Below, piece by piece: positions 1 to 64,000 of a stretch of 64,000 nucleotides of DNA. The DNA is taken from positions 1,054,001-1,118,000 of the forward strand of contig JBNRSN020000058.1 in the NCBI GenBank assembly GCA_051313645.2. The letters are read 5' to 3'. The position numbers were made by a program, and so were the translations under genes. The notes under the pieces were generated by a model. That model was given only the letters and a program-made list of their open reading frames with translations, had not been told where the DNA came from and ran no database searches. The stretch comes from Centroscyllium fabricii. Taxonomy: Eukaryota. Numbering within the stretch: the first letter of the stretch is position 1; the number at the start of each line of letters is the position of its first letter.

Positions 1-254
1 CCCATAATTCTCCCACACTGAATTCACAGGCAAGGAAAGAAAAAAAAGAGGGCAACTTGCCCTGAGCTGCTCGACCACAACTTCTGGTGATCAGTTCCAC
101 AGCTACATCGCAAGAGGCCTGGAAGCAGGGCTTCTATCTGCCCTTTTGGCCAGGAATGAGATATGGGCATAAAACTGGCTGGAATTCTCCTAGCCTCTTT
201 CCTCACACACCCATCCTTTTGTGAAGGCAGCAATTCATGATGATGTGCCGCATC

Positions 255-560
255 ACGGGTGTTGGCAGCCTTGCATTGCATGTGAATCATGAATCAGAAC
301 GGAGAACGCTGCTGGCTACTCGACCATGAGGCCCACTACAGCAGTGTCTGATCCTGCCCACTGGATAACAATGAGGAGCAGGAACTCTGACTGATATTTT
401 TACTTGACCTACTTCAGGGATGCTGAGGCAAGTTGTGATGTCTCCAATGCCACCACAGCGGAGTTGGATGAACTTACCATAGATCAAGGATCAATCCTAG
501 GATCTTCCTGGCCTGTATGGCTTACTATCACTTGATGCTAAGCATTTAACTAATGAATTG
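255..560 (-). mobile_element. Old degenerate tRNA-derived SINE
   Basis: Reverse-complement similarity to the SINE body at 3700-4890 (gatcctgccca..., ggagcaggaactctg..., gatcaatcctaggatcttcctgg as a reversed head). Boundaries approximate. Confidence 0.45.
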
Positions 561-3500
561 GTAGAGCAGACTTAGCTAGAATTATTAACAAAGGTGGGAT
601 TTTTTTTGAAAATTAATGATGTTTGGGTTACAATATTTTAAATAAATTTCCATGGGGTATTTGAAGTGTTTCACACGCCCAGCATTTATACTATTTTTGA
701 ACAGTAAACTCACGCCAAAGTTGCATTGCTTAAATAGCATGCAGCATGCTGCAATTACATCATTATGCCAATGTAGCACTTCATACATGGTTTAATCTTC
801 CCACTGCACACTTTGGCATAAAAACGCTGATGCTTACGACTTAAAAAGGAAAAAGGCAACATTTTAAATTGTTCAAAATAAACAAATATTTATGAAAAAA
901 ATTGCGTGTATAGGACTGTATCCACACATCAGCAGATTAACCATGGGCAGTTTCAGACCAAAGTGGTACCAAACCAGCAGTTCTGGTATGTTTTAAACCA
1001 ATTAAGACCTCATTGAGAAGAATGCAACCTAATTGTACCATACACATCATGGGACCAAATTGTGTTAAAAATCAGAGCTGCTCTTGTTACCAATCTCCAA
1101 CGTAACCGAGGTCTGGAATCCAAATCCAGCCGGATTGAACTGACGCCCAACTCCACACAGGTCAAGAAAATTAGATGGGGAGAAGAGGAAATTCTGATGG
1201 AAAGGGTCAAGATGTTTTTGTTTTTTTAACTATTCACTTCCATGGGGAGTTCACAAAATGGCAACATCCATTTGATTTTACCCCCACTCCCATAATCTTC
1301 CAACGTAAAAGAGCTGCTCTGCAATCACTAGAGACTCACGATCTACAAATACAGTACCTCAGTGTGACTTTGGATGATTCTTTTCGAACAGCAGAAAGAC
1401 ATTTTCATTAAAGGATTGAAATCAGAAGATTGGAAAGTTTTAGCAACAAACGTGTGAAGATTGGAACAAAATTGCCTTAATTACAGGAGCAGTATAAATG
1501 CCACATAACTGCTTGATTTATTAAACAGAGACTGAACGCCATTCGCACAAGGCTTTACATGACGCATTTTGATGGTTTTGGAACTGAACTATAGAAAACA
1601 ACAAAGATAATACAGCTTTCATTTCTTTAAAATGAGCTCAGTACAGGTCCTCCGATCTGCAGTTACTGGAGCAGGGCACAAACTGACTTCATCAAATGTC
1701 TCCTCACTGTCTTTTAGATGTTTTAATTTGTTACGAGACCAATCAAAATGATGATTCCATCATTCGTATCAGCTAACCAATGTAAAATGATAATCCACTG
1801 TAATATAGCTCTTTGCAAAATCTCAAATACTTTAATCACAACAGATTATATCAGTTTAACACGCTACTCGCTATGTGGGTGTTGGTACTGTTAACTATTT
1901 TTAGGTTAGAGTATTTTCCAATTTAGCTGCATCACTTCAGACTAGAGGTTTTTCTTTTAATCTGCTTTCTAATATGAAAGTTAGTACAGGGTAGCTGCTG
2001 GAGTGATATTAAATTCAGATAGGGTGTATCCATCTGATAATATACATTAGACAAACATCAGCTTAATTCTTTACTGTAGTAAGGAATATCAACTTTCAAG
2101 GTTAATCTTTTTACAGCAATATATCAAGATTGCACAATGGTTACATTTCCTTACAAGGGTATGGCTATTTAAAATGATCTGTATTAGTAATACTGCCAAA
2201 AATATTCACGTGCTGTGGGGGTGTATTTTCTGCCCCATTCTGGGAATTAGAATAGTTTTAACTGACAGAATTTGCAGTCGTTTCAGAATGGAACACTACT
2301 ATCTGTATTAAAAGATAATACTTATAGTACCAATGCCACAGGAGAGACCATTTCTGGCAAGAAACGGTCATTTATTTTGACAGATTAGGTTTCTGCAGAA
2401 TGAGTGCGCCATTCTGTAGGTTCAAAACAGGATTCGATTTAAAATACTATTAAACAAAATCAAAAACTGTGCACACCATTCTCCTTTGTGTATCTGTCAG
2501 TGCACAAAAACACGGCGATATTCAAGAACAAAACCAGCAGCAGCACTAAAGCAATTAGCTCTCCAGTTTTTTTTAATTATTTTATAAACAGGTTGAGCAT
2601 GCTGGGACTCCCCATTAAAGGGGCTGGGGCAGGAAAATCATTTTAGAAGTATCATGATATAATCAACAATCCCAACTAAATGGAATATTATTTAGGTATT
2701 TCCCCAGAAACCGCAACTTTGCCCAAGAAAACAAGGCTTTCTTCTGATTCTTCGTAACCCATGGTGGTTGAGCTAGGAAGGTTATGCTGTGACGGGAGAT
2801 CCGATTGGTAGTATAGCTGCTTTCATATAATCACAAAAGGGGGAGGATTTCTTCTTCTGGTCACTGTAAACGTAATAGGAAGATTTCCTCTGATCACTAT
2901 TTCTTGTAAAATTGTAAGCATGTTCTTTTAGAATGCATTTACAATTTTGCTATAAAATAACATAGAAAATCTTCCCGCTATATTTCACTAACACATAGTG
3001 ACTAAGGGAAATTCCTCCCCCATGTTAATTGCCATCTTACATTTCCAACGGCGTTTTTTTTAAAAAGAACTGTTGTAAGGTGGGAAAATAATCTATGTTT
3101 TTTAACCTGTGCTAAATAAACAGAGTATCTTGCTCTTTAGGCAAAATGCAAGTCAGTCCCAATTTACATTCTCCAAGCCTTAAGCTTTCCTATCTGAAGT
3201 TGTTTGTATGATAACAGTAACCTTTCAGCAAAATAATTTTCTTATTAGGATACAGAGCCTATAAAATATCCTCAACTAGAACTCTATACAGTGATATAGA
3301 CCTGTCAAACAATGGGATGAAAGCTCTCCAGATCTGGCAGTGTATGAGCAATTTTGTGTGGCTGCAGTGATGAATAAGTCATAATTATGTACAATTAATC
3401 TGTTAATAATTGATAAGATTTGAGGTAATTAAAGATTTATTAATCACTTTTAAATCAAGCTCGTTCCATTTCTGGCAAAGATGATGAAATCTGTTCCTAC

Positions 3501-3699
3501 CCTTTGGGCAGCCCAGCAGCTTTGTGAGTTCAGATCTGGCTTCTTAACCAGATGGTCACAGGTTGGCGTCCCTAGGCCATCGATTTGTACTTATCACAAG
3601 ACCGGCACTGACTGGGGTTCATGGGATTGAAAATTCCTATGGGCCTCCATCTTTTACAAACTCGACAAGGCCAATTGGACTGCATTAAATGTTTAAGCT

Positions 3700-4890
3700 C
3701 TTCTAATGGTTCAGCTGGTTAAAGCAGTTGAGTTGTACAATCAGGAGGGCCCCGGGCTCATTACCTGCTCTTTGCTGATTTAGCCCAGCTCAGCCAGGAT
3801 GGTGGCAGACAGTAAAATTGGTCTTAATGTACCTGGCGTAGGAAACAGAAATTCGGCCAACAATTCCCTCATGGTGGCTAACCAGGAACCTCTATTGAAA
3901 GTGCAAGTGTGGACATGGCACAAGGACACGGTCAGATTTGGCTAGTATACCGCCAATGGTCAAATAATAGGCCAACACTCATTGTTAAGTATCACACTTA
4001 AAGGGGGGGGAATTTCATGCCCCCGTGAGGCGGGCTTTTCGGCGGGTTGGCGATCAAAATAGCGGAACCAGCGGGTCGTGCCCCCCCCCCCCACCCCCGG
4101 ATTCCCGCCGATTTCCCATTTTCGGTCGGACTGTTTCCCCACCCCGAATCTTTCCCGCCAGCAGCCGGCGGAGATGGCTGATCAGATGATTAAGGGCCCT
4201 TAATTGGCATGTGTAATGCCATTTTAAGGGCCCTTGGGGATTTTCAGCCCCTGCCCACCCAAACCCCGCCATCCTAAACCCCGCTGGGTTTCACCCAGCG
4301 GGAGCACAATGATTTTAAAACTTACTCCTTCCAGGTGTTGAAGGCCCTGGAGCTAAATGCTTCTCAGGCCTTCATCACACTGCAGGAGTAAGTCACTCCC
4401 TTAGGGCAGCAGCAGCTGTGGGGAAAAACTTCAAAAACTGCCTTCTCCATCTCCAATGACAGACGCTGGCTATCTGTCAAAAATTTGAAGCCCGCCCGCC
4501 CACCTGTCACTCAGCAGCATATGCCTTGCCCCATTGGTCACACTTCACTGTGAGGTCACAGTGGAGTGTTTCCATGGGAACTGTAAATAGACAATTCCTG
4601 CATTTCCCTCGAGGTGCAGTTTCAGCACCGTAATTGGCCGCCGGACTGCTACAATTAGCTCAGGCACCCGCACACGGTGATTCAATTGACTAATTAGTTG
4701 AAAATAGTGTAGCCTTCCCAGGCCTTTGGGCGGGCGGGACAGGAACCCGCCCAGACCAATCCCCGCCAGGTTCCCGCACATCCGGCAAAATCCCCCCGAA
4801 AGAGTGGTCACTTGGTTGAGGCAGAAGGATAGTCACCTGGGCAAGATACCAGAGGACAATGGACACCATGCAGCTGCACCCAAGAGAGGA
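3700..4890 (+). mobile_element. Old tRNA-derived SINE interrupted by the MITE at 4003-4798
   Basis: Head tggttcagctggttaaagca...ccccgggctcatt. The body reads on across the MITE (cacacttaaa|gagtggtcacttgg). Confidence 0.45.
4003..4798 (+). mobile_element. Non-autonomous PIF/Harbinger-type MITE, family A copy 1
   Basis: Ends gggggggaatttc.../...aaaatcccccc; probable AAA TSD; internal palindrome ttaagggcccttaattggcat..atgccattttaagggccc; colinear with copies at 23808 and 24889. Confidence 0.8.
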
Positions 4891-5939
4891 ATTAACACCT
4901 TCAGGTGAGGAAAGGAAAACAAATAGTGGCACTGAAATTCCATGGGCGTTCCACTTTAACTTCAGTGGAAGATCAGTGGAATCCCAAGAGAAACGGTGTA
5001 AATGGAGGGAGACTGGGAGAATCCTTGTAGAATTTCTAGGTCACTGTGTATTTACTACAAAAAAGAGAATTAAATGAACAAATCTTAACTGGATTTAAAA
5101 ACAGACATGCAAACAAAAATGGGAAAATACTGTAATTGGTATGTGCATTTGGACAACTATATTAAAACCAGGCACAAACATTACAATACATGAACATGTT
5201 CTCCATCACACAAGGTGGTTCTGATTTTAAAAATAACAAAAAGTCCTCGTCAACCAACCCAATGTAATCCTACAGACCCTAATATACTAAACATGAGCAA
5301 GATGGTTCACCTTGGGGCTGAGATTCCTGTCTTCACTAATTTTAGCAATAAAAAAGGATGAGAGGAAAAATAGCATTCTCCCTTTTCTTCAGAATTAATA
5401 AAGACAACAATTTCGGCCCTCCAGAATATTCATGAGCAAAGCACAGCCTGTAAATCCAGTCAATACTGCTTGTGCACAACTCGGGGCTGATTAACACTCC
5501 AGTGTGGCTGTCACACCTGGCTAAGTTCTGATTTACTAATGCTGAAGTAGGGCCCCCTCACAGTATAGCAAAGTGTTTTGATGGTTATAATTTTTTTAAT
5601 AATCTAATTGCAGCTTCCTTAGCCCACCACAATCATACATCCCATTGATCAGCCACACACTGCCACAAGTTGTGGAATAGGCCGCTGCTCAGCTGGCTCA
5701 TCTGAAGAGCCTTGCGTTCAAAGAGAAAGAGTTGCAGGGAATTTTTTAATTTTTCAATTCTGCTCCCCCCATTTCATTACTTTTTGATGAGCGAGCATTT
5801 AGCTTTTTAAAAGTGAAACTTTCTGACAAACTCCTGAAGTCTGTCTGCCAACTGAACGTTTTCCTAGAATGATATCAAACACAAAGAGAACAAATAAAAT
5901 AAGTATATGTAAACCATGTAAAATGTAAATATTGAGATT

Positions 5940-6320
5940 GGGCCATGTAGTGATGTAGAAAATACTCTTTTCACCTCTGGAATCTCGGCTTCAATCCGGC
6001 CCAGACTATTAAGAAAAGACTCGCATTTATATAGCGCCTTTCACAGCCTCAGGACGTCCCAAAGTGCTTTACAGACAATTAACTATTTTTTGAAGTGTAG
6101 TCACTGTTGTAATGTGCAAGGTTGAAAATTTTCTGATAGCTGCAAGGGTTCTACATGAAATAAATCTGGGCCATTCTCAATGTAATTCCTAATGGGCGAG
6201 TTACCCCAGCACTAACAGGCACTACACTGACAGACTCGCTCAGACAGGACACAGATCACTGACATGGAAACTGGTAATGTTGGAGTTGAGGCATATTGCA
6301 GAGGCACCATAGAGTGGCAC
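5940..6320 (+). mobile_element. LF-SINE-like ancient SINE, interrupted by an L2/Deu-SINE tail at ~6013-6115
   Basis: Ordered motifs tttcacctct, aatccggcccag, ctacatgaaat, tctcaatgtaattcctaatgg, gcactaacaggcac and gttgaggcatattg match my recall of the LF-SINE consensus. Confidence 0.5.
6013..6115 (-). mobile_element. 3' tail fragment of L2 or an L2-tailed Deu-SINE
   Basis: gcatttatatagcgcctttcac...ggacgtcccaaagtgctttacag...gaagtgtagtcactgttgtaatgt, similar to the tails at 51935 and 25890. Confidence 0.7.
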
Positions 6321-7958
6321 AGTTAATGCGAATATGGAGTGGAAAAGTGGAAAATAGTTCCATTCCCAAAACTGACAACCCACAACAAATATAATTTTTA
6401 AAAGTTCTCGATTGCTACAGCTTTCGCTTTCCAATAAGCTCGAGTTAAGCACAAGATCCTTCTATCATTGATGGATCGATAGTCTTCATTTTAAAGTCAT
6501 TTAAAGGGGGACCATTACCTGGTGGGCAAACTCTGGTGCAGTCCAAGTTGCTGGGACATCTCCCTCCAACATTTTAGCTGAAAAGTCAGCAGTGCTGGCT
6601 GGCCGGCAGGGTGAGTTCATGCTACACGTTAGATCAACTGCAGCACAGAGCTTTGCAATAAGATCTCCTTCCTCCTAGAAAAACCTGAAGGCGTAGACAT
6701 GGTGATGTCAATGCCACACACCTCCATTTACAAACCTACTAACGTGTCTTGGAAGACACATTAGCAAGTATCAATGGGTTCTTTGAAGACAAACAGAGGC
6801 TGGCTAGGTTCCCAGATGCCACTGAAAGGGATGAGAGCTTTGGTGCAGTTGCAGGCCAAGGCAGGATGAAAAGGGTTAAGGAACAATTCATCAGTCTCGG
6901 TAATGAAATATAAACAGACTATTCGGCACAGCTTGTTTATGAATAACAACTACGTGCACAACTGGAGCCGTTTATTTCCATTTCAAATTGGCCCCACAGA
7001 ACCTTCGGTTTACATTTGAGAACCAAGGATCAACTGTACATTTCCAGAAAGCGAACAGAGCAACAGTAAAATCCAGACTGAAATAGATCAAAATGGTTTA
7101 TTTAATATATTTCAGTGTCAACAGATTTTGTTTTAGTTCCATGGTATTATTCTGTAGCTCCCTCCTCACAGGGAACTAGAAAGCTTTATTGTTAAATACA
7201 ATTTCTAAATATATCCCATTTTATGAATTTTTGCCAAGCATATTTTAAAATTTAACCCATCCCGATATGCTTTTAAATTTTAAACCTATACCAAACATTG
7301 TAGTGACACAATTTTGGAATATAAAAATAAAGAAATTGTAGCAATGCAGTCTTTCAAAATGTTTTCTTTAAATGCATGTCACCCGAGCCTGCTTCACATT
7401 TTCACAGCAGAGACACGCATCTTTGCGTTGAAATGTGATTGTCCCCCAGGTTTGTTTGTCAATTTGGGAGATGTGGTTTTTAATTTCTCATTCAAAACTG
7501 TAAATCAGGGTTGTTTACGGGTCCCAGCAGATAGTGCTGTGTTTAAAGTAAGGATTTCTATGTGCATTCTATTGTGTAAAAGGAGCTCTTTATTCCATTA
7601 AGATCACTACCCAAAGCGCTGGTGTTAAATCAATAAAGGAAATGAAGCTGGCATTCCCAAAACATGGTGGACAAGGTTTTTTTTAAATTTAAAGACCCCA
7701 AATAAGTCTCCAATTTTTAATGAAGCAGAAGTTTGCAACATCAAATATCATGTTGGCAGCGAGACTGTGACAGTACCGCAGGGTCTTCCGACAGCTGAGT
7801 GTTATCTGTCCTTCCACGCACACCCTCTTCATCTCTCTTTCTTCCTGGCCCACATTCATGCTCTCCAGATGGACCATCAGTTTCATACCGATGCCAACAT
7901 CATCAAGAACAGCTTGCACGATGTTTGGGGAAAACAAAGATGATGGATTAAGTATCAG

Positions 7959-7959
<1 letters not shown>

Positions 7960-8007
<48 letters not shown>

Positions 8008-8027
8008 TGTGAGTGTGAGTGAGTGAG
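7960..8027. repeat. (GT)n microsatellite with GAGTGT extension
   Basis: Directly visible. Confidence 0.97.
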
Positions 8028-11000
8028 ACTTTGTAGCTTAAATGCAACTTTGAAACATAGCTTCTGAAATCTGCTTTGCCAGGACAATGTAGTCAGTCCT
8101 TTTAAGAATTGCTGTTTAAATTGAGGCTGGAAAGCTGGAATCGAGTCTCGGTGCAATATGTTACATTGCAGGCTTTCGTCCAACCCACTTTCCAAAGAGG
8201 TACAATCAAAGTCATTGCAACAACTACAGTTACACTACTTGCAAAAAAATACATAACTATAGGTTCTGCACAAATTACTTAAGGGCTCAATTTTTACTGT
8301 ATCATCTTAGAATAATAAAAACGAGTCAATACAACAGGAAATCACTTTTAATTCTATTACCTGTATAAACTTTTCCTTTTTTTTGTTTTCCCATTTTGAG
8401 GCTGTATTTTTGTCCACAGCACAGACGGCCTGGCAAACTTGCAGACTCAGGCACGGTCCAATGCCCTATATAAAATTACTGGAGATACTGAACAATATGT
8501 TTCCTTAATGTTCTGCCAGCCAATTGCATTTTGAAGAATTTTTCACATCACAAGAAACAAATATATTTGCCCAGCTCATTTTCTTTCATTGATAAACAAA
8601 GCTGAATATTATGGGGCACAGTCAAAGTGAATTCTCGTATAAATTTTGCTTATAGCAAAATCTGGAGGAGTGGGTAAGGCGCTGCAAGAGTTTCATTCTA
8701 ATCTTATTGCGGGGACAGGGCTCACAGGAACCTGACAACAGTGAGAAACAGCACAGAATGTTAACAGTGTTTCAACATTATTCAGACTACATGCACTGTT
8801 GCAGTGTAATACGCAGCCCTCTTCCCAATTTTCTGCTGGCTGCGATGAGGCACATTTAAGATATTCAGGAAGAAATCAGAGGGATCGTAATTTTGGAAAA
8901 TTAAAAAAATTATGAATGAAAATATTTTACCTCTTACCCCTCTCCAGAAAAGTGCTGCAATATTTTTACTTTCACCAGTGCAACTTAACAAGAAAAGAAT
9001 GACTGGCTGAGTCTGGGTTGAGTGCGCTGTACACATCAGCTGTGTATCAAGATTTCTGACATGAGCTCATAATAGTGTTGAGATCTAAACATTTAACATC
9101 TTGTTTTCTTACATTCTCCAGCAGAGGAATAATTTATAAGTGCACCATACAACAAGATCTGTAGTCAAAACTATAACAAATACCCTCCTTTTCCATTTAA
9201 GCACACTTAAAGTTTAATATGTAGTTATTCGACAACGCACTTACAATATATCTGAATACAGCATGTTCCAGACATATCTTATAGTAGGCTGACACACAAT
9301 AGCATGGAATCCTATTACAAAATGTATGTTATGTCTTCAAATACTAACGTAATGATCCCAATTGTGGCCGATTTATAACTGCATGCCCGATAAGAATCTT
9401 AATTTGAAGAAATGCAATGTGCGACTCTCACATTTAAAAAATAAAAATGATTAGAAAATATTTTCCTATTGCTTGGAGTACCACTTTCATTCCAGGGTTA
9501 CTCTTTCACAGCTGGATTATGTGTGAGGTCTGCTCTTTCTTCTGCTCAAGCAGCAGAATACAGTACAAGGAAGCTGTTTGGATCAAGTATTTTTTTTTAA
9601 GCGGAACAAAAAAAAATAACTTTAAATAAAAGATCTACAGTCAAACTGAAAAGAAATTGAGCACAGCAAATTTTGGAGAGAAGAAAGCAGAAACAAAGAA
9701 AATAAAACAAAATAGGAAGATAATGCAAGCAAAACAAATTATAAAAAGAAATTAGCTGACGCTGTGCTAATTGGTTTTATTTGAGGATTCCTTGAATAAA
9801 CCCCTCATTAATTTTATACAAAATAAAGCTCAGCATTCTATAGATTGAAAATCGAAAAAGTCTTAATAATTGCATACGGCAATTATCCAAGTTATTACTT
9901 TTGGATATAAAGTGCTAACAATGCAGCTCGATGCAATGAGTGAACAATAAAGCTGCATGCATCAATTCAAATAAAGAGTCTATTCAGTTTTTACCACTGA
10001 TTTTAAAATAAATGCAAGAAAGCAATTACACCAAGCTATCTTAGCTCCAATTCAGCAAACAAGGGATCATTGTCAATAAAAAAAAAAATTAAATAAGGAG
10101 ATTAATGTCAGATAAATGTACTTAAAGAAAACAATCTGAGAGACTATCTAAGCTAAGAACTGATTTCTAAAAGTTATTTTCCTGTAATCTCTGATGCCTT
10201 GCAAAAAACAAACATATTTTCAAAATACACTAACCACTACTATTGTTAAAAAAAATTCAAAGGTACTTGTGGATGTTTGCGTGAAGCAAAATAAATAATT
10301 GCACATTACAAGAAAACAAATGTGGTTGCTTGAACAATTCCATGTCCTATTCTGCGAGGCATATTTAACATCACGTACCCATATCGTTGGGAATCATGAT
10401 CAACAAAGCAGCTTCTACCAACAGATACTTGCTGGAATAATAACAATCCAACTGCAAGTTACATTTATCCTTATAATCAACAACTGAACTCAGTTTAAAT
10501 TGCCTTCTGGAGCCACTTCAAACACCTGCTTTCTACTAACTGTGCAGCGGAATTATTTGATTCGGTCTGTCTTAAGTAATATTGAATACTTTCAAGCAAC
10601 AGAAACTAAACCTTGTCTCATTGATGTAAAATACATTTTTCCATACTAGGTCATTACTAATTTTAAGATTTTTAAAAATAAAACAGTGTATTGTTCTATT
10701 AAAAAATTAAATGGGGCAGAACACATAAAATAATGTATTTTATCTATTCAGTATTGAAAAGAGTTTGTATAATTAACACACTAGGGTTGACAGGGAATGG
10801 CTGGCCTTATAAGTCTATTGGGTAGCAATATTCATTTAAAAAAATGATCATTCTTTCTTAAAACATATACAATTTAAATTTTAAATAAAGCTTCCTCTGC
10901 TTCTTTCTGCTTTGAGCTACATTATTCCAGTCTACATTTAAAAATACCAACAGAAAATTCTAGAAAGTAAATCAAATCTTCAGCAAGCTTGAACATAGTA

Positions 11001-11845
11001 TCGTGAACAGCAAATACCATTCGGGGAATGAAAACTGACTAGTCTTTCTGTAAAGGTGAACAATGCACTCAAATGGAAAAGAGAACTCATTGCTTCAATT
11101 AAACAAATTAATAAAATTACTTCTTAATTTGCAGTCACTTCGGGCAAACTAGTCGAAGCATGACAGCTCGTTCCAGCGAAAATTGTAGTATCAATCCCAC
11201 TCATGACAAATGGCGGTTCTTTTTGATTTCAACAAATATGGATGCTATTGGAAAACTTGAAAAACAAATACTGTGTAAGCCTATAATTAGCAAATAATGG
11301 ACAATTCTGTGGAAATGACCCATAAACACAAAAGGTTTGGACAGTCTATAATACCTCCACTTCAAATCAGATGGATTATGTCTAATGTTGTGACACTCAA
11401 GTAACTCAAAGATCCTGTTTACCGAACCCATATCCCTCCTCCGTAACCTATTAAGGGAAAAACAGTACAAAAACATATAAAGATTTTTTTTTAATGTAAA
11501 ATAAATTTTTGAAGAGAAATCCAAAATAGCTGACATTTTCCAAAGCCAATGAGGGAGAGTTTAGCCCGATATCATTTACAGGACACAGGACTCAATGTTG
11601 TACCAAAATTAGCATGTTAGAAGTATGTTTGCATAAATGCATAAGATCCAACAATAACAAGATGTTATGTTTTAAATATACTGTCTTTATTAGATCAGAA
11701 TTGGACAGAAGGAACCCCAAATAAATGCTGCTTGGTGCTGCTAGAACCATTGTTAAATAATATTAAAACAGTTCATTCCTCTCCTGCTAAATAAATGGAG
11801 CTGCATTGAGTTAGGTAAATAAAGGAAGATAAATAAATAAATGGA

Positions 11846-12476
11846 TGAAGGAACGGACAGAGATTTGTAAGATGTCTCCAACTTCACTCCCTAGACGCAG
11901 GAGACTTTTGGCCGTTTTTGGGGTGCTGTCGGGGCCGTGGATTGAGGACCGGGTGCTCGGAGATTCGCAGGGCTTGTATGGAGCCGTGGGTCGGTGTTGG
12001 GCCTCGGATTCTTCGCTCCCGAGTAGCGAGAGCTCGGAGATTCGTTGGTCCTGCCTCGGGCCGTGGGTCGGCGTGTGTCCTCCAATTCTTCGCTCCCTTG
12101 ATGCGGGAACTTGACGATCTGGCAGTTCATTGGGGCCTGTCCTCGGGCCGATGGTCGGGCACCGGGCCTCCAGTCTTCATTCCAGTCTTCATTCCAGTCT
12201 TCACTTCAGTCTGGACTCCCGTAAACATCGAAAAACTTGAATGAGTAGTTAAAGTTATGGTTGAAAGTTAATAAAGTTGAACTTAAGAGCCGGAGCACAA
12301 GCGGACCCTCAACGATGGGGCCGGAGAATGGCTTGACGTCTTGCGGGTTCCGGGCATGCTATGTATCTTGTGTTCTTTGTTGTTAGTTGTTATGTAGCGT
12401 GTGTGAATAGCAATAGGCATTTCACTATCTGAATTTTTGCTCATTTATGTGACAATAAAATTTACTTACTTACTTA
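11846..12476 (+). mobile_element. GC/CpG-rich non-coding retroposon with a Rex1/Babar-like 3' end
   Basis: Ends catttcact...atgtgacaataaaa followed by (TTAC)3, like the Rex1 tail at 55100; has internal ~78-bp and 12-bp tandem repeats; 5' boundary uncertain. Confidence 0.55.
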
Positions 12477-15400
12477 AATGTTGCCATGAAAAAAAACCTG
12501 AAATTTAACCTGGTGGACAAACTGCAAATTTAAATGGTTAATACAACAGAGCGGACAGACTTGCACTACAAAGTGGTCAGGAAATGAAGAGCATCAGAGC
12601 TGCAATAAGATTGAAAGGCTTGGGGGGGGTTTTAAACAGGGGAGGGGGGGTGGCGAGCGGTGATGAGGAGCAAACTATTCTAACCGTATTGGTTCTTGAT
12701 GTGAAATCTCAGCTTTATTTTTATTTTTTGTCTTGATTGAATCTTCCTGTTTGTAAAGTGCTTGCCTCCGCTCAATTTCACAATTACAAAGCTCCGGAGG
12801 TGATTTTAAATCAACTTTCCATCCTGCAAGAAACATGGTGGCGCTCTTGCATACCTACAACAGTAATCATCTCGTCAGATTTGTTTTTGCTCTGTCTCAA
12901 GAAGTTGTGTTCTGACCTTTATTAGATTCCTGTGTTCTAATCCACAAACACTGACCTTAGACCCAAAATGCCAATCCACAGCTATTTGTGCCATAAAGTT
13001 ATTTAGTTGCAAAATATGCCGACTGCTCAAGATCTAAACAAGTGCGTATGGTGCTGATTTAGTTCTGTATGTCATTAAAGACATTGGATTTTATGCTCTA
13101 CCTGTGACTGAGATACGTACAATAAATAGCAGTGAGAATAAAAGCAGAAGAATGCTTGAAGTACACAGCAAATGTGTTTTCTTATTTTATTTCAACAGTT
13201 GCAGCATTTCATTTTTATCTTTAAATTAAAAAACAGGATGGAAAAAAAGAAAAATGTGCAGTTGTTAAATTACTAACCATGTGTTTCTGTTTAAATCTGC
13301 CTTAAAATCAAAATTAACTACACTTAAACACAATGGCTTTGGCAGTAAAAGGCCTACTTTTCAAAATGCACTTTCCTTAGGAAGCTTAGGACATGTCGGT
13401 ATATCAAAAAGTTTACATAAACGCCAGGTAGAAACGGCAATTATTTCCCTCGCAGTAGGGAAAGCAATCTCTATAAAGTTAACTATACATCTTCTTAAAC
13501 ATAAAAATACAATCTCTCTCCCCCCTTCCCAGCATTCATTTAGCTGAAATGGGAATTTAATGATATGCCCAATACTGTGCTATGTATTTTGGCAAACAAA
13601 ACAAAGACAGGAGAACAAGGCTGACTCTTTTTTATTTTACTGCTGCATAACACTACATTTTAAAAAAAATTCTCTTTAGCCTTTATTTATACTGGCTTCA
13701 CCGCTCTTTATCAGCTAACAACATAAAGACCACAATCTTGTACGGGTTTTGTTCAGTGGATTTACACCTGCTGCTAGTGCAGATCAAAAACTCGGCTCAA
13801 ACTGAAAAACCCAATGTTATATTCCTGGTGTGAAAACACAGAAAGGCAAACCGAAAGACTTTATCTTGTAAAGGATGTTCATAGAAAATGGTGGTGGGGC
13901 AAATTTCTTAAATCTAAAACCAAATTAATATGAAGGATAAAAATCAAAACTTTTTTTTGTTTTCTGGTATTGAAACAAAGCAGTCACATCAGAATCTGTT
14001 AATTCTCAACACATTAAAACCAGTTACACTATCGATTAAAAAAAAACTTCAACAAGCAGTAGTTGTATGAATTGTACTAATGACCAATTTATTTTAAAAT
14101 AGCATGGCATTCATTTTACACTGCATCAAAATTGATATCCCACTCGTTTTATATATATTAGAAAAAGAGATAATGTTGCATTGGTCGGAACTGCAATACC
14201 CACAGCTTTGTCAGAGTGAAGTTAGACTTTCTTGGAAACATTTTGAAAGCAGCTTGCTTCTTATCGGAAACCCAGTCATACTAATAAGCTGCTGGAAATC
14301 CAAGCTTTAAAAAGGAATTACTTTTCCTTTTTATATTTAAAAAACAAGATTAGTCGCTCCGAAAATGTGCGAAATGGTTGGTAATTGCAACCACTCCATT
14401 CTGCCAACCACGTCCATTATTGAACCTTTACAGGATTCAACAGTAGCAATGTTGAAGTCACAAATATAGAACAATGAAACAAGCAATAACTATCTCCAGA
14501 AATGCTTCTGGAAAAAGATTTAAAAGACCCTCCTTGGCCATGAGTGCTTGTAGCTCAACATTTAAATGACACATTTTATATCGTCAGAGGCAGAGTAAAA
14601 TGAGCTTCTAGACAAATATTTTAACTACTACTAGTGGAAAGAAGTAATCACAGATATTTACAAAGATAAAAGTCATGTAACCTCTCACCATAAGAACAGA
14701 TTGAGATGCTAACATTGGTTTCTTTGCCTTTTTTCTTGGAGAAAGAAATGACCATAAAATCCACTAAAACAGAATTCAAGAAAAGTCTGAATAGGTTCAT
14801 TAAGATATTAAATCCAACTAAATGTTTATTGAACAGAGCAATTTTGCTACGCGTTTTTCTGTAACAACTTAAAATCTATTCTTTAAATATTCGAAGTAAT
14901 GATTGCAAAACTGGGTCATTCTACGTTTGTAGTTTTAACAGTCAATCAAATACAGACTGTCACTCTTAAATCAGCTAAAAAGCCTCCAATCCTTTTTTTT
15001 TTAAAGTATCAGCAGGCTTTCAGAAACACAGGGGCACTCCCTAAAAAAAGCAATATTGCAAAAAAACTGCTTCACGTCACTAGATTACTTTAAATCTGGC
15101 ATTCAAAAAAAAACCTCTCTTTAAAAGTATACGAGGCCAAAACAGACGGGAAAAAACCATAACATATTCTTAACTAAATCAACTGCAACCAGAGCCCAAA
15201 CCACATGATGAAAGCCTTGTATCCCAGAATTAGTATTTATTAGAGCAGATTACCGAGCCATTGCTTTCATAAGTTGAGGTATTGCTGGCGAGCTCAGTGA
15301 ATCAGAATACTGGGAAGAATACTTCAGTTGAGTTTTCTCTCTAATTTCATTCTGAAAGAATGGCACTGCCCACAAATATGAATTATGTTTAACTCTTGCC

Positions 15401-17977
15401 ATTAGCATCTCCAGCCACCCATCAGGCCATTTGTTCATTTCATTATTTCGTAGTTTCATTCTGTTGTAATTATTAGTAATCTATTTCCACAGTTTAAAGA
15501 ACTGACTTTAGTAAAATATTCAATACTGTTGGCAGCATGTAAACTTGTTATATGCAACATGTACTGTGCTTTGACTGATACAGTATTGACTTTACAGTTT
15601 AACCATGCTGGTTTATTTTTCTTTTGCTGAGGCTCCTTGTGTGAGAGTATAGGTGCACAAACCATATACTATATTAAAAAAAACATACCATGTGTGATAG
15701 AATAAGATACACAATGAGAAGGTTCACAGGGATCAACTGTCACTGGAGTTGGAAAGATTGGTGGTTTGTTTTCTGATCTACTGCTGCTCCCAACACGACA
15801 TCCTCTTTGTATGTATTTAAATCAAGAGGGTTTACTTATAACGTGCAAGTCTGTTTTTTAAATCTAAAGTGTACATCCATAAGCCTTCTTTGTATCCAGT
15901 GTATGAATACTGACAATCTTGTACAAAGATAATCACAGCCATGATCTCCTGCACTATGAAGTCAGCCTGACTCAACCTCCACCAGACTGGAATCCAACAC
16001 CAGTCAATCCTTGATCCAGCCTCCTGCAGCCCATTTGTGATTCGTCAAAATGGGATCCTTTCGTGTGGGCATCAGGATATTGTATAATAATTTGATGAAA
16101 TGTTTCACCTGTACATTTTCTCCAAACATCACTGCCTAAAGTGTATTGATCTAATAGTTAAGCATGCCTTCAAGACATGACATCATAATATGAATGAGAT
16201 TGTGTCTGGAAAGCAAAATTAATTATAGGTCATGGGTACCTAATTAGATCTAATGGATTTACTGTACTTAACTGCCTCTTGGAATGATTTATGTATGCGT
16301 TATGAAAGCATTGATATTTTATAAAAGGCTATTATCAATAGTTCCACCATTTCTTTCCTTGTGAATTAAAAACAGAATAAACAAGCCATTTTGAGGGACC
16401 TATTTTCTTTATGTTTCTGTGCACAGATAGAACATGTTTATAGACAGCTGCAGGCATTATAAATTGTTCATTACTCCCCTCCACCCCAGTAGCACTTTGG
16501 CTTGGGGGGAGGAGGAGGAGAAGCTATGCCATACAATTTCTCCGGGTATTTTCTCCTTTTGAATGAAGATAAAAACAGGACAAACAACATAGTTACCTTC
16601 TTTTCAGCGCTTTGCAGACAGTCCCTTTGACACAGAAATAGGCAACTAAAAAGCAAAGTTCACGCATAAATGCCACTCATCTTGTAGAGCTCAGCCCACC
16701 CTTTACTCAAAACCTAACTTTCTGACTTTAGAAATTAAATAACGCCCCCCTGCCACTAAACATGTGCGATAAAGTTGTAATTTTACACAGAGCAATGAAT
16801 TGAGCACATTAAACTCTGTGGCCATATTTGTGTGAGAATTTTTCTTCAAAAAATCTGTGACATTTTGCTTTCAAATTACATATAAATAATCATGCAGCAT
16901 TGTTGCTTGCGAAATGTCTCAAATCTTTGCTTTCTCAGCCCCACCACTTACTTGTGTGCACCTATTCATTGGAGGCACAGCAGAAACTAGCTTCAACAGT
17001 TGAGGACTGACTATCTCAGAATAGCATACGTTAAACCGCCTAGTTCCCATCTAAAAAAATTGACAGAATTATTCTTCATTGCACTGCAGAAGAATAAAAT
17101 CAGTTTTCAAAAAAGTTTTTTTGGCAATGACATCAGGAGTATGCTGGCATGTTTCCAAAGATATATGCACAAATCAGGGAGAGTAGAGGTTGGACAGTAA
17201 TTGTGCTTTTTAATGTCAAAGTTATTCCAACTAAAACACAAACAGCAACTTCCTATGAAAAGAAACAACAGATTAAAGATAATTATGTCTTTCCTTCATT
17301 AAAAAACAAAACAAAAATTACAGGCAATAACCCAAGGCTATTATCAAAGTGGAGTGAATAATTAATGTTTACATTTTCTTTCCCCTCCGTTTGCATAAAC
17401 AACTTTCTTTTTTTTTAAATTAAAACATTAGTGTGAATCAATCTTGGTGCCACTTTAGGCATTAACATCCTGCAAATCTTGAACTTCAAGCAGCTCCAGT
17501 TATTTGTCCCTACCCTGGACCACCATGATTTAAATATTTTGGCAATTTTTTTGGTTTTGCATACTTCAAATAAATATAATTAAAACTGTCAAGCGTATAA
17601 GGATCCTAAATCCAGTTTGTGCAGAAAACTTACATTTTAACTTTTTAAGTCTAGTACCTGAGATTTGAGGAACTGAATTACCTTTTCCTGTTCATAAAAT
17701 TTCCTATTCTAGTAGAAGGATTTTATGGCAAACTTGTTACTTTAAGTCTTCTTTGTGTGGAGAAAGTGCAATGGATTTTTTTTATGTAGATGTGCAAAAC
17801 AATGCCAATAAAATCAAAAATTAACTTTAAAATAATCTCTATAAAAATGTCAGGAATCAATAGAGTACATGATGACCAGCAGCATTTGATAATCATTTCC
17901 ATTCATGTGGGGCCCGGTCACCTCAGTTGTGGGATATTTATCACCGCACACTCGAGGCCAAGTAGCATTTCTTATAT

Positions 17978-18310
17978 AGAATCACTGCACCGTTGGAGGT
18001 GCTGCCTTTCAAATGAAAAATTAAACTGATGCTTTGACTGTCTGTTCAGGTGGACATTAAAAATCCTGTGGCATTAATAAAATTAGAGCAATGAGTTTTC
18101 CAGTATCCTGGTCAATGCTCCTCGCTCAATCAGCACCACCTACTACAGATTAACTGATCATTCACCTCATTTACTGTTTGTGGGACCTTGCTGTGCACAA
18201 ATTGTCCGCCGTGTTTGCCTACATAACAACGGTGACTGTATTTCAAAAGTGATTAATTGGCTGGGAAACACTATGGAATGAGACATTACATGAATGAAAA
18301 CTTTCTTTCT
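17978..18310 (+). mobile_element. Deu-domain SINE (SacSINE1/AmnSINE1-like), 5' degenerate
   Basis: ctgcaccgttggaggtgctgcctttcaaatg...caggtggacattaaaaatcctgtggca...tgtttgtgggaccttgctgtgcacaaattg plus tail. Confidence 0.75.
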
Positions 18311-18871
18311 CTACTACCATCCATATACATGCATTTTTTCCAAAAATTTTACATGCAGTTAAAAGTCAGTGTGCGTGCCAAGCTACCGCAGTCTGACCTC
18401 ACTTCCTATCAGCATGTCATACAGAGTTACCTTATCTGACTATTCATCTCTAGCCATATGCTCCAGGCTGCACCCTCTAACTCCAGATTAGAGACAGAAA
18501 TATTGTTTTGTTTCCCACTCTGACCCCACTTCGCAAATCTCCACACATGACAATGGCAATGGCCTTCTCATGACATGTATTGATACCGACTCAGGATTTC
18601 TTACCAAATGATCTGCTAATTGTGCAGCAAGTGAGGCTGATCAGTCTCTCCACTGTTACTTGAGGGGCGATTGTAGCCCTACCCACCCGGGAGACTTATC
18701 CACTGACATCCTGCTCTGTTCCCATTGTCTTCAATTTTAACCTCATCTCTGAGCAGGTGGCAAGGACGCCTGCTTGAAGCCAGTGCATTCCTTCAATAGA
18801 TATGCAGGTCGGGGGTCTGATGACATCATTGGGCCCCGGTGGCTATTTTAATCAGTGGCCTGAGTGAGAAA

Positions 18872-21800
18872 CGGCAGCATAGTGGTTATGTTACTGGACT
18901 AGTAATCCAGAGGCCTGGAGTAATAATCCGATGAAGTCAGTTCAAATCCCACCACAGCAGCTGTGGAATTTAAATTTAGTTAATTAAATGAATCTGGAAT
19001 TAAAAAGCTCTTATCAGTAATGGTGATCATGAAACCATCTGATTCTGGTTCATTAATGTCCTTTAGGGAAGGAAATCTGCCATCCTTACCTGGTCTGGCC
19101 TATATGCGACTCCAGACCCACAGCAATGTGGTTGACTCTTAACTGCCCTCTGAAAAGGCCTAGCAAGCAACTCATTGTACACAACCACTACGAAAACCAA
19201 TAATAAGAATAAAACCAGACGGACCACCCAGTATCGAACCTCGTCACTGGCTTCAGATAAGACAACAGCACACCCAGCCCAGTCGACCCTGCAAAAGTCC
19301 TCCTTACTAACATCTGGGGATATGTGCCAAAATTGAAAGAGTTGTCCCACAGACTAGCCTGACATAGTCATACTCACAGAATCATACCTTTCAGCCAATG
19401 TCCCAAATTCCTCCATCACTATCCCTGAGTAAGTCCTGTCCCACCGGCAGGACAGACGCACCAGAGGTAGCAGCACAGTGGTATTCAGTCGGGAGGGAGT
19501 GGCCCTGGGGGTCCTCAACGTTGATTCCGGACCCCATGAAGTCTCATGGCTTCAGGTCTGCACAGTCCTAGTGGAGACAAAACCACGTCTTCAGGCTGAG
19601 GACACCCTCCATTTTGTTCTGTGGCACTACCACTGTGCTAAATGGGATAGATTCAGAACAGATCTAGCAGCTCAAAACTGGGCATCTGGTGTGGGCCATC
19701 AGCAGCAGCAGAATTGTATTCCACCACAATCTGTGACCTCATGGCCCGGCATATCCCTCATTCTACCATTACCATCAAGCTAGGGGACGAACCCTGGTTC
19801 AATGAGGAGTGCAGAAGAGCATGCCAGGAGCAGCACCAGGCATGCCTACAAATGAGGTGCCAACCTGGGGACTCTGCAACACAGGACTACATGCATGCTA
19901 ATCAGTGGAAGCAGCATGCTATAGACAGAGCTAAGCGATCCCACAATCAACGGATCAGATCAAAGCTCTGCAGTCCTGCCACATCCAGTCGTGAATGGTG
20001 GTGGACAATTAAACAACTAACGGGAGGAGGAGGCTCCATGAATATCCCCATCCTCAATGATGATGGAGCCCAGCTCGCGAGTGCAAAAGACAAGGCTGAA
20101 GCATTTACAACCATCTTCAGCCAGAAGTGCCAAGTGGATGATCCATATCGGCCTCCCCCGGAGGTCCCCATCATCACAGAAGCCAGTCTTCAGCCAATTC
20201 GATTCACTCCACATGATATCAAGAAACGGCTGAGCGCACTGGATACATCAAAGGCTATGGGCCCCGGCAACATCCCGGTTGTCGGGCTGAAGACTTGTGC
20301 TCCAGAACTAGCCGTGCCTCTAGTCTGGCTGTTCTAGTACAGCTACAACACTGGCATCTATCCGACAATGTGGAAAACTGCCCAGGTATGTCCTGTCCAC
20401 AAAAAGCAGGACAAATCCAATCCAGTCAATTACCGCCCCATCAGCCTACTCTCAATCATCAGCAAAGCGATGGAAGGTGTCGTCGACAGTGCTATCAAGT
20501 GGCATTTACTCACCAATAACCTGCTCACCAATGCTCAGTTTGGGTTCTGTCAGGACCACTCGGCTCCCGACCTCATTACAGTCTTGGTCCAAACATGGAC
20601 AAAGGAGCTGAATACTAGGTGTGGTGAGAATGACTGCCCTTGACCTCAGGGCAGCATTTGACCAAGTGTGGCAACAAGGAGTCCTACTAAGATTGAAGTC
20701 AATGGCAATCAGGGGAAAACTCTACATTGGCTAGAGTCATACCGAGCACAAAGGAAGATGGTTGTGGTTGTTGGAGATCAATCATCCCAGCTTCAGGATA
20801 TCGCTGCAGGAGTTCTTCAGGGCAGTGTCCTAGGCCCAACCATCTTCAACTGCTTCATCAATGACCTTCCCTCCATCATCATCATGTCAGAAATGGGGAT
20901 GTTCGCTGACGATTGCAGTATTCAGTTCCATTTGCAACTCCTTAGCTAATGAAGCAGTCCATGTCCGAATGCAGCAAGACCTGGATGACATTCAGGCTTG
21001 GGCTGGTAAGTGGCAAGTAACATTCTCGCCACGTAAGTGCCAGGCAATGACTATCTCCGAACAAGCGAGAGTCTAACCACCGTCCCTTGACATTCAATGG
21101 CATTACTATTGCTGAATCCCCCACCATCAACATCCTGGGGGTCACCATTGACCAGAAACTTGACTGAACCAGCCACATAAATACTGTGGCTACAAGAGCC
21201 GGTCAGAGGCTAGGTATTCTGTTCTGAGTGCCTCACCTCTTGACTACCCAAAGCTTTTCCACCACCTACAAGGGACAAGTATGGAGTGTGATGGAATACT
21301 CTCCACTTGCCTGGATGAGTGCAACTCCAACAACACTCAAGAAGCTCGACACCATCCAAGACAAAGCAGCACGCTTGATTGGCGTCCCATCTGTCACCTT
21401 CAACATTCACTCCCTGCACCACCGCCGCACCGTGTCTGTAGTGTGTACCATCTACAAGATGCACTGCAGCAACTCGCCAAGGCTCCTTCGACAGCACCTC
21501 CCAAACCTGCAACCTCAACCACCTAGAAGGACAAGGGCAGCAGGCGCATGGGAGAAACATCACCTTCAGGTTCCCCTCCAAGTTAAACCCCATCCTGACT
21601 TGGAAGTATATTGCCGTTCCTTCATCGTCACTGGGTCAAAATCCTGCAACTCACCCCCTAACAGCACTGTGGGAGTACCTTCACCACGCGGACTGCAGCA
21701 ATTCAAGGTGGCGGCTCACCACCACCTTCTCAAGGGCAATTAACGATGGGCAATAAATGCTGGCCTCGTCAGCGATGCCCACATCCCAGGAACGAATAAA
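18872..21800 (+). mobile_element. ORF1-less non-LTR retrotransposon (CR1/L2-group APE-RT) with tRNA-like 5' head; degenerate, with an internal deletion
   Basis: A-box-like gcatagtgg and B-box gttcaaatcc at the 5' end. APE N-terminus (TNIWG..PDIVILTESYL) near 19305. RT motifs NYRPISLLSIISK, QFGF, QGSVLGP, FADD. Tail gggcaataaatgctggcctcgtcagcgatgcccacatccc..aataaa. Possible AGAAA TSD. Confidence 0.9.
19290..21743 (+). pseudogene. Fragmented endonuclease/reverse transcriptase ORF of the tRNA-headed LINE
   Basis: ORFs 19478, 19714, 20368, 20668, 20861 and 21228 join into an APE-RT protein with stops and frameshifts; much of the endonuclease is deleted near 19560. Confidence 0.9.
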
Positions 21801-23807
21801 AGAAAGGCAGGAAACTGACAGAGGGCTTGCAGTTGAGATGTGGGAGTTAAAATCACCTGGGCGTAATGCTGCCGAGGCCAGGGGGTTTGGCACTCAGCCT
21901 CCACCCCCGATTCCAGCTCCAGGTTAAAATAGGGGCTTTGACGTTCCAATGGCATCCCAGCTGAAATTAAACAACATTCATCCGAACACCCAGCAGAAGA
22001 CTAAGTCAGTCATTAAGATTCTGATCTGGCATCAACCAGATGGTTAATAAGGGCTACATCTTCCTTACCATTTGGATTGTCCTAATTTTGGGGATTCTCA
22101 TCAATGGCCTTGCTACGTCAGGTCTGATTCACAATCTGTACAATTCCACACAGGTAAATTGTCTCTTAAAGTCTCCCATGATTATTTACTGTATTTTTTT
22201 CCCAAAAGACTTGTTACCCTGTTGGAAAGTTATTTTCTTTAATCTGTATGCTGTCCTGTGCCACATTACACCTTGACGACTAATAACATGTAACATGTGA
22301 CCTGGGTGTTGCTGTACATCCAGGTGCCTGCAGGTGTGGAACAGCGGCATATGCTGACTCACCTGTCAATCCTTCCTCTTTTTGAAGCAACGTCTTCACA
22401 CAATTGGCAATTCCTCAGATGGTTCAGTCTGGTGGGCTTGGGAAATCACAAGAGAAATTGGGGGTTGTGGGGGGTGGGCGTGATGTGCCTACCATAATGT
22501 ATTTCAATTTAATAAACCAATCCAGTATACCATACGGAGTAGTTTCTGGACCTAACAAAACTCTTCCACGCAACTTCAACAAAATTGCGACAATGCTTGA
22601 CCGTTGACCCAGATTCCGGCACTGATGACTGTTGTGTAACACCATACAAAATACAGCATTTACATCTTTGAGCACTTATATATACGATGAACAAAGTTTG
22701 TAGCAACTAATCCTTGACTTTTGTGAATGGCGGTTAACGGGGTCTTAATAACAAATCTTTTATTAATTAGATGAATATATGTTAACCGTGGCTTAATTTT
22801 ATTTGGGAAGACAAAAAGGGACCAATTTGAAGTTAATTACTGAAGTTTTTGGAGCATTTTGAAGAAAGATGCAACGGATTTAAATTCCTGGGCAAGTCTG
22901 TGTTGTATAGAGTATCACATATTATGCAAATGAAATGTTAATTTGGGGAACTCGGAATTAAATATGCTTGTGTAAACTGGTCTATTGGTAGTGAGCTGTG
23001 GGAATCTGGACAACTGTGTTTTTAAAAAAGGCAGCTGTACTAACTCCCACTGAAAGCATGGCAGAGATCGCTTTCATGTCTTTACAATTTGTGTTTATGA
23101 GGTGATAACATTTTTACAAATGCCATCATTTTTGCTTTTTTATATTGCAAGTGACAGACCGACATTTTACAACAGGCTTACAGAAAACAAGAATTGAGCG
23201 CTCTGTCTGTAACGGACATTAACTGTTGAATAGAGATTCATATGCAAATGAGGCAAGGGGCTGAAGAAACTTTCACTCAATGCTGCACATCAGGTCTGAC
23301 CAGCGATGACTGCAAAACCAAAGGAGGACAAGGAATAAAAAAAGCTGATATTGGGGTTAAGCCAGATTTAAGTAACTGGAAGCTTGCTGGATTCTCAATT
23401 AACCTGTTCTTTCCATCAAGGCTTTCTTCAAAAATTGTGTTATTTTCAACCAGTCTGCAGCAACCACTGAATCAATTGTTGAAAATCTGTCAACTTGCAA
23501 TGTCTTTCACCAAGATTAAAAATGAGCTATTTTCAATATTTGACATCTCAAGCATTTTAATTACTTCCTCAAACGTTGGTCTTTTCTGAGACCAACAGGG
23601 GACTTAGCTAAATGCCTGTGCACAGTAGTGCATCTCTGCCACTCCATAATGGAAATTGTCACAAGCCATCCAACTTCAGCCAGAAAACAAGCCAATTGCC
23701 TTATCACATTATAGTGCACTGGTGAGAAGGATTACCCAACATATGTATGGATACACAAACAGTAGGGTTTCTGCCCATACAGTTTTGCATTGTAACGGCC
23801 ATTTATT

Positions 23808-24565
23808 GGGGGGGATTTTCATGTCCCCGTGAGGCGGAGTTTTCGGCGGCTCGGCCGGCAAAATAGCACAACCAGTGGGTCACGATCCCCCCGCTGTATC
23901 CCTGCCACTTTTACATTTTCCCCCACCCTGATTCCCCGCACCGAAACCTTCCCGCTGCCGGCCGGCGGGGATGGGTTGTCACCTCGTTAAGGGCCCTTAA
24001 TTGACATGTTTAATGCCATTTTAAGGGCCCTCAGCCATTTTGAGCTGTTTCCTGCCCTAACCCCGTCACCTTAAACCCCGCTGGGTGAAACCCAGTGGGA
24101 GCACAGCGCTGGTTATAACTTTCTCCTTCAAGGTGTGAAGGACATGCTGCCAAATGCTTGGCATGCCTCCAGCACCTTAGAGGAGTAAGTTACTCCGTTC
24201 TGTCTGCAGCAGCTGTGAGCAAAAACGGAGACATCTCACCTCTGCACATTTGCTCAAGGATTCTGAGCCCGCCCGCCCACCTGTCAGTCACCAGCACTTG
24301 ACCTTTCCCATTGGTTCCACTCGACTGTGATGTCACAGTGGAGTGTTTCCATGGGAACTGTCAACAACCAGTGCTGGAACTGTCAATCAAACTCCTCGCG
24401 AGCCCGACTGGATTGAGTTAATTACCACCCGCTGCCGCCAGCGGGGATTTAACAACCCAATTAAATTTAAATTGTGTGGCCTTCCCAGCTGTTTGGGCGA
24501 GCGGGACAGCAAGCCGCCCCGACCAATCCCCGCCAGGTTCCCGCCCTTCCGGCCACGTCCCCCCC
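23808..24565 (+). mobile_element. Harbinger-type MITE family A copy 2
   Basis: Perfect ATT TSD (23805-23807 / 24566-24568); G-run and C-run termini; colinear with the 4003 copy. Confidence 0.85.
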
Positions 24566-24888
24566 ATTGAGTGGGCTGTCCATAAATTTCTAAAATAGAA
24601 AGTGGTCATCAAATCCTAAAAATCACATCCCATGGGTGTGGGAGGGCTAAATTGTGCTGGAGTTGTGGCAGGTGAGAGGACTTAAATTTGGGGGGAGGTG
24701 TGTGGAATCTAGATATGTCACGTTTCTACCCGTACACGTACAATAAATCCCAGAATGGTGGCAGGGCATATACTTTTGCTGCTCATCCCCCTACATCCCA
24801 GCAGCAGTTTGTGGGAGTGTTGGGGTTCTTCCAGGAATCCTGCTAGATACACCCAAGTGGTGCAGTGGAACCTACATCAGCAGACATA

Positions 24889-25611
24889 GGGGGGCATTTT
24901 CATGTCCCCGTGAAGCGGGGATTTGGGCGGCTGGGAGGTGAAAATAGAAAATGTTGGGGTCCCGCCCCAGCCCGCCAGATCCCCGCCGGTTTTGCATTTT
25001 TGGATGGCCACTTTCCCCGCCCCGAATCCTTCCCACCGGCGGCCGGCGGGGATGGTTGTTGAGGTTGTTAAGGGCCCTTACTTGGCATCTATAATGCCAT
25101 TTTAAGGGCCCTTAGCCATTTTTAGCCGTTTCCCACCCATTCTACGTCACCTTAAACCTGTCTCCTCAAGGTGTGAAGGAGATGGTGAAAAATGCTTGGC
25201 ATGCCTCCAGCACCTTAGAGGAGTAAGTTACTCTGTGGTGGGTGCACCAGCTGTGGGCAAAAACTGAGAAATCTCAGCTTTGCACATTTCCTCACAGCCA
25301 TGCCGAGCGGTCAAGGATTCACAGCCCGCCCGCCCACCTGTCAGTCACCAGCACTTGCCCTTTCCCATTGGTTCCACTTGACTGTGATGTCACTGTGGAG
25401 TGTTTCCATGGGAAGAGTCAACAACCAGTGCTGGAACTGTCAATCAAACTGTTCGAGCCCCGCTGCAGCCCCGACTCGATTGATTCAATTACCACCGGCG
25501 GGATTTAACAACTCAAATTGCGTGGGGTTCCCAGGTCTTTGGCCAGGCGGAACAGCAACCCGCCCCGACCAATCCCCACCAGGTTCCCGCACTTCCGGCA
25601 AAATCACCTCC
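24889..25611 (+). mobile_element. Harbinger-type MITE family A copy 3
   Basis: ATA/ACA TSD; colinear with copies 1 and 2 with a small internal deletion. Confidence 0.85.
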
Positions 25612-25889
25612 ACAGGTTCTATTTTGGACCTACTGAAGCTCCCCGGTGACAAATCCAAACGTAACTGATGACCGAGGATTCAATTATCACAATGGCCCTT
25701 CCTTCAATATCAAATAAATTAAAAATGTTATCCCACCTCAATCTCCAGACCCAACCGCTTCTGACTCCCCCTCTCACTACGGCAGGGTGCCACTCTAAGG
25801 TCACACTGCTTCCATCAGGCACCCCTGTTGTGTGGTACAGGTATTGGTACCTTACACTATTATTTAAATGACCACGTTCATATTATTTA

Positions 25890-26267
25890 AATGAACTGTT
25901 TTGAAGTGTATTCACTGTTGTTACATAGACACATGTGGCAGCCATTTTGTGCACAGCAAGATCCCACAAAAAGCAGTTAAGCTGTTTTTTGGTGCCATTT
26001 GTTAAGGGATGAATGTTGGCCAGGACATGGGGAGAAATGCCCTACTCTTCTTCAAATAGTGCTATGGGAACTTTTATGCTCATCTGAGCACATACAAGGC
26101 ATGTTTTGAAATCTCATCCAAGAAATAGTACTTCTGCCAATGCATTATTTCCTCAGTACTACACAGAAGTGTGGCCCAGATTATGTTCTCATAACCTAGA
26201 GTGGTGCTTGAACCCATGTCCTTCTGACTCAAGAGATAAAAGTGTTACCACTGAGCCAAGCTGGCAC
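25890..26267 (-). mobile_element. Full-length Deu-domain SINE (SacSINE1-like)
   Basis: Reversed tRNA head (cttgaaccc..., accactgagccaagctg), Deu core (gtgcacagcaagatcccaca) and tail. Confidence 0.8.
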
Positions 26268-26509
26268 TTATAACCTAAAAGTACATTCCCCCCATTTATT
26301 TATTTATATCTTGATGTGTAAGTATTAGTTATTAAAGTTAATAATGTTTTCAATGAATTTTTATCAACAGGAAACCAAGCTTCAGAGTGCAAACCACAAT
26401 CCTATCCTCTTCCTAATCTTATCCTGCCCCATCTACTTTTGGACTTAACAAAATGTGTTAAATTGTATGCCTAGCATTGACCAGGGAGTTTTACCTAGGT
26501 TTCTACCTG

Positions 26510-26780
26510 AAGTAAGCTGGGGCAGTCTCAACTAAGTCCCAAGTAGATTTCAGCCTACAGCACAAAATTGGCCATAATTTACAAAAACCATCACTCAATT
26601 AACAATTTCAATCAGAAAGTCTGAAACAATGATGCAAACAATTCAAATTGGCACAATGGAGGGGTACTTTATGGAAGCCAAGGCTAAGGCACATTGTCAG
26701 GGTAGAGTAGAGGGCGCTTTATTTGACAGATTATATCTAACCTGAGAGTGCTTAATGCTGCCTTCTGGGTATTAGAAAAG
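26510..26780 (+). mobile_element. LF-SINE-like remnant
   Basis: ggcagtctcaac..., cagcacaaaattggc..., ggctaaggcacattgtcaggg; resembles 5940-6320. Confidence 0.4.
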
Positions 26781-27538
26781 AAAATTCCATTCCCTAGCAC
26801 TAGCATTCCTCATTTCTATAATGGACACAAATCAAAAAGTTAAATAACAGAGAAGCCTATAAAATTGCACCTTGTATTCAATACTGAAAGGATTAAAATA
26901 TACACAAGCAGACCACAATTTGGCCTGGATTCCTTCACTATCCTCATGCCCTCTTTCCTCTAATGCAGCACTTGTTCATTTTAACAGGCTGCTACTCTGC
27001 AAGACAGGGACAAAGCAAGTTATATTACACAGAGAGAAGGAAACATCAATAGTCAAAAATCCCATAGAGCTGATTTTTTTTTAATTCTATCAGTTGTTGG
27101 CATCACTATCTATGAATGACAAGGCAAAGCTAGGGATCCATAATCCCTAAGCTATAGTTAGTCAGTGATCCTTTGAGCTGTCATCAATCAGTCACTATCA
27201 CCCATCTTTGGGGAGCACCATATTGTTTTCTGCAGTATCGACAGATTTATTATTCCTGTCCCATCCTTTCAGCTGAAACTGATTGCATTTCTGCATAGAA
27301 CCATGCAGTCTCATTTTACATTCTTAGTCCAATTTGTACCCACTGTCCCAGTGCACCTCCTGCAGTGTAACACAGTGCACTTACTATTCATTGGGACAAG
27401 TCAACCTGACCATGCAAGTGACCAAAGTACACCCCCAAAAAGAAAGATTTTTAAAGTCATTTTCTTTGCAAGCCCAAAAGTCTGGTAAGAATAGCAGAAG
27501 ATTGTGGAAATAGCATGAACTAGAGGTAAAAATAGGGA

Positions 27539-27680
27539 ACAAAAACAGAAATTGCTGCAAACACTCAGCAGGTCAGGCTGCATCTGTAGAGAAGGAAGTC
27601 GGGCTAATGTTTCAGGTCTCTGGCCCTTCGCCTGACCTGCTGAGTGTTCCAGATTACAATATCTGCAGTATTTTCCTTTT
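27539..27680. mobile_element. Short degenerate palindromic Penelope-like derivative
   Basis: acactcagcaggtcagg...cctgacctgctgagtgt inverted arms; same family as 36074 and 61045. Confidence 0.75.
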
Positions 27681-28332
27681 AGGTTAAGATATGGATCATA
27701 GTACAGTATGTTAGTCAATGACAATAAAATTATTGTACACTTGGAAGAGCTGCACGTTTTGAACGAACGGCTAAAGTAAAGTCTTCACTTTCACAGAGCT
27801 GTCTTACAGCAAAACGGTTACATAGCTCAATGGCAGAGGGCGGTTTATTCACTACTTAGCCACCAAGTTACAGGAATTGATCCAAATATATCAACTCTTT
27901 TTGGAAAACTAGTTGATACAAAACTAGCTGCTTGTTTTTTTATATGCTGCTGGCAAATTGAGGATACTTGCTATTAAATTAAAGCAACAGGTTTTGGCTC
28001 GTGTACACATTAATTGCTAAACCTTTCCAGCTTCACAAAAGCAACAGGTGTCAGGACACTTCAGAATGGGTCAAGCTTTCAAGATTTGTCACTCAAATAT
28101 TACCTGATAAAACATGGAGCATGTGAAATGAGCTTCAGTATGTTTTTCCTAATTAATAACTATTTAAATCTACTTGACAAGAAAATTATGGCCACCATGT
28201 AAATTTGGACTTAGGTTGATATTTTTAATTTGCTTTTGCAACTAGAAAGTTTTAGACTCCATTCTTTTTAATGAATTCTGCCTAAATGTTGTTGTCTATT
28301 AATGTTTCTCAGTTCTTCCTAATACAACTGTC

Positions 28333-28695
28333 ACAGAAACACAGAAGATAGGAGCAGGTGTAGGCCACTCGGCCCTTCGAGCCTGCTCCGCCATTTTGAT
28401 GAGATCATGGCCGATCAACCAAACCCAGCACCTCCCCCCTCCTACCCTCTCCCCATATCCCCCAACTCTAAGAACGATATCTCACTCACATACTCATGGG
28501 CAATTTTTAGTATCTCCAATTCACCTAACCTGCATGTCTTTGGGTAGTGGGAGGAAACCGGAGCACCCAGACTCACACAAACACGGGGAGAACATGCAAA
28601 CTCCATGCAGAGAGGTCCCGGGCCAAGCAGGATTCGAACCCAGGAGCTCCTTATTGCGAGGCAGCAGTGCTAACCACTGCGCCACCGTGTCGTCC
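28333..28695 (-). mobile_element. HE1-type tRNA SINE with CR1-derived 3' tail
   Basis: Minus strand starts ggacgacacggtggcgcagtggttagcactgctgcctc..gggttcgaatcc (A/B boxes), then a V-SINE-type core (gggaggaaaccggagcaccc) and a CR1 tail. Confidence 0.85.
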
Positions 28696-28699
28696 TTCA

Positions 28700-28776
28700 C
28701 ATGATCTCATCAAAATGGCAGAGCAGGCTCGAAGGGCCGAATGGCCTACTCCTGCTCCTATCTTCTGTGTTTCTGT
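28700..28776 (+). mobile_element. Extra inverted copy of the same SINE 3' tail
   Basis: 77 bp; reverse complement of 28333-28409 with 3 mismatches. Confidence 0.85.
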
Positions 28777-29392
28777 CTCAATCAAACTGATTATTTAAAT
28801 GTCAATAAAATTAAACTCCAGACATCAGTATCATGACCCTATCTCCAGGCCGTTTTAATATGGATTGTATGGTAAGCCTCATTTGTTCCTTTTTCCTTCG
28901 GAGGAAGTTCAACCCTTACAGTACTTGGTGCCAACCACTAAATAATAATTGTGAAGGAACGCCTGAAAATTACTATACATAATGTTATCATTCAAATGCT
29001 TAACATACCTGCACCAAATCGTCCCTTTGTTATTTTAATGGAGGTGTCTACCCATTTATTTTAGATGAATGTTAAAATAGAGGGGAAAATGGCTACCAAC
29101 ACATTAACCATTTGTACAATAATGCCACTCAGTAATTTCCAGACCAATATTATACTGCTGCATTTAATGCTGCCTTTATACTGCAACTACTAGTTTGACT
29201 CTGGTGTCTGTTTTTTTGCAGTATGAGCTGGCACCAATGAGTACAGAAGAATGCAGAGCTGCCAGTATTACTCAAAGTGCTTCTCTGCCTCACTGCACTG
29301 GAAATCCAGAAGAAACTTTAACACTGGTGAAGAAGCGACAGTCATGCCAGTCTTTAACTAGCATTCTTGTGTTGACAGTTTAGAAATTCCAT

Positions 29393-30032
29393 GGCTCTGA
29401 TTTTCATTTTGGTGCACATTGGGCGGGTGGAAGGAGCAATTGCACCGCCCTGCTTGATGGCACCAGCGAGAGAGGCCTGAACCATTTTCATGGTCAGGCC
29501 TCATTAGAATCCATGCAGCAAGCTGCCAGCGCTGAACGAGCGCCATTAGGCAGCTTGCTGATCGGGGGCGAGGGAAATCTGGTAGCTCACCACTGAACCG
29601 AACAGGAAGTAGATCCTTAAGTGAGGGAGGAGGGCCAATCGCGGAGGGAAAATGGGGGGGGGGGGGGGGGGGGCAGCAGAGAGGAGTCGGCAGGAAAATT
29701 CTTGTGGGGCCAGGAGAAATATTCATGTTCCTCTTGGCCCCCCAAAAAATTTGTGACACAGCTTTTTTGGAGGCATGTCAGAGCAGCCCCTTTAAGGACC
29801 GCTGATTCGGCTGCTTAACCATCAGTTCCACGGGAACACCAAAATTGCATTGCAGTCCCACAGATGGTGTAGGACCCATATTTGTATATGTAAGTAGGCT
29901 CCTGCCTGTTTCAGGAAGGGGCATTGCTCACCTGCTTCCTGGCCCACTCCAAAATTGCAGAAAACCAGATGTCAGCGGGAATGGGGTGGTAATTAGAACA
30001 CAGTGATATTCGGCTTGCAGGAAAATGGGGAC
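29393..30032. mobile_element. Degenerate Harbinger-type non-autonomous element
   Basis: GC-rich block starting ggctctgattttc and ending gaaaatggggac, with the motif style of the other MITEs. TIR is weak. Confidence 0.45.
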
Positions 30033-30995
30033 AAAAATCACCCTCCCCTCCCCTCTCATACATGTACCGGAGTAGAACCTCTGTGTGATAAGGAAGCCAA
30101 ATGCCTGCAGAGATGGTTTTTACAAAAACAGTCTCTCTTTGTTAAGTGCTTCTTCCATTTAATATGTTTACACTGGAAAATCTTTACACATTAAAACATT
30201 TCCACATTTTGACTCAAAAGGCAGTGATAAGTCTCAGGACAGTAATGTGAATGAGCTACATATGTGGAAGAGCTCAAACACCATCACAATGAGAAACGTG
30301 AGACCATCAAACTGACTTAACAAGGCAAACAAGTGAGCTCGAAGGTCTTAAAAACATTCTTCAGGTGTTCACTAACTGTCCTGCTTCCTGGTTCCAGTTA
30401 TGCCTCCACATATCCCTGCTGAGTTGCTTTTAATTATGCATGCCCCGACTTAAATGTCAGTAATGAGAGTGATTGCAGTTAAGTGAATAACTTGTTTACT
30501 GCAAATGTTTGTTTACTACTGAGGGGTTTAAACGAACATGGAAACATCAATACTCTTGCGATCTACTATTAACTGCAATGGAAAGCTGTTTCAGATTTTA
30601 AAATCCACTTTACTCTTCAATTTGAGGTTGCTGTGTTGGAATGTAGAATCAAGGAACTATTTGCCCCATCAGTCATATTGTGTAGGTGCTTGAGGAGGTA
30701 ATTATACAGTTTGGACTATAAATATAGGAAAATTAACAATCTGGGGAAACAAAAATTATGTAATGCATTGTTGGTGTACTACTTACTGAAAATAACAACT
30801 CTACAGGCCCAAACACATCTTAGCACTGCCCGGTGTTTCCTGCTCTCACAGAGGAGAGGGCGAAGTCTTCTCTTAAAGCATATATCCACATCCATCATGT
30901 GTTACAAACTTTTTTTCAGCTAAGAATACAGACAATTCACATCCACACCCAAGCCTCTATTCGGAATGCTGGTTTATAACCAACTCGAGACGATG

Positions 30996-31162
30996 GGGTA
31001 GCTCTTGACTTTGTGCAATTGTTTCAAATGGGCGATAGCGAATTGGCATGCTCCATCTCTCCTGATTTTTATTCCCACTGACTCCAATGGAAATAAAAAT
31101 TGGGAGAGAAGGAAAATGGTTATCACCCATTTTATACTATCGCACAAAGTCAAGACCTATCC
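30996..31162. mobile_element. Small palindromic MITE
   Basis: gggtagctcttgactttgtgc ... gcacaaagtcaagacctatcc; inner arms tctctcctgatttttattccca / tggaaataaaaattgggagaga. Confidence 0.75.
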
Positions 31163-32724
31163 GTGTGTGTGAGCCATGCTGCTTTTCCGCCTCTCCTTGC
31201 TGCATCCTCTGATAACTCTGGCTGAGATCAAGAACTCACAGCTTGAGGTGGTCACGAGCATTTATCTGCATCTCACCAATCTATGGTACAGCAAGTTACC
31301 ATTTCACCCAATGAGCAGTCGAAACTCCTGCACAATTCAAATACTAACATCTCTTGCATAGCACTAACTGAACCGGAACCGGAATAAAGTGACTTGTTGT
31401 TTGGAGAATTTAAGGAAAATAAGCATTTTGATGGAGATTTCTGTCTAATTTTATTCCGTACTCCCTGTTTATTTGCACATTTCAGAACAGCTAGCCCGAG
31501 AATTGACAAGGAAGCATTCCTTTGGCGGGTAAAAGGAAATCTGTTCACACACAGCAACATTAAAAATCATTCTTTGCAGGGGTTTTTTTCAAATCCAGTT
31601 ATTAAAAAGATATTTTGTTAGTGTTCACATAGAATTAAAAAAAGAGAATTAAAATTGGACACTAGAGGAAAATATTTTTTGTTGTAACTCATCCCACTGA
31701 GACTCTGCTCCAGCATAGACAAAGGAAAAGGATACATGATCATTCCCAATGTCATGTGTAAGGGAGCTCGAAAGACAAAATCAGTGGCACAGCAGAGCTT
31801 AATCTGTGGAACATTCAATTTGTGCATTTGTGCTGGCCACTATTTGAATTCATCAAATATGATTAGCAGTCCTAATGGCAAAAGTAGTTTAAAGCAGTGA
31901 TGATATTGTGTCACAATTTTGTAAATTTCGATATAAGGTACAAAGAATTTCAAACTCATTCTCATCTTAGTCATAACATTGGGGAGATGCTGAGCAGAGG
32001 CATATACTTCCCTAAGAAAAGTGGGAGGGGGACAAGGGGCGGGGGAGGGGGTGGGGGGAGCCAACACACTCACGACATTTAGAACAAATTTTCCTATTTA
32101 CGTTCACGGTAAAGAAATTCAGGTTTTCTCAGGTAAAGTTAGTTACCTTACTTCATGCATTTTTCTACTCACCTGAGAAACGTGTGCAAGGTATGTTGCA
32201 ATTTGCAGAAGATCAGGGAATCCAGCATGAATGCATAAATTGTGTGTTTCTCAAACGGGACTCCACAGTGAAGACTTAAACCTCTTCATAATGGCTGATG
32301 CAGAAAGAACAAATTCAATAAAGGCCTGCTTCTTTACCTCCGATTTGTGCACTGGAAACATTTATGATTTGGCGGTGATGCGGTGCTGTAGCTTTAAAAA
32401 GAATGTATGGTCATTCGACTGAACAATGTTCTGACAGTATCCACCATGCACTAGGCGGCAAGGCATTCTTCTCAGCGACCATGGTCTAGAAATTTGTTCG
32501 GGCTCCTAAGGGTCCAATACAGCAAGCGGCCACTCATTCCGCACAGGAAATGTGCCACTCGCTATATTGGATCGGGCTCCTCCGTAAGCATCCAGGTCAT
32601 ACATCAGAAGCATTTAAAAGGCTCATTATAATTTTTACAGAAGGGTCCTAAGGGTTAGCTTTTGATATGAAGGGAGAGCAGAAAGATGAGTGGCTGCTGA
32701 TAGCAGCTGCAGTTTGACATATAA

Positions 32725-33594
32725 GACTGGATTTTTCCAACCACGGCGGGTCTGGGACGGGCGACATCGCATCTGTATCGATCCCAGCCTCCAACAAGAT
32801 ATTCCAATGATGAGCCTCGTCAAGCCCGCCCTGCGAGGTTCTCGGCCAATTAGAGGAAGTGGGTCTGATGACACGTCATCAGTCGGTTTCCTTAAAGGGA
32901 CCCTGTCCAAATTGATTTTGACAGTTGCGCTGTCAATGTTCTGGCAAACACTGACACGCCCTGCACAAAGATGCAGGGCTGCATCCAGGCTCTCCCATTA
33001 CTCCTTTCATCTAAGTATGGAGGGAGTCACAGCATGCAGGGAGGTTCTCTTCCCTTCCAATGGGCAGAAGACAGCTCCCCAGGAGACCAACATTGCACAG
33101 GAGGGCACAAACAGGGATGTCGTCAGGTGTGCCAGGCTGCAGTAGCACAAACCTTTCGATGATCTCAGATGATCACAAAACATTAGTACAAAGCCACACT
33201 CAGCCTCATCCTGCTGTGCCACTCACTCCTCACATCCCCAGCACTCTGCCTTCCCTACCCTACTCCTGCACATCCTTACACCAACTTACCTTGTACCTCC
33301 ACCTATCCCTCTCTATCTACATTATCTATTCCCCATCTCACTAACCACCCCTCACACTCACCCTCATCCTACTGCAAGCATTCCAACTAACAACACACAA
33401 GGATAGGCACTTGGGTGTTTTAGCCAATGTCCATGTGAAGTTTTTGGTAATGTGCTGTCAAACACTGAAATCGTTATTTTCAACACGTCGCGTTCTTGGA
33501 CAGATTTGTGTGCACCTTTGGATGTGGCGCAGTCAGTTGCAGTGAATGTGAGACATAACATCACCCCCCCCCCCCAATGGTGAGGCATGTGAAA
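32725..33594 (+). mobile_element. Second (inner) Harbinger derivative with a Myb/SANT remnant at ~32970-33180; continues after the CR1 to ~34700
   Basis: Starts gactggattttt; translation MEGVTACREVLFPSNGQK..NRDVVRCARLQ*HKPFDDL resembles the Harbinger Myb-like protein. Confidence 0.65.
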
Positions 33595-34431
33595 CATAGA
33601 AGATAGGAGCAGGAGTAGGCCATTCGGCCCCTCAAGCCTGCTCCGCCATTCAATGCGATCATGGCTGATCATCCAAATTCAGTACCCAGTACCTGCCTTC
33701 TCCCCATAGCCCTTGATCCCTTTAGCCTTAAGAAATATATCCAACTCCTTCTTGAATATATTTAATGAATTGGCCTCAACTGTCTTCTGAGGTAGAGAAT
33801 TCCACAGGTTCACCACTCTCTGGTGAATAAATTCCTCCTCATCTCTGTCCTAAATGGCTTACCCCTTATCCTTAAGACTGTGACCCCTGGTTCTGGACAC
33901 CCTGGCCATCGGGAACATCCTTCCTGCATCTAGTCTGTCTAGTCCTGTTAGAATTTTGTAAGTTTCAATGAGGTCCCCTCTCATTCTTCTAAACTCCAGC
34001 GAGTATAAGCCCAATTGACCCAATCTCTCGTCATACGTCATTCCTGCCATCCCATGTATCAGTTTGGTGAATCTTCGCTGCACTCCATCCATGGCAAGAA
34101 CATCCTTCCTCAGATAAGGCGACCAAAACTGCACACAATACTCAAGCTATGGTCTCACCAAGGCCCTGTACAACTGCAGCAAGACATCCTTGTTCCTGTA
34201 CTCAAACCCCCTCACTACGAAGGCCAACATACCATTTGCCTTCTTCACCGCCTGCTGCACCTGCATGCTTGCCTTCAGCGACTGATGCACAAGGACACCC
34301 AGGTCTCGTTGCACTTCCCCTTCTCCCAATTTATTGCCGTTCAGATACTAATCTGCCTTCCTGTTTTTGCCACCAAAGTGGATACCCTCGCATTTATCCA
34401 CATTATACTGCATCTGCCCAATCACCCAACC
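33595..34431 (-). mobile_element. 5'-truncated CR1 LINE
   Basis: ORF2 C-terminus (QFWSPYLRKDV..VQRRFTKLI..RRMRGDLIETYKIL), CR1 3' hairpin and tail; tgtgaaa duplicated at the flanks. Confidence 0.93.
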
Positions 34432-34759
34432 TGTGAAAGGAATGGCTTGCACATTGTAGGGATGCTTTATGGTGGTGTGGGGTGGTGCCAACCTGGTGCA
34501 TCATGTGACAGTCAGGGGGTACAGTGTTAAGTGAAGCTAATCTGGACATGGTTAGGCCATCGCTGGCATCCCAGGCAGCAATGTGCGCAGGTGATAATGT
34601 CCTGTGTTCAGTGCAGCATCAGCTAATTGCAGAAAAGGTTGGTGTGGATGTTGGTGCTGCTGGTGAATTAATATGTGAAGAAACCCTGCATGACATATCC
34701 TCCAGCACTGTCACTTACCACGGCCATGATTCTGCCCCTGCCCGTAATGACCGGCCTAT

Positions 34760-35335
34760 CTTCCTCCGGAGGGGGGGGGGGGGGGGGGGGGGGGAGGGGA
34801 GGAAGGGTGCGGGAGGGTTCGGCCTCCTCCGGTAGCCGCCTCCTGCCTCATGTTGTGCGTGACCTTCTTCTGCAAGAAAGAAGGGAGTGTATTGGAGACA
34901 GCATTGTGAGCTGTTTTCAAAATGTGCCTGTCACGTTGAAATAGTTTGTGTGTCGTTTGCAAGTTGAGAGAAGTGAGGGTTTCAATAGTAGTGAGCGTAG
35001 GAGGAGAAGGAGGTGCAGTGATGTGTATCTCAGTGATTAGAGGAAAGTGAAGGTAAGCTGGGGAGGGGAGTATTGGGAGTAGTGAAGCGGCAGGTGTGAG
35101 GAGAGAGAAGTGGAGGTGAAAGGCAGGATTCTTACCATGACAACTCTGGTGAGGTTATTGAACTTTTTCTTGCATTGTAGCCATGTCTTGGGAGCCAAGC
35201 TCACGGCATTGACCTCCTCAGCGACCTCTTCCCACTGGCAGCAGATGTGCTGCCCGGAGGGCTTTCTTCCCGCCTTGGGGAACAGGACAGGATCTCCCTC
35301 TTCCTGCCCACTGCCTAGACCACAGCCCCATCCTC
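34760..35335 (-). pseudogene. Harbinger Myb/SANT-like (NAIF1/MSANTD-type) ORF remnant, two exons
   Basis: Exon 1 ...LFPKAGRKPSG..QWEEVAEEVNAVSLAPKTWLQCKKKFNNLTRVVM|gtaag (donor at 35135); ttcttgcag|KKVTHNMRQEAATGGG exon 2 from 34869. Confidence 0.8.
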
Positions 35336-36073
35336 TGTGAGCCCATTTTCAGGTGCGATTGAATTTCTAGGCCCACTAATTTTTAAAGAACTGCATTATT
35401 TACACAAAGCCTTCCTATTTAAACCTAGACAAATGGCAGTTTATAGGAAAGACTGTTCCATATCACGTGAAATAGATTTTAAATAGTAACTACTATTTGT
35501 AATAGCAATGCTTTCACTATAAGCTGCCCGCTAAAATGAACCAGCTGATATCATTGGCAGGCAATCCCCTCTCATGCCTTTGCCAAAGCCAATTTTGAGC
35601 AGCCTACTGGACAGTTCCAAAAGTTGCCAGTCATGACTCACCCTCTGATTTTCTGTCAGCAGTTGGGAAATGTCTAATCTCCGATTATATTTTGGGCCTT
35701 TGTTACAGAAATGCAACTGAGAATGTTGCTACAAAGTGAACTCCTTTGAGGCGAACAGTACCATGTAATGACCACAATATTCATTGAAACTTATAAAATT
35801 CTAACAGGACTAGATGCAGGAAGGATGTTCCCGATGGCCAGGGAGTCCAGAACCAGGGGTCACAGTCTAAGGGTAAGGGGTAAACCATTTAGAACTGAGG
35901 ATGAGGAGGAATTTCTTCACCCAGAGAGTGGTGAACCTGTGGAATTCTCTACCACAGAAGGCTGCAGAGGCCAATTCATTAAATATATTCAAGAAGGCGT
36001 TAGATATATTTCTTAAAACCAAAGGGATCAAGGGATATGGAGCAAAGATAGGGATAGGGTACTGAATTTGGAT

Positions 36074-36295
36074 AGTAAAATACTGCGGATGCTGGAAATC
36101 CGAAATAACAACAGAAAATGCTGGAGAAACTCAGCAGGCCAGGCAGCATCGGTGGAGAGAGAAACAGAGTTAACGTTTCAGGTCGATGACCTTTCTTCAG
36201 AACTGAAGAAAGGTCATCGACCTGAAACATTAACTCTGCTCCTCTCTCCACCGATGCTGCCTGGCCTGCTGAGTTTCTCCACCATGTTCTGTTAT
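36074..36295. mobile_element. Palindromic non-autonomous Penelope-like element
   Basis: Near-perfect hairpin centred at ~36201; 14-bp TSD tactgaatttggat/tactgagtttggat (36060-36073 / 36296-36309). Confidence 0.85.
36168..36204 (-). ncRNA. Minimal type I hammerhead ribozyme motif
   Basis: Minus strand agtt-CTGAAGA-a-aggtc-atc-gacct-GAAA-C-G-TT-aact has the conserved core, helix II, a loopless helix III and a 4-bp helix I. Minimal hammerheads are established in Penelope-like elements. Confidence 0.6.
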
Positions 36296-39200
36296 TACTG
36301 AGTTTGGATGATCAGCCATGATCTCGTTGAATGGCGGAGCAGGCTCGAGGGGCCGAATGGCCTACTCCTGCGCCTATCTTCTATGTTTCTAAGTAAAAAT
36401 ATATGAGAATGGACTGTGGAAAAGAGGAGATTTAATAATGATGACATCTCTCATGTGTAGGTCACAAAAAGGATTAAGCATCAGAAATACTTCCTTAATT
36501 ACCTGGTGTAATGGACAACGAACGGTATTAGGAATGCCACTATTTTTATTTTCAAGCCTGGGGCAAGAGTACTACTGTCTGACGATAGCTGTATAAAAAT
36601 GAATAGGTGGCAGTGTACTGAAGGGTGAATGTGGCCGCACAGACCTGTACTGAGTCAGCTGTACAGTGGATTCTTCTCATTCCATCAGTCTAATGGATAG
36701 CAATTGAATTTAATTAGTAAAGCAGCTCAGAGTAACAGCACGCTGTGCAGAGTGAAATGAGAAGCTCTCTGCAGTAGACTTGCAAAGAATGTCTTTTTAA
36801 CTGCCATTCTGAGCAGCGATGGAAGCCAAATGTTACCCTCACAGTTTACAACTATAAATTAATATAGTAAAATGTAGAATGAGGTCTCTCTCCTTATACT
36901 TTTTAAAAAAAAATTAAAGGAAAAACACACAAACCCTCTTATAATTTTGTTGCTAACAAGAGAGACTCAATTTTGCCTGGCTGGTCACAGCAAGCAGGCA
37001 AGTTCCAATGATTGATTATTGTGGTATCTCTGTATCTTTGACTTTGAACCATGACCTCTTTGTGTACAAAGAGGGTTGGGACCTACCATTTGCCATCTGG
37101 AAAAAGGGACTGTACGTAGGGAAAAAGATCCAGTATTAATCATCCAATTAAGAACGCACCAAAATAGAGTACTTAAGTGCTATGAAATTCAGTCAATTTA
37201 ATAATTTTCTGAATTAATTGCATTTTTGTACAACCTGCTCTCCAGAACTAGCAGGACTCATTTACACATTTCCTATTACTCCCCGTACTAAAAAGTAGGC
37301 TCAAGTTTGTCTTTGCTCGACTAATCTGCAAGCACTTTAATTAGCCTGAAGAAAAGTGATTGTTCACTTAGAACCAAAAGAAGAAAGGACCGAATTCTCA
37401 CCTATTGTGGGCTGTGGAGCATTTTTCTAGACAAATTCACCAATTAGTCTAGTCACATACAGCAGTCTTCTCTTGATTTCTAGAGACCAGCTACGCTAAA
37501 CCACCTCTTTGAAAATCCAGTGCAATTATGCTGAGGGCTTGAGTTTTTTTGGGGGGGGGGGGGGTGAAGAGACAGTCTACTGGGAAAAATTATCTCCAGG
37601 GGCATTTTGACTCCCCACTGAGGACATTTTTTTTGCTGAGTAAAAAGAATGTTGTATTGATCTGATTACACTGCATACTCACAATAGAACAGCATACTTG
37701 ATGCTGAGAAAACAGTTGCATGATACTCTGCAACTGTTGTGACCTCACCAAGGGTAATTTGGGTAGCACCCCCCTGATTAGCCTACCTTGGATCTTTTCA
37801 CTCAAGTGCCAAAACATCTTACTTTATACACAGGGTAGGACTTTAACTTTATAAATAATTCCTTATATTATTACAAACCAAATTTCTTTTTAACAAATCC
37901 TATACATAAGTAGGAGGCAGCTTCCTCAGAATGAATATCACTGGGTGAATTTATTAACTACCCCACAATATTTAGAAGAGCAATTTAACAGCTTCATCCA
38001 AATGATTAAGTGACTCAAGGACAAAACAGCTTGGGGGTGTGGTTTCAGTTCAGGTTAGTACTCAAGCCTTCTTGCACAAAGTGTAATGAACTCCTTCAAA
38101 TCACAGCTACCAGGGAGTATGAGCAGAATAATAATACTATTAACATATTCTGCAGCACAGTAAAACAATGCATCGTGCCAACAGAATTGCGGCTTGTTTT
38201 GACCACACAGCTTGCTCCAAAGTCACTGACTTCTTTTCATTTTCTTCACTTCATGCCACAATTTCTTTCAACTCAGCCAGTCCATCTATTTCTTTTTCTT
38301 AACATTCCCAATTGTCTTGTTGCTCTTGGAAAGAGACTTCACATCCCATTACAACTAAGGATGGGAGCATCGGCACTCAGGGAAAAACCTTGCTCAAGCT
38401 AAGCTCAATAACCCTTTTATGCCTTCTCTAGACTGGCCTCCTGCAAGAGTACCCCCTCCTTGAACTTACTCGTTTGGATATATTCAGGTTCTTTCTCAAC
38501 AGTCTGGTGAACATAAATTGGATCTCCTTTAAAATACTGGCGAGGAAAGTGGACCTCCTGCCATCCTGATGTACAGACATTATGACACTGGTGCTCCATC
38601 TGTTCCATTGACCTCTTCAGTTCTGGTTCCATAACTCCTTCTGGCACTTGGCTTGGCTCACTTAACTGCTGACTGTGTTTCAGCAATGGTCAGCTGTGCT
38701 TAGGACTAATCCCAACCCAGAGCAGGTTGAGTTGGGTGGTTTCAACACAGCATCAGGGGAATACACATACATATAAATGCACAATATATATTAGAAAAAA
38801 GCTCGATACTGGCTAACCCACAGATTGGCTGGGTTGTTGCACCTGTTGAGGAGGCTGCAGGTGAAGGATTGGGGGGGGGGGGGGAAGAAATGTAAGTAAG
38901 AGTGAGTTTTAGATTTGTAGCCCTATTAATCAATGAAAATCAGTGCAAAGTTTTCAAGTAGTCTTGAAGTTACCCCTAGGAATTGAGTGGGGGGGGGCGG
39001 CGGTGGCGGGGAAGAGGTATGGAAAAAGTAAGTTGTAGGTAAAAAGCAGGAACTTCTTTTGGAATGAGTCTAAAACATCTATCTGTCACTCAGATTTCCA
39101 AAACACTCTAGATTAAGACTAAAAACCTACTGCACCGGTGGCAAAAGTATCACTCCGGTAAAAGCATCACTCCAGAAGAACCTAAGTGCTGAGCAGTTGG

Positions 39201-40934
39201 TAACTAGACAGGTTTATTTGTGAATTAGAAAGCATTAAACTAATTGAGGACATTAAGATGACATCATAAAGTCTACAAGTGGTTCCTGTTTGTCATCTGA
39301 ATCCCAATATTAGATTGTTTTAAAATTTACCTAGAGCTACCTATTACTATGTATAATAGACACATGGCAGTGAAGTTTCTTTGCAAATGCTTAAGCTTTA
39401 CCAAGATGCCTGCACATTGCCTGTCAAAAATGTTGTGTGATACAGGACTTGAAAGTAAATTGATTTTACAATATGCACCTGAGGTACCACCACATTATTT
39501 TTACTCACATTCATTTATTTTTAATACAGTGACTCACATCTTTTAAATAGTATTTTTTGTAATCCCTCATGCTTGCAATCTCTCAAACAGTCCGAGCTTC
39601 CCTCTCATCTCTGTACTAGGATATTGCAATGGTACAATAGCACAGCCCACGCTCTCCCACCTGAAAACATAGTGACAAATATGCTGCAAATTATCACAAC
39701 AGTGGCTACTATTCAGTGGTACTTTTCGCCCAGACACAGAACACCTTAAAAGATAATTAATTACAGGTCCAAATAGGTAAAAGCACAGTGGCAAAGTTTG
39801 ACTGTTGACAGTTTCACACTTGAACCTATGTAGACAAATGAAAGAGGAAATATCCTTTTAAAACAGGGTTGTGCATCTATACAGGACCTAGAACTTTGGC
39901 ATTATATACTCTGCATAAAAAAACCAGGTGCTCATTAGAATCAGCTCCACTTCTTGCTCTCTGTCTTTCTTTCTCTCTCACATACACTCACTTAAAAAAA
40001 GCCAGGTGTAAATTATGATTGTAACCCTCATTAGGAAACTATTACCATACTGTTTTGCACATCTTTTTTTGGGAAGAAATATTAACTAATAAATATCCAG
40101 CTTTCTGTTTCTAAAAAAAAAGAAAATCAACAGGATTGTTGTCATCTGTAATATTCTCCTTAATTTGGCCCAATGAGTATTGAAACTCCCTCAGGGGAAC
40201 AAATTTCTTACGTTCGATCGACAAACCTCATTCTCTTTTTTTATTTAGCAGCCATAAGGCAGTTTATTTTACCACTTTTTCTACCATCTGTACCAACTAT
40301 CCCCACAGACCGCTGCAGCTGTCCAGTGTAATGTGTTCAGTTCCTTTTATTTTCTGTCCAAATAGCTCGTAAACAATTCAGCAATATTTATAACTGTTGT
40401 GTCCCTTTTGTTCTGGCTAGCGGAAGGAGGCCTGGTCCTCTTCCTTTTTGATGAAATATCACCTATTACACGGTATATTGCCACAATATATGATAAAGGA
40501 TGACAGAAATGTGTTTTTAAAATATCTTGAAAAAAAACTATGCAAATATATCATTAATAATTAAAACTCAATAGCAAAATGGAAATGCACAAGAATGAAA
40601 CTCCACAACAGAAGGCCACCATATGTCCTTTTTGTTTCAAAACATAAAGGCATGAGATATGATGGCATGTCAACAGTGTCACCCATCATTGCTAGTTGAA
40701 AGTTTTATTTTAAATCCAGCCAATATTTCATATTTGAAATTATTTGCAGCATCTATACATCAGCTCCTCTTCTAGTGTCTGTAAATATAATTTACAGACA
40801 ATCAGGCACTATATAAATTGTGACTGTCCGAGCAGATTTGGGACATAGGAGGAGTAGTAGGCCAGTTAGCCTCTCCAGCCTCTTCCGTCATTCAATGAGA
40901 TCATGGCTGATCTACGACCCAACTCCATTTACTC

Positions 40935-41175
40935 TCTTCACTCAGTGGGTGGTGAATCTTTGGAATTCTCTATCCGAAAGTTCTGTGGGTGCTCAGTCAT
41001 TGAGTATATTCAAGGACAAGATAGATAGATTTTTGGACTCATGGAGAATCAAGGGATTTAGGGATCGGGCAGGAAAAAGTGGAGTTGAAGTCGAAGATCA
41101 GCCATGATCTTATTGAATGGCAGAGCAGGCTCGAGGACAGTCTGGCCTACTCCTGCTCCTAGTTCTTATGTTCTT
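40935..41175 (+). mobile_element. Short 5'-truncated CR1 3' end inserted antisense into the CR1 3' UTR
   Basis: LFTQWVVNLWNSL...tail ttcttatgttctta. The host reads on as aactccatttac|ctgcctttgcccc. Confidence 0.85.
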
Positions 41176-43189
41176 ACCTGCCTTTGCCCCATATCCCTTA
41201 ATACCCTTCGTTAACAAAAATCTATCAATCTCCGATTTAAAATTAACAATTGATCTAGCATCAATTGTCGTTTGCGGAAGAAAGTTCCAAACTTCTACCA
41301 CCCTTTGTGTATAGAAGTGTTTCCTAATTTCACTCCTGAAAGGTCTGGCTCTAATTTTTAGACTATGTCCCCTCGTCCTAGATTCCCCAACCAGCAGAAA
41401 TAGTTTCTCTCTATCTACCCTATTTGTTCCCCTTAATAGCTTGAATACTTCGATCAGATCACCCCCATGACCTTCAAAATTCCAGGGAATACAACCCTAA
41501 TTTGTACAATCTCTCCATGTAATTTAATTCCTGGACTCTCAGTATCATTCTGGTAAACCTACGCTGCACTCCCTGCAAGGCCAATATATTCTTCCTAAGG
41601 TGTGGTGCCCAGAACTGCTCACACTATTCCAGGTATGGTCTAACGATGGCTTTGTATAGCTGTACTGTAGCTTCTACCCGCTTGTATTCCAATCCTCTAG
41701 ATATAAAGGCCAGCATTCCATTAGCCTTTTTGATTATTTTCTATATCTGTTCATGACATTTTAATGATCTATGTATGTGGACCACCAAGTCTCTTTGGAC
41801 CTCCACTGTTTTTAGCTTTTCACCATTTAGAAAGTACCCTGTTCTATTCTTTTTAGCTCCCAAAATGGATGACCTCACATTTGCCTACATTGAAATCCAT
41901 TTGCCTCAGTTCTGACATTCACTTAATCTATCAACATCTTTTTAATTTTAAGCTTTCATCGACACTGCTTACAATGCCACCTATCTTTGTGTCATCTTTC
42001 TATGCCATCATCTAAGTCATTAATAAATATGATGAATAGTTGAGGCCCCAACACAGATCCTTGCGGGACACCGCTAGTCACATCCTGCCAATTTGAGTAC
42101 CTGCCCATTATCCCTACTCTCCGTCTCCTGCCCCTCAGCCAATTTCCTAACCAGGTCAATAATTTGCCTTCAATTCCATGGGTTTCAACCTTAGTTAACA
42201 GTCTTTTAGGGGGGACTTTATCAAATACCTTCTGAAAGTCCATATAACATCCATAGACATTCCCCGGTCTGCTGCTTTAGTCACCTCTTCAAAACATTAA
42301 ATCAGATTCATCAGGTAAGACCTACCTTTAACAAATCCATGCTGGCTCTCTCTGATCAGCTGAAAAGTTTCAAGGTGTTCAGTCAACCTATCTTTAATTA
42401 TAGACTCCAGTAATTTCCAGACAACAGATGTCAAGCTAACTGGTCTATATCCCTGGTTTCCCTCACTCACCATCCTTAAAAAGCAGAGTGGCATGTGTAA
42501 TTTTCCAATCTAACGGAATGATTCCTGAATCCAAAGAACTTTGGAAGATTATAGTTAGGGCATCTGCAATGTGCTCACCCACTTCTTTTAAAACCATCTG
42601 GTCCTGGGGATTTGTCACTCTTTAGCGGCATTATTCTCTTCATTACTGTTATTTTACATACGTTAATTTTGTTGAGTCCCTGTCCCAGGTTCGATACTAG
42701 CTTCCTTGGAATTTCGGGCATACTATCCTCTTCCTCTACTGTAAATACTGACACCAAGTAATTATTCAACATTTCCTTATTATCACTGACAAAATCACTG
42801 CTAACAGTTTAAGGGGCCAACATTGCTCCTGACTGCCCTCTTTTTCCTATTTAAAATTAACAATTGATCTAGCATCAATTGCCGTTTGCGGAAGAAAGTT
42901 CCAAACTTCTACCACCCCTTGTGTATAGAAATGTTTCCTAATTTCACTCCTAAAAGGTCTGGCTCAAATTTGTAGAGAAATGTATTAATGGCACTCATTC
43001 CAATAGCCCAGAATATTAATTGATATATTCCTAACTTTTACTCTGATCATAACTTTAATGTTTTAAAACTTCAGTTTGTACAATATAAGTATATTAAGGG
43101 CAAGAGGATAACTAGGGAAAGAGTAGGGCCCATTAGGGACCAATGTGGCAATCTGTGTGTAGAGCCAGAAGTAGTAGGTGGGGTTTTAA

Positions 43190-44813
43190 ATGAATTTTTT
43201 ACACTATGGAGAAGGACAACGTAGGCTTAGAAATCAGGCAGGGGACTGTGACATACTTGAATATATTACCATCGAGGGGGAGGAGGTACTAGCGGTTTTA
43301 GCAGGCTTAAAAGTGGATAAATCCCCAGGCCCGGATGAGATGTATCCCAGGCTGCTGTGTGAGGCAAAGGAGGAGATTGCAGGGTCTCTGACACTAATTT
43401 TCAGATCCTCTCTGGCCACAGGGGATGTGCCAGAGGACTGGAGAACAGCTAACGTGGTACTATTGTTCAAGAAGGGCAGTAGGGATAAACCAGGGAATTA
43501 CAGGCCAGTGAGCCTAACATCAGTGGTAGGGAAATTATTGGAAAAAAGTCTGAGAGATAGAGTTAGTATTCACCTGGAGGGGCAAGGATTAATCAAGGAT
43601 AGTCAGCATGGCTTTGTCAAGGGAAGATCACGTCTGATCAACTTGATTGAATTTTTCGAGGGGGTGACTAGGCGTGTGGATGAGGGTAGTGCAGTGGATG
43701 TGGTATACTTGGATTTCAGCAAGGCTTTTGATAAAGTCCCGCATAAGAGACTGGTCAAGAAGGTAAGAGCCCATGGGATCCAGGGCACCTTGGTTGGCAC
43801 AGTGGATCCAAAACTGGCTTAGTGGCAGAAAGCAGAGGGTGATGGTCAAAGGTTGTTTTTGTGACTGGAAGCCTGTGTCCAGCGGGGTACCGCAGGGATC
43901 GATGCTGGGTCCCTTGCTGTTTGTAGTCTATTTTAATGATTTGGATATGAATGTAAAGGGCATGATCAGTAAGTTCGCTGATGACACGAAAATTGGTGGG
44001 GTGGTGGATAGCGAGGAGGGAAGCCTCAGTCTGCAGGACGATATAGATGGGTTGGTCAGATGGGCGGAGCAGTGTCAAGTGGAATTTAGCCCTGAAAAGT
44101 GTGAGGTGATGCATTTTAGAAGGACTAACAAGGCAAGGGAATACACAATGAATGGTAAGACCCTAGGAAAGACAGAGGATCAGAGGGACCTTGGTGTGCA
44201 TGTACATAGATCTCTGAAGGCAGCAGGACAGGTAGCTAAGGTGGTTAAAAAGGCATATGGGATACTTGCCTTCATTAGCCGAGGCATAGAATACAAGAGC
44301 AGGGAGGTTATGATGGAGCTGTACAAAACGCTGGTAAGGCCACAGCTGGAGTACTGTGTGCAGTTCTGGTCGCCACACTATAGGAAGGATGTGATTGCCT
44401 TGGAGAGGGTGCAGAGGAGATTCACCAGGATGTTACCTGGGCTGGAGCGCTTCAGCTATGAAGAGAGACTGGGCAGGCTGGGGTTGTATTCCTTAGAGCA
44501 GAGAAGGCTGAGGGGGGACCTGATTGAGGTGTACAAAATTATGAGGGGCATAGATAGGGTAAATAAAAAGGAACTTTTTTCCTTGGTAGAGAGGTCAATA
44601 ACAAGGGGACATAGTTACAAGGTAAGGGGCGGGAGGTTTAGAGGGGATTTGAGGAAGAACATTTTCACCCAGAGGGTGGTTGGAATCCGGAACTCACTGC
44701 CTGAAAGGGTGGTGGAGGCAGGAACCCTCACAACATTCAAGAAGCATTTGGATGAGCACTTGAAGTGCCATAGCATACAAGGCTACGGACCAAATGCAGG
44801 AAAATGGGATTAG
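43190..44813 (+). pseudogene. CR1 ORF2 reverse transcriptase, nearly intact
   Basis: KSPGPD, NYRPVSLTS, QHGF, YLDFSKAFDKVPH, GVPQGS, FADD, QRRLRGDLIEVYK; one frameshift at the ttgg duplication near 43790; endonuclease absent. Confidence 0.93.
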
Positions 44814-44885
44814 AGTAGACAGGGCTCGATGGCTGGCATAGACGTGATGGGCCGAAGGGCCTCTTTCTGTGCTGTAAAACTCTAT

Positions 44886-45636
44886 GGGCGCGAAATTGGC
44901 GGCTTAGCGCCGGCCCATTAGCGGCAAAAATGGGCGCCAATAGGCCGGCGCCGAATTAGCACCAGAATTAGCGCCAGGCGCTAAATTGGCATTGTGCTTA
45001 GCGCCGGCGCTAAATGTTAATGCAGCACCGCTTGGCGATCACCAATCGTCGTGACAATGCGCGTGCAATGCCCGCCCGGCGGGCTGCGCCCGATATTGGG
45101 TTTAACGCCTTTCCACCGCCCCCTGTGCTATCAGCGCCAGCTTTTGCAAGCGCTGCAGTGGGTTTGAGAGGCCGCTGCAGCGCTGCCAAAAGGGTCACCC
45201 TCCCTCTTCGGCCCGAGATCGGCCAGTTGCTAAGGGAAGGGGGAGGCGTCCTGATCGACCAATTGATCAGAGTGCGGGGAAGGCGGGGCGGGAGATCGGC
45301 AACTGATCAGAGTGCGAGGAGGGAGGCCCGCGATCGGCAGCTGATCAGAGAGCAGGGAGGAAAAGATGCTGCTCTGCTTCCCCTTTAAGACCTAATCGGC
45401 TGCAGAGGTCATGGGGATGCAAGCAGTTAGTGAGGGAGCACTGCGCCCAGGAACGGCAATTAGCGGCAAGATATTGGCCGCCTGGAAGCCGTACAAGACG
45501 TGAATTAGCGCCGAAATCTGCAACGACGGCGCTAACGCCAATATCGGCCGCCTCGGTGCTAATTTAGCGTCGGCGCTAATTTTTAGCACAGCGCCAATTT
45601 TAGCGCCGAAAACACGCGCTCACGAATTTCCCGCCC
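44886..45636. mobile_element. Young CpG-rich Harbinger-type MITE (family B)
   Basis: TIR gggcgcgaaatt / aatttcccgccc; exact TAT TSD; many subterminal tagcgcc/ggcgcta motifs at both ends. Confidence 0.88.
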
Positions 45637-46889
45637 TATGACTCTATGACTAATATTTATGTGAAATTACTTTTAATTGTAAAAATATGTGTTGGTTTTA
45701 ATATCCCTTGCAACTTCTTTACATACTCCCTTTTTGTAGCTCTTACTATCAGTTTTGGGACCCTTTGCTATTCTTTGTATTTTTCCCATTCGCCAGGATC
45801 TGCCCTATTTTTGCAGTTTTGTATGCTTTTTCTTTTAGTTTTATGTCGGCTCTTACCTCTTTCATCGTCCAGGGCTTTTTTTTGAACAAGTAGAGCTCTT
45901 GCCCCTTAGGGGTATAAACTGCTTCTGTATCACAAATACTTTTCTGAACCGCTCCCACTGATCTTGTCATTTCACCCATTAACAGATTTGCCCAATTTAC
46001 TGTGGACAGTCTGTCTCGTCGTATTAAAGTCAGCTTGACCTAAATCTAGAATCTTAGTAGCTGTTTCACGTTTCTCGCTTTGAAATGCTACGTTGAACTC
46101 GATCATGTTATGATCGCTATTAGATAAAAGTTGATGCACCATTAGGCTATTAACTAACCCTGGCTCATTACTAAATCTTATATGTCATGTCCCCTTGTTG
46201 GTTCTAGGACATATTGTTGCGGAAAACTCTCTCAGACACTCAAGAAATTCACTCCCTTTCTGACGTGTACTAATCTGCTTATCCCAATCTATATGAAAGT
46301 TAAAATCCCCCAGTAAAACTACTCTGCCTTTGCTACATGCTTGTCTAATCTCTGCACTTATACAATCTAGCACTTCAGAGCTGCTACCACTACAGTCTTA
46401 AATCCTTTCCTATTTCTTAATTCTACCGATAAAGTCTCCCTTGCCTGCTTACCCTTCGTTATATCATTTCTTATCATGGAAGTAATTTCATCCTTAATCA
46501 CGAAGGCTACTCCTCCCCCTCTGCCATTTTCCCTAGCTTTCCTGTAGACTTTATAACCTGGTATATTTAGATCCCAGTCCTGACCATCTTGCAGCCATGT
46601 CATACCCTCCAAGTTGTATTTGCGCCTGCAGTGCATTCAATTTATTCCGTGCATTTGTAGAAAGAATGCTTATTTGGGCCACACACCCTAACCTGTTCTT
46701 CAGCTTTAATGCTTTACTCACATGTTTCTTATTTCTCTCTCCTTGTTTAATCACTTTACATCTTTAATGTTCCCCTTACCTGTACTGCCTAAAGCACAAT
46801 TTCTGTTACTCTACTCTCTTCCATTTCATTTGTTTTTGAACTATTATTTATACTACATTTTCCACCTAAGCCCTCCTCCCCATTTACTA

Positions 46890-47840
46890 GTTTAAAGTCC
46901 TTGTGACCGTCCTACTTATCCTTTCCGCGAGGGCTCTATTCCCAGCCCGGTTCAGGTGGAACCCGTCCCTATGGTATCGTTCCTTCCTGTCCTAATACTG
47001 GTGCCAGTGCCCGATGGAATGGAACCCCTCACCCACACCACTCCTTCAGCCACGTGTTCACCTCCCTAATCTGCTTACCCTTTAATTTGCACGTGGCTCA
47101 GGTAATAATGCAAAGATTATAACTCTTATGGTCCGGTTCTTTCATTTAGCTCCTAGTTCCTGGTACTCCCCAAACAGGATCTCTTGCCTACTCTTCCCTA
47201 TGTTGTTGGTCCCAACAAGGACCACAACGATGGGATCCTTCCCCCCCCACCCTCTCCAAAATCCTTTCAAGCTGGTTCGAGAGGTCCCTCAGCCTGGCTT
47301 TAGGTAGGCAACACACCATGTGACTCTCGATCTTGCTTACAAAGGATGCCATCTGTCCCCCTAATTACCGTAACCGTTTACAACTACCACATTACACAAC
47401 TCCTCCTCCTCCACCCGCCTTTGGACAGACTCCTGCTCCAAGGAGCCATGGTCTGCATTCTGGCTGTCCTTCCAATAGTCTTTATCCTTATCCTCACAGG
47501 TAGCAAGCACATTGTACTTGTTGAATTGGATCAGTTTCTGCAGATCCTCGTTCTCTATCTCACCTGGGTTCCCCCTTGCTCTGCACACTACTGGTCACAC
47601 CAAACCCGCTCTGAACCTGTACCTCTCTAAAAGATGTGACCGAGGTCTGGAGCAAACTGTCCAGATACTGCTCCCCCTCCCTTATGTGACAGACTGTCTC
47701 CAATTCACACTCCAGCTCAATGACTCCGAGCAGGAGAGATTCGAGACAGAGACATCTACTGCAGATGTAGTTGCTCAGGCCATCTCGCTGTCCACAAACT
47801 CACACATACTGCAGTCTAGACACACAACCTGCTCTGCCAT
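46890..47840 (-). pseudogene. CR1 ORF1 (zinc-finger N-terminus plus SGNH esterase), degenerate
   Basis: Minus strand MAEQVVCLDCSM at the start, NKYNVLA, VGTNNIG (~47205) and DGFHLNRAG (~46960). Confidence 0.8.
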
Positions 47841-48461
47841 ATCTTAGTCTAGATTATTTATAGCTACTTAAATATTTTTTTCTTATTTTACACACCAACT
47901 TGCACGAAGTACTAAAACACTGGAAAAAATTGAAATGCCTCTATTTATTCGACTGCTATCTAAACTTACTAGAAACTTAATACTTGTCCCTGATCTGATC
48001 TGTAAAAAAAAACCTCACCAGCTACTCACCAATCAGCTCCCCCCATTGTGCGGATGTCACTTTAGGTGTTTTTACCTCTCTTCATGGTGCTCGTGCTCCC
48101 TCACCTCCAGGCTCTCCGATTCTTGAACTTAAACTCCTCCCTCTGTGTTGATTTAGATAGGCCATCACTTTGTGAATTTTTCCCCTCCTCTGTTTTGGTC
48201 TCTGCTTTGTTGCACTGCCTCTGCTGCCTGCTTCCCGCACTGCTCTTAAATGCTCCACTCTCCCAATGTGCTTTGCTGCACGTCCCTGATATATAAGAGG
48301 GTGTGTGTCTTCTCTGAAATTAAAGCCTTTATATACACTGCAAGGTTACTTTGCATCCACAGCTTATGGACGGACAACAGTACAAAATATTCCACAGCCA
48401 GGTGCTGTGTAAGGTACGACTGTCACATTTACTATACCATGCAGCTCGTTTACCTAGAATC

Positions 48462-48643
48462 AGCCGTGATAGCATTCTCAAGTCTAAGTCAAAAGATCAT
48501 GGATTCAAGCCCCACTCCAGAGACTTGAGCAGGCTGAGGGAGCGCTGCACTGTCAGAGGTGCCATCTTTTGGATGGGATGTTAAATCGAGGCCCTGCCTG
48601 TTCTCTCAGGTGGATGAAAAAGATCCCATGGCTCTATTCGAAG
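48462..48643 (+). mobile_element. Deu-domain SINE, 5' half
   Basis: ggattcaagccccactccagagacttgagc..gagggagcgctgcactgtcagaggtgcc..caggtggatgaaaaagatcccatggc. Confidence 0.75.
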
Positions 48644-50339
48644 ATGACTATTAAAAAAAGATAAACTTTCACTGACGCCCTTATATGCATTCCAAGCGAC
48701 CTTTCAGCAATAGTGCAACATTCTCAAGGTCAGATGCAGAAAGAACTCCAGTAATGTCATCACACTTGCAGTCATTAGCTGTTTTAATAACTTTTAAGAA
48801 ATGGTTACATTTCCATGTCAAAGTTCAAAAATATGCAATGTGCGAATAAAAAATCGATTTAACAATATTTACCGTCTAATTCAAAGAAAATTGCTTTCGT
48901 TAACTTATATTGTATGAACGAAAAGCTGTGGAGATTTTGAAGGCCTGAGCAGGTCGAACCGTATTCAAAAAAACAACAGGGATTTGGGAGCAAAATGAGA
49001 TCAGACTTTAATTCTACAAACTCCAAATCCTTTCAGGCTATTAAATTATCGATTAAAGAACACAACTAAAAAACACACAAAACTGCTGAAAAAACAGGAC
49101 TGGCCGACATAAAACTTATTTGTAATTAAATTTCTATTCCCCACCCCTCTCCCCCCTCCCACCAACCATGCTTACATTCCTCTTGAGCAAAAGCAGCAGG
49201 TCAAGTCTTCAAACATCTCTACATAATCTCCATCAACATTCTCTTTAGTCAAATGTGGAACTTAACCCTGACCTGCTAAAGCAGAATTGGTGCAGCGTGC
49301 ATTCAATGTAAAGAAAATGGAATGGGGGTACTTACGCCAGCCTTTTGCAACGTTGCAAATGGTGGTCAAAGTTAAGGCTACCTTGAGCGCTATTTATGCC
49401 AGTTTGCAAATTCTAACAATGATTTAACATGATGGCGATCTGGTCATATCAGCGGATTAAAAACATCAATGGCTGCAGAAGAAACACAGTACAGCTTAAA
49501 TTTTTGTTTTGCTATTCAGGATATGACAGTAAAAATGAGTATTTCACTTGTACTGTACTGCAAAACATACAAGTCCTCTTTGTTTCGCATTATATGCAGC
49601 ATTATGCTGAATACACACTAGACACAGGTGGAGTGATTATTTCTTTGTAAGTAAAGGTGCCCCCTATGTAAATATATTTAATTATACCATGAACCCAGAT
49701 AGAAAGATCACTGAAAAAGACAGAAACTGTTAGTCACACCCAAGAGAGTGCTAAAGCTTCCCATCCATATATAAACTGTAAATAAAAAGTTGGCATGGTA
49801 TGGTGGGTGTGTGTGTGGGGGGGGGGGGGGGGGGGGGGGGGAGTGAGTACATTTTACTTCAAAAACTAGAACATATACATGTGAATATCAACAAAGTAGA
49901 CGATATACACCGAGTATTTATCGTCAGTGCAACTCAAGTACAAAATTAAAAGACAATAATTTTAAAAGTTACAGGTGCCTGTTATGTGCAAATATTCGGT
50001 TTACTACTAAACAATATGTGCCATATTAAAATAATGATATTGTAGCAATGCAAGTTTTACACATAATTTATTTAAAAAGTTAGTAACTTTGTTCTATTTA
50101 CAATATACTGGCAGCTAGGGTTTGGGAGTACCGGGCAATGGAAGGATCCTCCACAGGCTGGTGCTCTGAAACAGACCATTTCAGCGACACGAGAAATGGC
50201 AACAGATCCCAGAATAGGAAAATCTTTAGATGATCTGACAGAGCACTGGGTGGCAATGTCCTGCAAAAAAGTGAAGGAGAGTTGCCGATTTTGTCAATGA
50301 AAAGTGGATGTGCTCTGCCAAATGTGCCCAGCCCTGGGT

Positions 50340-51369
50340 ATGGTGGCATAGTGGTTATGTTACTGGACTAGAAGTCCAGAGGCCTGGACTAATGATCCTG
50401 AGGCTAAAAATCACAGCTGGAGAATTTAAATTCAGTTAATTAAATAAATCTGGAATAAAAAGCTAGTACAGGATGAACACCGTTATTCCGGTAACCGAAA
50501 AGCCGGCAACTTCAGTCGTCCGGCATAAATTGCCCCGACTGCCATGCGCATGCTCAAAATGGCCACCACGATCGATGCTTCGGTGAATGATCTGCACATG
50601 CGCTGCCGAACGGCGAGCGCATGCGCAGATCATTCAAAACGGCCTCCAGAGGCGGGACCGACCTTTGCCTCCTCATTAATGCGCCACCGAACGGTAAGGA
50701 TCTGCCGCTCACTCCGGCCTCACTCCCTCACCGCTGCCCGGGACCAGGCTCCGGCTACTAACTTGTTACTGCTGTGCTGAGCCTGCAGCCTGGGCCTCGA
50801 TTTATGGTTGTGTGCTGGGATGGGGGGGGGGGGGGGGGCGGGGGTGGAAAGAGTCCCATCCTGTCTGCCTGGTGAGCCGAGCCGAGGGATCTTTGCACGG
50901 CGGGTTCTGGGTGGCTGCAGCTACACTGCAGGTGATCAAAACTTCCGGCGGCCATTTCCAATGTTGTGCGCATGCGTGTGGCCATTTTGAATGGTGCGCG
51001 CACTGGCCGGCTTCATTCTTCCTGTTTTTTTGCTATACCGGCGCGGGCCTAGTCCCGCCCATGCCGGTATAATGGTGTTCAACCTGTATCAGTAACGGTG
51101 ACCATGAAACTACCAGATTGTCGTAAAGACCCATCTGGTTCACTAATGTCCTTTAGGGAAGGAAATCTGATGCCCTTACCCGGTCTGGCCTATATGTGAT
51201 TCCAGACCCACAACAATGTGGTTGACTCTTAACTGTCCTCTGAAATGGCCGAGCAAGCCACTCAGTTGTAAAAGGCGGCTCACCACCACCTTCTCAAGGG
51301 CAATTAGGGATGGGTAATAAATGCTGGCCTTGACAGCAACACCCACATCCCATGAATGAATTAAGAAAA
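50340..51369 (+). mobile_element. Short head+tail derivative (SINE-like) of the tRNA-headed LINE at 18872, interrupted by a MITE
   Basis: 50340-50468 and 51087-51270 match LINE ~18872-19180; 51271-51369 matches the LINE 3' end ~21708-21800. Confidence 0.88.
50469..51086. mobile_element. Tc1/mariner (pogo/Tigger-type) MITE
   Basis: TIR caggatgaacaccgttattccgg / ccggtataatggtgttcaacctg; TA TSD; the host SINE rejoins exactly (agctagta|tcagtaac). Confidence 0.88.
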
Positions 51370-51934
51370 GGTTGCATAATACTATACAATGTGACCGCAT
51401 CAGTATGCACACCAACATGAACATTGCTAATGGGTTGATTCCGCAGATGCAGACCTTCCTTTAGCAGACTTTGCCAACGGTGGTGATGTGGAAGGGCCAA
51501 CATCTGTCACAGAATATTGATGCAGACCATCTAGTTTGTATGCTGCAGCCCAGAGAAGGCCCTGTGGTGGATCCAGTAACAGGTGGAGTCTTCCCACCAC
51601 TCAATAAGCACAGTATGAACTGTGTTCCCTTGGGTGGCACATCTTTTGTGGTAGCAGCTGGTTCTTCCTGACAAAAGGACTTGATGTCCCACTGTTACTG
51701 GTTACTGTCCTCTTCAAATGGTTATAGCCTTAGGGTTTACTGCAGAAAAGCTGGAAGATGATGATTCCTCTGTCGAGGCATGAAGAACAAAGTTCCACTA
51801 ATGGCTTTGCAGTAAAAATGCACCCACAATGCAGGACTGCTGCAGAGGCCAGTGAGGCACAGAACAAATTATACAATTAAAATGCAGCGGAGCAATATAG
51901 GCATAGGACTTTACTTACATGAATAAATGTGTTT

Positions 51935-54376
51935 ACAACAACAACTTGCATTTATATAGTGCCTTGAACGTGGTAAAACATCCAAAGGTCCTTCACAGGA
52001 GCGTTAAAGTTTGACACCTAGCCACATAAGATGATATTTGGGCAGATGAGAGGTAGGTATTAAGAAGAATAGAGAGGTCGAGAGTCTGAGAGGTTTAGGG
52101 AGGGAATTCCAGAGCTTAGGGTCTCGGCAGCTGAATGAATGCCCACCAATGGTGGAGCAATTAAAAACGAGGATGCACAAGAGGCCAGAATTGGAGAAGC
52201 GCAGGTATCTCTGAGGGTTGTAGGGCTGGAGGAGGTTACAAAGATAGGGAGGGGTGAGGCCCTGAGGGGGTTTTAAAACAAGGATGAGAATTTTAAAATT
52301 GAGGCATAGCTTAATCGGGAGCCAGTGTAGGTCTATGAGCACAGGTGTGATGGGTGAATGGGACTTGGTGCAAGTTAGGATACAGGCAGCAGTTTTAGAT
52401 GAGGTAAGTTTATGGAAGGTGGAAGATGGAAGGCCAGCCAGGATTGCATTGGAATGGTCAAGTCTAGAGGTAACAAAGGCATGGATGAGGGTTTCAGCAG
52501 CAGATGAGCTGAGGCAGGGGCGGAGTCGAGCGATGTTAGAGGTGGAAGTAGGCAGTCTTAGTAATGACACAGATATGTCGTCAGTAGCTCATCTCAGGGT
52601 CAAATACGATACTAAGGTGGCAAACAGTCTGGTTCAGCCTCAGATCATTGCCAGGGAGAGGGAAGGAGTCGGTGGCTGGGGAACAGAGTTTGTGGCGGGG
52701 ACCAAAGACAATGGCCAAAATTTTCCCAGAAGTGCGGGGAATTGTCGGGTTTCAGGCGGATCAGGTTTCTGACCTGAATGTTAAAGTGCCTGGGAGCCCC
52801 ACGCTTAAGTGGCTTAAGTGGCCAATTAATTCCCCACATGTGGGAAGCCTTCCAAATCGACTATTTCCAGTCAGAAAGTCGCACAATATCACATCATCAT
52901 TGCTGGTGCATTTCAGGTCCACAGCATGTCTTGCTTCTGCTGCGGACTGCTAACCTTGTGCCCTTTTATGCCAGAGGGACCTGGAGGCGGAATGACCATT
53001 GAGAGACCTAGGTCTGCTTCCAGGTTTGATGATCTGGCCCTGCAAGCTTCATTTGAGGGAGCTAGAGCTCAAAGATGTGCTCTTCCCTTTTTCAGGGAGG
53101 AAGAAGTCTCCCCAGCAGGCTGTGTGTATCCAGGTGGCAGAGGAGGGCAACTCATTATCAATACCCCGCAGAACCTGCATTCAGTGCAGGAAGAGATTTC
53201 ATGACCTTCTGCACACTGGAAAAGTGAGGATGGAACTCCTATCACCCTCAATCTGAGCCCCAATGCCTTTCCTCACCAGCACTCAGCTTCAGCAATCTCT
53301 TCCTCCACATCCCACTTGACACTCACATCCATGCACCCTTACCTATTCCCTCTCTCTCTATGCTCACATTCACATAACTATTCCACCATGCAGCCCTCAC
53401 ACTCCCTATCACGCTGATGCTTTGAACACAACTGACAACACATATGGAGCGCCCTTGGTCTTGCCACCTCACTCCATCTTTGTCTCCTTCTAAGTATCCA
53501 GACAGGGACAGCAGTGGAGGGTCCTAGTCGGAGGGCGCAGGACTCTGCCAGCTCGGCTCAGCTGCATGTCGACCCTCTGCCTCTGGGTTCATCCATTTGA
53601 TTGGCAGTGCTGGAACTCCAGGAACAGATGCAGGAGGGGGTGGGTGAGCAGCAGCCTGGCGCTCCTGCTGCTGCTGTTGTTGTTCCTGGTACTGCTGGTG
53701 CTGCGGCTGGTGTGGGAGCTCATCTAATGTCCAGAAAGGTATAGCCTAAATGGCTTCCATGCTTTTGGCATATCCTCCGCTGAGGAAGTGCTGAGTGAAG
53801 GTGCCGAGAGGGGTTTCCCAGGAGTTCACACTGGAGATGTGTGTGAGGCTCCAACCTACCACAAGTGTGATTAGGACTTCGAAATGTTGCCCAAGCCAGA
53901 AAAAATAAGGTCCTGCCACCTGTATATGATGGCAGGTTCAATGTCAGACCAGATGGAGCTGCTGCTGAGAGTCAGCAAGCCGATTGTGTTTCCGCCAGGT
54001 TTCAGCGGCGAGGTTTGCAGTTGGCGGCATTTGTGTGGGGAACGTCTGAAAATTGCTAAGGGCCCTTAAAATGGCATTACAGATGCCAATTAAGGGCCCT
54101 TAATGAGCCTAACGACCATCCCCGCCAGTGGGAAAGATTCAGGGCGGGGAGACAGGGCGGCGGGAAATGGCAAAGCGGAGGGGATCCGGCGGGAGGGGTG
54201 GGGTCGGGACCCCCCGGTTTAGCAATTTTGCGGTCCGACCCGCCAAAAACCCCACCTCACGGCACCATGAAAATTTACCCCAATGGCTTCGGTCTTCCCA
54301 ATATTTCGTTGGAGAATATTTCTGCTCATCCAGTACTGGATGCTGGACAAGCAGTCTGACAATTTAGAGACAGTGG
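51935..54376 (-). mobile_element. L2 LINE 3' portion, split by a Harbinger derivative
   Basis: ORF 52004-52570 NIARLRPCLS..AETLIHAFVTSRLD..HSPITPVL..LHWLPI; tail acaacaacttgcatttatatag; rejoins at gacaat|ggcttcggtc. Confidence 0.9.
52713..54281. mobile_element. Internally deleted PIF/Harbinger element with Myb remnant (+, ~53000-53223) and probable transposase N-terminal remnant (-, ~53500-53760)
   Basis: AAT TSD; ends ggccaaaattttc / gaaaatttacccc; RPRSASRFDDLAL../DVLFPFSGRKK..QVAEEGNS..RRTCIQCRKRFHDL..GK|gtgag. Confidence 0.82.
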
Positions 54377-54452
54377 TACTACTAGAATGCTAATTAAGAC
54401 AAACATTATAGTGTTTCCAAACTACCTTTACTGTACGAGGGAAACTGCTTTT

Positions 54453-54455
<3 letters not shown>

Positions 54456-54491
<36 letters not shown>
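54456..54491. repeat. (AT)n microsatellite
   Basis: Directly visible. Confidence 0.95.
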
Positions 54492-54493
<2 letters not shown>

Positions 54494-54673
54494 CACACTT
54501 ACCAGGCTGCCAAGATTCTGGGGAAGTGTTACCTCCCTCATACAGTAGATGGAATTGCTTGGTGATCAAGTACTTAGATCAAGTAGGTGTTTTTCGAATA
54601 CCTCGGGGCTTCTTTGGTGCTTTGTTTAATCTGTTCTACTTTCTCCTCCTCTGCCAAACATTTAGTAATTTCA

Positions 54674-55129
54674 ATACTGACAAACTGCATCACAGTCTGG
54701 TATGGAAACTGCACCATCTCGGACCGGAAGGCCCTGCAGCGGGTAGTCAAAAATGCCCAATGAATCACCGGCACCCAGCTACCATCAATTGAAAGCACAT
54801 ACCTGAAACGCTGCCTACGGAGGTCTCAGAACATTATTAAAGACCCCACACACCCCAGCCATAGTCTGTTCGCCCCCCTGTCCTCCGGGAGACGCTACAG
54901 ATCAATTTGCACCCGCACAACCAGATTCAAGAGCAGCTTCTTCCCCAGGGCTGTCAGCCTCCTGAACTCTAACAAAAAAACTCCATTATCTGCACACCTG
55001 AAATGCATCTTATTGTATGCAACCTATGTTATGTAACTTATTTGCACTACTCTCGGGAGCGGCGAATCTACGTTTCGTTGTATTGTACTAGTACACTGCA
55101 ATGACAATAAAATTAAATTGAACTGAATT
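54674..55129 (+). mobile_element. 5'-truncated Rex1/Babar LINE
   Basis: LTNCITVWYGNCTISDRKALQRVVKNAQ*ITGTQLP..IIKDPTHPSHSLFAPLSSGRRYRSI.TRTTRFKSSFFPRAV; tail atgacaataaa...ttgaactgaa. Confidence 0.9.
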
Positions 55130-56322
55130 AGTATTGTTGCTGTTTTAATAAATGTTTTTCTAGTGATGTTGGTTGAAGAATAAATGTTGCTAAAACACTG
55201 AAAAAAAACCTCCGTTGTTCTTCTCATTTTTGCTCATTGAAAGGGTAGATTAAATAACTTCAACTAACCTCTGGTTATCTGCCTCAGTTCACCACTGGTA
55301 GTATGTATTTAAATCTTAGCATTCCCCATCTAGTTTTCAAGTAAACCCACTTACTGTCGCATTATTCTCACTAGTGTCTCAACACTTGCAAGTAAGTACA
55401 TCAGTCCTGAAGTGAACTGCCCATTGGTGCTCCTGGAAAAGTGTCTCTGCAATCACCTGGATCAAATTCCTGCGGTATAAGGTCGTTACATTGTCTTCAA
55501 GCTGCCCCGTGTCATTATGCTGTCTAATATGCATAGAGAGAGAAAAAATAGGGAGGTGCAAGTCACTAGCTCAGGAAGGAAGCTGTACACACTGTTACTT
55601 ATGACTAAATTAATTAAACCCATATTCGGTGTCTGATTTATTGCAGTTACCCAGTTTTTCATTAACCCCCATCCCATTATCTTAGCAAAGTTATTCCATT
55701 CTGTCTGTGTATGTCTCTTTCACCAACAAAGGCAAACAACACATTTCCAGACCTCTATCGCGCTCGTCAGAATTTAGCACAAGGGGAAGAGGGGTCACAG
55801 CCGAATCATTCTTCTATTCCATTCTTCTCTCCATCTAGGGGAGCACTTCACATGTCCCCAGATATCTTTGGCTAACATCAGGAGCTCGCCATGTGAGAAA
55901 ATCTTAGATATGATGCAGAATATTAGATCAGGAATGTGCTAAACTGCTAGGAGCACTCCTAACTTCAATGAAAACATCCAAACCAGTATACAGTGCAGCT
56001 TGGAAAGAGTTAATGCTAATAATGGACTCAAGTCTCAATCATGTAGCCTACTGCAAATCTGTAAAGCGATCCTTAATTTTGAAGTCTTTTGGAGTACATG
56101 AAACACAATGTACCAATGCTCTCTTCCCAACTGCCAGCAGCTGCGGGCATTGCATTGCATTATGGGATGCCAAGGCAGCTTTTCAAGTCCGAGTCTCAGA
56201 GTGCTGTGCAGTACAGAGCAAGTAGAGGCTCTTTTACATTTCTTCTGTTGATTGAGTTTTACAGTGTATTGATTGTTCTGACTGCAACCATCAAGCTGTA
56301 TATGCAGCACTATCTGCCCAGC

Positions 56323-56533
56323 TCTAAATCAAAGGACAAGGCATTTAGCAGCTCCATCTGCCCGAGTGCTGCTTTTTTAACACGTACAATACTGAATAAA
56401 TCAACACTGGGGCTGCATCATGATCCTGTTTTAGTTCACTGGTAGAAGTTAAAAAGCAGCCCACAGTCAATGTTGCTGCTGTCTAAACAGATGGAGCTGC
56501 TAAAAGCCTTATTGTTTGACTCTTTGATTTAGA
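56323..56533. repeat. Degenerate long inverted repeat (old palindromic element)
   Basis: tctaaatcaaag..aaggcatttagcagctccatctg..gctgcttttttaac versus gttaaaaagcagc..cagatggagctgctaaaagcctt..ctttgatttaga. Confidence 0.65.
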
Positions 56534-57457
56534 CTTAGGTAGGGCATTTAATCAGTTTCCTGATGTTGGCAGTTCTAGGTAGCTCCCTTTTATTTGAACA
56601 CAGAAACTATTTTGATAAAAATCAGTTAGGGGAAAAATATAAGACCCTATTGGACTTCTACGGCATGTGCTCTGAACCTTAAATATTATTATTTTTTGTT
56701 TAGTTTGCTAAATGCTCAATATGATTGTTCCTTACTTACCAGGCCTTGGATTGAACTGCATCAAGAGGATGGCAGGTAACATGTTATTATACTCTATTCT
56801 GGTACAGAATATTCAGTTATATCTTAAAATGGCAATGCTCTCGCTTAAACAGCATGAAATCAACTAAGTGGACAATTTATATTCAAATTCAAAAACCACT
56901 AATAGAAAATGTATTATCAGTATAACTACTGCAGCAAACCTGTACCTAGTGACTGCTGGAATTGTGCTCTCATTTGAAAGTACATTTGCCAAGGTGAGCT
57001 TTCTCATTTAAAGCCGTATGTATTGTATTTAGCAATTTCAAAGATTCAAGGTACTGGCAGTAGCAGTAGTTCACCGTACAAATACAAAAGACCCATAATT
57101 CATGAGCATTAGAGGCATGAGTGAGTTGACAGCGATTCTCACAAGTGAAACATAACCCACAATTGCTGCCACATAAACAAGATGATCGCCCCTCCTTCCC
57201 CGCACACTCACCCCCCCAACCCACCACTCCGCCCCTCACATAGGTAGCAGTGTCCCCGAGGCCCACAGAAGAATGCAGAACAAGGACCGGCACTTCCATT
57301 GCTGCTGATGCTCCTTGTGACTTCACTGGGTGCTGCGTATAATAGTTGATATTTTAACCGAAATGTTTGGGTGTCGGGGCAGGTGGGAAGAAGAAGCAAA
57401 TGACCAAAACATCTAAAAAAAAAGGTAGCCTCTAAATGTTTTGAATGCACTCTACAG

Positions 57458-57925
57458 CAGTGGTCCCCAACCTTTGTGCGTTCGCGGCCCGTTTTGGGCT
57501 TGTCAATTTCTTCGCGGACCGGTGGGGGGGGGTTCTGAAGGAGATTTTTACTCTCAGCGGGGGGGGGTGCTGACAAGGATTTTTACTCTCAGCGGGGCGG
57601 GGCTGACGAGGATTTTGACTCTCAGCGGGGGGGAGCTCACGAGCATTTTTAGTCTCAGCGGGGGGGGGGGCTAACGACGACTTTTACTCTCAGCGAGGGG
57701 GGGGGGGGGGTTTCTGCCGATTCACAGACGCTGCCGCGGCCAGTCGGTCATTTGCCACCGTTCCACGGCGGGTTCTGTGAGGCGGCGCATGCGCCGATCT
57801 TTGGCAGACGTTCAGCGACAAGGTCGATGATTCTGCGCATGCGCGGATTCTCAGAACATTCGCGGACCGGTAAATCTGTCCCGCGGCCCAGTGCTGGTCC
57901 ACGGACCGGCGGTTGGAGACCACTG
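57458..57925. mobile_element. hAT-Charlie-type MITE with internal ~36-bp G-rich tandem repeats
   Basis: TIR cagtggtccccaacc / ggttggagaccactg; perfect 8-bp TSD ctctacag (57450-57457 / 57926-57933). Confidence 0.92.
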
Positions 57926-60900
57926 CTCTACAGCATAGCCAAGATCCACTACAGGAATTTAATCAATTGAGCATTCATCAAAATAACTTAAAAGGTTTTC
58001 GCACGTTTTCAATAAAGTTATACAAAATTAAAGTTTATTAAAAAATAATACTTCTTCTATCTGCCGCTAATGATTTTTTGTGGGGTTGGGGTAAAATAAT
58101 GATAGAATAATTATCGTGTATTCCATAAACCTGTAACACATCCACCATCCTGTAATGCAAGATTCTGGTCAGAACTGCTACAAGTCAAGAAGTTCCCATA
58201 GCAATACAAACAGTCACATTGTTTGACACACCATACAGTAAACTTCAATTAACTCTCCCTCCCTCCCCTCCCCCCCCACACCACCCCATCTTATCCAAAG
58301 AGGTAATTAGACGAACACAGCAGATTCTGGCTAGTTCTCAGCCTATGCAAAACTACAGATGAACTGTCTGACTACAATTCAAATGCAGTCCTCATCAAGT
58401 TCAAATACAATCAAAGTCTGCACAATAAAGGCAGTGCAGTGGTTCGCGTTCTCCTGGCAGGGGCTTAAGACAATGAGCGTCTTGTTAGAAGGCATCTGAA
58501 CACAAAGAGTCTATTCTCAGCTGTTAGCTGAAGCTGCTGTTAAGAAATGGGGGGGGGGGGGGGGGGGGAATCCCAACCCATTAAAGGTCTGACTAGCTTC
58601 AGCCTTTATGAATGCCTCCCCTGAAAAAGTTTAATAGAAATATAACCCAGATATACCAGAATTAGAAATCTGAAGTTCGTCCAGGAAGTAAAAATGTCCA
58701 TTCCTGCTGAATCCAAATCCCACTTTTCATTTTTTTTCAAATCAGAGAATTGCAAATTAAATCAGATTCAGTAACTCACTCCAACTTAACTTTTAACTGG
58801 ATTTTGTTTCAGATCTGCTTTTAAAGTTTAGCAAGTTGAAACGTTCAGCAAGTTTGGAGAATGCAATTACCAAACACCAATACAAAATATTATAAATAAG
58901 TTTACTTTATAGGTGTCGGTGACACATTCACAGCCCAGGGTGTAGATGTAAATGACTGCAATTAATGAGTTATCCTTTAACCACCTGCATTATGTGACAT
59001 GTTCCAAAGTGCATTCTTACCACAAAACACTAAATTTGTGGGAATATATGGTACAAGTCATTTGGCGAACGTCCCATGTGACGTTGCGATGAAGGAACAC
59101 CCATAAAACAATATCACTGGATCAACAGCGGATATAAATATGGCCAGAAATATATATATTCCTTTATTCACTATCACAGGAGGTTTTTAAAAGGATAAAA
59201 GTATCTACATCAACCCAATGCATATTACAAGCATAGACTCTGTGCAAAGATATAGTTCAGTCAAACCAAGCATCCATTTTCCATTTTATCAGAAAGCAGA
59301 AGGAGGTGCTGCTGTGCAAATGAATTTTTTTTCATACTCCGACCATCCCAGAATATTCCAGCACTAGGAAACATTAGGTTAGGACGGACTGAATTTAAAT
59401 ACATCAGGAAACCATGCAGTTGAAATATCCCAAATCTGAATCACATTGAAGCAAACTTTGAATACGTTTTGTAGATCTTCAAAGCTAACTCTCACATTCA
59501 GGTACCTTCTTGTTCGGATACTTCAAGTGCAATTTGTGCTTTTGGAGTCAACACTGGTGATTGAAGCAATCAGGCAACTGCACTTACTGAATTGGTTAGT
59601 GCATCTCAGCGGATATAAAAATCCATCTGAATGTGGCAACATATCCAATTCAGACCTCTAGGAGAACTGCAGAGCTAAACCCTGGAAACAACAGTGAAGG
59701 GGTTAATTGGACGTTAATGCCGACAGTCCCCTTTCATCAAGTTTTGACAATTGGTGTACAGTATGTAGAATATTCCACTTACAAAAATTTAACTATGAAT
59801 ACAGTACAACTGTTGAGTTTGCAAGTGATACAGTCTAGGCATTTATAACTCATATACATACACACTATATGTACATAATCAACAAGGACTGAGATAACTA
59901 CAGAGCAGCTGCGTACTCCTAACAATTCACTTTTAACTCTGTATATTTACAGTAATTCACCAAGGAAAGAAGATTTATTTGCTAGGCCTGGATCTGCAGC
60001 TGCTGGTATCATCTCCTGGTCCATATTGGCACAAAGTGACTGTTCAAGATCTTGCCAAACATTTTATTATAGTTTACTACAATGACAAACTATCACTGTT
60101 TCATTGGAATTCTAAATTATTACAAAAAAATGAAGTTAATTTCATGAACTACCTGTAACAAGTCAGCCCATTAAATAGATTCCTTTCTTTAACTTCTCCT
60201 CTCCAACCTTTTCTTTTAAAATTATCAGATGTGAGAAAAGGGATTACTTTCTGCATGATAGAATAATCACAAAAAAAAGTCCCCCCTCAACTGGTTTCTA
60301 TTTTCTATATCCCCTTCCTGACCCAAACATAATGTTAATGCTTGGACAAGAGCAGTTACCATAGAAACAATCCAAAGCTGTTCCAGAGGGTCGTCTTGTG
60401 GGTAGATTTGAAGTCATTCAATCGATGCCAATCAATGGGAACATTCTTTCCGGTGCCAAGTAATTCCAACTGTATTTAAATCAGTACTGTACACATGGGT
60501 TCACTTAACCTTTAACTGGCTGGCCATTTATTTCAATACACAGTACAAATCTTTATGCAACACACTGGGGGTTAATGAAAACAACCTGCTAAATGGGGCA
60601 TCATCCCCAACAAGTCCCAAAAAATATACTTTGGTAGACAGTCAGCACGTTTCCTCTTTGGACCCAAGCAATCGGAATTTCTCCAGCAGGCTGAAGTTTA
60701 GAAACATTTGTTGATATTTCAATATAAACTGAGTCACTGCAGTGCTAAATAATAGCCTGTATGTTGGTTACCTTTACAAATGGTTCCACACGTCTGATCA
60801 AACACTAGCCTTCACCCGATTGGTGAATTCTTTCTTATTGACTCCGCACCTGGCAAAGGCAAGGGACAGAAACCAGCTGTGTGCTGCATCTAACATTGGT

Positions 60901-61044
60901 ACAGTATGCGTAGGCTTCAAGGCTGTAATTTTACCAGGGAAACAATCACCATCTTATGTTCAACATCAGTTGACTAACATTGTGATCAATTTTTAATCTA
61001 AATCATGGTAAAGTGCTGTTTCGATTCAACTAAAATTTGTGACA

Positions 61045-61892
61045 TAACAACAGAAAACGCTGAAAAAACTCAGCAGGCCAGGCAGCATCGGTGGAGAGAA
61101 ACAGAGTTAACGTTTCAGGTCGATCGATGATGACCTTTCTTCAGAACTGGAGAAACCAGGAGAGGGGGATCGATTTTAAAGCTGGTAGGGGCTGGAGAAA
61201 GGGGATGGGGCTGAAAGAACAAAGATAGAAGGCAGAGGAGATTGAGAGACATTAGGAGATATTCAAGGAACACAGGATGGCTGTGGCTAGGTGTGAACGG
61301 CTCTGGCAGAGAGAAGAAAAAAGAAAAAGGCCCAGATGAAAGTGTGGATTGAAAAAAAAGAGAAAATACATAGATATATAAAAAAGTGTGATGGGGGCCA
61401 AGGTTATGATCTAAAATTGTTGACCTCTATGTTTAGTCCAGAGGGCTGTCGAGTGAACTAAACATAGAGTTCAACAATTTTAGATCATAACCTTGGCCCC
61501 CCATCACACTTTTATATATATGTTCTCTCTTTTTTCAATCCACACTTTCGTCTGGGTCTTTTGCTTTTTTCTGTTTTCTTCTCTCTGCCAGAGCCATTCA
61601 CACCTATCCAGAGCCATCCTGTGTTCCTTGAATTTCTCTCAATGACTCTTAATCTCCCCCGTCTTCTATCCTGTCGCTGACCTTCCCTTGGTTCTTTCAG
61701 CCCCTCCCCCTTTCCCCAGCCCCTAACAGCTTTCAAATCAATCCCCTCTCCTGGTTTCTCCAGTTCTGAAGGTCATCGACCTGAAACGTTAACTCGGTTT
61801 CTCTCTCCACTGATGCTGCCTGGCCTGCTGAGTGTTTCCAGCATTTTCTGTTATTTCGGATTTCCAGCATCCGCAGTATTTTGTTGTCATAT
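61045..61892. mobile_element. Long palindromic Penelope-like element (inverted 3' ends)
   Basis: ~400-bp inverted arms; the centre encodes a GIY-YIG C-terminal-like peptide (minus TRQPSGLNIEVNNFRS*, plus LNIEFNNFRS*); exact 14-bp TSD taaaatttgtgaca. Confidence 0.9.
61105..61148 (-). ncRNA. Minimal hammerhead ribozyme motif (helix II loop enlarged)
   Basis: Minus strand agtt-CTGAAGA-aaggtc..gacct-GAAACGTT-aact. The mirror copy at 61762-61794 has a 4-nt deletion in the core. Confidence 0.55.
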
Positions 61893-63436
61893 TAAAATTT
61901 GTGACACTTGAGCGTAAGCTTCTATTATGGCGCTTTCCCCGGTTGCACTCAATATCAATATAATTTATTAAAGATGATATTTTTCGATATCAACATTGTG
62001 GAGATAAAGTGCCATTTCATTGAGACACACATTAACTAACTTGCAAATGCAGAGAAAGTTTAAATCTTGCTGAAAGGTTAATTTGTGCTAAATATTTGGC
62101 AAATTTTACAAATTTTAAGCTGCCATGATGAGGCATAGAAATGGAAATGACATCATTTAATCAGTTACTGCTCACAACTGCAGAGCCAGGACATGTGCCT
62201 TGTCTCATCAAGAGTTTTTCGTCCCCTTGCCCCATAACTGCGGACAATGCCTAACGTAACAGGTTTGGTGGCAGTTTTGCGGCACACACCACATTTTTCT
62301 GATAATGTTAAATTGTGATGAATTATAGATACACTAGTATAGCAGCCAACAGTTCCTTTCAGATCTGCTGTGTAATATCGATCAGAATTGTTTTGAACAG
62401 CATTTATGGTACTGGTCTTAGTCATTTTATTCCCCCCCGTTTAAATGTGTTGGGGGAAGGGGGACGGGGTGATTAGCCATTCGCAGGAATACTGCCCTCT
62501 GTAACTTAAGAGTGAGAGAACAGCGAAAGAATAAACCAGCAATGACGAGAGAGAAAACATCTATTCATTTCATCTCAGATGCAGAACAACATGGTACAGG
62601 GGGTTCAACAATAGCAAAATGTACAGACTCAAAGCATTTGTTTCAAATCACCATAGGCAACACTGAGGTTTACTGAGGCGCTAACAAAAATGAAAGTTAG
62701 TCGGTCAGAAAAATCCAAGTGGTTACCCTGGCCAACTGTATTCTTAGCAATCACTAGGTGGTCAAACCACACTGCTGTGTTTATAATGTTGACTCATATC
62801 CACTCGGGGCCTTTTCTCAAGTAACCAGCTAATCTGCTGTGTACAGTTATACATGCCACAGCTCCCCACTCAATTTCCTTCTGAAGCTAGCGAGCACTGT
62901 TTCACCGTTGGAGGGCACAGGCATTTTTGATTCATATTTTTAAAATATGGTAGACTTATTTTAAATATGTATATGATTTCAGCACTGCCCAGTCTCTTAT
63001 TTCTCACAGGAGTCTCCCACATTTTTTCTTAGATGATCTAATAGGAACCAATGACTATATCTCCATTTCCCCTCCTTCATTAATCTCCTGCATGAAAATC
63101 CTCGAAGCGTGGCAGCTCTGTGACTTGTACTTTTATTATTTTCTGTAATGCTCTATATTTTAAATACTGATACAGAGCGAAACACCTGCTGTTCAAGAAA
63201 TAAGGTTCATGTGCTGCAGGTGAATGGAACAGAGGGTTTATGGGTCATTAAAATAATTAAATGTTCAGTTTGCAACATTTAATCCCCAGCAAAATTAAAC
63301 TTTAAAAAGGCAGATTCTGAACAAAAACACATAAATTTCACTGAGAATGGAAATGGACAGAATAGCAGCAAATAATCCAGTTGTAAGGAACTGTTGAAGT
63401 TGAACAGCTGAAAGTAATGGACATTCCAGAGGAAGT

Positions 63437-64000
63437 GATCTGCCCTGTCGGGCGGCGATCTGCCCTGTCGGGCGGCGATCTGCCCTGTCGGGCGGCGATC
63501 TGCCCTGTCTGGCTGCGATCTGCCCTGTCTGGCTGCGATCTGCCCTGTCTGGCTGCGATCTGCCCTGTCTGGCTGCGATCTGCCCTGTCTGGCTGCGATC
63601 TGCCCTGTCTGGCTGCGATCTGCCCTGTCTGGCGGCGATCTGCCCTGTCTGACGGCGATCTGCCCTGTCTGACGGCGATCTGCCCTGTCGGACGGCGATC
63701 TGCCCTGTCGGACGGCGATCTGCCCTGTCGGACGGCGATCTGCCCTGTCGGACGGCGATCTGCCCTGTCTGGCTGCGATCTGCCCTGTCTGGCTGCGATC
63801 TGCCCTGTCTGGCTGCGATCTGCCCTGTCGGGCTGCGATCTGCCCTGTCGGGCTGCGATCTGCCCTGTCTGGCGGCGATCTGCCCTGTCGGACGGCGATC
63901 TGCCCTGTCTGGCGGCGATCTGCCCTGTCGGACGGCGATCTGCCCTGTCGGACGGCGATCTGCCCTGTCGGACGGCGATCTGCCCTGTCTGACGGCGATC
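63437..64000. repeat. 20-bp GC-rich minisatellite, ~28 units, truncated by the window end
   Basis: Unit gatctgccctgtc(g/t)g(g/a)c(g/t)gc. Confidence 0.97.

Follow-up and report, generated by a model that had tools for sequence, protein, structure and literature searches.

LINEs are classically coding elements transcribed by Pol II, and SINEs are non-coding elements transcribed by Pol III. In the window analyzed here (a stretch of 64,000 nt from a Centroscyllium fabricii contig), an element on the + strand at about 18867-21805 had been described from its letters as a LINE without ORF1 that begins with a tRNA-like, SINE-style head and may be transcribed by Pol III. A short SINE elsewhere in the window is made of the two ends of this element, so the long element is either a one-off junction or belongs to a family from whose two ends the SINE is built. 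Which of the two applies, and which polymerase would make the RNA of such a family, is the question that this locus raises.

Structure of the long element and of its short SINE form

The SINE-style head of the preliminary description was located at 18867-18965 (+), where the element starts as the seven published consensuses discussed below do. It contains an A-box-like motif at 18875-18885 and a B box, GTTCAAATCC, at 18940-18949, both assigned by consensus motifs; the spacing between the boxes is long, about 55 nt. Since ARAGORN found no tRNA gene in the whole 64-kb window, and Rfam gave nothing relevant at the element and no ribozyme match, the head is tRNA-like by its motifs and is not a tRNA gene. 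Its predicted cloverleaf-like fold reached only z = −1.4, and folding predictions for head, leader and tail gave weak z-scores (−1.9 to +0.1). The rest of the leader (18966-19179, +) is common to the short SINE form, with blastn matches to 50346-50464 and 51087-51270 at about 80% identity. It is followed by a LINE-specific linker (19180-19290, +), delimited by contig loose ends behind 19174 and by comparison with family proteins and consensuses.

The N-terminal part of the APE endonuclease lies at 19291-19555 (+) with one frameshift and one stop, and a relative, P0051, matches PF03372. The endonuclease motif VLLTNIWG starts at ~19297, about 430 nt past the element start, and no + strand ORF of at least 80 aa was found between head and endonuclease, in agreement with the earlier statement that there is no room for an ORF1. 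The end of the endonuclease, the reverse transcriptase and the C-terminal region occupy 19565-21743 (+), 3' of a deletion of roughly 350 nt near 19556-19565 in the endonuclease. This part, interrupted by stops and frameshifts, was matched by tblastn with P0001/P0002 (37-43% identity), and the RVT_1 profile gave a hit (E 1.4e-5); the closest named protein matches of the element are shark gene models (69-79% identity), which marks the window as shark DNA. The 3' tail common to the SINE (21710-21805, +) contains a hairpin, two AATAAA motifs (21752 and 21795) and a short A-rich end. No target-site duplication was found at the element. The features first described are thus present, but the ends lie at about 18867 and 21805, and the copy is dead, broken by four stops, several frameshifts and the deletion. 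Together with the deleted part it amounts to about 3.28 kb.

The sole other match to the element in the 64-kb window is the non-coding SINE at 50346-51371 (+), in which head and leader are joined directly to the tail: positions 18877-19179 of the element (the first ~310 bases) are fused to 21710-21807 (the last ~100). Both tails are 87% identical over 98 nt, and the SINE copy likewise ends A-rich. This copy carries inside it a MITE-like insert of 618 nt (50469-51086, +) that has terminal inverted repeats and a TA duplication and encloses a palindrome and a G-run. Contigs of all four sequencing runs compared showed a leader-to-tail joint of the same type, 19174 to 21710. An internal deletion of the LINE would be a direct route to the SINE, a path that this structure offers.

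Composite elements of related build are known. In bipartite tRNA SINEs (Kojima 2018, PMC5786205) a tRNA head is likewise combined with a middle and tail shared with a LINE; there the head sits on a non-coding derivative of a LINE (RTE, Vingi) that has undergone deletion, whereas here it sits on a full-length coding LINE. LINEs with tRNA-like sequence, RTE-1_DAn and relatives, are mentioned in the same paper and are a possible precedent, in the RTE clade. The butterfly SIDE Persaeus (Wang et al. 2019, PMC6740152) is also a short element made of the 5' and 3' ends of a Zenon, but it is explicitly described as having neither tRNA homology nor a Pol III promoter. Among tRNA-headed shark SINEs, SacSINE1 and the DeuSINEs (Luchetti et al. 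2017, PMC5499810; Ohshima 2013, PMC3747384) are of similar size. The tail of SacSINE1 is L2-type (L2-2_CM / CR1-4_DR-like), whereas the SINE at 50346 has a Zenon tail, and by these descriptions the latter is probably another family.

Further repeats were observed in the window. Canonical CR1 copies, all 5'-truncated, lie at 43095-44885 (+), 41175-42660 (−) and 33690-34420 (−); another interspersed repeat has four copies, two of them in tandem (4004-4807, 23805-24574, 24882-25612 and 53985-54288), and a tandem array of 60-nt-scale period at 63437-64000 continues past the window end. A SINE-like repeat unrelated to the head of the element has two copies, at 17950-18300 (+) and 25750-26050 (−), and presumably resembles the Deu-type SacSINE1. 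The leader of the element was considered as the Deu domain of SacSINE1, and this was dropped because the tails differ and the repeat at 17950-18300 appears to fit better.

Head and coding region in the Zenon family

Zenon LINEs have been described as CR1-group elements, universally without ORF1 and with a poly-A tail (Stuart et al. 2026, PMC13343379), and the consensuses in the supplement of that paper were compared over their first 400 nt. All seven elasmobranch Zenon consensuses, from five species (CarCar, RhiTyp, ScyCan, HypSab and SquAca: white shark, whale shark, catshark, Atlantic stingray and, with three consensuses, spiny dogfish), start with the same head and leader, while none of the three from hagfish (two) and coelacanth (one) does over that length. 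By eye the match of the window element is near-continuous over the 400 nt and closest to SquAca_Zenon-1, and two exact 14-mers of the window occur in six and seven of the seven elasmobranch Zenon rows and in no other row of these 5' ends. A search for six exact B-box 10-mers in 1,003 vertebrate CR1-group consensuses, over the first 400 nt of each, returned six matches, all in elasmobranch Zenon; the B box is kept in six of the seven consensuses, the stingray one being without an exact copy. Six consensuses measure 3096-3314 nt and one 2886 nt. In their single ORF without ORF1, A tail and 3.2-3.3 kb they correspond to the window element, and the published data consulted give no structural difference beyond decay. 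This match identifies the element as a decayed copy of an elasmobranch Zenon LINE of the CR1 group.

The element has a single APE and reverse transcriptase ORF without ORF1 and, as a poly-A tail, the short A-rich end at 21795-21805, as in Zenon, and it does not have the upstream ORF1 of canonical CR1 or of L2 with an esterase ORF1. With respect to SINE2 elements, a tRNA-derived head with A and B boxes is present in the long element by motif, but at 2.9 kb here, and 3.2-3.3 kb in most consensuses, with an APE-RT ORF, it is not a non-coding unit of 100-700 bp. In a quick tree of 56 rows, built with no named Zenon reference, the element fell in a 28-row clade of invertebrate-type relatives (SH-aLRT 99), and the canonical CR1 of the window fell outside it. 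Rfam gave no ribozyme or other match on 12 clade relatives. The exact DNA pattern of the endonuclease start had 0 matches in genome_contigs and viral_contigs, and a protein search of viral_contigs yielded 0 confirmed relatives.

The linkage of head and ORF was also followed in contigs of four runs (X1, X5, X13 and X17) from four organisms, mapped onto the element. The whole element was covered in all four, at summed depths that exceeded those of the flanks by orders of magnitude. Run X17 may be RNA, but since contigs reveal neither strand nor transcript start it was given no weight as a sign of expression. A common 5' boundary is marked by heterogeneous loose ends before 18876, seen in at least 419 (X5) and at least 1252 (X13) contigs, and loose ends behind 21805 were seen in at least 448 and at least 729 contigs. 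A third set lies behind 19174, in at least 367 (X1), at least 497 (X13) and at least 31 (X17) contigs; the sequence past these ends resembles the LINE-side linker and not the SINE tail. No contig spanning 19174-19300 was among the 32 pieces listed out of about 539,000.

Family proteins provide separate evidence. A leader-derived peptide stands ahead of the endonuclease in 3 of 36 (P0048, P0054 and P0056; p ≤ 0.007 relative to random segments of the window) and a linker peptide in 6 of 36, and the remaining proteins either begin within the endonuclease or are fusions with unrelated sequence. P0088 was rejected as a further carrier of the leader peptide, since its match looks like chance (p = 0.013). 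The proteins with leader or linker are whale shark gene models by source, P0118 aside, and the leader-endonuclease link stands independently in whale shark gene models. The family-wide link on which the preliminary description depended is thus borne out by seven of seven consensuses, the whale shark models and a 5' boundary common to hundreds of contigs. In five species the normal form of the family is a unit of 3.2-3.3 kb in which the head is followed by a leader of ~310 nt, a single APE-RT ORF and an A-rich tail.

No match to head, leader or tail was found in 135 non-shark related loci, many of which are contigs without the 5' end of the element; the head looks like an elasmobranch acquisition, as judged from these sequences. 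In the non-shark loci, default ARAGORN found no tRNA (60 loci), and a relaxed scan returned scattered chance calls only. Two side observations concern this set. Loci L081-L135 include many bacterial MAG records with animal-type LINE ORFs, some on contigs of several hundred kb, which are probably host contamination. A repeated hairpin-like motif without Rfam match was seen at the 5' side of non-shark elements (twice at L002:390-480, once at L001:170-220), and letters similar to it occur in a hagfish Zenon consensus.

The published genome shares of Zenon are 6.8% in white and whale shark, 4.4% in dogfish, 3.2% in catshark, 0.7% in stingray and 0.02% in elephant shark, figures that probably include SINE copies. 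Intact ORFs are nearly absent from the published counts (0/2313, 1/1419, 3/612, 0/59, 1/294 and 0/396, in a table with one garbled cell), and the family is therefore largely fossil.

T-runs and the start of translation

A scarcity of T-runs in the sense strand, as terminators of Pol III, had been suggested from two TTTT runs in the element against about eleven in the CR1 at 43095-44885. The counts are exact: the 2929 nt of the element contain two T4+ runs (19612 and 21255) and no T5, and the 1791-nt CR1 contains 11. The comparison itself did not stand, since the CR1 is enriched in T4+ runs (11 vs. 3.9 expected) and two TTTT runs are not below chance, with means of 5.1 in base shuffles (P = 0.10), 2.7 in dinucleotide shuffles (P = 0.49) and 3.5 in synonymous-codon shuffles (P = 0.25). 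TTT+ runs, a statistic chosen only after the TTTT count proved non-significant, were depleted relative to base shuffles (11 vs. 24, P = 0.002), borderline relative to dinucleotide shuffles (11 vs. 16.3, P = 0.053), and depleted in the coding segments relative to synonymous-codon shuffles (8 vs. 14.7, P = 0.004). The codon-shuffled control that had been proposed, applied to the window copy, thus gave a normal TTTT count and a depleted TTT count. Since A-runs occur at normal frequency, the TTT depletion is strand-specific. TTT is not a Pol III terminator. The NTT:NTC codon bias of the element was not significant (P = 0.13).

Among 120 related regions, the element ranked lowest in TTT ratio (0.40, the next being 0.56) and in TT ratio (0.79), and second-lowest in T4 density. 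This panel consists of 118 of the 135 loci, those with a match of at least 1.2 kb (17 dropped), plus two window elements, and it is made up mostly of T-rich invertebrate elements, near-duplicates included. A related, intact non-shark element, L082:67-2781, has one TTTT in 2.7 kb and is poorer in T4 than the window element, so counts of this order can arise from composition alone; its 5' end is off the contig, and a Pol III-type head there is possible.

Comparison of the window copy with its family gave a further indication. The TTTT at 19612 is copy-specific, with G at 19614 in 80-99% of contig depth in all four runs, and T-to-C was the commonest class of difference from the window copy in each of them, which indicates that T is scarcer in the family than in this copy. 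The difference rows considered were 40 of 325, and the TTTT at 21255 lies outside those 40. By eye, no TTTT was present in the first 400 nt of the seven elasmobranch consensuses.

The leader contains eight upstream ATGs (18870-19208), and the earlier remark that no ATG precedes the endonuclease in its frame is true of the window copy. Here ATA at 19209-19211 stands at the position of the family's ATG (MKPD...), which is conserved in the published consensuses about 30 nt past the SINE-shared leader and at which several whale shark gene models begin. Read by eye, the stingray consensus places this ATG one base off the endonuclease frame, as do most whale shark models to go by their translations, and SPVDP is in frame with the endonuclease in the window copy and in P0048. 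The A-run at 19291-19297 has four A in the window copy and three in the stingray consensus and apparently in most whale shark models. Its length determines the frame of the conserved ATG relative to the endonuclease, which makes a frameshift or a non-AUG start possible; on the reading of these frames, the family as a whole may lack an in-frame ATG and would then need one or the other.

Transcription of the family

That the head acts as an internal Pol III promoter and yields a functional full-length Zenon RNA is, on sequence grounds, a proposal with even chances. The fuller form of this reading is more tentative and falls somewhat short of that: an autonomous coding Pol III retrotransposon with an uncapped RNA of 3.3 kb, translated with neither cap nor conventional start, which would be a true SINE-LINE hybrid, would have come to occupy as much as 7% of shark genomes and would give rise to its SINE by simple internal deletion. 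An ancestral Zenon would have acquired the head from a tRNA SINE, through template switch or recombination, before the split of sharks and rays. Transcription by Pol III would begin at the head, extend over 3.3 kb because T-runs had been selected against, and end at a T-run further downstream. Translation of this uncapped RNA, with its eight upstream ATGs and uncertain start codon, would proceed without normal cap scanning, and the Zenon protein would recognize the 3' hairpin and copy LINE and SINE alike by target-primed reverse transcription. The lack of ORF1, being common to all Zenon elements, says nothing about the polymerase.

Parts of this scheme have parallels. Uncapped LINE RNA can be translated: R2 and L1Tc (PMC6765202) are ORF1-less as well, and their uncapped RNA is translated via a structured leader, but their RNA is made as part of host transcripts and cut free by an HDV-like ribozyme, and they have no Pol III promoter. 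Cassandra, Helenus and Ajax (Kojima 2024, PMC10886601) are non-SINE retroelements with Pol III promoters from small RNAs; unlike the coding Zenon, they are short, non-coding LTR elements of 311-1263 bp. The same paper attributes the 100-700 bp of SINEs to weak processivity of Pol III, and Zenon, at 3.3 kb, is far longer. The long spacing of the A and B boxes and the stingray consensus without an exact B box also argue against the Pol III reading.

It is possible, though doubtful, that a SINE-type 5' end was captured long ago and the RNA is nevertheless made by Pol II, from a promoter in the leader or by host read-through. The A and B boxes would then be structural or passengers, and the TTT depletion would result from RNA stability or from avoidance of splicing or silencing. 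The standard view that LINEs are transcribed by Pol II, the length of 3.3 kb and the absence of significant TTTT depletion agree with this, as do the two AATAAA signals and the A tail, which fit Pol II processing and count against Pol III. However, copies begin exactly at the head, the B box has been kept in most consensuses, the upstream ATGs would impede cap scanning, and the TTT ratio is the lowest of the panel.

A division of labor between the polymerases appears unlikely. In that case a Pol III RNA would be copied as a giant SINE, and the protein would come from Pol II read-through of copies in host genes, which accounts for the exact starts at the head and the T-run depletion without uncapped translation; with up to 6.8% of a shark genome published as Zenon, such read-through would be plentiful. 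Retrotransposon RNA tends to be copied by its own protein (cis preference). An intact ORF of 950 codons over long descent is easiest to explain if this holds here as well, which speaks against such a division. A chance local junction of a SINE with a 5'-truncated LINE at this one locus, which the missing target-site duplication and the lack of a listed contig across 19174-19300 would allow, is extremely improbable and was ruled out by the head and leader shared by all seven consensuses, an architecture found in five species and in the whale shark models.

The Zenon family and its lack of ORF1 are already published, and the SINE made of Zenon ends may already be named elsewhere. The tRNA head of Zenon and its match to the SINE were not found in the literature searched, composed mostly of papers other than subscription articles and Repbase Reports. 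In the main text of PMC13343379 the words tRNA, polymerase and promoter do not occur and SINE appears in a reference only, and the head is also unmentioned in the consulted parts of the whale shark preprint (10.1101/443036) and the dogfish paper (PMC10468316). In practice, repeat libraries will mis-split Zenon into SINE and LINE pieces.

As a vertebrate LINE that is very abundant and opens with a tRNA promoter head, Zenon cuts across the division between LINEs and SINEs in its structure. If the Pol III reading is true, Zenon would be a natural case of a multi-kilobase, protein-coding Pol III transcript, and would bear on the processivity of Pol III and on cap-independent translation.
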